NCBI GenBank assembly: GCA_038087875.1
Contig: JAXLNO010001765.1
Span: 124,001-188,000 of the forward strand
From: Malacoraja senta
Taxonomy: Eukaryota
DNA length: 64,000 nucleotides
Direction: 5' to 3'
In this document: in pieces, positions 1-64,000 of the stretch
How positions within the stretch are numbered: the stretch's first letter is position 1
How the letters are laid out: every line of letters begins with the position of its first letter
The notes under the pieces: model-generated
Told to the model about the DNA's origin: nothing
What the model saw: the letters and a program-made list of their open reading frames with translations, nothing else
The model's database searches: none
Position numbers and translations under genes: made by a program

Positions 1-162
1 AGGATGGTGTGGGGTCCTTGATGATGCTGGCAGCCTTTTTGAGGCAGCGACTGCGACAGATGCCCTCGATGGTGGGGATGTCAGAGCCGATGATGGACTG
101 GGCAGTGTTTACTACTTTTTGCAGCCTCTTCAGCTCCTTGAAGCTCAGGTTGCCGTACCAAG
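1..162 (-). mobile_element. Rex1/Babar-type LINE, RT C-terminal fragment
   Basis: Minus strand translates WYGNLSFKELKRLQKVVNTAQSIIGSDIPTIEGICRSRCLKKAASIIKDP, matching the post-RT region typical of Rex1/Babar elements. Confidence 0.7.
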
Positions 163-189
163 CCAACAATGAAGAAATCCACATTGTAA

Positions 190-526
190 ACCTGAGATTG
201 TGGATGGTATTGTAATGTGACCTTACCAACCGGTTGCAACTCCCCCCCATAAATGGATGTAACTTGGAGTTTGTTTTCATGACAGTTTCGTTGTTGTGAA
301 TCCTTTGGAAGTCTGATAAAGACAGGACATTACATCTTTGCAGCAACTTTGGTATTGTTGACACTGAGCATTGTCATGGAATCACTGTTTGTGGATGATG
401 AGTCGGGTACACAGGAATGTATGATTTGCCGGTCTTCCTGCAGGTGCTCAGGTCGTGGTTCTGCTGGAACTGCTGTTTCAGTCAGTGCCTCATGGCAAAT
501 TGTGAGCTGGAGCGCATAGAGAGATT
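190..526 (-). mobile_element. Degenerate Gypsy gag-protease linker and protease (distal half of the element split by the P-like insertion)
   Basis: Minus frames give QSLYALQ...TMLSVNNTKVAAKM, then CNVLSLSDFQRI...FMGG and QPVGKVTL. These are collinear with SLHNL...TVNGMTFSAKVDTGA-FTNIMSLSLFQQI...YGG...PVGKATL of the intact Gypsy at 60034+; the DTGA catalytic motif is deleted. Confidence 0.75.
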
Positions 527-940
527 GTTGTGACCAAAGATTATAGAGGAGCAAGATAGACCACTCCTCCGAAATCCAATGGGCTGACGTGTCGTACGTA
601 ACGTCACGGCCGCCATTTGTTTAAGCCAAACGCGACTTCCGGTATGCCTCCTGCTGTGCACTCGCTCTATCATCCTTGGTGTAATAAGTGTTGTAGGGAA
701 CAGTGTTTGATATAGCGCATCTATCACCTCACATATTTTAATTAATTTTATTGTAAATGTTTTCCCCCTGTTCCCCCATTTCCCTCCCATCTTTTCTCCC
801 CAGCCGCCACCTTTGCTTAGTTTCCCTTACATTGTATTGTGCAGCTTCCCTTGTATTGTTTTAACACACACTGTGCACAAAATTAACTTTAACTTATATA
901 TATATTTATATGAATGTGTGTTTCTGTGTGTAAGAGGCAA

Positions 941-1140
941 GTTAAGGGCCTGTCCCCACCAGCATGCGATTGCATGCGTGTAGCGCGACCAAATGTGGTC
1001 GCTTGAAAAATCTTGCACTGTCCGAACATCCCGCGCGACAACGGCCTGTCGGCCTGCAGGCACATTGAGGGCGTACGCAGCGTCTTGATATCGTACGCGG
1101 CATCTTGACGGCGTATGCCTAACGCGTGGCGTTGTGTGAG
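941..1140. mobile_element. Partial Harbinger-like MITE nested in the P-like element
   Basis: Begins TTAAGGGCCTGTCCCCAC, similar to the AAGGGCCTGTCCCAC termini at 13786 and 31912; no right end seen. Confidence 0.45.
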
Positions 1141-1240
1141 AGTTGTTTTTTAAATGTGCTATATAAATAAAAGTGACTTGACTTGACTTGACATATTTCT
1201 CTAGTTTTTCTTCAGATTTCCTCTAATTTCTTCAGCAACC

Positions 1241-1520
1241 NNNNNNNNNNNNNNNNNNNNNNNNNNNNNNNNNNNNNNNNNNNNNNNNNNNNNNNNNNNN
1301 NNNNNNNNNNNNNNNNNNNNNNNNNNNNNNNNNNNNNNNNNNNNNNNNNNNNNNNNNNNNNNNNNNNNNNNNNNNNNNNNNNNNNNNNNNNNNNNNNNNN
1401 NNNNNNNNNNNNNNNNNNNNNNNNNNNNNNNNNNNNNNNNNNNNNNNNNNNNNNNNNNNNNNNNNNNNNNNNNNNNNNNNNNNNNNNNNNNNNNNNNNNN
1501 NNNNNNNNNNNNNNNNNNNA
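1241..1520. other. Assembly gap (280 N)
   Basis: Run of N. Confidence 1.
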
Positions 1521-2029
1521 TAATACATCCATGAACACAATGTCAAAATATGTTTCCATTCTTTCATTCTATATTAGCGTAACACAATGTAGTGCATACA
1601 TACCTACATATTTAAATTCAGTCGATAAGTTGGTCAAATAATATGGGGATCTTCTTGCTTTTTTTTGAGACATGGATTTTTTAAATATGAATGTCTCATA
1701 ACGACACATTTGTGGGTCAGCCCTATATTGCACTAACCACAATTTCAAATAACTCTAAATTGAACTATAAACAATGAAAACACTCTTTATTTCCGTCATT
1801 TACGGTAATATTTACATAATTCACATCATTTTGTGCACGACTTATACAGGGGGTTGCAGTGTTTTGAAAGTGATGTAAAATTCAACATATTTCAGACAAT
1901 GATAGCCCCACCCCTTGCTTACCCCAAAGAACAAAATTTCCAACTTATATACAATAATAAATAAATCGTCATTTGCACAATTTTGTGTGGGTAACGGGAG
2001 GTTCTCATTCTTCCTCTTGAGTTGGGAAA

Positions 2030-3213
2030 ACAGACGTTTCGGCGTGTTCGGGATATCAAATAGCATTGGAACTGCATTGCAATTTAGCCTGTCATTGGTC
2101 TGCCTGTTGGAAAACTAGTCAAGTTCAGTGTTCAGAACAAAAACGGCAGGTGGTTGACAAGTACACCAGAGTTTGGTGGTGGAGATCTTGTCGACGAGTA
2201 TTCTGGACCCGCTGTCGACATCTGAAATTACAGAAAATCTCATATTGGATTAACTAAGAAGGAAAAAATGTAGTTATAACTACATATCTGCAGAACGGAT
2301 GATATATCATTTAAGTGCAATTGTTCAGTTGTGGGGAGAGACCTGTATATTGAAGATGCATTTTGCCACTAATGTAGTAGAGATTATTTAAAACTTCTAA
2401 TGTAGACTATTTAAAGTATTTTCTTTCTATCCTCTTTTGGACCTAAGACACTAGCAGGACTACCAACTCTCAGGCAGAGACAGACAGAGAGAGAGGGGAG
2501 GAAGAGAGAGAAAGGCAGATGGGGCAAAGACCGAGATAGAGAGAGACAGGGAGAGGAGAGAGAGAGAGAAGGGGCAGAGAGAGACGGGGAGAGAGGGAGA
2601 GAGAGATGGAGGGGGCAGAGAGAGAAGGGGAGAGAGAGGAACGATGGAACGTTATAACGCACAGCCGTCCCATTTTGACCGCCGCCGAACCCCGCACCGC
2701 ACCATTGCACCCTTCTTCACGGCGGCCCAGCGATGTCTCGGCTCTGACAATTCGAGGGATCTAATCGGTAACTACACTAAGAGCAGCCCTGGGTCGCTGC
2801 GCTCCCCGACTCGAATCTGAGGTTAAAATCTTGTGATGGGCCTGATGTGTCTCTCTCCCCATCTCTCTCTGCCCCTTCTCTCTCTCTCTCCCTCTCTCCC
2901 TACGGACCATATTTTGGAGACTCCTGCCGTACAGAAACAAAAGAAAAATGTACAGAAGAACAAAAATTGCTGACTTTATTATTGTGGTGAGTTTAGATCT
3001 ATTAAAAAAAATCTAGTATCTTTCTAATGTACCAACAACCCTAGTTTTCCAATGAGTGTCAATAGGGGAACAAAAAATAACATTTTCAGGACAAAATGAT
3101 GTCGACAGAAAACAATAATATTTCCTCACCTTTCTTTGTTGTTGGGGAACCTGAAGAAAGACAGGTTGAGTTGTCAACATCGGTGATTAGAGCAATTTAG
3201 ATGTGGACGCCAT
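2030..3213 (-). pseudogene. Degenerate two-exon THAP zinc-finger gene (N-terminus of a transposase)
   Basis: Exon 1 (3213-3130): ATG, then frameshifted LNCSNHRC*QLNLSFFRFPNNKER, ending AG|GTGAGG. Exon 2 from 2221 after TTTCTGTAATTTCAG: CRQRVQNTRRQDLHHQTLVYLSTTCRFCSEH, frameshift, ELD*FSNRQTNDRLNCNAVPMLFDIPNTP. Shows the THAP FP..W(mutated), CSxH(F) and AVP motifs. Confidence 0.8.
2468..2640. repeat. GA-rich low-complexity/microsatellite tract
   Basis: (GA)n-like purine tract; a partial inverted CT-rich copy lies at about 2850-2900. Confidence 0.9.
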
Positions 3214-3330
3214 GACAGTATGCGGGCAGCCCTATAAAATGCCCTATAAAATGGCGTCGACAATCACACACGTCATACAACGCGTTTTTCGCTGAGTGGC
3301 GCATCTTGCTCTATAATCTTTGGTTGTGAC

Positions 3331-3853
3331 TGGGCCCTGTTGCCACGAGCGTGGCAGCACCGGATAAAGTGGCCTTTCTTTTTACAGTAGTGGCAAGTTT
3401 TGTCATAAGTGGGGCATTGCTCACAGAATTTCGGGTGTGAGCCACAGCAGTTACGACAGTTATGGAGCAGTCCCTGGGTGGGCAGCGTCTATGAAAATTC
3501 CGAATTCCACTTCGAAGATGTGCCTACGTTCGGCAAATTCGCTGTCGAACATTAAAGGATCTGGTTTACGAAAAGACTCTGCCATAATAAGCGAGCGATG
3601 GTTCTTGTAAAAAAACAACTAAAATTGTTACATGGCTCAATCCCACTTCTGACACCATGTTTATGATTAATCCACACTAATACATATGGTAAAAGATCAG
3701 TCTTTATTCCATAAGTATACAGGAACATTTAAACTGCCAGCCATTCTCATTCAGCTCAGCGTGGCTTGTGTGAGAGAGCGAGCGAGAGCAAGCTGACCTT
3801 GCTAATGTAAAGCTGTGTAGTACCGTAATACCATGTAAACGGTGGCATGGACA
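3331..3853 (-). mobile_element. Old Gypsy element: 5' LTR, tRNA-Leu PBS and internally deleted gag
   Basis: LTR 3853-3658 reads TGT...ACA with an AATAAA. PBS TGGTGTCAGAAGTGGGAT (3657-3640) is complementary to the vertebrate tRNA-Leu(CAA) 3' end. Gag start MAESFRKPDPLMFD and zinc-knuckle CPTYDKTCHYCKKKGHFIRCC. Confidence 0.85.
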
Positions 3854-3899
3854 TATGTGTAGTGGAGATTATAAATCTACAAACCCTCACTTTTCATTA

Positions 3900-4380
3900 T
3901 CTCCATCATCGATTTGGCAACCGCCAACTTTGGCTAGTTCCAGGTGTGCTTTTCGTTACCTTATCTCTTCTTCTTGTCGCCTCATCTCTTCTCTCAGCTG
4001 TTCTTCTTGTCGCTCAATCTCATGTTTCTTCTCCAAGGTATTTGATTCTATTGAGAGTGCAGCTAGATCAACTTCAACTTCCATTCGAGCAGAGGCCCTT
4101 GATGCTTTACTGGCTATAGAACCAGATTTATGTCCTGATCTTTGTGTAGATACATTTGAAATATTATCTTGTGGTGTAATCACCTCTTCCATTCCAGCAC
4201 CTTGTTGCGTGGCTCCTGTTTCCTGTTTTCCAGGCTGGCAAGCGAACAAGCTTCTTGGCTTCTTTCCAAACTTTAGCAGAACTAAATTTCTCCAGACTCT
4301 TCAGATGCTGTTTGAAGTAAACATTCCAGCTTCTGAATTCAACATAGTAGAATAGTTGTTCTACACAAGATTCTGGGCAG
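3900..4380 (-). mobile_element. BEL/Pao-like gag N-terminal fragment
   Basis: ORF 3956-4249 has SGSIASKASRASARMEVEVDLAALSIESNTLEKKHEIERQEEQL, a Ser-rich plus coiled-coil pattern typical of the fish BEL/Pao gag start. Confidence 0.55.
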
Positions 4381-5204
4381 TGGGCAGGTGCTATAGACCT
4401 GCACGGGAAGGTAGACGCTCCCGTCCCCACGAGTCTCAGGCAGATGGGGCTCGTCAGCCTGGGAAGGCAGTCCATCTAGGAGAGGGAAAACTCTGATTTA
4501 AAACCTCCACTGCCTTGTGGCTATATCCAGTCATGGAAAAGGCTCCAGGAGTAAACCTGGCTGGCCGAGATCTATTTTCTACAGTTCCTCTTCCAAGGAA
4601 CCAGTCTTCAGTTCCTCTTCTGGTACTAATTTTCGGGCGTAATCTCTCTCCAGAGATCCAGGCCAATCTTCTATCCCTCTTCTACCACCTCCTGACTGTA
4701 AGGTAGCTTTCGACTCGATATAATGGCAGATTATTATATTGTTCAAGGAATTGCTCCGTCGAGCCACTAGGAGAAGACATGGGGTGAGGAGATAGCGTCG
4801 TTTTACGAATGGGAACTCTCCACGAGACATTCAAAGCCGTAGAAAGATAAATCATCAAAACAAACTCTCTTGATTAATAGTTTCTTTATTGTCAAAGTAA
4901 AACAGTCAGATATTCATCTAAACCTCTTCTTGATAAGTACATTTTAATCTTCGTCAAACTCCAGCATGTGGCTCCGAAACATTAGAAAACGTCTTTGGTG
5001 TTGGAAAGTTTTGACCATTGGTCGAAAGCTATACTGTCCCACCATGCTTTCTCCGAACTAAATAAAAACTTACAAGTTTCTTCCAAGAATCCCAGCAGCA
5101 AACACGCCTCCGACTACATAATATTTCCCACCCACATAATTACAGGCAGACAACATTTAAAGGCAAATTCCATAATTTATGACACAAAAAATTAAGCCAA
5201 ACGG

Positions 5205-5401
5205 CCACTACACTCACTCTCTCACTCACACTCTCACTCACTCATCTACTCACACTCACTCACTCACACTCTCACTCACTCTCACTCACTCACACTCACT
5301 CACATTCACTAACACTCACTCACACTCACTCTCTCACTGTCACACTCACTCACTGTCACACTCTCTCTCTCTCACTCTCTCTTTATCTGTCTCTCTCTCT
5401 T

Positions 5402-5435
<34 letters not shown>
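5205..5435. repeat. (CACT)n/(CT)n microsatellite
   Basis: Direct inspection. Confidence 0.95.
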
Positions 5436-6461
5436 GGTAACCATGATCTCCAGTGAGCAAGTGTTCGAAGAAGCTCACAAACATAGATCTGGAGTTCCTA
5501 CTCTTTTTTCCCCCTCTCTTCCTTCATCCGGTCCACCTACTGCTGAAACACCAGTAACTAATATGTTCATCAGACACGGACTGCCCCGAACCACCACCTA
5601 CATGAAAGTTTCAAAATCTCGGCGCTTTCTCTCAGCATTCAGTGCACTAATGTAAAAAGAAAATGTATCTACGGTATTGGACACAGATGTTAAACACAAA
5701 TTGCCTGCGGTATCAGTGAAACCTTCTGTATATATACTTTTGTAAATAGTTTTGAATATTCCCTGTTTTTAATGACTTTTTAAGAAAATAGCTATTATTA
5801 TTGAATTTCAGTGCATCAATTTGTTTTTTGAAATAAAGTTTTGAGATATTTAACGAACTAGGCTTTGGCAGCTGTTATTTTTCTGCTCTGACCTTAACCG
5901 CTGCTCTCTGCATGTTGTTTATTTGTTGTTCTGAGTTTGATTCCATGGTATGGATTAGGTATTGGGAGTAGAGCCATCTCTTACACATCACAGATCCAAG
6001 CACAAGTCTGATTTCCCAATAAGCTGTTCACGCACTATTTATGGTAACTCCCTTCAATAACATTATCGAGATAGACACAAAGTGCTGGAGTTACTCAATG
6101 GGCCGGGCAACATATCTGGAGAAAAACGATGGGTAATTTTATTGTTTTGTTTAGAGATACAGCATGGAAACCGGCACCTTCAGCCCACCGAGTCCATGCC
6201 GATCAGCGATCCCCGCACACTAACGCTATCCTACACACACTTACTTACTTAGACTTAGTTCCTCCCACACTGTTGAGTGCATTGGGCAGCAAGCTTTGGC
6301 CATTCTGTTCGGTTATGTGCGACGTCTTCCACCCTCGATAGGTTAGCGTCCCGGGCTTCCAAATCCTACCAGAATGTTCACCTCATGTGAGTTTTGGTCG
6401 GCGTCATTTCCTTCTTCCGTCAGCTTGCCATGTCATTACTATCATTACTCACGTCGCAGCG

Positions 6462-7270
6462 GCCTCTGCAGTCCGTCTGTCTTTTTTTTTTTTCTTTTTC
6501 GTTTGAGTTTTGTTTATAGTGTTTTTTTAACTGGGTATGTGTGGGGGGGCGGGGGGTGGGGAAACTTTTAAAATCTTTTCCCTGCACGGGAGACCCGACC
6601 TTTCTCTGTCGGGTCTCCATTGTCGTTGGGGCCTAGCACCGTGGAGCGGCCTCCAACCGGAACGATCTGGGGCTCCAGTCGCGGAGCCTGCGGACTACTC
6701 ACCATCGTGGAGCTGGCCGAGTTCGGAACGGGAGGAGCTGTGGTGGCGCGCTGCTGCTAGCCGACCCCGGAGAATTGGAGGCTTCAGCCGCAGGTCTGGT
6801 GGACGGTAACATCGGGAGCTCGCGGGTCCATGGTGGGAGACCGCTTTTCGGGGGTCCCGCAACGGCAGCTACTCCCGCCCGAGTTGCGGGGTTGAGGATG
6901 ACCTGGAGCGGGGTCTGACATCGCCCGGCGCGGCATTGGTGGCCGTGGGACTTGCTGGCGCTACCGGGGGCTACAACATCAAGACCCGGAGCGTGGCCTT
7001 GCATCGCCCGGCGCGGCTTTAATGGCCGCGGGACATATCTACCATCGCCCGCCGGGGGCTTTGACTTTGACATCGGGAGGAGAATGTGGAGTGCAGGGGA
7101 GAGATAAGACTTTGCCTTCCATCACAGTGAGGAGGAGATTCACTGTGATGGATGTTTGTGTAAATTGTGTTGTGTCTTGGTTCTTTTTACTTGTTTGTAT
7201 GACTGCAGAAACCAAATTTCGTTTGAACTTAGGTTCAAATGACAACAAATAAATTGTATTGTATTGTATT
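6462..7270 (+). mobile_element. Non-autonomous GC-rich repeat with LINE-type 3' tail
   Basis: Ends CAAATGACAACAAATAAA followed by (TTGTA)n, a LINE-like 3' end; no coding capacity recognised. Confidence 0.5.
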
Positions 7271-7625
7271 CTTTCTTAGGTGCACGTTCTGCTGACATTC
7301 TGAGTACATGTCCTGCAAATTTCATCCTGCGTCCCTCCATGTCCTGGATGAGAGGCTTTGTTGCAGTTTCCCGGTAGATCTCCTCGTTTGTGATGTGGTC
7401 TCTGTAGCTAGTCTTCAGGATCCTCGTCAAGCAGCGTTGTTGGGATGCATCCAATTTCTTTTTCATCTTCACATTGATTTTCCATGTATCAGTGGCACAG
7501 AGGGCTGTTGGGAAGACTACGGACTGGAAGAGTTTGACTTTTAGTATCTTGGATATCCCACCACTAGACCATATTGGCTGCATTTGTCTGAAGATTGATG
7601 CAGCTTTACCAATTCCGGGTAATTT
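7271..7625 (-). mobile_element. RTE-clade LINE, RT C-terminal fragment
   Basis: GKAASIFRQMQPIW...KVKLFQSVVFPTALCATDTW...QQRCLTRILKTSYRDHITNEEI...KFAGHVLRM in ORF 7140-7706. Confidence 0.8.
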
Positions 7626-8369
7626 ATAATTTTTACCAAAGCAAATTAAAACCCTAGCGTCTTTGGCATGTTGGGGGAAACCGGAATACCTGGAGAAATC
7701 CCACAAAGGTCACGGGGAGAACGTAAAACTCCATACAGACAGCACTCATAGTGTGGATCGAACCTGGGTCTCTGGCGCTGTAAGGCAGCAGCTCTAACGT
7801 GGGCGACGTTTCGGTTCGGGACTCTCCTTCAGACTGAAAATAGAGGGGAGGGAATTGGAGGTAAGAATAGAATAGAAACATAGAAAATAGGTGCAGGAGT
7901 AGGCCATTCGACCCTTTGAGCCAGCACCGCCATTTAATATGATCATGGCTGATCATCCAGAATCAGTACCCTGTTCCTGATTTGTCCCCATATCCCTTGA
8001 TTCCATTAGCCCTAAGAGCTAAATCTAACTCTCTTAAACACACGGACCAATATAGAACAAATCAGGGCCAGCAACAGATGACCAAGGAAGGTTGGAGCCC
8101 ATAATGGCCCATTGTTGGCTGGGGAAGAGGTTTTAACGAAGGGATACAATTAACATTATTACCGACCCAAAACATTCCCTATCCATGTTCTCCAGAGATA
8201 CTGTCCCACTCAGATATTTTGTGTAGACCAGCATCTGCAATGGAGCAGTCTGAAGGGTCTCGACCCGAAACATCACCCATTCCTTCTATCCAGAGATGCT
8301 GTCTGACCTACTGCTGATGCTGATGTCCAGCATCAGCAGTTCTTTGTTTTCATATTCTCCCTTCTACCC

Positions 8370-8600
8370 ATTCCTCCCCCACTCCCAATTCCTGCGTCTA
8401 CACCGCATCTGCACCCAGGATGAGGTGTTCCAGACCAGGGCATCGGAGAAGTCCTCATTCTTTAGGGAACGGGGGTTCCCCTCTTCGATTATAGATGAGG
8501 CTCTCACCAGGGTCTCCTCTATATCCCGCAGCTCTGCTCTCACTCCCATCCCCTACTCGTAACAAGGACAGAGTCCCACTTGTCCTCACCTTCCACCCTA
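8370..8600 (+). mobile_element. Penelope RT fragment
   Basis: SQFLRLHRICTQDEVFQTRASE, homologous to the 17150 copy. Confidence 0.85.
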
Positions 8601-9165
8601 CCAGCCGTCGCATCTGCTTTCACCTCCTTTCCCCATTTTGTACCAACCATATAACCATATAACCATAACAGCACGGAAACAGGCCATCTCGGCCCTTCAA
8701 GTCCGTGCCGAACATTTGATACAGTAACATTTAACCGACGTAGGAAGGAACTACAGATGCTAGTTTACACTGAAGATAGACACAAACAACAGCGGGTTAG
8801 ACAACATCTCTGGAGAAAAAGAATATGTGACATTTTGGTTCCAGACTCTTCTTCGGACTCAAGTCTGTTGCCATCTGTAAAACATCTGTCATGTTTCAAT
8901 GGTAGACTTCCAAAATATATTGGACATTTGGGCACAATTTCAGAAAGTGTGGTGCGTAGGTCCCGAAATGAAAGCGAGGAGCCAGGTATTTCGGGAGGCA
9001 CCTCTATTTATGTCCTTCCAGATGGTAGGGAAGTCCACGAGAGAAAGATGGCACCCAAACCCTTGCCTTTAAACGTCTGGTTAAGGGCCGCCTCTGGACT
9101 GAACCATTCCCGTGCCGAGGGGTTTGACAGTTAGGATGGTCCGACCCTTGGGAGCCGCCACAAAA

Positions 9166-9462
9166 GTTTAGATTAGAGATACAGTGTAGAAACAGGCCCT
9201 TCAGCCCACTGAGTCCGTGCCGACCAGTGATTACCCGCAGACTAATACTATCCCACACACTAGGGACAATTTACTATTTTATCAAAGCCAATTAAGCTAC
9301 AAACTTGTACATCTTTGGACAGTGGGATGAAACCAGAGCCCCCAGAGAAAACCCACTCAGTCACGGGCCGTACGTACAAACTCCGTACCAACAGGACCCA
9401 TAGTCAGAATCGAACCTGGGTCTCTAGCGCTGTGAGGTAGCAACTGTACCGCTGTGCCGCCC
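9166..9462 (-). mobile_element. tRNA-derived V-SINE (HE1-like), full length
   Basis: tRNA-like head GGCGGCACAGCGGTACAG...GGTTCGATTC, central GTTTGTACG core, CR1-like tail GGGCCTGTTTCTACACTGTATCTCTAATCTAAAC. Confidence 0.8.
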
Positions 9463-10289
9463 CTGAATGTATCCAACTGTAAATCCTTGGTGTTGCACCT
9501 GTTACATAGTTCTCTTGAATGAGCTTTCCAATTACACAAAGTGGCATTCTCTGTTACAGGATTCTCAGTCGGATTTGCATTAGAGTGCAAGGATTTCTGG
9601 CTGTCCATTGCTATGAATCCAGCTGTTTTCCTTGCTGGTTCTGGTTAGACAGATGTTTCCCATAAATAGTCTAATGATCCAAATGAATTGGAGAAGTGAG
9701 ATTCACAACAAGTCCAGAAATCAGTTTAGCATTTTGATTAATATGTTATTTTAAACATGATTAGTCGTGGAATGTGCAACTTCTCATGTATGGTCTGTAA
9801 ACTCTTCCTATATTGTGATCTAATTATGCTTCTAAACTGCTAGCCAAACAGTGTTTAATCCTGATGAACACTGAAATGATCAAAAGTGGCTGTGCAAAAC
9901 GTCGCAAAAGTCATGCTACATACCTTTTAGTTTTGCTTTTAGAGATACAGCGTGGAAATGGGCCCTTCGGCCCACCGAGTCCACGCCGACCAGCGATCAC
10001 CTGTACACTAGTACTATCCTACACACTAGGGCCAATTTACAGAAGCCAATAATCTGCACATCTTTGGATGCCCATTCTAATGACATTGCCTGCCCATTCC
10101 TTCCACAGATGCTGCCTAACCTGCTGAGTTACTCCAGCACTTTGTGTTTTGCTCCAGATTCCAACATCAACATTCCCTGTGTTCCCATTTTATTTTCACT
10201 TGGTTCTCAGAATAAAAATTTTAAACTTTGGAGATTACTCCACCTTATTTTCTCTTACATCTTCAAGCTTTGCAAAACCAAATAATTAG

Positions 10290-10520
10290 TTTAGTTGAGT
10301 GATACAGCGTGGAAACAGGTCCTTGGGCCCACCGAGTCCGCACCAACCAATGATCATCCTACACACTACGGACAATGTACAGAAGCCAATTAACCTACAA
10401 ACCTCCATGTCTTTGGGATGTGGGAGGAAACCGGAGCACCCGGAGAAAACCCACGCGGTCACGGGGAGAACATACAAACTCCGTAGAGACAGCACCCGTA
10501 GTCAGGATCGAACCAGGGTC
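10290..10520 (-). mobile_element. V-SINE (HE1-like), 5' truncated
   Basis: Same core and tail as the 9166 copy. Confidence 0.75.
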
Positions 10521-10552
10521 TGTTGCACCAAAGGTTCTTAATGATAGTCACA

Positions 10553-10840
10553 AAGTGTTGGAGTAACTCAGCGGGACAGGCAGCATCTCTGGAGAACATG
10601 GATAGGTGACGTTTCACAGAGTGCTGGAGTAACTCAGCGGGTCAGGCAGTATCTCTGGAGAACATGGATAGGTGACGTTTCACAGAGTGCTGGAGTAACT
10701 AAGCGGGTCAGGCAGCATCTCTGGAGAACATGGATAGGTGACGTTTCACAGAGTGCTCGAGTAACTCAGTGGGACAGGTAGCATCTCTGGAGAACATGGA
10801 TAGGTGACGTTTCGGATCAGGACCCTTCTTCGGACTGATT
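10553..10840 (-). repeat. Tandem array of four ~66-bp Penelope pLTR-derived units
   Basis: Unit GTGCTGGAGTAACTCAGCGGGTCAGGCAGCATCTCTGGAGAACATGGATAGGTGACGTTTCACAGA repeated four times; the last unit continues into a hammerhead-like stem. Confidence 0.9.
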
Positions 10841-11699
10841 GTGGGTGGGAGGGGGTGGATTGGAAGCAAGAAAGGACCAGGACAAATCAGGACCGGCAAC
10901 AGATTACCTCAGGCAAGGACAGTACAGAAACATAGAAAATAGGTGCAGGAGTAGGCCATATGGCCCTTTGAACCACCACCGCCATTCAATATGATCATGG
11001 CTGATCATCCAGAATCAGTACCCCGTTCCTGCTTTCTCCCCATATCCCTTCATTCTGTTAGCTCTTAGAGCTATATCTAACTGAAAGGCTGATTATCTGC
11101 TAGGGATGATGTGCATCTGAGGAATATATTGTGAACTGTGGAACTAGTTAACTGACTTTTAGTGCAAGAAGGGGGAGGGTGGAAGGGGGGGGGGGAGGAG
11201 AGGAGGAAGGGGAGCTTATGTAGAAGTTACCTTAACTCAGATAATCCAAAATTTACATCACTGGGTAGTGAGTTGTTCCTCCATGTTGTGTACAGCCTCA
11301 ATCTGGCAAAGGAGGAGGCCCGGGACACATTTCTTAAAGGCACACACATGCCATAGGTAGAACAATGGAAGATAGAATATATTCCTCACCCGTGTGAGAT
11401 GAAGTACTTGGTGAGGGCTATTCAGGGTGGGACATGCGTAGGAAATGGTGGATTCCTAAGGAGTATTGAGGAATGGAGACTTTGGAGTACGAGGATCCTT
11501 GAAATTGGCAACATTTAAGGTGGTAAAGAAGGCATACAGGATATTTACCTTCAATATCTGTTATCTCCACTACTGATTTTCCAGCATCCTTGGTTCCAGA
11601 GCCTTTCTGGATTATCTGTTTTGCCGGACCAACAGTGAAGAGGTTTTTGGGTGTGGGCTATCCAGTCAGTGGAAAGGCTATACATGAATCCTAGAATAC

Positions 11700-11985
11700 A
11701 TACATCTTAGAATAAAGGGGAGGCCATTTAAGACTGAGGTGACAACAAACTTTTTCACCCAGAGAGTTGTGAATTTGTGGAATTCCCTGCCACAGAGGGC
11801 AGTGGAGGCCAAATCACTGGGTGGATTTAAGAGAGTTAGATAGAGCTCTAGGGGCTAGTGGAGTCAAGGGATATGGGGAGAAGGCAGGCACGGGTTATTG
11901 ATTGGGGACGATCAGTCATGATCACAATGAATGGCGGTGCTGGCTCGAAGGGCCGAATGGCCTCCTCCTGCACCTGTTGTCTATG
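11700..11985 (+). mobile_element. CR1 LINE 3' end fragment
   Basis: Same 3' UTR (GAATGGCGGTGCTGGCTCGAAGGGCCGAATGGCC...) as the long CR1 copies. Confidence 0.85.
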
Positions 11986-12184
11986 TTTCTATGATAACAA
12001 CTAAGCCACTCCTCTAGTAGGGAAACGCAAATGCAGCATCTATGGAGCGGAGGAAATAGGCAACGTTTCAGTCTGAAGAAGGGTTTGGGCCCGAAACGTT
12101 GCCTATTTCCTTCGCTCCATAGATGCTGCTGCACCCACTGAGTTTCTCCAGCATTGTTTACCTTCCATTTTCCAGCATCTGCAG

Positions 12185-12218
12185 CAAAGACACTAGAGGA
12201 TCCGCCATATAATCTTTG
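12185..12218. mobile_element. 34-bp P-like terminal remnant (candidate excision footprint) flanked by an 8-bp TSD
   Basis: ATCTGCAG (12177-12184) + CAAAGACACTAGAGGATCCGCCATATAATCTTTG + ATCTGCAG (12219-12226). The uninterrupted host repeat at about 13341-13365 has a single ATCTGCAG. Confidence 0.8.
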
Positions 12219-12436
12219 ATCTGCAGTTCCTTCTTCAACACTTTGTCCTTGAGTATCTTTGTTGTCCACAAAGGCGCTTCCGGCGCAAGGGGAGGGGATG
12301 GGACGGTTTAGGGCGGCGCACCGGCGCTGGCAACGTGGGACGGTGGGTGGAGGGCGTCCGGGTGGAGGGCGAAACGCCCAATGTTGCTTCCGGAGTGGGT
12401 TTGTGTTGTTGTTTGGTGTATTGAGGGTGGGATGGA

Positions 12437-12568
12437 NNNNNNNNNNNNNNNNNNNNNNNNNNNNNNNNNNNNNNNNNNNNNNNNNNNNNNNNNNNNNNNN
12501 NNNNNNNNNNNNNNNNNNNNNNNNNNNNNNNNNNNNNNNNNNNNNNNNNNNNNNNNNNNNNNNNNNNN
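12437..12568. other. Assembly gap (132 N)
   Basis: Run of N. Confidence 1.
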
Positions 12569-13245
12569 GAGTGGGTTTGTAGGTTAATTGGTTTCTGGTA
12601 AAGATTGTAAATTGTCCCCCTGTGTGTGTGTAGGATAATGTTAGTGTGCGGGGATCGCTAGTCAGCACAGACTCGGTGGGCTGAAGGGCCTGTTTCCGCG
12701 CTGTATCTCTAAACTAAACTAGTGTGTGAACGGGCGATCGCTGGGCAGCACAGTCTCGGTGGGCCGAAGGGCCTGTTTCTGTGCTGTATCTCTAAACTAA
12801 ACTGGACTAAACTGGTTGAAGAACATAATTCAAACATCAAGTTGTACACCTTGGATTTTTCCAGCATCTGCAGTTCTTTCTTAAACATGTACTTGTCCCT
12901 TGTACTTTTCCTGAGTGTATGGTGGGGGTAATATGGAGTGAGCTTTACCCAAAATCAAATGTGAGGTAAGAGTCGTTTAATTGTCATATGTATCAACAAT
13001 AGAACAACAAAATTCTGACTTGCTGCAGCTTCACCTGCATGTAACTGCAATAACACAGAGATAATATAAAACAACCAATATAACAATAAATTAATAACTG
13101 TAATACTGGACTATCATAATAGTGCAAAAAACTAAATTCATAGTACATTCAAAGACAGTCCGTAGATGATCATAGATGCTGAAGTTAGTTTTGTGTGGTG
13201 TTGAAGAGCCTGATGTTTGCTGAGAAGAGGCTATTCTTGAATCTG

Positions 13246-13371
13246 AAGAAGGGTTTCGGCCCGAAACGTTACCTATTTCCTTCGCTCCATAGATGCTGCT
13301 GCACCCACTGAGTTTCTCCAGCATTTTTGTGTACCTTCGATTTTCCAGCATCTGCAGTTCCTTCTTTAACA
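13246..13371 (+). mobile_element. Short Penelope pLTR-derived element with 15-bp TSD and hammerhead core
   Basis: CTATTCTTGAATCTG at 13231-13245 and 13372-13386 flanks AAGAAGGGTTTCGGCCCGAAACGTT...CAGTTCCTTCTTTAACA. Confidence 0.8.
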
Positions 13372-13434
13372 CTATTCTTGAATCTGGTTGTCATGGTTTT
13401 CAGGCTGCTGTACCTTTCCCTATATCTATACTTA

Positions 13435-13740
13435 GGGGCGGCAGGGTGGCGCAGCGGTAGAATTGCTGCCTTATAGCAACAGACACCAGGGTTCGATCCT
13501 GACTATGGGTGCGGTCCGCACGGAGTTTGTATGTTGGGTGAACGCATGGGTTTTCTCCGGGTGCTCCAGTTTCCTCCCACACTCCAAAGACATACAGGTT
13601 TGCAGGTTAATTGGTTTGTAAATTGTAATTTGTACCTAGTGTGTGTAGGATAGTGCCAATGTAAAGGGATCATTGGTCTTCGCAAACTTGGTAGGCCAAA
13701 AGGCCTGTTTCCATGCTGTATCTCTAAACTAAACTAAACT
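13435..13740 (+). mobile_element. V-SINE (HE1-like), full length
   Basis: A-box-like GTGGCGCAGCGG, B-box GGTTCGATCC, (TAAAC)n tail. Confidence 0.85.
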
Positions 13741-13785
13741 AATTCTGCCCTGAGAGTGTGTGCTTGGACAACGCAGACACAGCTT

Positions 13786-14100
13786 AAAGGCCCTGTCCCA
13801 CTGTACGAGCTAATTCAAGAGTTCTCCCGAGTTTCCCCTGATTCGAACTCGTAGAATTACGGTAATAGCTGCTCGTAGGTACTTGGGGTCTCGTGGACTT
13901 TTTTCAACATGTTGAAAAATCTTCATGAGTCTTCACGAGCTTACCGCGTTTCCCGAGTACCTGCCGTTAGCGTTACGAGCCGCTAGGAGACTTCCCGAGC
14001 TCCGACGTACCCGCTACGTACATTCTACGTGCTTACCACGAGTTTAATTTTTTTAACTCGGGAGAGCTCTTGAATTACCTCGTACAGTGGGACAGGCTTT
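13786..14100. mobile_element. Harbinger-like MITE
   Basis: TIRs AAGGCCCTGTCCCACTGTACGAG / CTCGTACAGTGGGACAGGCTTT; same family as 31912-32229. Confidence 0.75.
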
Positions 14101-14342
14101 GAATTTTCTTTTTAAAAGGCAGTACATTGAGGCAACTGGCAGATTTGGTGCCCCTCTGCTACAGCAACTTGGATTCAATCCTGATCTCGGGTACAACGTG
14201 TATCATTTTCTTGTTCTCCCGATGACACGTGGATCTCCACCAAATGCTCCGTTCCTCCTATATCTCAAAGACATGCGAGTTGGTTGGTTAATTGAATTTT
14301 GTAAATTGCCCAGTGTGTGATTGGATGACAGATGTTGTCTAT

Positions 14343-14653
14343 GTTTAGTTTAGTTTAGAGATACAGTGAGGAAACAGACCCTACAGCCCACCGGGCCTGC
14401 ACCGACCAGCGATCCCCGCATTTTAACGCTACCCTACACACACTAGGGGTAATTTTACCTTTTATACCAAGCCAATTAACGTACAAACCTGTACGTCTTT
14501 GGAGTGTGGGAGGAAACCGAAGATCTTGGAGAAAACCTACGCAGGTCACGGGGAGAACGTACAAACTCCATATAGAAAAGCACTTGTAGTCAGGATTGAA
14601 CCCAGATCTCTGGCACTGTAAAGCAGTAGCCTTACGACTATGACACCATGCCA
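14343..14653 (-). mobile_element. V-SINE (HE1-like), full length
   Basis: Reverse complement of the 13435 family. Confidence 0.85.
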
Positions 14654-16369
14654 TCCTTCAGCAAGGCCCCACATGGGTGGCTGGTCCATTAGGTTTGAAA
14701 ACATGGGATCCAGGGTGAGCTAGTCAATTGGACACAAAGTTGGCTTGGTGGTAGGAGTCAGAGAATGGTAGTGGAGGGTTGTTTTTTTTACATAGGAAGC
14801 CTGTGACTATTGGTATGCCTCAGGGACTGATGCTCTGATGTCATTCAGTCACACACAGTGCTCTCAGACTGATTAATGATTTCAATTTGCAGAAATGAAA
14901 GAGATGAAGGAAAGAGAGATAGAGCTGAGGGATGAGAGATGGAGAGATAAATAGATGGAGAGAGATAGGGAGATAGAGAGAGATATATATAGTGAGATGG
15001 AGAGCGATGATAGATAGAGAGAGGGAAACAGTGTGGACACAGGATGTCTGGGGATGGCCAGTTTATAAATGGACTACACTATGAAGGAAAATAGATCAAT
15101 GTTAAGAGTTCTCAAGCCAGATAAGCAAAACAAAGATGTGTTTTGTTATTCAGTCCATGGATGAGTGGCAACTTGAATTTCTTGATTTTCTTTTCAGAGT
15201 TCAGACCTTGGATTAGAGTCTATTGTGCAACAAATCAGCTGAGCCCCTGGACAGATTAATGGTTGCCTGTTCAACATTCTGTACAACTGTAACACGACAC
15301 CCCAACCCTAGTCCTCAGTACCATGGCTGAGGAAACATGGCATAACATATACTCTGTGTAGGAATGAACAGCAGATGCTAATTTAAACCGAAGATAGACA
15401 CAAAAAGCTAGAGAGACTCGGCGGCAATATTTCTGGAGAGAAGGAATGGGTGACGTTTTGGATTGAGGCGATTCTTCAGACATATATTCCCTTCACTACC
15501 CTATCAAACTATGATGCCATTTTCAGGGAACTATGTAATTGTACACCAAGGTACAGCTCCATTTACAATCCTGCAATAGATTTGGCCAGCCCTGATTTGA
15601 CTTCCCAAAATTCATCAAATCACACTTGTTTGAGTTAGATTTCAACTGGCATTCCTTCCCCCCCTCACCTCCCATCCCCTCACCTCCATACCTTTCCGGT
15701 TGATCAACATTATTTTGTAATCTTAGACAACAATTATCATTACCTAATATACTTATCAATTTTGTTGTCAACTCTGGCAAAGAAGAATCCAAAGATACTT
15801 TATGTACATTCAAGAGTCAATATTGTTTTATTGTCATACTAGACCAAGTGCAGATTGGGTCTGCTCCCCCAACGAAATATTCCAGCACTCACCCGTTTCC
15901 CCCAACGCAACCCGTTTGGCTTAAAAAACAACTTTAATCATGAATAACCCGGTGAGGGGAGGGGAGGGGACGGGGGTGTGGCACTCGGCAGCTTGAGAGC
16001 CCATCGTGATTGGTGCACTGGAGGGGGGTGGGGGGGAGGGAGGGTTTGAGCACTGGAGTGCCCATCCCTCCTGGAGTGGCCCTGTCCTGCCTTGCGAGTG
16101 CATTGTGAAGTCACTCGGATTTTGTTTCCAAAATGGAAGAGTTTGAAGAAATCAGACTGTTTAAAAAAATGTTATGATTAATAACTTCGGAAATATAGGT
16201 GGAAATGTGACGGGAAGATGTTTATCGCCACCACGGGAAAAATGTGAGTACGACGTGTGAAAATGAGAAAGCTGTGGCCTAGCATTAGGAAGAAGATAGG
16301 AATTAACCAGATTGACACACACAGAGACACATCGTGGGCACAAACAAGCCAAAGACTTTTAGTTATATA

Positions 16370-16531
16370 GAGATGTCCTAGATAGAACAATGACATTCTT
16401 ACTTGCAGCAGCACAACAGAATATGTAAACATAGTACACTGTAAACAATATAAGAAACAAGAAATAAAAATATCTGGGTGTGTATATATATACACATACT
16501 CACAAATACACATATATACAGATCATATTCG

Positions 16532-16562
<31 letters not shown>

Positions 16563-16880
16563 TCATATGTACACACAAAAAAAAAACAATAATGGTGCAA
16601 CAATAACAATAATAGTCTATGTAGTTAAGAGCTTGTTTAAGGCTGTAGTGTTTAATAGCCTAAAGGCTGTAGGGTAGAAGTTATTCCTGAACCTGACGTT
16701 ACAGTTTTAAGGCTCCTGTACCTTCTACCCTATGGCAGGGGTGAAATAAGTGTGTGGCCAGGGTGGTGTGGGTCTCTGATGATGCTTGCTGCCTTTTTGA
16801 GCTTCCTTCGATGGTAGGAAGGTCAGAACCCGTGATGGACTGGGCAGTGTTCACAAGTTTTTACAGCCTTCTTCGCTCCT
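16370..16880 (-). mobile_element. Rex/Babar-type LINE 3' fragment with (TA)n(CA)n tract
   Basis: GATGATGCTTGCTGCCTTTTTGAG...GATGGACTGGGCAGTGTT is homologous to 1-162. Confidence 0.6.
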
Positions 16881-17050
16881 ATATTAAATGAATGAGGGTA
16901 ACTTGATAAAGAATAAATCCACTCAGAAAATAAAAGCTGTCATCTCTGTGAGGAGCTGCATGAGATGAGCAAGATCTTCAATGAGTATTTCTCCCCTGTT
17001 TTTACTGTGGAGAAAGATTTGAAGATGAGGGAGCTTGCAACAGGAAATGC

Positions 17051-18565
17051 CCACCCCCTATCAGTCTGAAGAAGGGTTTCGGCCCGAAACGTTACCTATT
17101 TCCTTCGCTCCATAGATGCTGCTGCACCCGCTGAGTTTCTCCAGCATTTTTGTGTTCCTCCCATTTCCTCCAAATACAAGGCGTAGCTATGGGCACACGC
17201 ATGGGCCCCAGCTACGCCTGCCTCTTTGTCGGGTACGTAGAACAATCCCTGTTCAATGCGTACCAGGGCCCCATCCCCGACCTCTACCTCCGCTACATCG
17301 ATGATTGTTTTGGTGCCACATCCTGCACCCACACACAACTGACTGACTTCATCCGCTTCACCACCAACTTCCATCCGGCACTTAAATACACCTGGACCAT
17401 TTCCGACACTTCCCTACCATTCCTTGACCTCACTATCTCCATCGCAGGTGATAGACTCCTTACCGACATCCACTACAAACCTACCGACTCCCATGGCTAT
17501 CTGGACTACACTTCTTCCCACCCTGCTTCCTGTAAGGACTCCATCCCCCACTCCCAATTCCTCCGTCTACGCCGCATCTGCTCCCAGGATGAGGCGTTCC
17601 ACACCAGGGCATCTGAAATGTCCTCATTCTTCAGGGAACGGGGGTTCCCCTCCTCCACCATAGATGAGGCTCGCACCAGGGTCTCTGCCATACCCCGCAA
17701 CACTGCTCTCTCTCCCCATCCCCCCACTCACAACAAAGGCAGAGTCCCCCTAGTCCTCACCTTTCACCCCACCAGCCGTCACATACAACAAGTGATCCTC
17801 CGTCAGTTTCGCCACCTCCAACGTGACCCCACCACTCGCCACATCTTCCCATCTCCCCCTATGTCTGCCTTCCGCAAAGACCGCTCCCTCCGTAACTCCC
17901 TTGTCAATTCTTCCCTTCCCTCCCATACCACCCCCTCCCCTGGTACTTTCCCTTGCAACCGCAAGAGATGCAACACTTGTCCCTTCACCTCCCCCCTCCA
18001 CTCCATTCAAGGACCCAAGCAGTCGTTCCAGGTGCGACAGAGGTTCACCTGCATCTCCTCCAACCTCATCTATTGCATTCGCTGCTCTAGATGCCAGCTG
18101 ATCTACATCGGTGAGACCAAGCGGAGGCTTGGCGATCGTTTCGCCGAACACCTCCGGTCGGTCCGCAATAACCAACCTGAACTCCCGGTGGCTCAGCACT
18201 TCAACTCCCCCTCCCATTCCGTATCTGACCTCTCTGTCCTGGGTCTCCTCCATGGCCACAGCGAGCAACACCGTAAATTGGAGGAAATGCACCTCATATT
18301 CCGCTTGGGCAGTCTACACCCTGGTGGCCTGAACGTTGAATTCTCCCAATTCTGCTAGCCCTGGCTGTCCCCTCCCCTTCATCAGCCATCTGGTTGTCTC
18401 CTCCCCTCCCCCCACCCTCGGGCTCCTCCTCCTCCTTTTCCTTTTTTCCTTTCTTCTCCCCACCCCCTATCAGTCTGAAGAAGGGTTTCGGCCCGAAACG
18501 TTACCTATTTCCTTCGCTCCATAGATGCTGCTGCACCCGCTGAGTTTCTCCAGCATTTTTGTGTA
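17051..18565 (+). mobile_element. Penelope-like element, 5' truncated, flanked by direct pLTR repeats
   Basis: The ~100-bp repeat CCACCCCCTATCAGTCTGAAGAAGGG...CCAGCATTTTTGTGT occurs at 17051-17150 and 18461-18565. Confidence 0.95.
17150..18358 (+). CDS. Penelope RT (C-terminal half) plus GIY-YIG endonuclease, open 402-aa frame
   Basis: QIQGVAMGTRMGPSYA, YLRYIDD, FLDL, then CTCISSNLIYCIRC...IYIGETKRRLGDRFAEH (GIY-YIG). 5' truncated. Confidence 0.9.
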   Translation: MCSSHFLQIQGVAMGTRMGPSYACLFVGYVEQSLFNAYQGPIPDLYLRYIDDCFGATSCTHTQLTDFIRFTTNFHPALKYTWTISDTSLPFLDLTISIAGDRLLTDIHYKPTDSHGYLDYTSSHPASCKDSIPHSQFLRLRRICSQDEAFHTRASEMSSFFRERGFPSSTIDEARTRVSAIPRNTALSPHPPTHNKGRVPLVLTFHPTSRHIQQVILRQFRHLQRDPTTRHIFPSPPMSAFRKDRSLRNSLVNSSLPSHTTPSPGTFPCNRKRCNTCPFTSPLHSIQGPKQSFQVRQRFTCISSNLIYCIRCSRCQLIYIGETKRRLGDRFAEHLRSVRNNQPELPVAQHFNSPSHSVSDLSVLGLLHGHSEQHRKLEEMHLIFRLGSLHPGGLNVEFSQFC

Positions 18566-19390
18566 CCACAGGAAATGGAGATGTCTGGAGGTCAGTCCGT
18601 GTTATGGCCGATGATGTGCTGGAAATCCTAAGACATATGAAAGTAGATAATTCACCCAGACCTGATCACATATATCTGAGGACAATGTGGGGAGCTAGAG
18701 AAGAAATTGCAAGCGCCCTGACTGAGAGATATGAATCATTGTTAGACATGGGTGAGGTACCGGATAAATGGAGGGTGGCAAATGTGGTGCATCTATTTAA
18801 GAAGGACTACAGGGCAAAACCTAGAAACTATAAATCAGTGGGCCTACAATCTGCGGTAGGTAAGTTACTGGAGAGGATTCAGAGAGAGAAGATAAATATG
18901 CATTTGAAGAGACAAGGGCTGGTCAGCGTGGTTTTGTACGTGGGAGATCATGCCTCACCAATCTGGTAGTTTTTGGAAAAAGTAACCAAGAAGGTTGATG
19001 ATGATAAGGTCATAGACATTGTACATATGGTCTTCAGCAAGGCCTTTGATAAGTTTCTGCATGGTAGGCTGCCCTTGATGATTAGAGCTCATGGCATTCA
19101 GGGAGAACTAGCTGCCTAACCAATGAATTGGGTTCATGGAAGGAAGCATAGGGTGATAGTGGAAGTGCTTTTCACACAGGAGGCCTGTGACTAGAGGTGT
19201 CCCTCAGGGATCAGTGCTGGGCCCATTGCTGATTGTGGTTTATATGAGCAACTTAGATGAAAATGTGCAGCATGATTAGAAACTTTGCAGATGACATTGA
19301 CATAGTTGGTATCATAAACAGTGAACATAGTTATCAAAAATTACAGCTGGATCTTGATCAGTGAGACAAGTGGGCTGAAGAATGGTTAAT
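18566..19390 (+). mobile_element. Degenerate CR1 RT fragment
   Basis: DNSPRPDHIYLR...WRVANVVHLFKKD...RNYKSVGLQSAVGKLLE. Confidence 0.85.
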
Positions 19391-21769
19391 GGAGCTTCCA
19401 GGCCTGACCTACTGACACTGTTGCCGATGCCACCATCGGCCCACAAAGTTTCCAGGCCATGTTTGCCTCCAACCTTCACCTGTACTCTAGCCCCTCGTGG
19501 GCCCATTGACTCCGCCGCTCCTCGCCTCGTCACCGGCCACCAGCCGGCCAAATACATCAACTCACATGGTTTGCAGTCCCAGTTTTCGGCCATTGACTGT
19601 TGGCCGCTACAATGTATGGTAGAGTTGTCTGGTATCCTTCCCGCCCCCCGCGACTTCCTTCTGATACATAACAGTCAGTCTTCAACAGAGGCCTTACCTT
19701 TGTATCCCTACACCCCCACCTCAACGAGTTCAGGGCTCACCATGATGTAGAGCTCTTCTTCTGTTGCCTCCGCTTCCGAGCCTTTTTCTACGGGAAGGAG
19801 TCCTCACCTCCCGGTGAAAACACCGTCCTCCGTATCCAACATTCCCCCTCCTCTTTGACCCCCTGTGCCAGCCTTCTACCCTCTCCCGACCTGTTTATTT
19901 CGAACTGCCGGCATATCTCTAAACCAAACTCAGTTATGCGCAAATGGTGATTCAATTCTAAGTCAGGATGGATCCCAGGTCAGGTTCACACACATCTGCT
20001 GACCTTGTTGTTCTTGTGCTTGAGATGTTGAGTTTGGAATGTTCTGATGGGCTAGACGACACGTATCTGCAGTGTGTTTTGTCGCTGGTTAAAGCTTGTG
20101 GTGCAGTGAATAAATGAGGAAATGAAATTGAGCATTGTGCATTCAACAACAGACAATCACTTTTGACTTTATAATGGAAGGAAGGTCACTAAAGTCCCAG
20201 ATCTTGATTAGTGAGTGCTCCACATTTTCCAGGCACCTAACATTGATTTACCTTGATTGGGTTACTTGGTATCTGCATAAGGAATGGGAACAGCTTCAAA
20301 CAATCTACTTGATTATCGTTAATTAATTTTATTAATAATATCATAGTCATAGAGTGATACAGTTTGGAAACAGGTCCTTCGGCCCAACTCGCCCACACCG
20401 GCCAACAATGTCCCAGCTACACTGGTCCCATTTGCCTGCGATTGGTCCATATCCCCCCCAAACCTGTCCTATCCATGTACCTGTCCAACTGTTTCTTAAA
20501 CAATAGCATAGTCCCAGCTTCAACTCCCTCCTCTGGCAGCTTGTTCCATACACCCACCACCATTTGTGTGAAAAAGTTACCCCTCGGATACCTATTAAAT
20601 CTTTTCGCCTTCACCTTGAACCTATGTCCTCTGGTCCTCGATTCCCCTACTCTGGGCAAAGTAATCTATGCATTAAATAACAGTTGATTGCGTTATCATT
20701 TCAACGTGTGCTGATCTTTCAGGAAACGTTCCAAGTCAATCCATGTTCATCACACTCATAGTTACTTTGAGGTAACATTGGCTGGGCAGGTTGTCGCTTC
20801 TAGTAATCTTGATAAGGAATGTCAGGCCAAGTGTACAATGCTCAATTATTTCATAAAGTCAGATTCAAGTTAGGGCCGTGGACCAGTGTCTGTTCCATGC
20901 AAGATTAATCCTGATTTTGTGAACTTTACACTAATACCAAATAATGTGGGCTAAACCCTACAGCTCCAAACCAGTGCTGCCACCAAAGCAATAGGTTATA
21001 AGGTCAAGTTAAATCACTACATTGTTTACAACTTTGGAGTTTTGATTTATGCAAAATGTTAGTGGAAATGTGGTAACTCTTGTGTATTGTCTCAATGTAA
21101 TCTATATTTCCTGTAGTCTTGTACTAAAGTATGATTGTCCTTGTGTATTGTAAATGTTTGACAGAACTGTATGCAAAAAGGAATTTCACTGAACCCAGGT
21201 ATATGCGACAATAAAGTACCATTGAACCATTGAATCAATGCACCCACTGTCACTTGAATACATAAGCAGGTTATAGTCAAGAATTATTTTAAAATTCATT
21301 TGCCCAGGTTTATGCACAGGTATGAAGTATTAATAGTCTCAGTTCAGTTTAGTTTATTGTGAAACAGTGAAAGCTGTTTACAGTGAAAAGCTTTTGTTGT
21401 GTGCTAACCAGTCAGCAGAAAGTCAATACATGATTGTAATCGATCTGAAGATAGACACAAAAAGCTGGAGTAACTCAGCAGGACAGGCAGCATCTCTGGA
21501 GAGAAGGAATGGGTGACGTTTCGGGTTGAGACCCTTCTTCAATTCTTCTCTCCAGAGATGCTGCCTGCCCCGCTGAGTTACTCCAGCTTTTTTATGTCTA
21601 TCTTCAGTTTAAACCAGTATCTGCAGTTCCTTCGTACACATTACAATCGATCCATTTACAATGTATCAAAGCAACTGGAGAAAGAATCTCATCCTTTAAT
21701 CCCATTTTTTCCCCTCAGTCCAACACACTGAACACAATGGAAATTAGCTGACTGACCGGAGATGTGTTC

Positions 21770-23345
21770 TCCATGACTTTGCACAACTCAAGCTGTGGAA
21801 GCTCTACAGAGCTGTAGATGTTGTGTACATGGATTTCAGAAAGGTATTCGAAAAGGTAGCATGGTAGGCTGCTCTGGAAGATTTGATCACATGAGATCCA
21901 AGGAGAGATAGCTGAATGGATAGCAAATGGCTCCATGGAAGGAAGCAGAGGATGATGGTGGAAGGTTGCTTCACTGATTGGAGGCGTGTGACTAGTGGTG
22001 TGACTCAGGGTTCGGTGCTGGGCCCGTTACTGTTTGTCATCTACATAATTAGTTTGGATGATATAATTATCCAAGATTAGCGAGTTTGCTGATGATACAC
22101 AAGTGAGTGGTTTTGCAGATAGTGAAGATGGTTGTGAACGATTGCAGGTAGACAATGGTTGTGAACGATTGCAGCAGGATCTGGATCGATTGGCCAGTGG
22201 GCCGAGGAATGTTTGATGGAATTTAATACAGAGAAGTGTGATGTGTTGCTTTTTGGGACGTCTAACACAGTAAATGGTTGGTCTCTGGGGAGTGTTGAGA
22301 GGAGAGGGATCTAGGAGTACAAGTGCAAAGTTCCTTAAAGGTCGAGTCACAGGTAGATAAGGTGGTCAAAAAGGCTTTTGGCACATTGTCCTTCATCAGT
22401 CAGAATAATGAGTACAGAAGTTGGGAGGTCATGTTGCAGTCGTATAAGACGTTGGTGAGACCGCATTTAGAATATTGTGTTCAGTTCTGGGCACCATGTT
22501 ATAGGAAATATATTGTCAAGCTTGAAACTGGTCAGAAAATATTTACAAGGATGTTGCCAGGACTAGAGGGTGTGAGTTATAGGGAGAGGTTGAGTAGGCT
22601 GGGTCTCTATTCCTTGGAGCGCAGGAGGATGAGGGGTGATCTTGTAAGAGGTATACAAAATCATGAGAGGAATAGTTCGGGTAGATGCACAGAGTCTTTT
22701 GCCCAGAGTAGGGGAATCGAGGACCAGATGACATAGTTTCAAGGTCAATGGGAAAAGATTTAATAGGAATCCGAAGGGTGACTTTTTCACACAAAGGGTG
22801 GTGGGTGTATGGAACAAGCTCCCAGAGGAGGTAATTGAGGCTGGGACTATCCCCTCATTTAAGAAACAGTTAGACAGGTACATTAATATGACAGGTTTGG
22901 AGGGATATGGACCAAAGGCAGGCAGGTGGGACTAGTGTAGCTGGGACATGTTGGCCGGTGTGGACAAGTTGGGCTGAAGGGCCTGTTCCCATACTGTATC
23001 ACTCTATGACTCCATAACTAAACCAGGGGCCACAGTCTTAGAATAAAGGGGAGGTCATTTAAGATTGAGGTGAGAAAAATCTTTTTCACCCAGAGAGTTG
23101 TGAATTTATGGAATTCCCTGCCACAGAGGGCAGTGGAGGCCAAGTCACTGGATGGATTTAAGAGAGAGTTAGATAGAGCTCTAGGGGCTAGTGGAGTCAA
23201 GGGATATGGGGAGAAGGAAGGCACGGGTTATTGATAGGGGACGATCAGCCATGATCATAATGAATGGCGGTGCTGGCTCGAAGGGCCGAATGGCCTCTTC
23301 CTGCACCTATTTTCTATGTTTCTATGTTTCTATGTTTCTATGTTT
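21770..23345 (+). mobile_element. Degenerate CR1 3' region(s)
   Basis: YKTLVRPHLEYCVQFWAP, GLYSLERRRMRGDL, followed by two CR1 3' UTRs and (TCTATGTT)n tail. Confidence 0.85.
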
Positions 23346-23896
23346 AAAAGTCATGGAAGGAAGGAGATAATTTTCATTGGAGATGGGTTGTGTGATGTGA
23401 AAGAGTTCATCGAATGTAAAATTTCAGTTTGCATTCGACTAGGTCAATTTATCTTGGCATTACATTCGGCATATACATTGTGGGCCAAAGGGTGAGTTCC
23501 TGACCTGTAATATTCTGTATTTGATAGTCTACAAAGCACACATTCACCCTGCCTCTGTACCTGTACCTCTTCTGACTGATCTGTTGGGCTGAGACTCCAG
23601 CCCCAACCTCTTACACAATGTGAGATTTGTGGAATGACAAATACATTTCCATCACTTACTGACTGGAGCACCTCGGGCACTGGGCCAAGTGTTTGCTGAT
23701 AAACTGTCCACTATTGCCTGCGTTCTTGAGTGAACAAGGCACTCTTTCAATACCTTCTCAACTATCTAAAAGATCAAGTAACAGGGTGGAACGTAATTAA
23801 TTCAATTTGAAGTTCATATTTATGTTATAAAATTAGATATGATAAATATAGATTAATTGCATAAATGTAGCTGTCATTGATAAGCTTGATCTGTTC

Positions 23897-24090
23897 ACAC
23901 CATTTTGAATCACATGCCCCATTCAAAAATTCCTCCATTCACACCATTCTGAATCACATACCCCATTCAAAAATGTATCCACCAGCACCATGGTGAATCA
24001 CATACCCCATTCAAAAATGCACCCACCAACACCATTCTGAAGAACATCCCCATTCAAAAAAATTATCCATTCACACAATACTTGATTCAC
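23897..24090. repeat. Minisatellite, ~44-bp unit, about 4 copies
   Basis: Repeating CACCATTCTGAATCACATACCCCATTCAAAAAT core. Confidence 0.85.
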
Positions 24091-24475
24091 ATACCAAATG
24101 TGCAGGAAGGAACTGCAGATGCCAGTTTACACGGAAGACAGACACAAAATGCTGGAGTAACTCACAGGCAGTGTCTCCAGAGAGAAGGAATGGGTGACAT
24201 TGTGGGTCGAGACCCTACTTCAGACCAAGATGTGTTCAGATCCAATAGACTACTTTTAAATTTTATAAGTTCACATTTCCATCCAAATCCCACTGAGTCC
24301 CATTTCACAGTCAACATCTCCATTCTCATTGACATGCGATTTACACATAGGCCAGGAGGATTTTCCCCCCCAATGGATCTCAACGCAAAACATCACCCAT
24401 TCCTTCTATCCAGACCTGCTGCCTGTGCCAGCGAGTTACTACAACATTTTGTGTCTATCTTCGGCTTAAACCAGC

Positions 24476-27400
24476 ATAGATACATAGATACATAGAAAAT
24501 AGGTGCAGGAGTAGGCCATTTGGCCCTTCGAGCCTGCACCGCCATTCAATATGATCATGGCTGATCATCCAACTCAGTATCACGTACATGCCTTCTCTCC
24601 ATACCCCCTGATCCCCTTAGCCACAAGGGCCACATCTAACTCCCTCTTAAATATAGCCAATGAACTGGCCTCAACTACCCTCTGTGGCAGAGAGTTCCAG
24701 AGATTCACCACTCTGTATGAAAAAGTTTTTCCTCATCTCGGTCTTAAAGGATTTCCCCCTTATCCTTAAGCTGTGACCCCTTGTCATGGACTTCCTCAAC
24801 ATCGGGAACAATCTTCCTGCATCTAGCCTGTCCAACCCCATAAGAATTTTGTACGTTTCTATAAGATCCCCTCTCAATCTCCTAAATTCTAGCGACTATA
24901 AGCCAAGTCTATCCAGTCTTTCTTCATATGAAAGTCCTGACATCCCAGGAATCAGTCTGGTGAACCTTCTCTGCACTCCCTCTATGGCTATAATGTCCTT
25001 CATCAGATTTGGAGACCAAAACTGTACGCAATACTCCAGGTGTGGTCTCACCAAGACCCTGTACAACTGCAGTAGAACCTCCCTGCTCCTATACTCAAAT
25101 CCTTTTGCTATGAAAGCTAACATACCATTCGCTTTCTTCACTGCCTGCTGCACCTGCATGCCTACTTTCAATGACTGGTGTACCATGACACCCAGGTCTC
25201 GCTGCATCTCCCCATTTCCTAATCGGCCACCATTTAGAAAGTAGTCTGCTTTCCTGTTTTTGCCACCAAAGTGGATAACCTCACATTTATCCACATTATA
25301 CTGCATCTGCCAAACATTTGCCCACTCACCCAGCCTATCCAAGTCACCTTGCAGTCTCCTAGCACCCTCCTCACAGCTAACACTGCCCCCCAGCTTAGTG
25401 TCATCCGCAAACTTGGAGATGTTGCCTTCAATTCCCTCATCCAGGTCATTAATATAAATTGTAAATAGCTGGGGTCCCAGCACTGAGCCTTGCGGTACCC
25501 CACTAGTCACTGCCTGCCATTGTGAAAAGGAACCGTTTACTCCTACTCTTTGCTTCCGGTTTGCCAGCCACTTCTCTATCCACATCAATACTGAACCCCC
25601 AATACCGTGTGCTTTAAGTTTGTATACTAATCTCTTATGTGGTACCTTGTCGAAAGCCTTCTGAAAGTCCAGATACAACACATCCACTGGTTCTCCCCTA
25701 TCCATTCTACTAGTTACATCCTCGAAAAATTCTATAAGATTCGTCAGACATGATTTACCTTTCGTAAATCCATGCTGACTTTGTCCAATGATTTCACCAC
25801 TTTCCAAATGTGCTGCTATCCCATCTTTAATAAGTGACTCTAGCAGTTTCCCCACTACCGATGTTAGACTAACTGGTCTGTAATTGCCCGCTTTCTCTCT
25901 CCCTCCCTTCTTAAAAAGTGGGGTTACGTTTGCTACCCTCCAATCCTCAGGAACTACTCCAGAATCTAAAGAGTTTTGAAAAATTATCACTAATGCATCC
26001 ATTATTTCTGGAGCTACTTCCTTAAGTACTCTGGGATGCAGCCTATCTGACCCTGGTGATTTATCGGCCTTTAATCCATTCAATTTACCCAACACCACTT
26101 CCCGACTAACCTGGATTTCACTCAGTTCCTCCATCTCCTTTGACCCGCAGCCCCCTGCTATTTCCGGCTGATAATTTAGTGAAGACGGAACCAAAGTAGT
26201 TATTCAATTGGTCCGCCATATCCTTGTTCCCCATGATCAATTCACCTGTTTCTGACTGCAAGGGACCTACATTTGTTTTAACTAATCTCTTTCTCTTCAC
26301 ATATCTATAAAAACTGTTGCAGTCAGTTTTTATGTTCCCTGCCAGTTTCCTTTCATAATCTATTTTCCCTTTCCTAATTAAGCCCTTTGTCCTCCTCTGC
26401 TGGTCTCTGAATTTCTCCCAATCCTCTGGTATGCTGCTTTTTCTGGCTAATTTGTACGCATCATCTTTTGCTTTGATACTATCCCTGATTTCCCTTGTTA
26501 TCCACGGATGCACTACCTTCCCTGATGTATTCTTTTGCCAAACTGGGATGAACAATTTTTGTAGTTCATCCATGCAGTCTTTAAATGCCTTCCATTGCAT
26601 ATCCACCGTCAACCCTTTTAGAACTAATTGCCACTCAATCTTGGCCAATTCACGTCTCATACCCTCAAAGTTACCTTTCTTTAAGTTCAGAACCGTTGTT
26701 TCTGAATTAACAATGTCACTCTCCATCCTAATGAAGAACTCAACCATATTATGGTCACTCTTGCCCAAGGGGGCACGCACAACAAGACTGCTAACTAACC
26801 CTTCCTCATTACTCAATACCCAGTCTAGAATAGCCTGCTCTCTCGTTGGTTCCTCTACATGTTGGTTTAGATAACTATCCCGCATACATTCCAAGAAATC
26901 CTCTTCCTCAGCACCCCTGCCAATTTGATTCACCCAATCTATATGTAGATTGAAGTCACCCATTATAACTGTTTTGCCTTTGTTGCACGCATTTCTAATT
27001 TCCTGTTTGATGCCATCCCCAACTTCACTACTACTGCTAGGTGGCCTATACACAACACCCACCAGCGTTTTCTGCCCCTTAGTGTTTCGCAGCTCTACCC
27101 ATACCGATTCCACATCCTCCAAGCTAATGTCCTTCCTTTCCACTGCGTTAATCTCCTCTCTAACCAGCAACGCTACCCCACCTCCTTTTCCTTTCTCTCT
27201 ATCCCTCCTGAATATTGAATATCCCTGGATGTTCAGCTCCCAGCCTTGGTCACCCTGGAGCCATGTCTCCGTGATCCCAACTATATCATAATCATTAATT
27301 GCTATCTGCACGTTCAACTCATCCACCTAATTACGAATGCTCCTTGCATTGAGACACAAAGCCTTCAGGCTTGTTTTTACAACGCTCTTACCCCTTATAC

Positions 27401-28165
27401 AATTATGTTGAAAAGTGGCCCTTTTTGATTTTTGCCCTGGATTTGTCTGCCTGCCACTTTTACTTTTCACCTTGCTACCTATTGCGTCCGCCCGCATTTT
27501 ACACCCCTCTGTTTCTCTGCTCACCCATTTAAGAACCCCACCACCTCTTATTCTCTGTTTATTATTGTTTTCTTCTTTCCCCCCTACATGTTGGGTCTGA
27601 GTGCTTTCCTTCTCTGCCTCCTGCCTCACACACTGTCTAATAGCATTCTCTATTTGAGTCCCTCCCCCCAACCATTCTAGTTTAAAGTCGCCCCAGTAGC
27701 CTTTGCAGATCTCCCCGCCAGGATATCGGTCCCCCTCAGGTTCAAGTGCAACCCATCCTTTTTGTACAGGTCGAACCTTCCACAAAAGAGGTCCCAATGA
27801 TCCAGAAATTTGAATCCCTGCCTTCTGCACCAGTCCTTCAGCCACGCATTGATCCTCCACCTCGCTCCATTCCTACTCTCACTGTCGCGTAGCACAGGCA
27901 GTAATACCGAGATTGTTACCTTTGCTGTCCTTCTCTTTAACTCCCCTCCTAACTCCCTAAATTCTCCTTTCAGGACCTCTTCTCTTTTTTTACCTATGTC
28001 ATTGGTACCTATATGTACCACGACCTCGGGCTCCTCTCCCTGCCCTTTCAGGATATCTTGGACACGTTGAGACACATCACAGACCCTGGCACCAGGGAGG
28101 CAAACTACCATCCGGGTCTCCCGACTGCGTCCACAGAATCGCCTGTCTGACCCCCTAACTATAGG
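24476..28165 (-). mobile_element. Near full-length CR1 LINE (ORF1 SGNH esterase part, ORF2 APE-RT), frameshifted
   Basis: ORF1: VVCLPGAR...VVVHIGTND...DGLHLN. EN: CLNARSIRN, VGITETWL, YRPP, MGDFN, SDHN. RT: YRPVSLTS, DFQKAFDKV, GVPQGSVLGP, KFADD. 3' microsatellite tail. Confidence 0.97.
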
Positions 28166-29269
28166 GGGTCAGCCGGGTCCTCCTTTGTTCCTTCCCTCAG
28201 CATCTGCAGTTCCTTTGTTTACATTAAGAATGTTTTGGACTTGTTTAGCATGGTTTGAACTCATTGTTTGAAACAGAATTCATTAACATTGTCCAATAGG
28301 GAGAGTGAGTATTTCTTTAAGTAAATGCCACAATTTGTTTGCTTTTCCTCGTGAAAGGCTGTGCTTGGTATTGGGTTTCCTGAATTCAACTGTAATCAAT
28401 ATCAGACTGACAGACAAAAAGCCTTGTTCTCGCCATTAACTATGGAGTAACATGCAGTCTAGTTCAGGCTAGGCTGTGATGTCTCCCAGTAAATGGAAAT
28501 AGCTCTCAAACATACCATGTGAAAACTGATCTTCAAAGTTCAGTCGTGTGAGAAAGTTACTGTAGAGAGTGTGTCTACTTACAGCTAAAGCAGAACAAGA
28601 GGTCAGTGCACTTGTATCAGAGAAATTGATTAAAACATGTTTTAATAACCTACGCCTTTCCAGAGACTGCCATCTTGTAACAAAAGGCCTGTTATCAATA
28701 GATTATGAGAGGTGGCTGTTGATTGAATTGAATTGAATACTTTATTGTCACATGTGACAAGTCTCAGTGACATTCTTTGCTTGCACACACAAGGCATGGA
28801 AATAGTTGCTCATAAAGGGCATTTACAAAGTTACAAATTCCCGTCCCCCACGCCGGGTCCTCCTTTGTTCCTTCCCTCAGCAGCGGCGTCCTCAATTCCA
28901 CGTGTCCGTTCTCGTCCATTGGTCGGCGCCAACATCGACCGCCACACTGGCCTTTTCATTAACGCTGCCGGGTACTCTCCGGATGCCTTCGTGGCACCGA
29001 CCCAGGCCCCCGCTGCGGGCTCCATCCACCCAGGCAAGAAGTAACTGTGAGTTGTGTGCACAACATTTTTTTCATGCGGTGTCAGCCACAGCATATCTCC
29101 ATTCTCAGTCAGAGAGCCACGGGTCAATATCCCACCAAAGAAACATCAGTGGAATCTAGTGCTATACAGGACGTTCTGCAGAGTTTGTGATGCAATTTTA
29201 CAACCACATGTTAAACCAAAATACTACCAGGCCGGCACAATGGCACAACTGGCAGAGCTGCTCCCTCAG

Positions 29270-29830
29270 TGCTAGAGAATATTGTGAGCAATTTTGGGCA
29301 CTATATCTGAGAAAGGATGTGCTGGCTCTGGAGAGGGTCCAGAGGAGGTTTACAACAATGATCCCAGAAATGAGTAGGTTAACCTATCATGAGCATTTGT
29401 TAGCACTGGGCCTGTACTCTCTGGAGTTTAGAAGAATGAGGGGAGACCTCATTAAAACCTACAGAATAGTGAATGGCTTGGATAGAGTGGATGTGGAGAG
29501 GATGTATCCACTAGTGAGAGAGTCTAGGACTAGAGGTCATAGCCTCAGATTTAAAGGACATTCTTTTAGGAAGATGAGGAGAAATTTCTTAAGGCAGAGG
29601 GTGGCAAATCCATGGAATTTGTTGCCACAGAAGGCTGTGGAGGCCGTCAGTGGATATGTTAAAGTCGAAGATAGATAGATTCTTGATTGGTACAAATGTC
29701 CGATTGGTACAAATGGGGAGAAGGCAGAACAATTGGGGTGAGGAGGGAGAGATAGATCAGTAATGATTGAATGGTGGAGTGGACTAGATGGGCCGAATGG
29801 CCTAATTCTACAACCATTCCTTATGACCTG
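29270..29830 (+). mobile_element. CR1 3' fragment
   Basis: EYCEQFWALYLRKDVLALERVQRRFT...RGDLIKTYRI. Confidence 0.85.
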
Positions 29831-31911
29831 GCCTTGATCCTGCCCTCAAGTACTGTCCGTGTGGAGTTTGCACCTTCCCCCTGTGACTGCGCTGGCTTCC
29901 TCCAGGTGCTCCAGCTTCCTCGTACACCACATGTTGGCTTGTTGCTTAATTGGCCTCCATGAAGTCAAAATGTGATGCATAAATGTGATAACACTGAACT
30001 GGTGTGAACGGATGGTCAATGACTGGTGTGGATTCGGTGGGCTGAATGGCCTGATATATATTTCAGCCCTCTAAAAAAGAATCCCAAAACGTAATTTAAG
30101 GAATACAGGTTAATCCCAGAATCCTCATTGATATTTATCTTGCAGTTGATACCACCGAAGAACACAGATCATCTGTCGCTCATCACATTTCCCTTTGAAT
30201 GAAAATTGGAAGCAGTGTTTGAGAGTGTCAGCTGTGAGGACAGGTTGGACAAACTTAGATCATTTGCTCTTGTGGAGTTGGAATATGAAGGGGGTGGGGG
30301 ACACCTGATGGAAGTATATATAATTATGAGAGACACAGAGTAGAGAGGAGTAAATCTTAAATGATTTTTTACACAGAGAGTGGTGGGTGCTTGGAGCATG
30401 CTGTCAGAGGAAGTAGTGGAAACAGATATGATAGCAATGTTTAAAGGCATTTAAACAGGCATGTATGTGGTACTGCTCTATGTTTTATGTTAACTAATAA
30501 ATTGATTTTGACTGTCGCGCCACACAGTGGCTCTTTTATTTATTTTTAAATTATTATCTTTTTTTATCAATTTATACTCTGTTTATGGGCCTGTTAGGCT
30601 GCTGCATGTAATATTGTAATTGTTCTGTTGGTGGAACATTTAATTAGACATTTCATTAAAGAAGCTTAACTCTTGTCTCTCTTGGGTCCTGACATGTGAA
30701 CAGAGAGGAAATGAAGGGGTGTGTGGAAAGGAACAACAGATGCTGGTTTAAACCAAAGGTAGACACAAAAATCTTGAGTAACTCAGTGGGAAAGGCAGCA
30801 TCTCAGGAGAGAAGGACTGGTGATGTTTTGGGTCGAGACCCTTCTTCAGTCTGGATAGACCATGTGCAGGAAGATGGGATTAGTTTGTAAAGGCAACATA
30901 GCCAGCACAGACATTGTGATGCTAGGGCTTATCCCTGTGTCATCCTGCTCAATGTTCTTTGTTTACATTTCAAGAAATACTCAGTGGTTCTAAATGTTTT
31001 TAAAATGTTGTGAAAGGTTTTGCAAGAATGAATCTATATATTTTACTTTTTTCTCAGTTTTTCATATTCTGATTTACATTGTAAAGAATCTCATTGCGTA
31101 TGCACACTGAAACCAACCAAACAGTATCATACTTCAAGGCCAGTGTTTATGTTGCACTTGAACCTGCAAACACCCTTGTTGGTATAACTTTATCAGTGTA
31201 ACCATCTGTTGGCTTGTTACCTATTTGTTTATCGAAGCGGCTTGCTGTTAAATAAAGGTGTGATATTTACCACAGCTTCTCACTATGTAGCAGATCCCCC
31301 CCTTGTCAATCTTTTTCGAGAGTTTCCCTTCTTTATCTCTGTTTCCTTTGTTGCTACATTTTCCTTGATCTTCATTCCCTTTGTCCTGTTTTCACACCTC
31401 ACACTTCCTTATCTATACACGTCCTTATCTATCGACCTCCCATTCCCCTGACATCAGCCTGAAGAAGGATCTCGACCCAAAATGTCACCCATTCCTTCTC
31501 TTCAGAGATGCTGCCTGTCCCGACGAGTTACTCCAGCATTTTGTGTCTATGTTCTGATTGGACTCTCTTGTTATTTCCTTGCATTCTTATTTTGATTTAG
31601 TTAATAATTAATTAATTATAGTTTAAAAAAATCGTAACAAAAAGACAATTACCCCCTGCAACAAATACGACTAAAGTGCAAAACTGTGGCCGGAGCGGAA
31701 TTGCTCACCGACCCCTCTGATGCTTTGCTTTCCTCCAGCCCGTCCGCCGCTGGGCTCCCGAGGAAACTTCTCCAGCACCACCTTGTCGAAGCCGCTCTCA
31801 TCCCGCTGCAGTTTCACACAAGCCGCAGCACCGAGGTGGGGGGCGCTTTCACTTCGGGTGGTCGGGAGGATGGAAGAGGGGGTGGGAGGGTAGGGACGGA
31901 GAGAGATAATT

Positions 31912-32229
31912 AAGGGCCTGTCCCACTGTACGAGGTAATTCAAGAGCTCTCCCAAGTTTTTAAAAAATCGAACTCGTGGTAAGTACGTAGAATTTACGTA
32001 GCGGGTACGTCGGAGCTCGGGACGTCTCTTAGCGGCTCGTAACGCTAACGGCAGGTACTCGGGAAACGCGGTAAGCTCGTGAAGACTCATGGAGGTTTTT
32101 AAACATGTTGAAAAATGTCCACGAGAGCCCCGAGTACCTACGAGCGGCTATTACCGTTATTCTCCGAGTTCGAATCAGGGGAAATTCGGGAGAACTCTTG
32201 AATTAGCTCGTACAGTGGGACAGGCCCTT
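31912..32229. mobile_element. Harbinger-like MITE
   Basis: Perfect 23-bp TIR AAGGGCCTGTCCCACTGTACGAG / CTCGTACAGTGGGACAGGCCCTT. Confidence 0.8.
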
Positions 32230-33015
32230 GAGTCGACAGGTGTTGTGATATGGAATTGGCTGTGTGTGTGTGTGTGTGTATGTGTGTGTGTGAGAACTAC
32301 TCTCGGATAAGTGTTGTGTGTTTTGTGTTACGCCTGCGGGCCGGATGATTTCGAGTTACAGTCCGGATCCGGCCCATGGGCCATAGGTTGCCAAGCCCTG
32401 ATTTAACACAAACTGTTAAAACACAAAGAAGGAAGGGACAGACGGACTGTTGGCGAGGCAGCCATTGCTGGCGCCACCCAGTGGTTGGGTTGGTTAGTTA
32501 GTTTGCAGGCGCCACCAACATTGATGGAGTTGTGAACAGTGAAGAAGGCTGCCGTAGTGTACAATGGGAAATACATCAGATACAGAAATGGGCAGAAAAA
32601 ATGCAAATGGAGTTCATTTTGAGCAAGTATGAGGTGTTACACTTTGAGTGGTCGAATGTAAAGGAAAAGTATACAGTTATTGGCAAGACCCTTAACAGCA
32701 TTAATCTACAGTGAGATCTTGGGGTTGAATCTTGGGTTTCTAGAGACAGGAAGTCATAATACAGTTTTATAGGGCTGGGTAGTCCACATTTGGAGTAATA
32801 TGTGCAGTTTTTGTTGACCCATTACATAAAGGATGTAGAGGCATTGGAAAGGGTGCAGAGGTTTACAAGAATGATGCCTCGACTAGGGTGTGTTGGCTAC
32901 ATGAAACATATGGACAGACATGGATTGCTTCCGCTAGAATGCTGGAGTTTGATGGGACATCTGATAGAAGTACATAAAACTATGAGAGGTATAGATAGGA
33001 TAGATAGTCAGAACA

Positions 33016-33337
33016 GGGGCTGTCACTGTGGTGCAGCGGTAGAGTTGCTGCTTTACAGCGCTTGCAGTGCGGGAGACCCAGGTTCGATCCCGACCACGGA
33101 TGCTGTCTGTATGGAGTTTGTACGTTCTCCATGACAGCATGGGTTTTCTCCGAGATCTTCGGTTTCCTCCCACACTCCAAAGATGTACAGGTATGTAGAT
33201 TAATTGGCTTGGTGTATGTGTAAATCGTCCCTAGTGTGTGTAGGGTAGTGCTAATGCCCAGGGGTCACTAGTCGGTGCGGACTCGGTGGGCCGAAGGGCC
33301 TGTTTCCGCGCTATATCTCTAAACTAAAATAAACTAA
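33016..33337 (+). mobile_element. V-SINE (HE1-like), full length, inserted in a CR1 fragment
   Basis: GTGGTGCAGCGGTAGAG...GGTTCGATCCC head; TAAAC tail. Confidence 0.85.
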
Positions 33338-36286
33338 GCTTAACATGGATGGAAACATTGAATACAAGAGGGCTTTGCTTTAAGATGAGAGTTTAAAGGG
33401 AATGTGCAGGGCATGTTTTTTCACAGACAGTGATGAGAGCCTGGATGACACAGTCTGAGGTGTGTTTGAGGCTGCTTGTAATTATGAATTATGAATGCCA
33501 TTTATTGTCATTTAACACCAGGTTCAAAATATATTGTCTTGCCTTCAGAGGTGTTGGGTCAAAATCTTGGAAACCCCTCCAAAAAGTCTGTCGCAGTCAG
33601 GTTTCTGCCTCATCTCAGTCCTTACGAGGAATCTCACAACTGGGCAATAAATTCAGGGTCACCCAGATTGCATACACTGATGGAAACAAGCCAATTGCCA
33701 TTTGGTGTAACATTAAACTCACAGTTACATATTAACAGAAAATAAATATATCAGTACCTCAATAAAGTTGATGTTTCACGCTGAATGGGGTGTGGGAATT
33801 AGATGACTCGGGAATGGAATTTAGTTTTGTCTGAATATTTAATGTACCAAGTAAATACACTTAAGATATCAGCAATCAAGTAATTATTATGTGTTTTCAC
33901 AATCACCACAATAGATCAGTACAGCACAGCAACAGGCTCTTTGGCCCACAATGTCTGTGTTGAACATGATGTCAAGACCAACTCCTATCTGCCTGCACAT
34001 ATTATACCTCCATTCCCTGCACATCCTACAACAATAAGGACAGCATGGTGATGCACCACTGGAGTTGCTGCCTTAAGTGCCACACAGCCGGGATTGATCT
34101 TGACTATGGGTATGTAGGTTAATTGGGTTGGTATAAATGTAAACCTGTTCCAAGTGTGTGTAGGATAGTGTTAGTGTGCGGGAATTGGTGCGGACCCTGT
34201 TTCCACCCTGTATCTCTAAACTAAACTAAACTAAATGTGCTAACCAGTCAGTGGAAAGACAATACATTACAATCGAGCCATCCATGGTGTACAGATATAT
34301 GATAAAGGGAATAACGTGAATAACGTTTGGTGCAAGATAATGGCAGTAAAGTCCGATCAAAGATTGCCCGAGGATCTCCAATGCAGGAGACAGTAGTTCA
34401 AGTGCACCCTAGTTGTAGGTAGGATGGTTTCAGTTGCCTGATAACAATTGGGAAGAGACTGTCCCTGAATGTGGAGGTGTGAGTTTTGACAATTGGTTAT
34501 ATGAAGAGTAAAGTTGTTGTTATTCCACTCTGATGAGCGTTTGACGGCACTAGGCCTCTACTCGCTGGAGTTTAGAAGGATGAGGGGCACTCATTGAAAC
34601 TTACCGAATAGTGAAAGGCCTGGATAGAGTGGATGTTGAGAGGATGTTTCCACTAGTGGGAGCATCTCAGCAGAGGGCAAAGCCTCACAATTAAAGTACA
34701 CTCCTTTAGGAAGGAGATGAGGAGGAATTTCTTTATTCAGAAGGTGGTGAATCTGTGGAATTCTGCCACGGAAGGCTGTGGAGGCTGTCAATGGATATTT
34801 TTTAAGGCAGAGATAGATAGATTCTTGAATAGTACGGGTGTCAGGGGTTATGGGGAGAAGGCAGGAAAATGGGGTTTGGAGGATAGGATAGATCAGCCAT
34901 GAATGATGGGATGAATGGCCTAATTCTGATGATCTTATGATTGAGTAAATAGCTGTCTGCAGTATTAACAATGACAAAACAAGTATATAGCTCATAGCAT
35001 GCTAACGTCTTGGTAAAACTCATTCAAAAGTATTTTATTAAATGCTCATAATTCAGAAATGACACTGGTGGATATACAATGAAATTCTCAGTCTGTTGCA
35101 CATAAAACACTTCCACAGCTATTACACCAAAGCTTTGATAATGAGTATTGTTACCAGTGATCTGTCGGGTCAACAAAACATTAACAGCCCCCATACGTTA
35201 CCATGTTCCATAAATATTCACATGACATGGGACTGGGATGTTGTCTATGTGGAGTTTGCATGTTCTCCCTGTGACCACGTGAGATTTCTCCCTGTGCTCC
35301 GGTTTCCTCGCACATCTCAATGATGTACAGGTTTGTAGGTGAGTTGGCCTTTGTAAAATTGCCCTAGTGTATCGAAAGCGGATGTGAAAGAGGGATAACA
35401 TAGAACTGGTGTCCAGGATGGATGGTATCAACTCGACAAGCTGAAGGCTCTGCATCCATGCTGTATAACTCAACTAAACTAAGCAATATTATGTAAGCTG
35501 TGGTGTAGAGCGTGGTTCGCATTGAAAACAAAGATCCTTGTTGACTGGCCCATCAAATACTTGAAGCACTGAGTGAAGCATTAAATGAAAGGCAATTACT
35601 TCTCCACTACACCATCAGGTATGTGAACGAGGAATGCAGGTTACAGTATGTGACAAAGAGAAGTGGCAAAATAACTGGGAAGAAACTGCAGATGCAGGTT
35701 TAAACCGAAGATAGGCTCAAAAAGCTGGAGTAACTCAGCGGGTCAAACAGCATTTCTGGAGTCTGAACAAGGGTCTCGACCCGAAATGTCACCTATGTCT
35801 TGTATCCAGAGATGCTGTCTGATCCGGTGAGTTTCTCCAGCTTTTTGTGTCTATCTCTGGCAAGATATGTATATGATGTTTGAGAGGCTTTTAGATCGAC
35901 AAACTGATCTGCAGGAAATAGAGGGATATGGATCATGTTGCAGTTGGATGGGATCAGTTTAGCATCTCATCATGTTCACCACAGACATTGTGGGCCAAAG
36001 GGCCTCTTCCTGAGATGAACATTTTTATGTTTTATATAAAATAAGATTAGTAATCAGCTGTAAGCCCCCTTGAACAGACTGCATCATTCAATAACATTAT
36101 GTCCAATCTGATTTCGATCAGTTTACTGCATTATTCCTGCTACCTTTGATTCATTTCTGATCTAAAACTCTCTATATCTCAACCTGGAAAATACTCATGC
36201 ACCTTGTCTTCACAGCTGGAATAGAAAGTTCAGGCAAATCATACACCTCCTGGAAAATAAATCTTCTTCGTAACTATTTTAAAGAG

Positions 36287-36567
36287 GGACCCAACATGGG
36301 AGGACTGCCGAGAACAAAGATAACAAAGAGGGTCCTAGGGTTGGGGGGGGAGGGGGGCGCAGATAACACAGGTGAACCCAACATGGAGGGGCTGCCGAGA
36401 ACAAAGAGGGTCCTGGAGTTGGGGGGGGGGGGGGTGGAGCTGCGGATAACACAGGTGAACCCAACATGGAGGGGCTGCCGAGCACAAAGAGGGTCCCGGG
36501 GTTGGGGGGGCTGCGGATAACACAGGTGAACCCAACATGGAGGGGCTGCCGAGAACAAAGAGGGACC
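36287..36567. repeat. G-rich minisatellite, ~70-80-bp unit, about 4 copies
   Basis: Repeating ACCCAACATGGAGGGGCTGCCGAGAACAAAGAGGGTCC...(G)n...GATAACACAGGTGA. Confidence 0.9.
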
Positions 36568-36718
36568 ATTGGGGACTGTAATGATTACTTTGTAACTGTG
36601 TCGACACCCTATACATGGTGACTCTTTCTATACCTTGTGTATGTTATGCAAAGCAAAGAATCTCACTGTGACATGTCACATGTGATAATAAAGTATCAAT
36701 CAGTCAAATAGGCGACCT

Positions 36719-36724
36719 TTTATT
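36719..36724 (-). promoter_or_regulatory. Candidate polyadenylation signal of the MHC class I-like gene
   Basis: AATAAA on the minus strand in unique sequence about 120 bp beyond the CR1 that interrupts the last exon. Confidence 0.35.
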
Positions 36725-36840
36725 CCAAAATGTGGCGCAATGTATGACTTTGGAATCACAGGGTAACTGCAGTGAAGACAGCACTTGAAAAATGAATGGC
36801 TAAATGTAAAGCCATCAGTCAGAATTGATACAATAAAGAG

Positions 36841-37333
36841 CATAGAACATAGAACAGTACAGCACAATAACAGGCCCTTTGACCCACAATGTTTGTGCCG
36901 AACATGATGCCAAGACCAATTGTTATCTGCTTGCACATAATCCATATCCATCCATTCCCTGCATATACATGTGCCTATCTAAAAGTCTCTTAAATGCCAC
37001 TATCATATCTGCTTCCACCACCACCCCCGGCAGCACATTCCAGTCACTCGCCACCCTTGGCGTAAAACACTTGTCCTGCACATCTTTTTTAAACTTTGCA
37101 ACTCATTGTAAAGCTATACCTGCTCTTATTTGATATTTCCTTCCTGGGTAAAAAGTCTGATGGTCTACCCTATCTCTACTCCTCCCAGTTTGATATATTA
37201 CTGTCAGGTCTCCCCTCAATCCCCGACATGCCAGAGAAAACAATCCAACTGTCCAGTGTGTCCAACTTCTCCCTGTGGCTAATACCCCACTAATCCAGGC
37301 ATCATTCCGGTAGACCTCCTCTGCATCCCAAAG
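36841..37333 (-). mobile_element. CR1 3' fragment inserted in the last exon of the MHC-like gene
   Basis: CATAGAACATAGAAC tail at 36841 and CR1-type TAATCCAGGCATCATTCCGGTAGACCTCCTCTGCA up to about 37333. Confidence 0.75.
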
Positions 37334-37531
37334 GAAGCTGATTGTGCTTCATGGTCACTGCAGTCGTCTCCTGGTCTCTGCTGTTGTCAGCTGGTCCCTG
37401 TTCATTGAAAGGTTTTATCTTTTTCCTCTTCTTCCAGCAACCAATTCCAAGGATGATCCCCAGGAGAATGAGAGGAACAATTACAGCTCCAGTCACGATC
37501 CTAATCTTTATATCTTCTTTCGCTGTCCTCT
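37302..37531 (-). CDS. Transmembrane/cytoplasmic exon of an MHC class I-like type I membrane protein
   Basis: Acceptor TATATGCCAACAG, phase 1. Translates (E)RTAKEDIKIRIVTGAVIVPLILLGIILGIGCWKKRKKIKPFNEQ...LGCRGGLPE*: hydrophobic helix followed by a basic stop-transfer; in frame with the alpha3 exon. Confidence 0.8.
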
Positions 37532-38494
37532 CTGTTGGCATATATAGTGCATTTAAAACATTTATTGATCAATAACAACTTTGTAATGATTTTATTATCT
37601 AAATTAAACTAGCACTGTTCATATCTAATTAAAAAGTAGTAAAGTTCTAGATATATGTATTTATACAGAGGATGGATGTGCTTAAAATGATCAATGAAAA
37701 ATCATTCTCATATTAGTATTATGGTATTGAGATTTTATCTGCAGCATTTAATTAAGAATTTAAAGAATCAAGTACGTCAGAAATAGATGACTATTTGCAG
37801 TGTAGAGGTCAACAAGGCCATTTTCTTATGTTGATGATTGTTATTATAGCAAATAAGTGAACCCATTTATAGTTGATAAAACTTCAAAGGTTTTAAACTT
37901 TGCTGATATTTCAATGATAACTGAGTTTAATTTTCTCTCTCGCTCTCTCGCAACAGGTGCTGCTACTTCAGACTGATAATGGGGTCGGTTATGGCACCAC
38001 TATTGGTCTTTTGTGTAACTAACTACTATCAGAAAATTAGCTAGATGCCCAAGGAAGAAGATAAGAGACCTTGGCCAGGATCAGCTTCCACTGTTCCTAC
38101 ATTTGGATGAGTCAAGGGTGACATAAGAATAATTTTGACCATAAGATATTGGAGCGGAATTATGCCTTTCAAGTCCATTGAGTCTACTCCACCATTCAGT
38201 CATGGCAGATCGATTTTTACTGCTAAATCCCATTCTCCTGCCTTCTCCCTGTAACCTTTGTCACCCGTACTAATCAAGAACCTATCAATCTCTGCTTGAA
38301 AAATATGCAATGACTTGACCCACACAGCTGTCTGTATCAATGAATTCCACAGATTCACCACCCTGTGACTAAAGAGATTCCTCCTCATCTCCATAATGAA
38401 GGTAGGTATTTTTATTGTGAGGCTGTGCTAGACTCTCCCATTAGTGAAAACTTCCTTTCCCATCAACTAACCAGGCATTTCATTATCTGGTAGG

Positions 38495-39010
38495 CAGGGC
38501 CGGATTTACGTATAAACTGGACAAGCTTAAGCTTAGGGCCTCGAGATCTAGGAGGGCCTCGCAGAGCCGGATTTACCACTAGGCTTCATAGGCTGAAGCC
38601 TCGGGCTCCTGAAATGTAGGGGGGCCTCCGGCCAAGGCAGGACACCAGCCGTTCAACTCTGGGCGGGGCGGCCCCCCTCTCTATCTCTCTATCTCTATCT
38701 CTGTCTGTCTGTCACTCTCCGTGTCCGGGTCTCCGTGTCCGTTCAACTCTGGGCGGCCCCCCTCTCTCTCTGTCACTCTCCATGTCCGGGTCTCCGTTCT
38801 CCGCTCGCTCCTCATTAGGCCGGCACGGCCGGCCGCCTTGCACATGCGCACTGCTACGGCCAGCACGTCCTCCCCTGCACATGCGCACATCGTCGGCCGC
38901 CCTGCGCATGCGCACTTCCACGGCAACTGGTCGGCGCTGGGCACTTTCTCCCTCGCTTTGAATTGTGGGAGATTTGGCCGCGATTGCTGCCTCGCCGCAA
39001 CCGCTGAAAA
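38495..39010. mobile_element. hAT-like non-autonomous element (one end visible)
   Basis: Starts CAGGGCCGGATTTAC, with a second CAGAGCCGGATTTAC about 70 bp inside; internal direct repeats GTTCAACTCTGGGCGG. Confidence 0.5.
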
Positions 39011-40399
39011 CTAACACAGAATCACTCCCTGACCCTGGATCAGGAGTATCTCCCTGGAGTAATTCTCGCTTCTGGTTTCCTGATCCTCCATAAATATTCT
39101 AAAAGGAATTTAAACTGGAGGTGGTAGAGGGCTGAACAATAACAGCCTATTGCATTTTATCTGTTTATTTATTGTGTATATATATGGTCTATGGTTTATA
39201 AACACACTGAACTTTTATGTCCTGTTCTGTATTATGTTCACATATTCTGTTGTGCTGCAGCAAGCAAGAATTTCATTGTCGTATCTGGGACACATGACAA
39301 TAAAACTCTCTTGATTCTTGACTTGGACTTAAGCAAAAAAGGGTTCTTGGGGAAAAAAGAGGTACCTTAAATTTAGTTGCGTCTGGTTGGGTAACTATGG
39401 TAGGGTGAAGAATATTCCATGCTTTAATTGTGCGGGGGAACTCCATGGAGCAGCCAGCAACTTAGGATAGAAGAAATTGGGTGACGTTTCGGGTAGATAC
39501 CCTTCTTTAGACTCCCTCTGGTTTTAGTGTCTTTAGTTTAATTTAAAGATACAGCGTGGAAACAGGCCCTTCAGCCCTCCGAGTCCACGCCGACCATTGA
39601 TCACCCGTACACTAGTTCTTTCCCACACATTAGCAAAGTAAGTCAAGAGTCAAGAGTGTTTTATTCTCTCACGTCCCAGTGAGAACAATGAAATCCTTAC
39701 TTGCAGCAGCACAACAGAATATGTAAACATAGTACTCTATATGAATATATAACTATATAGATATGTATGTGTGTGTGTATAATATATATACCCACACACA
39801 CACACACACAATTTCCCTCCTGGGATTCATAAACTTTTTCACACAGAGAGTGGTGAATCTCTGGAACTCTCTGCCACAGAGGGTAGTTGAGGCCAGTTCA
39901 TTGGCTATATTTAAGAGGGAGTTAGATGTGGTCCTTGTGGCTAAAGGGATCAGGGGGTATGGAGAGAAGGCAGGTACGGGATACTGAGTTGGATGATCAG
40001 CCATGATCATATTGAATGGCGGTGCAGGCTCGAAGGGCCGAATGGCCTACTCCTGCACCTATTTTCTATGTATCTATGTATCTATAAAGTTCTATCGTAT
40101 AGTATCGTGTATGTAAGAAGGAACTGCAGATGCTGGTTTAAACTGAAGATAGACACAAAAAGCAGGATTAACTCAACAGGTCAGACAGAATCTCTGGACA
40201 AAAGGAAAATATTACGTTTTGGGTTGGGTCTGAAATAGGTTCCTGCACACCTTTGGAATGTGGAAGGAAACAAGAGCACACGAAGAAAACCCATGCGATC
40301 AAAGGGAAAAGGAGCAAACTCAAAACAGACAGCAACCATATTCAGGATCAATTCCAGGTCTCTGGCACTTTTAGGCAGCAACTTTATGGCCAATGTACA

Positions 40400-41035
40400 G
40401 CCCCATTGTCTTGACCTTAATTAAAACGACAAGTGTAGCATTTCCTGCAGTTGCAAGGGAAAGTGCCAGGAGAGGGGGTGGTTTGGGTGGGAAGGGACGA
40501 ATTGACCAGGGAGTTACGGAGGGAACGGTCTCTACGGAAAGCCAACAGGGGAGGAGATGGGAAGATGTGGGCAGTGGTGGGATCCCATTGGTAGCCAAAA
40601 AAACTGTAGAAAATCAGCGGGTGAGGCAGCATCTGTGGAGCAAAGGAATAGACGACGTTTCGGGTCGAGACCCTTCTTCAGATTGATGTCGGGGGGGGGG
40701 GGTGAGATGAAAAAGAAAGGAAGAGGCGGAGACAGTAGGCTGTGGGAGAGCTGGGAATGGGAGGGGAAGGAGGGAGAAAGCAAGGACTACCTGAAATTAG
40801 AGAAGCCAATGTGCATACCGCTGGGGTGTAAACTAACCAAGCAAATATGAGGTGCTGCCCCTCCAATATGCGGTGGGCCTCACTCTGGCCATGGAGGAGG
40901 CCCAGGACAGAAAGGTCGGATTCGGAATAGGAGGGGGAGTTGAAGTGTTGAGCCACCGGGAGATCAGGTTGGTTATTGCGAACTGAGTGGAGGTGTTGTG
41001 CAAAGCAATCGCCAAGCCTGTGCTTGGTCTCACCA
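40400..41035 (-). mobile_element. Degenerate Penelope 3' region (EN and pLTR)
   Basis: GETKHRLGDCFAQH...VAQHFNSPS...LSVLGLLH; intact hammerhead core at 40654-40681. Confidence 0.85.
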
Positions 41036-42144
41036 AGGTTGATCATACGCTGAATAATCCAACCACATTTTTGTTTGGAAGTGGAAAGAAATAATAGAAA
41101 TTGCATTCATTGCAACGTGTAAAAAGAGTTAAGATACAGTATTATAATTTTGCTGCATGTCATTGTGGTATATATCATGTCCTGATTGGTGAATATGTTT
41201 AGTTTGTGGCTTTATTTGAAGCAGAAATAATATGTGAATGCTTCATTGAGCATAATTCCGACTGGTAACTACGCACTTCGTCCGAGCACATTATCGCACG
41301 CGCCATGCAAGCCGTCTTAAATAACCACCTAAACTGTCATTTGGCAACTTAAAAAGCTGCCACGGTTGCCCGGCTGACAACAGAGAAAAAAATTAAGTGA
41401 GAGCCCTGCAAGGTGTATAATATTTTTGACACTGTCATAGGCCTTTCTTACATATGCTGTCACAACGCACTGTAGTCTCTAAACAACCCTTCAGTAATTG
41501 TCCTTGCCCTCCATTTCAGAATAATAGTGTTTTAAGCCAATAACTCGACACCAGCACAGGCAATAAATAAATAAATAAATAAATAAAGCCCAGCTTTCCA
41601 GCCCCTTATCTCATTGGCCACGCTCGACTGCAAATCGGTGTCAATCTGGTGGACCATCTTCCTCTGGTCGTGGGGGTGGGGGATTGGGTGGGGGGGGTTT
41701 CAATGAGATTCCCACCTCATCCTTCTAAATCCCATGAGCACAGGCACGGAGACTTCAAACACTCCTCATACGTTAAATCAATCATCCCCAGGACATACAT
41801 CCTCTGGACCCTCTCCAAAGCCAGCACATCCTTTCTAATATGGAGCCCAAAACTGCTCACAATATTCCAAATGTGTCCTCACCAGTGCCCGATAAATCCG
41901 CAGCATTATATCATTGTTTTTATATTCTAGGCCCCCCGAAATGAATGCTGGCATTGCATTTGCCTTACTTACCACTGACTCAATCTGCAAATGAACTATT
42001 TGGGAATCCTGCACTAGTACTCCCACTTTGTAGCTCAGATTTCTGAATTCTCTCCCCATTTAGTAAATAGTCTATGTCTTTATTCCGACTGCCAAAATGT
42101 AAAACCAGACACTTGCTACACTGTATTCCATTTGGCTCTGCTTT

Positions 42145-42795
42145 GCCCACTCGGTGGAACTGCTGTCTTACAGCGCCAGAGACCCGGTTCAATTCTGACT
42201 ACGGGTCCCGTCTGTACAGAGTTTTGTACCTTCTCCCCGGGACTTGCGTGGGTTTTGCCTGGATCTCCGGTTTCTTCCCTCAGTCCAAAGACATACAGGT
42301 TTGTAGGTTAATTGGCTTGGTATAATTGTAAATTGTCCCCTAATAAGTAAGATAATGTAAGTGTGCAGGGATCGCTGGTTGACGCAGACTCGGTAGGCTG
42401 AAGGGCCTGTTTCTGCGCTGTATCTCTTAAACTAAAACCACATTCCATTGACTATCAATAATTCTGGGCAATTAGATAACCACAAATTAATAATGGGTGG
42501 CACAGTGGCGTAGCGGTAGAGCTGCTGCCTTACTGCACCAGAGACCTGGGTTTGATCCTGACTACAGGTGCTGTCTGCAAGGACATTGTATGTTCTCCCT
42601 GTGACTGCGTGGGTTTTCTCCGGGTGCTTCGGTTTCCTCCCACACTACAAAGACATACAGGCTTGTAGGTTACTTGGCTTAGGTAAAATTGTAAATTGTC
42701 CCCAGTGTGTTGGTTAGGGTAAATGTACGGGATGATCACTGTTCAGCGAGGACTCAGTGAGCTGAGGGGCCTGTATCTGCACCATATCTCTAAAG
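42145..42795 (+). mobile_element. Two adjacent V-SINE copies (about 42145-42437 and 42495-42795)
   Basis: Both show the V-SINE core and tail. Confidence 0.8.
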
Positions 42796-42900
42796 TTTAA
42801 AGTCTAAATGCACAGCTTAGTTAAGAGTGTGTTGAGGATGTTATCTCAGTCCAGGAGGTTTATTGTCTCAAGTGATCAGACTCATTGACTTGCCACTTAC

Positions 42901-43100
42901 CCTGTGGAACATTGACTCCCTGCAGCAGAGTTGCATGTTCGATGTAACAGGAGAATTTTGCCACATCTTCTCTACTCAGTTGAATTGTATTCTTCAGCTG
43001 GTAAGTCCCATCCCAATTGGGCAACAGATCACTGGATTCAGACTCGTGGACCCCCTCACCATCTCTCAGCCACGTTACATCGATGGCCCGTGGGTAGAAG
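42901..43100 (-). pseudogene. MHC class I-like alpha3 (Ig C1) exon, 5' part missing
   Basis: Open frame FYPRAIDVTWLRDGEGVHESESSDLLPNWDGTYQLKNTIQLSREDVAKFSCYIEHATLLQGVNVPQ with the C1-set FYP, W, PNxDGTYQ and CxxxH motifs; phase-1 donor G|GTAAGT. The first Cys strand is replaced by a hAT-like end at 43101. Confidence 0.88.
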
Positions 43101-43920
43101 CAGGGCCGGCCTTAGGAGGTGCGGGGCCCAATTGGGAAAAAATTTCGTAGAAATATAAATAAATAATTATAAATGAGTCAGTGAGTAACATGACAATTCG
43201 GGGGAGAGTTCCTTTCACAGCGTGTGGGGTCTAGCCAGGGGTAAAGTTGCGAGGAGGGAAGGAGCGTTGAGAAGGAGTGGGTCGGGTTCATGCCAGTAAC
43301 ACTCACCGCTGCCGCGGCGCTCCGGGCGCGGAGCCAGCACATTGTGGCCGGGGAGGGAAGCAGCTCGCGTGGCTACGAGCGGCCTCCATCACCGGACAGC
43401 GGAACTGACTGCCATCTCAGCACCTTCTGCCGGCCCGCTCACCTCTGGCAGTGCTCTCCGTCTGAACAGTGAGGGGACCAGCTCAAGAGCAAAGATCATA
43501 GAGCGGAGTGGGTCAGCGGGTGATGGATAACACCACAGCGGGCGGTGGAGCTTACTCCTGTGTCAGCGCGAACAAGGGATCAATTGAGGTTACTCGCCCT
43601 GACATATGGAGTAAGCTCCACCGCCCGCTGTCCTGTTATCCATCGCCCGCTGACCCGCTCTTGAGTTGGATGATCCCCGGCCGACCCCCACCTTCTCAAA
43701 CCTCTTGCCCTCCCCGCAACTTTACCCCTGGTCAGACTACCCACACGCTGTGAAATGAACTCTCTCCCCCCCCCCAGCAGCGCTGTCCTTTTACAGCCGC
43801 TTCCCACTTTACAGACGCTTCCCATCAGCTGCTAGCAATGAGGGATAGACTTGGCTATCCCTCAGTACAACAACATCGTTCTTGATGTTGCTGTACTGAG
43901 GGATAACGAAGTCTATCTTT
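43101..43920. mobile_element. hAT-like element end with internal fold-back palindrome
   Basis: Starts CAGGGCCGGCCTTAG. Inverted arms at 43201-43286/43681-43770 and 43510-43557/43609-43666. No matching right end or TSD found. Confidence 0.6.
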
Positions 43921-44629
43921 CTTGGCTAATAACCTAACCTTCGGCCTCCAAGATGCTGGTACATTTTCTAGCAATGTTACAAAATTTTGAGATTTTAAAA
44001 ATCAAGTCTGCAATTTTTTCTAACTCTGAAATTGGAGATAGACAAAAGCTGGAGTAGCTCAGCAGGACAGGCAGCGCCGCGACTCTGGAGAAAAGACCTT
44101 TCTTCAGACTGAATTGAACTCTTGTCAGTGAGAGTACTTGTGATTGTCTAAAGAAGGATCTCAACCAGAACCGCAACCCTCTCCCCAGAGCCCCTGCCCG
44201 TCCCGCTGAGCCACCGCAGACAGGGAGTTGAAGGTAGACACAGGGGGGTCCACCTTCAACTTGAGAGCCAAACAAAAAACACAGAGTGCTGGAGGAACTC
44301 AGCGGGCAAGGCAGCACCTGCGGAGGGAACATATCACTTATCAGGAGCCGCCATGGGCCAGGACTCTCCGACCCCCCCCTCCCCCCCAACAGAAAGGAAC
44401 CGCAGATGCAGCCATCACCGCACAATGTCTAAGAAGGAACTGTAGATGCTGGAAATTCGAAGATAGACAAAAATGCTGGAGAAACTCAGCGGATGTGAAG
44501 CCCTGTCCCACTGTGCGAGTTCACCCAAGAGCTCTCCCGAGTTTAAAAAAAAATCAAAACTCGTGGTAAACACGTAGAATGAACGTAGCGGATACGTCGG
44601 AGCTCGGGACGTTTCAATAGACAATAAAC

Positions 44630-45250
44630 AATAGGTTCAGGAGCAGGCCATTTGGCCCTTCGAGCCAGTGAACATGGCTGATCATCCACAATCAATACCC
44701 CATTCCTGCCTTCTCCCCATATCCCCTGACTCAGCTATCTTTAAGAGCCCTATCTAGCTCTCTCTTGAAAGCATCCAGAGAACCGGCCTCCACCGCCCTC
44801 TGAGGCAGAGAATTCCACACTCACCATTCTCTGTGAGAAAAAGTGTTTCCTCGTCCCCATTCTAAATGGCTTACTCCTTATTCTTAAACTGTGGCCCCTG
44901 GTTCTGGACTCCCCCAACATCGGGAACATGTTTCCTGCCTCTAGCGTGTCCAAGCCCTTAACAAATCTTATATGTTTCAATGAGATGCCCTCTCATCCTT
45001 CTAAACTCGAGAGTCTACAAGCCCAGCTGCTCCATTCTCTCAGCATATGACAGTCCCACCATCCCGGGAATTAATCTTGTAAACCTACGCTGCACTCCCT
45101 CAATAGCAAGAATGTCCTTCCTCAAATTAGGGGACCAAAACTGCACACAATACTCCAGGTGCGGTCTCACTAGAACTCTGTACAACTGCAGAAGGATCTC
45201 TTTGCTCCTATATTCGATTCCTCCTGTTATAAAGGCCAACATACCATTTC
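44630..45250 (-). mobile_element. CR1 3' fragment between pieces of a Harbinger-like MITE
   Basis: LQLYRVLVRPHLEYCVQFWSP; MITE fragments at about 44500-44610 and 45250-45410. Confidence 0.8.
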
Positions 45251-45957
45251 TTAGCGCTAACGGCAGGTACTCGGGAAACGTGGTAACTCGTGAAGATTTT
45301 TCAACATGTTGAAAAATGTCCACATGTAAAATATACTCAGGATGTAAAAAATGTATACTTTTAACACGTAGTCATACCGTAGTAGCTCGTGAGTTTACCG
45401 TAGTAGAACCTGGTGTCCTATATCACTATTGTATGTTCATGATGGAAATAAGAATAATCTGTATATACATTACCTTTGAATTGTAGTTTTATGTAATCCT
45501 CCCATAATTTCTGAGTTCCATTTCACAATATCTATCAGACATACAGAATGTTGCAAGGTAATATCTTGCCCAAACTCAGTTGTATCTTTCTATCTCAATA
45601 AATATCACAAAATATGCCATTGCTTCAGCCACATTATGACAAAATATAGAATGTAGGTTATTTGTTATCAGTCACCCCATCCCAGAAACAACAGTACTTA
45701 AAGAACCTTTGTTTTACTAATTTACGAGCATGTACCATAGGTTGATCCATATCCAACAAAATGTTGTGATAATAGCATAAAATGTATTATTGTCTAAGAA
45801 ATTTGGCGTGGAATGATAATCCATCTCCGTACTCATTTAGGCAAGTCCCAAGTTATAGATACTTTTCCCCCACCCCCAATCCCCCTCGCCCGATCTTCAT
45901 TGAACCTACCATTTGACTAATCTTTTACTCAGCTGCTGTAACGTTTCTCCTCCTATC

Positions 45958-46615
45958 AAAATCTCTGTGTAGCATCTCTGTCCCTATCTTCCAATTCCCA
46001 CTTTGAAATAAAATACAGCTTTCGACAACAATTTCGCAGCAGGATCGCTATATAGATTCAAATATATGGTAGTTTATCCGAGCATTCCCCCCCCCCCCCC
46101 CCCCCCACTTACCACCACACAAGAAGCGTAACTTGAAGCGTTTACGGATCAGGAATGAAAATTAATAGCTATGAATCGATTAACAGCGAGCTGCGAGGTT
46201 AGATTGAAACACCTGTCAGAGCGATAAGAAACAATCCTGAGTTGACGGCGTATTGTTTTAAGTGAGCATTTTGCAGCGACCTTGCCATATTCTGGTTAAA
46301 TATTCTTTCCACGGAAATCTCCTATTTCACTTTGAAATTATATTCATTTATAACTGTTTGTAACATCAGTAACCACCTTAATGTTCGTGCGTTTAGTACC
46401 GGGTATGCTTGAAACTATTTATTGTAATGTACTGTATCTTTAAAAAAAAACTATATCAACTAGGTGTGTGTGAAAATTACACTGAATCGAACGATGATTG
46501 AAAATGCGTGGGAATTGACTAATCGCGATCCTGCTGCAAATTGTTTAAGTCGAAAACTGTATTTGATTTCAAAGTGGGAATTTGAAGATGGGACAGAGAT
46601 GCTACCAGAGATTTT
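45958..46615. mobile_element. MITE-like element with ~90-bp terminal inverted repeats
   Basis: 45958-46050 (AAAATCTCTG...GCAGGATCGC) is the imperfect reverse complement of 46525-46615. Confidence 0.7.
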
Positions 46616-47784
46616 AAGCTCTTGGGTGAACTCACACAGTGGGACAGGGCTGAGGCAGCATCCATGGAGTGAAGGAAATAGCCGGGTCTGAAGAAGGGTT
46701 TTGACCCGAAACGTTGCATATTTCCTTCGCTCCATAGATGCTGCCTCACCCGCTAAGTTTCTCCAGCATTTTTGTATACCGCAAACGTCAATGATTCCGG
46801 GAATGCCGAGAGAGCTAGAGTGGTGGGGAACGGGAGAGAGAGCGCACGGGAGAGAGTGCACGGGGGAGAGATAGCGCGCGAGAGAGAGAGGGAGAGCGAA
46901 AGACAGAGTCACAACGTGGGTCGGTAGGTATATTACTTTTCATGATAATGGGAGACTGATTATTGAAGAAGTGTTTCTTTGTAGAACGTGTTTTATTGCG
47001 CTCTTCATAAATGGGGATTAACTTTATGCCAAAATGGAAAGCTAAGAATCTTTATTTGGGGAAGAGGCCCCTGCAAATGCCCATCCATGTGAAATCCTTT
47101 GGTCTGGACCAGGATTTAACCTGTTCACTGCAAATAATTGTTTTCTTTTTTCACTTGTATACTCTGACCCGAGTATAATCTGGGGTGGCACTGAATGGGT
47201 TACTTCTATCCAGTGAGGATAGGAGTTGTGGTATTTAACATCATTTGGTTTGAAGGTGATCCTTTTCATGCACCCAGTGGTCTGGTAGAATAATGTACAC
47301 TTGTTGCATTATCAGTCAGAATGTCAGGCTGCTGACCCAGAAGCATGTTCAAATCTCTCTGTTGGAGCTGGGGAATTGAAATATGAATCATTAGAATAAA
47401 TCAAAAATGTTTGATTAAAAGAAATGTTTGTCTTGGTGGCTCAGTGGCTGGAAAACAACTGAATTGATGCAAAATGGGGGAATCTGCAGTCCATACCTGA
47501 TCCACTCTCAATGAGTCTCCAAACTCACCCATGTGGTTTACTCTAGACTCTGAGGGCGTCTAAGTACCACGTCACCAAAGCAAATAACTAAATTGAAAAT
47601 AGCTCAATGCAATCCCGAAACCAGAAAGGGGCCCACAGAAGGTACAGGCGTTTCCTCACCAGTTTGCTGCTTGCCCTTCTCTCTCCTCATCGATCATCTC
47701 TCATCTCCTCAACACATGCCTTTGCTGAATCTTTCTATTGGCACTTTGACAGAGGTGGATACAGAGGCAACACCAGTACTCAAC

Positions 47785-50700
47785 TTTTTAAAATTTCAAA
47801 ATAGACTTTATTCAGGTAATGAATATATACAATACATGAACCGTGCGACAAATTCATCCGACATTTTCGGAGGCTATACAAATTGTTCAATGCAGTTTAT
47901 ATACATTTCTCACAAATCCGTCCCCCACCCGTGCCACTCATGTGCCCCCTGGCGTGGGATACCTTCCCTTATTTTGAGGGGCGTCTCCACCATACCGTGC
48001 CCCCCATGTCCAGCAGCGGGAGGACCCTAGACTGTGGTCCTCCCCCACCGAGCCTTGGCGTTGGCTGCACCGAGCTTCCAGTGCGTCCCTCAGCACGTAC
48101 TCCTGCAGTCTGCAGTGGGCCAGTCGGCACATTCCCTGACGGACATCTCACTCTGCTGGGTGGTGAACAACGCTCGGGCAGACCAAAGAGCGTCTTTCAC
48201 CGAGTTGATGACCCTCCAGCAGCACTCGATGTCCGTCTCTGAATGTGTCCCTGGGAACAGTCCGTAAACCACAGAGTTCTCTGTGACGGAGCTGTTCGGG
48301 ATAAAGCATGCCAGGGATCCCTGCATACTTCTCCAGACTCTTTTTGCAAATCCACACTCTGAGAAGAGGTGGGCAACCGTCTCCTCTCCATAGCAGCCGT
48401 CCCCAGGGCAGCGTGCGTTGGCAGTGAGGTTCCGACGGTGCAGGAAGGATCTGACTGGGAGGGCTTCCCTCACCGCCAGCCAAGCCAGGTCTTGGTGCTT
48501 GTTGGTGAGTTCTGGCGATGAGGCATTTTGCCAGACAAGCTGGGCAGTCTGCTCTGGGAACCACGCCACCGGATCCATCGAGTCCTTTCCCTGCAGTGCC
48601 TGCATTACGTTCTGTGCTGCCCACTTCCCAATGGACATGTGGTCAAAGGTGTTGGTCCGGAAGAACCTTTCCACAAACGACAGATGGGGCGGCAATGTCC
48701 AGCTGACTGACTGTGTGGCATCTGCGTTAGGCCCATCCTCGCAACACCGGGGACAGGTAGAACCTCAGCAGGTAGTGACACTTGGTGCCCACGTGCCTTG
48801 GCTCTACACTCCGCCTGATGCAGCCACACACAAAGGTGGCCATCAGGGTGAGGGCGGCGTTGGACACGCTTTTACCCCCGTTGTCTGCTGACTTGTACAT
48901 TGTGGCCCGGTTCACCCGGTCTATCCTCGACCCCCAGATGAACTGGAAGACAGCCCGGGTGATCCCTGTGGCGTAGGAGGGAGGGACAGGCCACACTTGC
49001 ACCAAGTACAGCAGCCCCGAGAGCACATCACACCTGATGTCCACATTTTTTCCGGTTATGGAGAGGGAGCGTTGCCTGCACAGCTCCTGCTTCTTCCCCA
49101 CCTTGGCTATCCGCTCCAGCCAATTCTTGTAACACGCCTCAGCCCGCCCGAACCAGATCCACAGCACCTTCAAAGAAGTCAGGCTTGATGGTAAAGGGGA
49201 CGGAAGATTGGTCGGGCCAGTTGCCAAAGAGCATGGCTTCGCTCTTCCTGCGGTTCACCCTGGCTCCCGTGGCCGACTCAAACTGGTCGCAGATGCTGAT
49301 CAATCTGCGGACCGACCCTGGATCCGAGCAGAAGTCAGCGACATCGTCCATGTACAGGGAGGTTTTGACTTGAATGGGTCTGGGGAATGTTATTCTCGTG
49401 TTGGTTGCCTTCAAGTCTGGCAATGTCACTCCACTTATGCTCGCATCCTTCCTGATGGACTCGGCAAAAGGTTCAATACAGCAAACAAACAAGACAGGAA
49501 AGAGAGGGAAACCCTGCCTGACTCCAGACCTTACAGGGAAACTGTCTGATTCCCACCCATTGATTTGGACTGCACTACGGATATTGGTGTAGAGCAGTTT
49601 GATCCAATTTCGGATTCCCTCCCCAAAACCCATTTTGGAGAGCACGTCCCTCATGTACTTGTGCGATATCCTGTCGAAGGCCTTCTCCTGGTCCAAGCTG
49701 ACTAGGAAAGGCATCCACCCGTCTGTCCTGCACATAGGCGATGGTATCTCTGAACAGCGCGAGGCTGTCTGAGATTTTCCTGCCAGGTACAGCACAGGTT
49801 TGGTCCGGGTGGATCACCTGTCCCAGAACAGACTTGACCCGGTTGGCGATGGCCTTAGACAGGGATCTTGTAATCTACATTCAACAATGTGATGGGTCTC
49901 CAATTTCTTTATGTCCTTCATCTCCCCTTCTGCTTGTAGATTAGGGTGATGCTGCCCTTCCTCATGGAGTCTGACATGCTGCTGGCTAGAAGCATGTGTT
50001 GTACACTTCCAGCAGGTCCGGGCCCACCCAGTCCCACAGAGCCGAATACAACTCGGCTGGTAAGCCATCGCTTCCGGGAGTTTTACTCGAGTCAAAGGAA
50101 CGGATGGAGCCAGTAAGCTCCTCTCGGGTCAGTGGTTGTCCAGACTCTCCCGCTTGCTGTCCTCTAAGACCTCCGTGATAGAGGACAGGAAGTTCTGGGA
50201 GGCGGTGCTGTCTGTGGCCTTTTTGTCATACAAATCCGTGTAAAAGGATTTGCAGATCCTCAGCATGTCCGTCTGCGAGGATGCTACCGAGCCGTCCTCC
50301 TCCCTAAGGCTGTTCATCACAGAGCTCCCCCTGTGAACCTTATGGAAGAAGAAACGTGAGCACGTCTCATCCTGCTCCACATGTACACTTCCTGGATCAG
50401 AAGATGATCTTGGAGGATTCAGAGGTAAAGAGCCAAGCTTGCCGGTCCTTCACCTCTCTAAGTTCCTCCCTCACATCCACCCCTCTCGACTGCAGAAGGC
50501 GCAGTTGTTGCAAATATGTCTGGAGTTGGCACAATTCCCTCTGACTCTGTCTTGCTCTCTGACCCCTTTAACTATGAAGAACCTCTTACTGTTCTCCTTG
50601 GTTGCTTCCTACCAGAGTGTCGGGGAGTCAAAGAGGGGCTTCACCGTTTTCCAACATGCGTAGTTCTTCAATGTTCTCTGGGGTCAACAGCTTCATATTT

Positions 50701-50810
50701 TACTTCCACGTCCCTCTGCCTGCCTTCTGGTCCTCCTGTAGGTGACAGGAAGCCTGAAGGAGGCAGTGGTCAGAGAAGAACACTGGCGTGAGGTCAGTGT
50801 GTCTCAACTG
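47785..50810 (-). mobile_element. Tx1/L1-clade LINE, ORF2 with frameshifts
   Basis: DQTCAVPGRKISD, LDQEKAFDRISH, GVRQG, LYMDD, and C-terminal CPGDGCYGEETVAHLFSEC zinc motif; AATAAA near the 3' end. Confidence 0.92.
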
Positions 50811-51819
50811 TCCCCAAAGTCTGTCCCTTAGTGGTGGTTTGTGAAGGGCTGTGGGCACCTGGCTGATGGGCTGGTCCTGTCCTTGTCACCTTTGGGTCTG
50901 GGGAATGTTATTCTCGTGTTGGTTGCCTTCAAGTAATTTCTATTAATGTGGGAGAGCTTTGCGCATACACTAGCGACATGATCTTCATTGGCTGGAGACG
51001 TGAAGCCCTGTGGCAGGGAAAGGCCAAGATGGATGGATATAGATCTCTAGTTCTCTGTAGCATGCATCCATTTGTGCAGCAGTACACATTCAGTAATCCC
51101 CTTCCATCACATCCACAAGCGTGATAGTCTGGTTTGCTGGCTGCACTGAGACTGAAAACATTTCTGAATGGAGCAGGGTATCTCCTTCATATTTTTATCT
51201 TGTGTGACAATCTCCTGCTTGAGGCTTCTCACACCCTTCAATGCTTGTTTGTGGGGGCAGGGGAGATGAGGAAATGACTATAATGGTACACAATCTTGTG
51301 ATTGTGCAGCACTTTACTGGGAAATAGTTAAAAGAATTCTTGCCTTTGCCTCAAATTTAACATGAGGATGAATTAAATTGTGGAGGCAGAGTGGGAGAAT
51401 TTTCTGCCCTAACGGAGAAGATTTGCATCACATTCTTCCTGCCTTCATGTGCAGTACACAGGGTGGCACAGTGGCACAGGTGCTGGAGCTGCTGCCTCAC
51501 AGGGTTCCATCCGGATTTTTTTTTAGTTCAGTTTAGAGATAAAGAGCAGAAACAGGCCCTTCAGCGCACCGATTCCGCACCGACCAAAATCCCCGTCCAT
51601 AGAACACACACACACACACATCCAATTAACCTACAAACCTGTGACATTTGGGGTGCTAATTCTGTAGCATAGTTTGGGTGGCTGCTGGTTTGGCCAAATG
51701 TGAAACTGATCCCTGAGTTGCGATGGGGAATGTGTGGAATTCCCTTTGTGCTTTTCTGTATCTTCCACTTATGGTGTACCACATTTGTGTCGTTTTGAGC
51801 TCTACACTAGTGGTGTATT

Positions 51820-52240
51820 CAGGGCTGGCCTTAAGCCGATTGGACCGATGGCTCCGAATTGGGCTTCGCGGAAATGGGGCCCGCGCTAATTTTCCGTATT
51901 TCGTACGGAAATACGAATTCGCGTTGCTAAATACAATTTTTTTTTTTTTTTAACATTTGCCTTGGATTTTTTTAAATTATAAACGAACATGGATAAAAAC
52001 CACTGCACCGGCCATCAGACAAAAACGATGTGTTAACTACCAGCGCGTTAACAGCCAGTAGTTAACACGTAGGTAGCTCGAGGTAGAAAATGTGTCATTA
52101 ATTAATGGATCCACATTCCTCAGTAAATGTACTTGTGTTTTGACCAATGACGCCCTGTGAATTTTATTCAAAGGAACGCGACGTCATTAATACTTGGTCA
52201 AAATACAATTACACTGAGGAATGTAGATCGATGCATTGAC
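51820..52240. mobile_element. hAT-like end followed by a small palindromic MITE-like sequence
   Basis: CAGGGCTGGCCTTAAG start; inverted pair ACATTCCTCAGT...TTTTGACCAA / TTGGTCAAAA...ACTGAGGAATGT at about 52110-52230. Confidence 0.5.
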
Positions 52241-52299
52241 GACATTGAGAATTTCTTAAAACTCATCATCATGGTTGAGGGCTCAGACCGCGAGCTTCT

Positions 52300-55200
52300 T
52301 CTTGGTGTGCAGGTTAGTCATTCACCTACCGACCGACGTTGTGTCTCCAGCACTCTCCAAGACGCCGCCTTCACCGACCTCCACGTCGATGCTGCCGCCG
52401 ACCTTCACCTGCCGACCGATGACGCCTAGCCTCGCCGCTTCTACGGTAACTCAGACTTCCTCCCCCTCGCCGATTCCTCCGAACCTCGCCACCCCCGGGA
52501 CCTCCTAACATCATCGCCGCCGGACCGGGCCCGCCTAATATCGCCGTTGCACCGGGCCTATTGAACATCGCCGCCGGACCGGGGCTCCCCGAACATAGCC
52601 GCCGCACCGCACCCTACTCACCCCGTCGCCTCACCGGGCTGGCCGAACCGCGCCTCCCCACCGACCATCCGCCTACCGGGTCCTCCCACGCATCGCCCGT
52701 GGACCCCGACTCTACTGCCCACGGACCCCGACCATCGGGTCCGCCGACCCTCGCCACTGCACCTCCCTCCAGCAGCCCGCAGCCGTCGCCTCACCTGCAG
52801 ACTGGTCTCTGTACTGGGCCCGAAGTCTCCACGCTGCTCACTCCCACTCTCCTGGGTTTGACTCCACTGGGTCCTAGCGCTAGTCTGCCTAGAACGGATT
52901 ACCTCCGTGTTAGTTCCACTGATTCTTCCCCATCCTTCTACAACTATGGGACTCCTTCTCTTTCCCACCCACACTACAGCCCGCCCACCCCCTGACCATC
53001 CACCACCCCCCCACCACACATCGCCTCGTCCCCATTCTACCCACCTGCCTTCCTCCGGCCCCAACCCCCATCCCTGCCGGGTGTTCACCATCCCCCCCGA
53101 CCTCCCCCTCTCCGACATCAAACGGTCTGTCCTCAGCAGAGGTCTTACCTTTGTCCCCCTCCGTCCGCACCTCAATGAGTTCCGCGCCCTCCATGACTTG
53201 TAACGCTTCTACCATCACCTCCACCTCACAGCTCACTTCCATGGGAAGGAGTCCTCGCCCCCCACTGATGACCTCTTTTCCCGTCTCCAACGCACCCCCT
53301 CCTCGTGGAACCCCCCTCGTAGCCTTCCGGCTTTAGAACTCTTCATCAAAAACTGCCGCCGTGACATCAACCGCCTCAACTTCTCCACTCCCCTGTCTCA
53401 CTCCAATCTCTCCCCCCCCTGAACGCACTGCCATCGACTCACTCCGCAACAACCTAGATTGGGTTATCAAACCCGCCGACAAGGGAGGTGCCGTGGTAGT
53501 CTGGCGCGTCGATCTCTACAAAGCTGAGGCCACGCGCCTACTCTCGGACACCTCCTACTTACCCCTGGACCATGACCCCACTGACGAGCACCAGGCCACC
53601 ATCTCCAGCACCACTCCCACGCCCTGCCCGACCGAGCCTCCAACCTCATCGTTCCCCAGCCCCGCACAGCCCGCTTTTACCTTCTCCCCAAAATCCACAA
53701 ACCTGACTGTCCCGGTAGACCCATTGTCTCTGCCTGTTCATGCCCCACCGAACTCATCTCCACCTACCTCGACTCCATCCTATCCCCCTTGGTTAAATCC
53801 CTCCCTACCTATGTTCAAGACACCTCAGACACTCTCCGTCATCTCCGCGCATTCCACTCTCTAGGCCCTCACCTCCTCATCTTCACCATGGACGTCCAGT
53901 CATTGTACACCTCCATCCCCCACCAGGATGGTCTCGAAGCCCTCCATTTTTTCCTCGACCGTAGAAGCAGCCTATACCCAGCCACTGACACCTTCCTCCG
54001 CCTAGTGGAACTGGTCCTTACCCTCAATAACTTCTCATTTGACTCCTCCGATTTCCTCCAAATACAAGGCGTAGCTATGGGCACACGCATGGGCCCCAGC
54101 AACGCCTGCCTCTTTGTCGGGTACGTAGAACAATCCTTGTTCAATGCGTACCAGGGCCCCATCCCCGACCTCTACCTCCGCTACATCGATGACTGTTTTG
54201 GTGCCACATCCTGCACCCACACACAACTGACTGACTTCATCCGCTTCACCACCAACTTCCATCCGGCACTCAAATACACCTGGACCATTTCTGACACTTC
54301 CCTACCATTCCTTGACCTCACTATCTCCATCGCAGGTGATAGACTTCTTACCGACATCCACTACAAACCTACCGACTCCCATGGCTATCTGGACTACACT
54401 TCTTCCCACCCTGCTTCCTGTAAGGACTCCATCCCCCACTCCCAATTCCTCCGTCTACGCCGCATCTGCTCCCAGGATGAGGCGTTCCACACCAGGGCAT
54501 TCGAAATGTCCTCATTTTTCAGGGAACGGGGGTTCCCCTCCTCCACCATAGATGAGGCTCGCACCAGGGTCTCTGCCATACCCCGCAACACTGCTCTCTC
54601 TCCCCATCCCCCCCACTCACAACAAGGGCAGAGTCCCCCTAGTCCTCACCTTTCACCCCACCAGCCGTCACATACAACAAGTGATCCTCCGTCAGTTTCG
54701 CCACCTCCAACGTGACCCCACCACTCGCCACATCTTCCCATCTCCCCCCATGTCTGCCTTCCGCAAAGACCGCTCCCTCCGTAACTCCCTTGTCAATTCT
54801 TCCCTTCCCTCCCGTACCACCCCCTCCCCGGGTACTTTCCCTTGCAACCGCAAGAGATGCAACACTTGTCCCTTCACCTCCCCCCTCGACTCCATTCAAG
54901 GACCTAAGCAGTCGTTCCAGGTGCGACAGAGGTTCACCTGCATCTCCTCCAACCTCATCTATTGCATCCGCTGCTCTAGATGCCAACTGATCTACATCGG
55001 TGAGACGAAGCGGAGGCTTGACGATCGTTTCGCCGAACACCTCCGGTCGGTCCGCAATAACCAACCTGACCTCCTGGTGGCTCAGCACTTCAATTCCCCC
55101 TCCCATTCCGTATCTGACCTCTCTGTCCTGGGTCTCCTCCATGGCCACAGCGAACAACACCGGAAATTGGAGGAAATGCACCTCATATTCCGCTTGTGCA

Positions 55201-55450
55201 GTCTACATCCTGGGGGCTTGAACATTGAATTCTCCCAATTCTGCTAGCCCTTGCTGTCCCCTCCCCTTCATCAGCCCTCTGGTTGTCTCCTCCCCTCCCC
55301 CAGCCCTCGGGCTCCTCCTCCGCCTTTTTTCCTTTCTTCTCCCCACCCCCTATCAGTCTGAAGAAGGGTTTCGGCTCGAAACGTTGCCTGTTTCCTTCGC
55401 TCCATAGATGCTGCTGCACCCGCTGAGTTTCTCCAGCACTTTTGTGTACC
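52300..55450 (+). mobile_element. Near full-length Penelope-like element, frameshifted
   Basis: Pro-rich N-terminus, LSRGLTFVP, KPADKGGAVVV, TMDVQSLYTSIPH, YLRYIDD, GIY-YIG IYIGET, 3' pLTR; almost identical to 17160-18560. Confidence 0.95.
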
Positions 55451-56120
55451 CATGAGATTTTATACCTTTTTTTTTGCTTTTTAGGACATCAAGCAGTTGT
55501 TGGACAGGTACGTAGCTGCAACGGTTTTCTGTACGTGGCTGATTAGTTCATCGTTGGTAGCTGTGCAGGGAGTTCACAGCGTTGAGAGACCCAGGAGGTC
55601 TTTGCTTCACTCTTCCCTGAGTGAGTTGGTCCCATCGCTGGTCCCCAGTTACTGTTGGGCAGACACTTGTAGGGAAGCAGACTTAGTGCGCAGGGCTCCC
55701 GGACGTTTCTGCTCACTTCCCCTGAACCATGGCTCTGGAGCACATGTAAAGTCATCTAAAGAGCTGTTGGAAATATAAAGATCCAGAGAATTATAAACAA
55801 AAGCAGCTTGAAAGATAAAGGTCCAGAGAATAAAAAATGCCAGAAGAGTCTCAACCCAAAACATCACATCCAAGTTTTCCAGAGATACTGCCCGACCTGC
55901 TGAGTTACTCCAGCACGTTGTGTACTTTTCTGTACACCAGCATCTGCAGTTCCTTGTTTCTACATAAAGTCATCTCTGGTTAATAGTTTTCTGCTTTGTT
56001 TAAAATTTGGTGCTTCAAGTTTGAGCTCCCAGAGATATGAGCACAGAATACCAGGCACTCCACAGGATTAGCAACAAATAAAATGCTGCAGGAACGTGGT
56101 GAGTCAGGCAGCATCCGTAG

Positions 56121-59100
56121 AAAAATAGAAAAATAGAAACATAGAAAATAGGTGCAGGAGTAGGCCATTCGGCCCTTCGAGCCTGCACCGCCATTCAATA
56201 TGATCATGGCTGATCATCCAACTCAGAATCCTGTACCTGCCTTCTCTCCATACACCCTAATCCCTTTAGCCACAAGGGCCACATCTAACTCCCTCTTAAA
56301 TATAGCCAATGAACTGGCCTCAACTACCTTCTGTGGCAGAGAATTCCACAGATTCACCACTCTCTGTGTGAAAAATGATTTTCTCATCAGTCCTAAAAGA
56401 TTTCCCCCCTATCCTTAAACTGTGACCCCTTGTTCTGGACTCCCCCAACATCGGGAACAATCTTCCTGCATCTAGCCTGTCCAACCCCTTAAGAATTTTG
56501 TAAGTTTCTATAAGATTCCCCCTCAGTCTTCTAAATTCCAGCGAGTACAAGCCGAGTCTATCCAGTCTTTCCTCATATGAAAGTCCTGACATCCCAGGAA
56601 TCAGTCTGGTGAACCTTCTCTGTACTCCCTCTCTGGCAAGAATGTCCTTCCTCGGACTAGGAGACCAAAACTGTACGCAATACTCCAGGTGTGGTCTCAC
56701 CAAGACCCTGTACAACTGCAGTAGAACCTCCCTGCTCCTATACTCAAATCCTTTTGCTATGAATGCTAACATACCATTTGCTTTCTTCACTGCCTGCTGC
56801 ACCTGCATGCCCACTTTCAATGACTGGTGTACCATGACACCCAGGTCTCGTTGCATCTCCCCTTTTCCTAATCGGTCACCATTCAGGTAATAGTCTACTT
56901 TCCTGTTTTTGCCACCAAAGTGGATAACCTCACATTTATCCACATTATACTGCATCTGCCATGCATTTGCCCACTCACCCAGCCTATCCAAATCATCTTG
57001 CAGCTTCCTAACACCCTCCTCACAGATAACACTGCTCCCCAGCTTCGTGTCATCCGCAAACTTGGAGATGTTGCATTCAATTCCCTCGGCCAAATCATTA
57101 ATAGATATTGTAAATAGCTGAGGTCCCCCACTAGTCACTGCCTGCCATTCTGAAAAGGACCCGTTTACTCCTACACTTTGCTTCCTGTCTGCCAGCCAGT
57201 TCTCTATCCACATCAATACTGAACCCCCAATACCGTGTGCTTTAAGTTTCTATATTCATCTCTTATGTGGGACGTTGTCGAAAGCCTTCTGAAAGTCCAG
57301 ATATAACACATCCACTGGTTCTCCCTTATCCACTCTACTAGTTACATCCTCGAAAAATTCTATAAGATTTGTCAGACATGATTTACCTTTCATAAATCCA
57401 TGCTGACTTTGTCCAATGATTTCACCATTTTCCAAATGTGTTGCTATCCCATCTTTAATAACTGACTCTAGCAGTTTCCCCGCTACCGATGTTAGACAAA
57501 CTGGTCTGTAATTGCCCGTTTTCTCTCACCCTCCCTTTTTAAAAAGTGGGGTTACATTAGCTACCCTCCAATCATCAGGAACTACTCCAGAATCTAAAGA
57601 GTTTGGAAAAATTATCACTAATGCATCCACTATTTCTGCGGCTACTTCCTTACGTACTCTGGGATGCAGCCTATCTGGCCCTGGGGATTTATCGGCCTTT
57701 GATCCATTCCATTTACCTAACACCACTTCCCGGCTAACCGAGATTTCACTCAGTTCCTCCATCTCATTTGAACCCCGGTCCCCAGCTATTTCCGGCAGAT
57801 TCATTAAGTCTTCCTTAGTGAAGACAGAACCAAAGTAGTTATTCAATTGGTCTGCCATGTAGTTGTTCCCCATGATCAATTCACCTTTCTGACTGCAAGG
57901 GACCTATATTTGTTTTAACTAATCGTTTTGTCTTTTTCTGGCTAATTTGTATGCTTCAGCTTTTGTTTTGATACTATCCCTGATTTCCCTTGGTATCCAC
58001 GGATGCACTACCTTCCCTGATTTATTCTTTTGCCAAACTGGGATGAACAATTGTTGTAGTTCATCCATGCAGCCTTTAAATGCCTTCCATTGCATATCCT
58101 CGTCAAACCGTTAAGAATCAATTGCCAGTCTATCTTGGCCAATTCACGTCTCATACCCTCAAAGTTACCTTTCTTTAAGTTCAGAATCCTTGTTTCTGAA
58201 TTAATTATGTCACTCTCCATCCTAATGAAGAACTCAACCATATTATGGTCACTCTTGCCCAAGGGGCCACGCACAACAAGACTGCTAACTAACCCTTCCT
58301 CATTACTCAATACCCAGTCTAGAATAGCCTGCTCTCTCGTTGGTTCCTCTACATGTTGGTTTTGAAAACTATCCCGCATACATTCCAAGAAATCCTCTTC
58401 CTCAGCACCCCTGCCAATTTGATTCACCCAATCTATATGTAGATTGAAGTCACCCATTATAACTGTTTTACCTTTGTTGCACGCATTTCTAATTTCCTGT
58501 TTGATGCCATCCCCAACTCCACTACGACTGTTAGGTGGCCTGTACACAACTCCCACTAGCGTTTTCTGCCCCTTAGTGTTTCGCAGCTCTACCCATATCG
58601 ATTCCACATCCTCCAAGCTAATGTCCTTCCTTTCTATTGCGTTAATCTCCTCTCTAACCAGCAACGCTACCCCATCTCCTTTTGCTTTCTGTCTATCCCT
58701 CGTGAATATTGAATATTTCTGGATGTTCAGCTCCCAGCCATGCCTCCGTGATCCCAACTATATCATAGTCATTAATAGCTATCTGCACATTCAACTCATC
58801 CACCTTATTACGAATGCTCCTTGCATTGAGACACAAAGCCTTCAGGCTTGTTTTTACAACACTCTTACCCCTTATACAATTATGTAGAAAAATGGCCATT
58901 TTTGATTTTTGCCCTGGATTTGTCTGCCTACCACTTTTACTTTTCACCTTGCTACCTATTGCTTCTACCCTCATTTTACACCCCTCTGTCTCTCTGCTCA
59001 CATATTTAAGTAACCCACCACCTCTTATTCTCTGTTTATCTTTTTCTTCTTTCCCCCCTACATGTTGGGTCTGAGTGCTTCCCTGCTCTGCCTCCTGCCT

Positions 59101-59290
59101 CACACCCTGTCTACTAGCTTTCTCTATTTGAGTCCCTCCCCCCAACCGTTCTAGTTTAAAGTCTCCCCAGTAGCCTTTGCAAATCACACCGCCAGGATAT
59201 TGGTCCCCCTCGGGTTCAAGTGCAACCCGTCCTTTTTGTACAGGTCACACCTTCCCCAAAAGAGGTTCCAACGATCCAGAAACTGGAAGA
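56121..59290 (-). mobile_element. Second long CR1 copy, with deletions
   Basis: Same EN/RT/ORF1 text as the 24476-28165 copy, with indels. Confidence 0.95.
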
Positions 59291-59731
59291 AGATGGACAG
59301 AAGATGTTTTGGGTTGGGGCCCGAATGGAGTAGAGGGGAGAAAGCGTGTAGGGAGAGGTGAGGGTGAAGGGTAGGGGAGGGGCTGGTGACAGGTGGATCT
59401 AGGTGGGTAAAGGTAGTTTGGCAGATGAGGGAGAGAGGGTAGAGATTGGAACTGATACAGGAGGCGACAAGTGGAGAAGACAAAAAGGTGTTGTTGGTGG
59501 AATCTGATGAGCTGGGGCGCAAAATATAAAACCACGTGGAGGGATAGTTGTTTGAAGGGAATGGGGCAGGTTTGGAATGTAGGGCCTGGGGTGGAGAAGG
59601 GTGGGAGATGCTCTGGGTTCCAGCAGTTGCAGTCTCTTGTGTGTAAAGTCAGATTCATACAGCATTGAAACAGGCCCTTAAGCCCAACTTGCCCACACCC
59701 ACCAACATGTCTCAATTACACTAGTCCCACC

Positions 59732-59941
59732 TGTAGAGCCGTGCATGTTCCTTTAACATGGTGACCTCACTTCTACTAACCACTCCCCATTAGCTTCAGT
59801 ATAAATGTAACCTTCCCACCCCTAGCTCGCTCTCTAGCTCCGGTAACGGACCACGAACAGCTAGGGCAATATGTGTGTATACGAATACAATGTATGCAAT
59901 AAACTAGAGTGAAGACACCATGTGTTTGGACAGTCTTTACA
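59732..59941 (+). repeat. 5' LTR of a Gypsy retrotransposon
   Basis: TGTAGAG...TTTACA termini, TATAAA and AATAAA inside; followed by PBS TGGTGTCAAGAAGTT (tRNA-Leu-like). Confidence 0.85.
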
Positions 59942-60033
59942 TGGTGTCAAGAAGTTAACCCTGCGTCTCCTGTTCATCGGGTTTGTTTTCTTTTCTCCAA
60001 GTGTTTATTTTCCTTTCCAACTATTTATGTACT

Positions 60034-63000
60034 ATGGCCACCTCGTGTCGAAAGCCTGACGTTCTGGTGTTTGACTCGGACATCGTCCACCGGTGGACTA
60101 TTTTCCGGCGCGACTTCCAGCACTATGTCGCCATCGCTCATCCTAATATTACCCCTGCGATTACAGCACATCTGCTCCTCAACCTGGCTGGCCCGGAGGC
60201 CATGGAACGTTCTGAATCTTTTGAGTACGCCGATGGTGAGAATGCAGAGGACCCCGTGTGTCTCATCAATAAATTTGCCGCGCTGTGTGACATTCCCACC
60301 AACTCCATTCTAGAGCGGTTCAAGTTTTTCAGCAGGCGCCAGGCACCCGGGGAGCACATCGATACCTTCGTGGCATCGCTGCGTCACCTGGCCCGGCGTT
60401 GCCACCTGGAGACGTTGACCCCCGATCAGTTGATCAGAGATGTCCTAGTTCACGGTCTACAGGACGTGAAGCTACGGGCTGAGCTTCTGAGAAAGCCGGA
60501 CCTCACTTTAAACGACGCTTTGCATGCCTCTCGCATGTCTGCTGCTGTCGACGCCATATCTCCCCCTGAAGCTGAGGACATTAACTATGCCGGTGCTGCT
60601 GGACGCCCGCGGCGCGATGGCCCGCCACGCCAGCGTAGCACCCCTGCGCCTGCAAGGGTCAACCCTCGCCGATGCCCAAACTGCAACTTTGTCAATCATC
60701 AATTTGATGTTTGCCCTGCTCTGGGTAAGACTTGTAATTTGTGTAAGAAGCTTAATCACTTCTCCGCAGCGTGCCGTTCCAGGGGCCAGCCTGTCCCTGC
60801 TCCGAGAAAGAGTCTACACAACCTGACTGCTGCTGACAGTGTTTATGACTCCGAATACCTTCCAGTCGAACTCCCTGATTCTGATAACAGCTCCTCCCAT
60901 GATGAATCGCTTGTTTTTTCAGTCCTGGGTGCACATGCTTTGATAGCTGATCCATCAGTTCGAGTTACTGTGAATGGGATGACCTTCTCTGCTAAGGTAG
61001 ATACGGGGGCGTTTACGAATATTATGTCGTTAAGTCTTTTTCAACAGATAAGAGCTGGTGAGAACATTACCGCTGATCACTCCCGCCTCCGTGCATATGG
61101 GGGGAGCATGCTATTCCCAGTCGGCAAGGCCACCCTTATCTGCTCAGTTCTGAAGGCCTCTCGGCCCCTCTCTTTCCTCCTGCTGGAATCTGAGAATGTT
61201 ACTCTGTTGGGCGCCCATGCGTGCCAGGACCTCGGTTTGGTGTCCTTCCACCACGACATCCACCCGGTGCAGACCCCCATGGATCCCATGTGCGAGTACC
61301 CCGAACGTTTTGACGAAGTATTGGGCAAACTACCCTGCAAGTACGAAATCGAGGTGGACCCGGAGGTCCATCCGGTAGTCCGCCCTCCTCACCGCGTCTC
61401 CTTTGCTATGAAGGACAAGGTGGAGTCCACTCTACGCCAGATGGTGGCCATGGGCATCATCAAGGAAGTGAGCGATGCCACCCGGTGGGTCTCCACCATG
61501 GTCGTTGCTGCTAAGAAGGACAAGAGTGAGATTCGGATCTGTATCAACCCCAAGGACCTAAACCTTGCCATCAAGCGCCCGCACTACCCCATGCGAACGG
61601 TGGAGGATGTCGCTGCAAAGGTTGGCCCGGCCACTGTATTCTCTGTCCTCGATGCCAAGAACTCTTTCTGGCAGATTCCGCTGGATGAACGTTCATCTTT
61701 ACTGACCACGTTTGGTACACCTTTCGGCAGGTTCCGTTTCCTCCGCATGCCTTTCGGGATCAATTCTGCCAGCGAGGTTTTCCAGCGCACCATGGAACAG
61801 CTATTTGCAGGTCTGCCGTGTGCTATCATCGTTGATGACATCTTGGTGTACGGGAGGGACGTCGCTGAGCACGACCTCCACCTCCGTCTGGTCCTGGATC
61901 GGGCTCGGGAAATCAACCTCAAACTGAACCCCAAGAAGTGCCGTTTCCGCGTCCCGGAGGTCACCTACGTGGGCCACGTTTTTACGGCTGAGGGTCTGAA
62001 ACCAGACCCACAGAAGACAGCTGCGGTCTCAGAGATGCCAGCTCCGGTCAACGTGCCAAGCCTGCAACGCTTCTTGGAAATGATGAACTATCTGGGGAAA
62101 TTTATTCCCGACCTCAGCGAGCTGAGTGCGCCCCTGAGGGAACTGACCAAGATGGACACTGCCTGGGTTTGGTACCCGCTGCATCAGGCAGCCTTCGATG
62201 ACTTGAAATCCCGGCTGGTTCGCACCCCCACTCTGAAGTTCTTCGACTTAAAGCGCCCTATCGTCATTACCTGCGATGCATCAAGTTTCGGTCTCGGTGC
62301 CGCCTGCCTGCAGATCCACGACCGCCTGCAGCTACCTGTCTCCTATGCCTCCCGCACCATGACGCCAACCGAGCAACGCTACGCTCAGATCGAGAAAGAG
62401 CTCCTTGCCGTGGTGTTTGCCTGCTCGAAGTTAAGGGACTACATTATAGGTAACACCTTCACTATCGAAACCGACCACCAGCCGCTGGTCACGATCTTAA
62501 ACAAACCGATCCACGTTGCCTCTTCCCGTTTGCAGCGTATGATGCTGCAACTCCAACGCTTCACGTTTCAAATCGTGTACCGCAAGGGCAAGGACATGTT
62601 TGTGGCTGACACGCTGTCCCGCGCACCGCTGGCTTCTACAGCCCGCCACCCGTACGAGTCATCCGACCTGATGGTGCTAAACGTCAACTTCATGCCTTCC
62701 CAGCAGATGCAGTCCCTGATTCACCACACTGCCAAGGATCCTGCCCTGCAACAGCTTATAGACGTCATCCGTCGCGGCTGGCCTGACCGTCGCTCACCCT
62801 TGCCGGCTGGTGCTGTGCCCTACTTCCTAGTCCGGGACGAACTTGTGCTGCAGGGCGGCGTGGTGGTGAAGGGCCACAAGGTTGTGGTGCCTGCCGCTCT
62901 GCGGGACCAATATTTCCAAACTGCCCACAACGGCCATCCCGGTGCCGATGCCACCCTGTCCCAGGCCCAGAGCCAATTTTATTGGCCCAGCATGGCACAG

Positions 63001-64000
63001 GACATCCGGGAGAGGGTCTCTGCCTGCTCCACCTGCAATACCCTCTCTCCCCACCAGCAACGCCAGCCACTCCTGCAACAGCCTGCCCCCGCCCTGGCAT
63101 GGATGGCGGTCGCTACGGACATATTTGAGTGGCGTGGCAAACATTTCCTGGTCCTGGTCAACTCTTACTCCAGCTGGTTCGAGATTAAGCGTCTGCACTC
63201 CCTCACTTCTGCTGCGGTCATCGGGACGTTGCAACCCCTCTTTGCAACCTTTGGCATTCCTGTGACTGTGCAGTCTGACAACGGGGGCCAGTTCACGAGT
63301 GCTGAGTTCCGCGCATTCGCCGCCGCGTACAACTTTCGCCACATCACCAGCAGCCCGGAGTACCCGCAGAGCAACGGCCTTGCTGAGCGCGCCGTCCGCA
63401 GTGCCAAGGAGCTGCTGGAACATTGCAGACTGTCACATTCGGATTTTTATCTCGCTCTACTGAATCTCCGAAATATTAGTCGCGACCCTGCCATGGGCTC
63501 ACCGGCTCAACGGCTCATGTCCCGCACCACTCGCCCTCCAATCCCTGTCTCCCAGCGGTCGCTACAGCCCGCAGTCCGCAGCCCTGCTGCTGTCCAGAAG
63601 TGTATTACCCAGAAACAGGTCGTCCAGAAGCGCTCCCACGACAAGTCATGCCGTCCCCTTCAGCCCCTCTTCGAGGGCCAGGTCGTCCGGATGCAGTCCC
63701 CCTCCGGACACCACCGCTTGGCTGTTGTCATCGGCTTTGCCGACTCTCCGCGCTCTTACCTGGTTGACTACGAGGGCACAATCTACCGCCGGTCCCGCCA
63801 GCATTTGCTGCCGGTCAACGAGCCCGCTCCGCCTCCCGCAGCCCCTTTTGCTCCCCCGGTTGCCGCCTCGTTGCCTCCCGCTCCTCTGCCCTCGCGACCC
63901 TTGGCGCCCCGTTCTCCCGCTGCTCCTCCTGGCCCCCCCCATCAGCCATCTCCCGCTCGCGTGCCCGTTGCGGTGCCCTTGTCTCCTCCCCGGTCTCCTC
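60034..64000 (+). CDS. Uninterrupted Gypsy gag-pol polyprotein (runs off the window end)
   Basis: Read codon by codon, no stop in 1322 codons. Gag MATSCRKPD, knuckle CNLCKKLNHFSAAC, protease KVDTGA, RT IIVDDILV, RNase H TCDAS...EKEL...TDH, integrase HNGH...CSTC, ATDIF, SDNG, NGLAER. Confidence 0.95.
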   Translation, partial: MATSCRKPDVLVFDSDIVHRWTIFRRDFQHYVAIAHPNITPAITAHLLLNLAGPEAMERSESFEYADGENAEDPVCLINKFAALCDIPTNSILERFKFFSRRQAPGEHIDTFVASLRHLARRCHLETLTPDQLIRDVLVHGLQDVKLRAELLRKPDLTLNDALHASRMSAAVDAISPPEAEDINYAGAAGRPRRDGPPRQRSTPAPARVNPRRCPNCNFVNHQFDVCPALGKTCNLCKKLNHFSAACRSRGQPVPAPRKSLHNLTAADSVYDSEYLPVELPDSDNSSSHDESLVFSVLGAHALIADPSVRVTVNGMTFSAKVDTGAFTNIMSLSLFQQIRAGENITADHSRLRAYGGSMLFPVGKATLICSVLKASRPLSFLLLESENVTLLGAHACQDLGLVSFHHDIHPVQTPMDPMCEYPERFDEVLGKLPCKYEIEVDPEVHPVVRPPHRVSFAMKDKVESTLRQMVAMGIIKEVSDATRWVSTMVVAAKKDKSEIRICINPKDLNLAIKRPHYPMRTVEDVAAKVGPATVFSVLDAKNSFWQIPLDERSSLLTTFGTPFGRFRFLRMPFGINSASEVFQRTMEQLFAGLPCAIIVDDILVYGRDVAEHDLHLRLVLDRAREINLKLNPKKCRFRVPEVTYVGHVFTAEGLKPDPQKTAAVSEMPAPVNVPSLQRFLEMMNYLGKFIPDLSELSAPLRELTKMDTAWVWYPLHQAAFDDLKSRLVRTPTLKFFDLKRPIVITCDASSFGLGAACLQIHDRLQLPVSYASRTMTPTEQRYAQIEKELLAVVFACSKLRDYIIGNTFTIETDHQPLVTILNKPIHVASSRLQRMMLQLQRFTFQIVYRKGKDMFVADTLSRAPLASTARHPYESSDLMVLNVNFMPSQQMQSLIHHTAKDPALQQLIDVIRRGWPDRRSPLPAGAVPYFLVRDELVLQGGVVVKGHKVVVPAALRDQYFQTAHNGHPGADATLSQAQSQFYWPSMAQDIRERVSACSTCNTLSPHQQRQPLLQQPAPALAWMAVATDIFEWRGKHFLVLVNSYSSWFEIKRLHSLTSAAVIGTLQPLFATFGIPVTVQSDNGGQFTSAEFRAFAAAYNFRHITSSPEYPQSNGLAERAVRSAKELLEHCRLSHSDFYLALLNLRNISRDPAMGSPAQRLMSRTTRPPIPVSQRSLQPAVRSPAAVQKCITQKQVVQKRSHDKSCRPLQPLFEGQVVRMQSPSGHHRLAVVIGFADSPRSYLVDYEGTIYRRSRQHLLPVNEPAPPPAAPFAPPVAASLPPAPLPSRPLAPRSPAAPPGPPHQPSPARVPVAVPLSPPRSP

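Follow-up and report, generated by a model that had tools for sequence, protein, structure and literature searches.

The window analysed here is a 64-kb stretch of DNA from Malacoraja senta, and at positions 535-3322 it contains one copy of a cut-and-paste transposon, which spans an assembly gap of estimated length. The copy is flanked by an 8-bp target-site duplication (TSD), GTTGTGAC, whose left (527-534) and right (3323-3330) copies match exactly, and at a length of 8 only. Both ends of the element carry CAAAGATTATAGAG exactly, followed, past a 3-bp indel, by CAAGAT and CCACTC, giving a terminal inverted repeat (TIR) that is perfect over 14 bp and imperfect over about 31-34 bp. The TIR distal to the THAP gene described below (535-568, plus strand; CAAAGATTATAGAGGAGCAAGATAGACCACTCCT) is close to the 34-bp perfect TIR of a copy from L. 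erinacea (L002), and the TIR at the THAP end (3292-3322, minus strand; CAAAGATTATAGAG CAAGATGCGCCACTCAG) differs from the other end by a 3-bp deletion and about five substitutions. The inverted repeats and the exact duplication had been described in an earlier note on this DNA, and both were recovered as described. In the whole window, just two CAAAG...CTTTG pairs have an exact 8-bp flanking repeat, namely this copy and a 34-bp remnant at 12185-12218, where about 0.01 would be expected by chance on a rough estimate; no second copy of the 535-3322 element was found within the 64 kb. Between positions 585 and 618 on the plus strand lie two subterminal motifs, TGACGTGT (585-592) and CGCCATTT (611-618), which recur at similar offsets at the opposite end and in skate copies. 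Whilst a shuffle test of the alignment alone gave no significant subterminal similarity between the two ends, the motifs are supported by their conservation at the same offsets across copies, and they may serve in transposase binding or in the promoter. Two tandem copies of ATTTTATAGGGC (3229-3252, minus strand), placed between the TIR and the ATG, may similarly represent a TATA-like or a THAP-site-like motif.

The element interrupts a minus-strand reading frame in another repeat, the flank sequence of which is repeated in sequencing runs. The upstream part of this host frame (3324-3488) encodes a CCHC zinc knuckle (...CHYCKKKGHFIRCC...RGNRAQSQ), and the downstream part (333-533; SQQSLYAL...) is in phase with it over one TSD copy. 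Both TSD copies share the same minus-strand codon phase, with G at position 3 followed by TCA, CAA and then C at position 1, so that the frame ...RGNRAQ SQ / QSLYAL is continuous over a single TSD copy. The proposal that the host frame is rejoined over one TSD copy is therefore borne out by codon phase, which was the property compared. The identification of the host as a Gypsy element did not fare as well, since its sole backing is a weak match of the knuckle to zf-CCHC_2 (E=0.014, 15.6 bits, below the cut-off); the neighbouring minus-strand pieces gave no retroelement domain, and the pol side would fall beyond the start of the window.

Inside the element, a decayed THAP gene lies on the minus strand in two exons (3213-3130 and 2221 to about 1996), with its ATG at 3213, 109 nt inside the right end and in good agreement with the distance of about 110 bp given previously. 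Exon 1 (3130-3213) contains an in-frame TGA (3176-3174) and, relative to the Amblyraja radiata copy, a net 32-nt deletion which takes out the first of the zinc-binding Cys residues and puts the sequence out of frame. Exon 2 (1980-2221, minus strand; CRQRVQ...CSEH / ELD.FSNRQTNDRLNCNAVPMLF...) is cut off by a deletion; its frame shifts once after CSEH (about 2127-2129), meets an in-frame TAG at 2117-2115 and has changes of W to R and W to C. In total, the first Cys is gone from the THAP frame, which has acquired two stops and two frameshifts. The exons are separated by a 908-nt GT-AG intron (2222-3129, minus strand; donor gtgagg, acceptor ttttctgtaatttcag), within which lies a GA/TC-rich inverted repeat (2472-2901) shared with L002. 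A sub-threshold Rfam match of this hairpin to MIR408 was taken as an artefact.

The spliced reading, with X placed at the breaks, matches the Pfam THAP domain PF05485 at 37.1 bits (E=5.4e-9, profile positions 6-87 of 87; cut-off 23.9) and the PDB entry for THAP2 at E=1e-4. Unspliced stop-to-stop pieces of the element gave no Pfam match, and an unspliced read-through of 3027-3263 gave THAP at E=1.2 only. The splice model was picked with a view to THAP and was later backed by an independent joint and by tblastn. One public contig (run X3, of a related organism) contains the exact joint of 3130 to 2221, skipping 908 nt with ends CT..AC, and tblastn with skate THAP proteins as queries placed the exons at 3200-3087 and 2223-1980. 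Together with global alignment to the skate proteins P0004 and P0002, this covered amino acids 1-126 with an exon 2 identity of 56-75%, and the exon junction KER/CRQ is conserved. Two candidate zinc-binding motifs were discarded along the gene: VFCRHHF in the intron was dropped as the C-x2-H motif, the GT-AG splice to 2221 placing CSEH and AVPMLF in register, and CSNHRC was rejected as the C-x4-C pair, the P0004/P0002 alignment indicating that the first Cys is deleted and that the second Cys is a substitution. What had been called a THAP gene in the earlier note thus has real THAP homology in its spliced form, but it is a two-exon, decayed remnant and not an intact gene.

The assembly gap (1241-1519; 279 N, a length that is estimated only) is crossed by no reading frame, and the THAP coding sequence lies entirely to its right. 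Both sides of the gap are collinear in blastn, and in the same orientation, with one TIR- and TSD-bounded L. erinacea copy (L002 9952-17701), in which the stretches touching the gap (1193-1240 and 1520-1607) have no counterpart. Blastn collinearity with L002, together with tblastn, places the breakpoint of an internal deletion at 1987-1996. Compared with L002 (11281 to 14244), about 2.96 kb is absent at this point, and compared with the A. radiata locus L005, the loss begins where exon 2 ends and takes in the whole catalytic region of the transposase. The element also harbours a nested, independent repeat of SINE-like character with a (GACTT)n tail (955-1192, plus strand), which is not present at the corresponding place in L002; dozens of contigs per run break at 955, 1138 and 1192 with differing flanks.

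The superfamily of the 535-3322 copy has to be judged from its relatives because the copy is without catalytic coding sequence. The closest coding relative retrieved is L005, which has an ortholog in L. erinacea (L004). L005 carries the same THAP exons, with 76-80% nucleotide identity to window 3199-3017 and 2456-1998, and its ATG lies 95 nt inside a CAAAGAT terminus. Downstream of THAP, and in the same orientation, it encodes PF12017 (the Tnp_P_element HTH; 23.2 bits), PF21787 (the N-terminal part of the TNP-like RNase H; 35.2 and 38.1 bits) and PF21788 (the GTP-binding insertion domain; 29.6 bits), and the scores for these three domains in L005/L004 are all at or above their cut-offs. The RNase H and GTP-binding insertion domains, absent from the 535-3322 copy, are thus present, in frameshifted form, in L005/L004, which represent a diverged subfamily with a TIR match limited to the first 7-14 nt. 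The L. erinacea copy L002 is a bounded 7.75-kb element with a 34-bp perfect TIR and an exact TSD, CTTCAGAC, and is collinear with the window copy end to end. No catalytic domain was found in L002, and a 480-aa reading frame within it was rejected as a transposase, being a nested LINE reverse transcriptase. We found no intact autonomous copy with exactly the TIR of the window copy. A phmmer search of the whole library found only two skate gene models, and P0002, P0003 and P0008 were set aside as transposase evidence as they are chimeric models in which THAP is joined to B-box/TRIM or coiled-coil sequence.

Across the six independent insertions of the family found in the window and in L001-L005, the TSD was 8 bp long in every case, in line with the 7-8 bp anticipated for other copies, and showed a base bias, with T at position 2 in four of the six and A at position 7 in all six. 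Contigs from three organisms (5,700-13,400 per run, which are contig counts and not copy number) cover all non-N bins and include internally deleted, TIR-only and fold-back forms. The 34-bp TIR-only remnant at 12185-12218 is related to the 535-3322 element and lies between two copies of ATCTGCAG (12177-12226); the repeat around it occurs six more times in the window, each time with one ATCTGCAG only, representing the empty site, and the remnant would be a footprint left by excision or else a micro-element belonging to the family. Remnants made up of TIR sequence alone, 31, 33, 34 and 40 bp long, occur with 8-bp TSDs and demonstrable empty sites, the 40-bp one keeping about 20 nt per side, and a public contig shows a 13+14-nt joint. 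These sequences would fit the idea of a long staggered donor cut, with mobile micro-elements as an alternative. Among the joints listed, there was no empty-site joint for the 535-3322 insertion itself. Elsewhere in the window, an exact 14-mer of the terminus occurs at 43490, inside an arm of a palindromic element, and neither a partner nor a TSD could be recognised for it.

Taken together, positions 535-3322 very probably represent a DNA transposon copy of the P superfamily (P element/THAP9 type) that is non-autonomous, has undergone an internal deletion and is dead through mutation. The copy itself has the THAP remnant near one end, the 8-bp TSD and TIRs beginning 5'-CA that mark this superfamily, and the catalytic domains of L005/L004 supply what it lacks. 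The assignment to the P superfamily made in the earlier note is accordingly supported, and its question as to whether autonomous relatives encode a non-P transposase was answered on the frameshifted L005/L004, where the domains are P-type and none is of hAT type. Since the whole catalytic part is missing, the 535-3322 copy cannot move itself. The family to which it belongs is a very abundant P-type family common to several skate-like fishes, and is a new family of a known kind rather than a new kind of element; our literature search found nothing on mobile P families in skates.

One competing reading is a hAT element (the superfamily of Ac, hobo and Tol2) whose transposase bears a THAP finger in place of the BED finger. 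The hAT consensus has termini of the form YARNG and TSDs of the form nTnnnnAn. The 8-bp TSD, the CAAAG terminus and the duplications GTTGTGAC, ATCTGCAG, CTTCAGAC and CTTTGGAT all fit this pattern, yet the YARNG terminus and the T2/A7 bias are common to P and hAT readings and so do not discriminate between them. The domains do: the related coding copy has two domains that are specific to P transposases (the TNP-like RNase H and the GTP-binding insertion), PF12017 directly follows THAP in P0004 (A. radiata) and P0007 (Diadema), and none of the frame pieces tested from the element, L005 and L002 gave a Pfam match to a hAT domain (BED or hAT dimerisation). In addition, hAT elements usually have a shorter TIR, and the TIR-only remnants keep 14-20 nt of each end, unlike the known products of hairpin-forming hAT excision. 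We regard the hAT reading as largely refuted, and as extremely unlikely to be correct.

It could also be that the TIRs belong to an element of some other superfamily in which the THAP exons are passengers, with the linkage of THAP to P domains in L005/L004 deriving from a different element or a host gene. L005/L004 do sit within a MORC-like gene model and form no TSD from their own flanks (GTTGGAAC vs GTAGCATT), skate gene models fuse the family's THAP exons to TRIM/B-box, MORC-like and other exons, and L002, with the same TIR, is without a catalytic domain. Against this, the THAP ATG lies about 95-110 nt from CAAAGAT, in the same orientation, in the window copy, L001, L002 and L005, and such a constant distance is the position expected for an element's own gene. 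The far side of L005 also ends in a CAAAGATGATAAAG terminus, and its distal coding trace, KITKICELIDELYSVF, resembles KLIKICEVIDALYQTLF at window 700-760, leading us to consider a passenger origin of the THAP exons improbable. That the two ends instead belong to two insertions, or to a mis-join over the assembly gap, is suggested by the 279-N gap, which leaves the true length of the element unfixed by the assembly, and by the gap-touching sequence that on both sides is without a counterpart in L002. An exact 8-bp TSD and an in-phase host frame on the outer flanks would not be expected from unrelated insertions, however, and the two pieces carry opposite, complementary family ends in the order and orientation seen in L002, so that an assembly artefact seems very improbable.

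P elements are the best-studied eukaryotic DNA transposons, and their main known representatives in vertebrates are the domesticated gene THAP9 and, in zebrafish, a few dozen copies of Pdre. The P element has a 31-bp TIR, an 8-bp TSD, a THAP domain at its N-terminus and a cut with a 17-nt stagger (PMC7776569). The skate family resembles Drosophila melanogaster P in its TIRs of about 31-34 bp starting with CA, its 8-bp TSD, its intron-containing gene near one end with an N-terminal THAP domain and, in the skate relatives, its RNase H-like catalytic domain, into which a GTP-binding domain is inserted. As with KP-type elements, derivatives that arose by internal deletion and still have the THAP-coding 5' part are common, and the 14-20 nt retained per end in remnants would be consistent with a long staggered cut (PMC7776569). 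The two differ in that their TIRs have no sequence similarity, the skate family occupies a vertebrate host and its intron splits the THAP domain itself; unlike KP, the 535-3322 copy has a broken THAP frame, so no KP-like repression is possible now. Zebrafish Pdre2 has a 13-bp TIR (CATACCTGTCAAC), an 8-bp TSD and distant 12-bp subterminal repeats, and internally deleted Pdre copies occur (PMC10983969). The skate family shares with Pdre and THAP9 its membership of the vertebrate P superfamily and the order of THAP and P-transposase domains, and with Pdre the 8-bp TSDs and internally deleted copies. Its TIR, in contrast, is about 34 bp long and unrelated in sequence to that of Pdre2, and at least three organisms show it in thousands of contigs per run (which is not a copy number), compared with about 50 Pdre copies in the literature. 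THAP9 differs further in being a single-copy domesticated gene without TIRs.

The parent element would have had TIRs of about 34 bp starting with CAAAGAT and an intron-containing gene beginning about 100 nt inside one end. A family transposase acting in trans would have bound the ends, excised the element and inserted it with an 8-bp stagger into the zinc-knuckle frame of an older repeat, generating the GTTGTGAC duplication; we infer the trans-mobilisation, binding sites and cleavage chemistry of the family. The copy has retained its two ends, the region next to the promoter, exon 1 of THAP, the intron and the greater part of exon 2; it has lost all downstream sequence including the catalytic region through the deletion at about 1987-1996, and has acquired the SINE-like insertion at 955-1192.

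Surveys in which the elephant shark was the sole cartilaginous fish reported that it has few DNA transposons, whatever their type (PMC6817897, PMC5381603). A broader reading, which we hold only tentatively and consider rather doubtful as a whole, is that skates and their relatives carry a very abundant P family that was active until recently, whose remnants are footprints, whose THAP-only derivatives were KP-like repressors and which passed horizontally among marine phyla. If this is the case, then the 28-40-bp TIR-only remnants with 8-bp TSDs would show that vertebrate P elements have kept a long stagger (17 nt or more), the frequent deletion derivatives with THAP alone would once have acted as KP-like repressors, and the 62-71% identity that the THAP and HTH regions share with proteins of sea urchin and octopus would reflect horizontal transfer. 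A high-copy skate P family with bounded, deleted, fold-back and TIR-only forms would be a natural vertebrate data set on insertion and excision, and annotation could also benefit, in that gene models fusing THAP exons to TRIM, MORC-like and other genes could be mended. The 535-3322 copy itself is ordinary and dead, and its value is as a clean, datable example, with an exact TSD, a position nested in another repeat and a later SINE-like insertion of its own.

The element at window 535-3322 was described in the earlier note as P-superfamily-like, with hAT left open, and its coding relatives favour P. When 1.84 billion representatives were searched by phmmer with minus-strand 1845-2114 as query, two Leucoraja erinacea gene models were returned, and word-indexed searches from these models added proteins from Amblyraja radiata (P0004), Octopus sinensis (P0005) and Diadema (P0006 and P0007). 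Both P0004 and P0007 carry a THAP domain followed by PF12017, the P-transposase HTH domain. At the A. radiata locus L005, a terminus (CAAAGATACGAGAG) lies 95 nt upstream of the ATG and three THAP/HTH exons follow it. Beyond them, where the frame has shifted, are matches to two TNP-like domains, the RNase H N-terminal domain PF21787 (35.2 and 38.1 bits) and the GTP-binding insertion domain PF21788 (29.6 bits, motif DPPHLLKNTRSNLE), and the far side has a CAAAGATGATAAAG terminus. This locus shares 76-80% nucleotide identity with window 3199-3017 and 2456-1998. All three P-type domains are thus present, and no hAT domain was seen anywhere in the pieces examined; the refuting condition set in the earlier note, relatives with a hAT or other non-P transposase, therefore comes down on the side of P. 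L005 (9906-15901) and the L. erinacea locus L004 (15391-22636) hold the same decayed insertion with identical outer flanks, which must therefore predate the split between these species; it lies inside a MORC-like gene model, into which its THAP exons have been drawn. As a caveat, those flanks form no TSD, and this P-coding relative is a subfamily that has diverged and decayed. Among the loci examined, none held a copy that is both intact and autonomous and has exactly the TIR of our element.

The ends described previously, with a 14-bp perfect and approximately 30-bp imperfect TIR and an exact 8-bp TSD, were confirmed. The 8-mer GTTGTGAC occurs exactly at 527-534 and 3323-3330, and the element starts with CAAAGATTATAGAG and ends with its exact reverse complement; past a 3-bp indel the match resumes with CAAGAT and then CCACTC, so that the TIR spans around 31-34 bp. 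CAAAG and CTTTG occur 85 and 102 times in the window, from which we estimate that about 0.01 pairs with an exact 8-bp direct repeat outside would be expected by chance, and there are two: the element and a 34-bp remnant at 12185-12218. TSDs of 7-8 bp had been anticipated at other copies, and all six independent family insertions in the window and in five skate loci (205 kb) have one of 8 bp, with no other length fitting. An inverted near-copy of the terminus (CTCTATCATCCTTG, 12/14) lies at 665-678, about 130 nt inside the left end, with a GCTCTA motif at similar depth at the other end; these may represent the kind of subterminal inverted repeat that P elements have.

Four of the six insertions are TIR-only remnants, of 31, 33, 34 and 40 bp, and empty sites were seen for two. 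The 34-bp remnant (CAAAGACACTAGAGGAT and CCGCCATATAATCTTTG) sits between two copies of ATCTGCAG (12177-12226 in all), and six other window copies of the surrounding repeat have a single ATCTGCAG. The second empty site is in the element's own intron, where a single GGTGCAAT corresponds to GGTACAAT, 33 bp and GGTGCAAT in a bounded L. erinacea copy, L002. TIR-only micro-elements of 31-40 bp with 8-bp TSDs lie inside family copies at L002 10491-10523, 10566-10601 and 17534-17564 and at L005 15735-15774; the window copy has an empty site for the first of these. Hairpin-forming hAT excision leaves, as far as is known, no TIR-only remnants of this sort. A contig from the sequencing run X3 joins 547 to 3309, so that 13 nt of one end abut 14 nt of the other. 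In Drosophila, the P transposase makes its cut on one strand 17 nt into the TIR (PMC7776569). Excision of the P type could therefore produce remnants like these, which are consistent with excision footprints, short of proof. Against this, the 40-bp remnant retains about 20 nt per side, and the remnants may instead be mobile micro-elements in their own right; the one at 12177-12226 could be either. Elsewhere in the window, an exact 14-nt family terminus (CAAAGATCATAGAG) at 43490-43503 lies in the left arm, and not the right, of a palindromic element of roughly 190 bp (about 43478-43670), with no partner end or TSD recognised for it.

In its testable features the element works like a P element, sharing with it a THAP N-terminus, an 8-bp TSD and a TIR (about 34 bp here) starting CA, together with the P-type catalytic and GTP-binding domains found in its relatives. 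What sets it apart from the Drosophila P element and from zebrafish Pdre2 (PMC7776569, PMC10983969) is the sequence and length of its TIR, the intron that interrupts its THAP domain and its apparent abundance. Since fish surveys already list P among their superfamilies (PMC6817897), we regard the element as a new family of an already known type.

A THAP gene had been placed about 110 bp inside one end; its position and homology stand, whilst the gene proves to be decayed and split by an intron. The ATG (3213, minus strand) lies 109 nt inside the right end. Unspliced pieces of the element gave no Pfam match, and unspliced read-through reached THAP at E=1.2 only. When the minus-strand donor AAAG/gtgagg (3130/3129) is joined to the acceptor ttttctgtaatttcag/A (2222/2221), reading continues in the same phase (...FFRFPNNKE-R-CRQRVQNTRRQDL...CRFCSEH, then ELD.FSNRQTNDRLNCNAVPMLF) and, with X placed at two stops and at a frameshift, matches Pfam THAP with 37.1 bits (E=5.4e-9, profile positions 6-87 of 87) and the solved THAP2 domain at E=1e-4. 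Two independent checks agree with this splice model: a Logan contig from X3 (organism B) has the exact 3130-to-2221 joint ('skips 908, ends CT..AC', GT..AG on the minus strand), and tblastn with the skate proteins, which came to light afterwards, aligns residues 16-53 with 3200-3087, residues 39-70 with 2223-2128 at 75% identity, and residues 72-126 with 2126-1980. Compared with P0004 and the L. erinacea gene model P0002, exon 1 has a net loss of 32 nt, which takes out the first zinc-binding Cys and disturbs the frame, and a TGA lies in frame at 3176-3174. The frame shifts again after CSEH, a TAG interrupts it at 2117-2115, and two Trp codons are altered. Judged by these lesions, the gene is dead. 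P0002, P0004 and a further skate protein, P0001, share a conserved EHSY motif just beyond their THAP domain, fitting the HCF-1-binding pattern [DE]HxY; the corresponding region is deleted in the window copy.

The assembly gap (1241-1519) falls in the element's distal, non-coding portion, where no reading frame spans it, and the pairing of the two ends is based on the TSD and the host ORF, both of which are independent of it. The sequences on either side of the gap align to L002 9952-17701 with order and orientation preserved; this copy has a 34-bp perfect TIR and an exact TSD (CTTCAGAC); the stretches immediately touching the gap have no counterpart there. The two copies are collinear end to end, with about 2.96 kb missing from the window copy between 1996 and 1987, a deletion that takes the end of exon 2 and everything downstream able to encode transposase. 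The GA/TC-rich inverted repeat of the intron is also present in L002 and so belongs to the family. Nested in the element at 955-1192 is a separate repeat of very high abundance that carries a (GACTT)n tail and is absent from L002; dozens of contigs per run end there with variable flanks, and it has no Rfam match. A single minus-strand ORF that includes a CCHC knuckle occupies the element's outer flanks, with ...CHYCKKKGHFIRCCHARGNRAQSQ on the upstream side and SQQSLYAL... on the downstream side. Comparison of the flanks puts both TSD copies in the same codon phase, so the host frame continues across a single copy, and to that level the rejoined frame proposed earlier holds. The Gypsy identity given to this host was not substantiated: the one sign of a retroelement gag is a weak CCHC knuckle match, neighbouring frames gave no match, and the pol side would fall beyond the window start. 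Because of the nesting, the order of events follows as host repeat, then element, then SINE-like insertion.

Short contigs matching the element at a likeness of at least 90% number 5,700-13,400 per run in organisms A, B and C (contig numbers rather than copy number) and cover every non-N bin. Among them are internally deleted forms (570 to 3147; 589 to 2269) as well as fold-back forms that join 568 to 3291 on opposite strands, and together they show a high-copy family common to several organisms. The nearest public proteins, from the skates L. erinacea and A. radiata, are in line with an element of cartilaginous fish. Over 98 aa, the skate THAP domain (P0004) shares 71% identity with a protein of the sea urchin Diadema setosum (P0007); with one of the octopus O. 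sinensis (P0005), it shares 62% over 117 aa. The likeness to the urchin protein runs on through the linker and P-transposase HTH (42% over 218 aa). These likenesses provide a lead towards possible horizontal transfer between phyla. In the L. erinacea gene models P0002, P0003 and P0008, THAP exons of the transposon are fused to B-box/TRIM coiled-coil or other exons, as either annotation chimeras or real exon capture.

Follow-up and report, generated by a model that had tools for sequence, protein, structure and literature searches.

In a 64,000-nt window of the Malacoraja senta genome (assembly GCA_038087875.1, contig JAXLNO010001765.1, positions 124,001-188,000, forward strand) we identified a 34-bp remnant that we think, with some reserve, is probably the fossil donor-site scar of a DNA transposon of the P superfamily, the group with THAP-domain transposases. 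The remnant lies at 12177-12226, a span that includes its flanking duplications. It is an insertion that bears a target-site duplication (TSD), its two tips are those of a transposon family present elsewhere in the window, homology to that family breaks off at nt 16-17, and the family is P-like. The staggered cut and the joining pathway that would have produced such a scar are proposed by analogy with Drosophila P. Because the layout TSD-17-17-TSD matches untrimmed joins at Drosophila P donor sites, we consider an excision footprint to be the best reading. The reading draws on a single locus, and the length of 34 bp could be a coincidence.

The remnant consists of a left TSD copy of 8 bp, ATCTGCAG, at 12177-12184; a left 17-mer, CAAAGACACTAGAGGAT, at 12185-12201 on the forward strand; a right 17-mer, CCGCCATATAATCTTTG, at 12202-12218, also given on the forward strand; and a right TSD copy, again ATCTGCAG, at 12219-12226. 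The duplication is perfect (8/8), and the letters agree exactly with the layout given in the initial annotation. The recipient is a SINE-like repeat (12040-12250, forward strand) that aligns with the other copies in the window at 94-96% identity, and the insertion lies in the tail of this repeat. It had been claimed that the host repeat carries a single 8-mer elsewhere, and the six other copies in the window bear this out: each has one ATCTGCAG, in the context ...CCAGCATCTGCAGTTCCTTC... Since these paralogues carry the 8-mer only once, 42 bp were gained at 12177-12226, namely the 34 bp and one duplicated 8-mer. Both TSD copies are thus kept in the remnant, in comparison with the single copy at the paralogous empty sites. 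Within the host repeat we also observed an internal inverted repeat (12040-12129 against 12122-12033, 82%), which forms a hairpin-like core common to the SINE copies.

A chance origin of this arrangement was ruled out by several scans. When all pairs of CAAAG and CTTTG up to 6 kb apart were collected from the whole window, perfect 8-bp direct repeats flanked only two of them, the 34-bp remnant and a 2788-bp element at 535-3322, against an estimated expectation of about 0.01. A family-blind scan of the 64 kb for inserts of 10-80 bp with a perfect 8-bp duplication and inverted tips of at least 5 bp returned the remnant alone (mean of 0.03 in 30 Markov-2 shuffles that served as the control). The remnant was again the only hit in a relaxed scan that accepted CAAA...TTTG tips and duplications of at least 7/8. 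One further candidate, a 29-bp CAAAG...CTTTG stretch at 7637-7665, was considered as a second remnant and rejected; its flanks match at 2/8 positions and its tips resemble the family no better than chance.

The remnant is also present in sequence obtained independently of the assembly. A 114-nt contig of run X16 spans 12173-12285, including the remnant and both flanks, with three differences from the window: C>G at 12206 (inside the remnant), T>C at 12250, and one more. The contigs of run X15 have C at 12206, as does the window. Because the remnant occurs in contigs of an independent run, it is no artefact of assembly, and two or more variants of its sequence exist. Among the runs queried, a word spanning the remnant was found in X15 only; many runs contain about 0.4 of the words sampled from the 737-nt stretch 11700-12436, a fraction that we read as the repeat part of that stretch. 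The contigs placed on 11900-12436 comprised remnant carriers and joints between paralogous SINE copies only, and among the joints listed for this interval there was neither an occupied allele with the full element nor a clean 42-bp skip. Two raw-read runs for the same interval yielded nothing from Malacoraja senta.

Two observations on these contigs and on the surroundings of the locus are recorded here. The contig depth over 12173-12285 in X15 and X16 exceeds by far that of several contigs nearby, and positions 12206 and 12250 vary; these depths are sums over contigs from runs whose type is not given, and are not readable as copy number. The locus may be transcribed or duplicated. Directly upstream of the host SINE, about 290 bp (11702-11993) belong to a different repeat family, being 93.9% identical to 23032-23326; this family has several further, more diverged copies in the window, and its contig depth in X15 and X16 is very high.

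The nearest full member of the family to which the tips belong is the 2788-bp element at 535-3322 (reverse strand, with a run of N at 1241-1519), a non-autonomous, P-superfamily-like element that starts with CAAAGATTATAGAGGAG and ends with TTGCTCTATAATCTTTG. Its TSD is GTTGTGAC, 8 bp, at 527-534 and 3323-3330. Local alignment of its two ends revealed terminal inverted repeats (TIRs) of about 30 bp, at 535-566 (forward strand, the transposase-distal end) and 3294-3322 (reverse strand, the THAP-proximal end), with 26 matches over 32/29 nt and one 3-nt gap.

A decayed THAP domain in this element is a new result of the present analysis. It reads inward on the reverse strand, starting about 110 bp from the 3322 end, and is split between two exons. 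Exon 1 (3130-3213) opens with an ATG (3213-3211), is broken by a frameshift near 3195 and by a stop at 3176-3174, is followed by a GT donor (3129-3128), and retains the residues ...C-S-N-H-R-C...LSFFRFPNNKER. Exon 2 (2055-2221) follows a cag acceptor at 2224-2222 and has stops at 2127-2125 and 2117-2115 with a frameshift between them; its residues include ...CRFCSEH..., in which CSEH is followed by the stop at 2127-2125, and ...RLNCNAVPMLFD, and it ends in ...NAVPMLFD. When the two decayed exons were joined with an X at each break (two to three stops and two frameshifts), the read-through matched Pfam PF05485 with E = 2.1e-9 and 38.4 bits (curated cut-off 23.9), over profile positions 5-87 of 87. 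Searched separately in Pfam, the THAP pieces gave no match; a PDB sequence search with one piece returned only a spurious zinc-finger match, and a homologous-protein search with the X-joined read-through returned no candidates.

Nine of the longest stop-free pieces of 535-3322 gave no match in Pfam to the catalytic domain of P transposases (Tnp_P_element or THAP9-like), which is RNase H-like and has a GTP-binding insertion (279 bp of the element are N), nor were hAT or BED domains found in its pieces. From its sequence, we regard the element as a deletion derivative in which the THAP domain is retained and the catalytic domain appears to be absent. No autonomous copy of the family lies within the 64-kb window. 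The combination of a THAP domain, an 8-bp TSD and TIRs of about 30 bp assigns the parent family to the P superfamily and not to hAT.

Between the two THAP exons lies a long CT/GA-rich tract of low complexity with internal inverted repeats (2440-2910), which is probably intron filler or a nested simple repeat. The subterminal regions of the element, at 570-640 and 3215-3290, have the motifs TGACGTGT and CGCCATTT in common, and the region on the 535 side contains CCAAT and CTTCCGG as well. We take these subterminal motifs to resemble the CRE, YY1 and ETS motifs of promoters. CCGCCAT is also present in the right half of the remnant.

We compared the two halves of the remnant with the ends of the family. 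A match of 13/17 to the ends of 535-3322 had been reported for both 17-mers, and it holds for each of them. Against the 535 end, the left half agrees over CAAAGA and, after three mismatches, over TAGAGGA. For the right half, taken as its reverse complement, 13/17 positions agree with either end of 535-3322, the terminal 11 nt exactly, and 14/17 agree with a solitary family end at 43490, positions 14-17 included. When the selected CAAAG/CTTTG tips are set aside, 8 of the remaining 12 positions still match in each half, for which we estimate a binomial probability of about 0.003 per half. Beyond these limits the resemblance ends: at nt 18-24 only 0-2 of 7 positions match in any comparison on either side (1/7 for the left half against the 535 end), the reference ends being relatives and not the source. 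The family homology therefore stops at nt 16-17 on both sides, the left half keeping the family end to nt 16-17 and the right half to nt 17.

The same comparisons bear on the identity of the source. The host repeat diverges from its paralogues by about 4-6%. Because the host copies are 94-96% identical and the TSDs are perfect, the 34 bp would be expected to differ by about one substitution at most, and from these two features the remnant itself would appear little decayed since its formation. The 4+4 mismatches to 535-3322 exceed this expectation; the 2788-bp element is therefore a relative of the source and not the source, and we rejected the idea that the remnant is a decayed footprint of that very copy. 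The two halves also match each other at only 9/17 positions, in contrast to the TIRs of 535-3322, which agree between themselves at 14/14 before their 3-nt indel. It follows that the source had unlike ends, or that the junction was altered by repair. No element with ends that match CAAAGACACTAGAGGAT and CCGCCATATAATCTTTG exactly was found, the sole full copy differing at four positions per half, and a search of the 64 kb at up to three mismatches returned, for either 17-mer, nothing besides the family ends. We note in addition that ACTAGAGGA, in the middle of the remnant, is the reverse complement of the 9-mer at 12010-12018; from its sequence the middle could be filler, but the estimated chance of such a match is about 0.1 and we give it little weight.

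The proposed history of the locus has three steps. In the first, a member of the family entered the tail of the SINE-like repeat and duplicated ATCTGCAG, an event to which the TSD and the paralogous empty sites attest. In the second, a later excision would have begun with transposase cuts of the 3' strand at the junctions of element and flank and, on the 5' strand, some 17 nt into the element, leaving on each flank a 3' overhang of about 17 nt of element sequence; we infer this step from the chemistry of Drosophila P and from the limit of homology at 16-17 nt on both sides. In the third, end joining of the two non-complementary overhangs, nearly untrimmed, would have given TSD-17-17-TSD. The source may have belonged to a subfamily other than that of the 535-3322 copy, or error-prone fill-in may have altered a few bases near the junction. 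Since the assembly and contigs of an independent run both carry the remnant, the event took place in the germ line or was made heritable.

Other cut-and-paste superfamilies are not known to leave long tips: excision of Tc1/mariner elements leaves 2-3 nt, and that of piggyBac none. The background of the Drosophila P element that was invoked for the locus, a 17-nt stagger followed by end joining, agrees with the literature. P transposase cuts the 5' strand 17 nt inside the element, and each donor flank is left with a 3' overhang of 17 nt, the two being non-complementary (PMC7776569, PMC2895639); between the TSDs, end joining then preserves as many as 17 nt from either side (PMC2895639, Table 2). 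A P{wa} donor site that has not been cut back reads TSD + CATGATGAAATAACATA + TATGTTATTTCATCATG + TSD; among recovered P{wa} junctions the retained length is 4-17 nt per side, and in some of them the full 17 nt are followed by a short insert and a further 16-17 nt (PMC2895639). Some junction types recur in that table, in up to five isolates. The claim of a fossil P-type scar gains from the P-like character of the parent family (THAP domain, 8-bp TSD and TIRs of about 30 bp) and from the limit of homology at nt 16-17; the 535-3322 copy is not the source.

An alternative origin, which we regard as unlikely but deserving of weight, is an extreme internal deletion of a full element in situ. It would have followed a transposase-induced break, with repair that copied the sister chromatid for a short way from each end (aborted synthesis-dependent strand annealing) and then end joining, or else a replication slip between short repeats; in both cases the tips alone would be left. 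Such deletions have ample precedent, since P-induced gaps in Drosophila mostly yield incomplete repair synthesis and then end joining (PMC2895639), and P-like copies with internal deletions are common both in flies (PMC7776569) and in zebrafish (PMC10983969). The 535-3322 element is itself a deletion derivative that kept its THAP domain and in which no catalytic domain was found. Tracts of repair synthesis commonly extend over hundreds of bases. The deletion model does not set both breakpoints at nt 16-17, whereas 34 bp that contain no sequence past nt 17 are what joining without synthesis is expected to leave. A mobile element of minimal size seems to us decidedly improbable. On this account a double-ended unit of 34 bp, which may have originated as a footprint at another site, transposed into the SINE tail and there made its own TSD, which would account for the perfect duplication and for the presence of both tips. 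Set against it are the lack of a second copy of either 17-mer within the 64-kb window at up to three mismatches, family ends aside, and the poor inverted repeats formed by the tips (9/17). Drosophila P, moreover, requires internal sites in cis. The fly element has internal transposase-binding sites and subterminal repeats well past the TIR (PMC7776569). That the 34-bp unit is a minimal substrate still mobilisable by the P-like transposase of the skate we consider more doubtful again; if it were, it would be the smallest cut-and-paste element known from a eukaryote, and the family would need just its tips of about 17 nt in cis, unlike Drosophila P. The initial annotation had proposed that many identical copies would refute a footprint. 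This criterion is not a clean one, and identical short units need not mean mobility, because P{wa} junction types recur in up to five isolates (PMC2895639).

The remaining alternative, that the locus derives from a hAT transposon, as a scar or as a mini-element, is very improbable. The hAT consensus is nTnnnnAn for the TSD (T2/A7) and YARNG for the tip, and hAT transposases carry BED fingers. Both TSDs in the window, GTTGTGAC and ATCTGCAG, fit nTnnnnAn, and CAAAG fits YARNG. The excision of hAT, MULE and Transib elements passes through hairpins on the flanks, and a hAT excision by that route would leave no long element tips. MULE transposition resembles that of hAT and Transib elements and V(D)J recombination (PMC5499845). 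The TSD pattern does not separate hAT from P, because the target motif of Drosophila P, ATRGTCCGGACWAT, has the same T2/A7 (PMC2577343). As 535-3322 encodes a THAP domain, and neither a BED nor a hAT domain was found in it, we rejected the hAT identity suggested by the TSD pattern.

Returning to the footprint reading, we compared the remnant with known systems. The fly P element has 31-bp TIRs, an 8-bp TSD and a THAP domain (PMC7776569). Its footprints in Drosophila melanogaster are like the skate remnant in that both 8-bp TSDs are kept with at most 17 nt of each TIR between them (PMC2895639), and unlike it in that they were induced experimentally, whereas the skate remnant is a fixed fossil in a vertebrate genome. 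The tips differ as well: those of fly P are perfect repeats and those of the skate remnant are unlike each other, and there is no sequence relation between the two sets beyond the initial CA. The stagger of about 17 nt is known from Drosophila P only, and its extension to the skate family would be by analogy.

Among vertebrates the nearest comparison is zebrafish Pdre2/THAP9, which likewise belongs to the P superfamily, encodes a transposase with a THAP domain, makes 8-bp TSDs and includes internally deleted copies (PMC10983969); it differs in its 13-bp TIRs, CATACCTGTCAAC, with distant 12-bp subterminal repeats, the skate copy having TIRs of about 30 bp and a CAAAG start. The portion of PMC10983969 drawn on here describes neither natural footprints nor a stagger length for Pdre2. 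Our search of the literature returned no work on cartilaginous fish that deals with P-like elements or with their footprints. The scar type is known from flies, and a fossil example from a vertebrate would be new. Miniature inverted-repeat elements (MITEs) are another point of comparison, and are generally multi-copy and tens to hundreds of bp long. The P-MITEs of Anopheles and BuT5 are non-autonomous and, like the remnant, keep both ends and an 8-bp TSD (PMC1562414, PMC3698922); BuT5 copies are about 1 kb long and numerous, unlike the remnant, which is 34 bp long, single in the window and has nothing past nt 17.

No feature of the Drosophila P transposase is odder than its 17-nt staggered cut. 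If about 17 nt per side proved to be the upper limit in many remnants of the skate family, this would be natural evidence, drawn from sequence only, that the chemistry has been conserved from flies to cartilaginous fish. Such a limit would also show that excision of P-like elements went on in the skate germ line after the spread of the host SINE family. Such scars would provide a count of past excisions, beyond that of insertions, across a vertebrate genome, and also a record of the germ-line joining of long non-complementary overhangs.

We also wish to point out the solitary family end, CAAAGATCATAGAGCGG, at 43490-43506 (forward strand). It lies in one arm of a palindromic repeat of about 190 bp (43470-43662): the left arm contains CAAAGATCATAGAG(CGG), and the right arm reads CTCAAGAGCGGGTCAGC, without the family end. 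The tip adjoins an AGAG/AGAGCGG microhomology with its flank, and the arms differ by 5 nt (AGTGG). Judged from these letters, the end at 43490 is possibly a second scar of the same family, one-sided and joined through microhomology.
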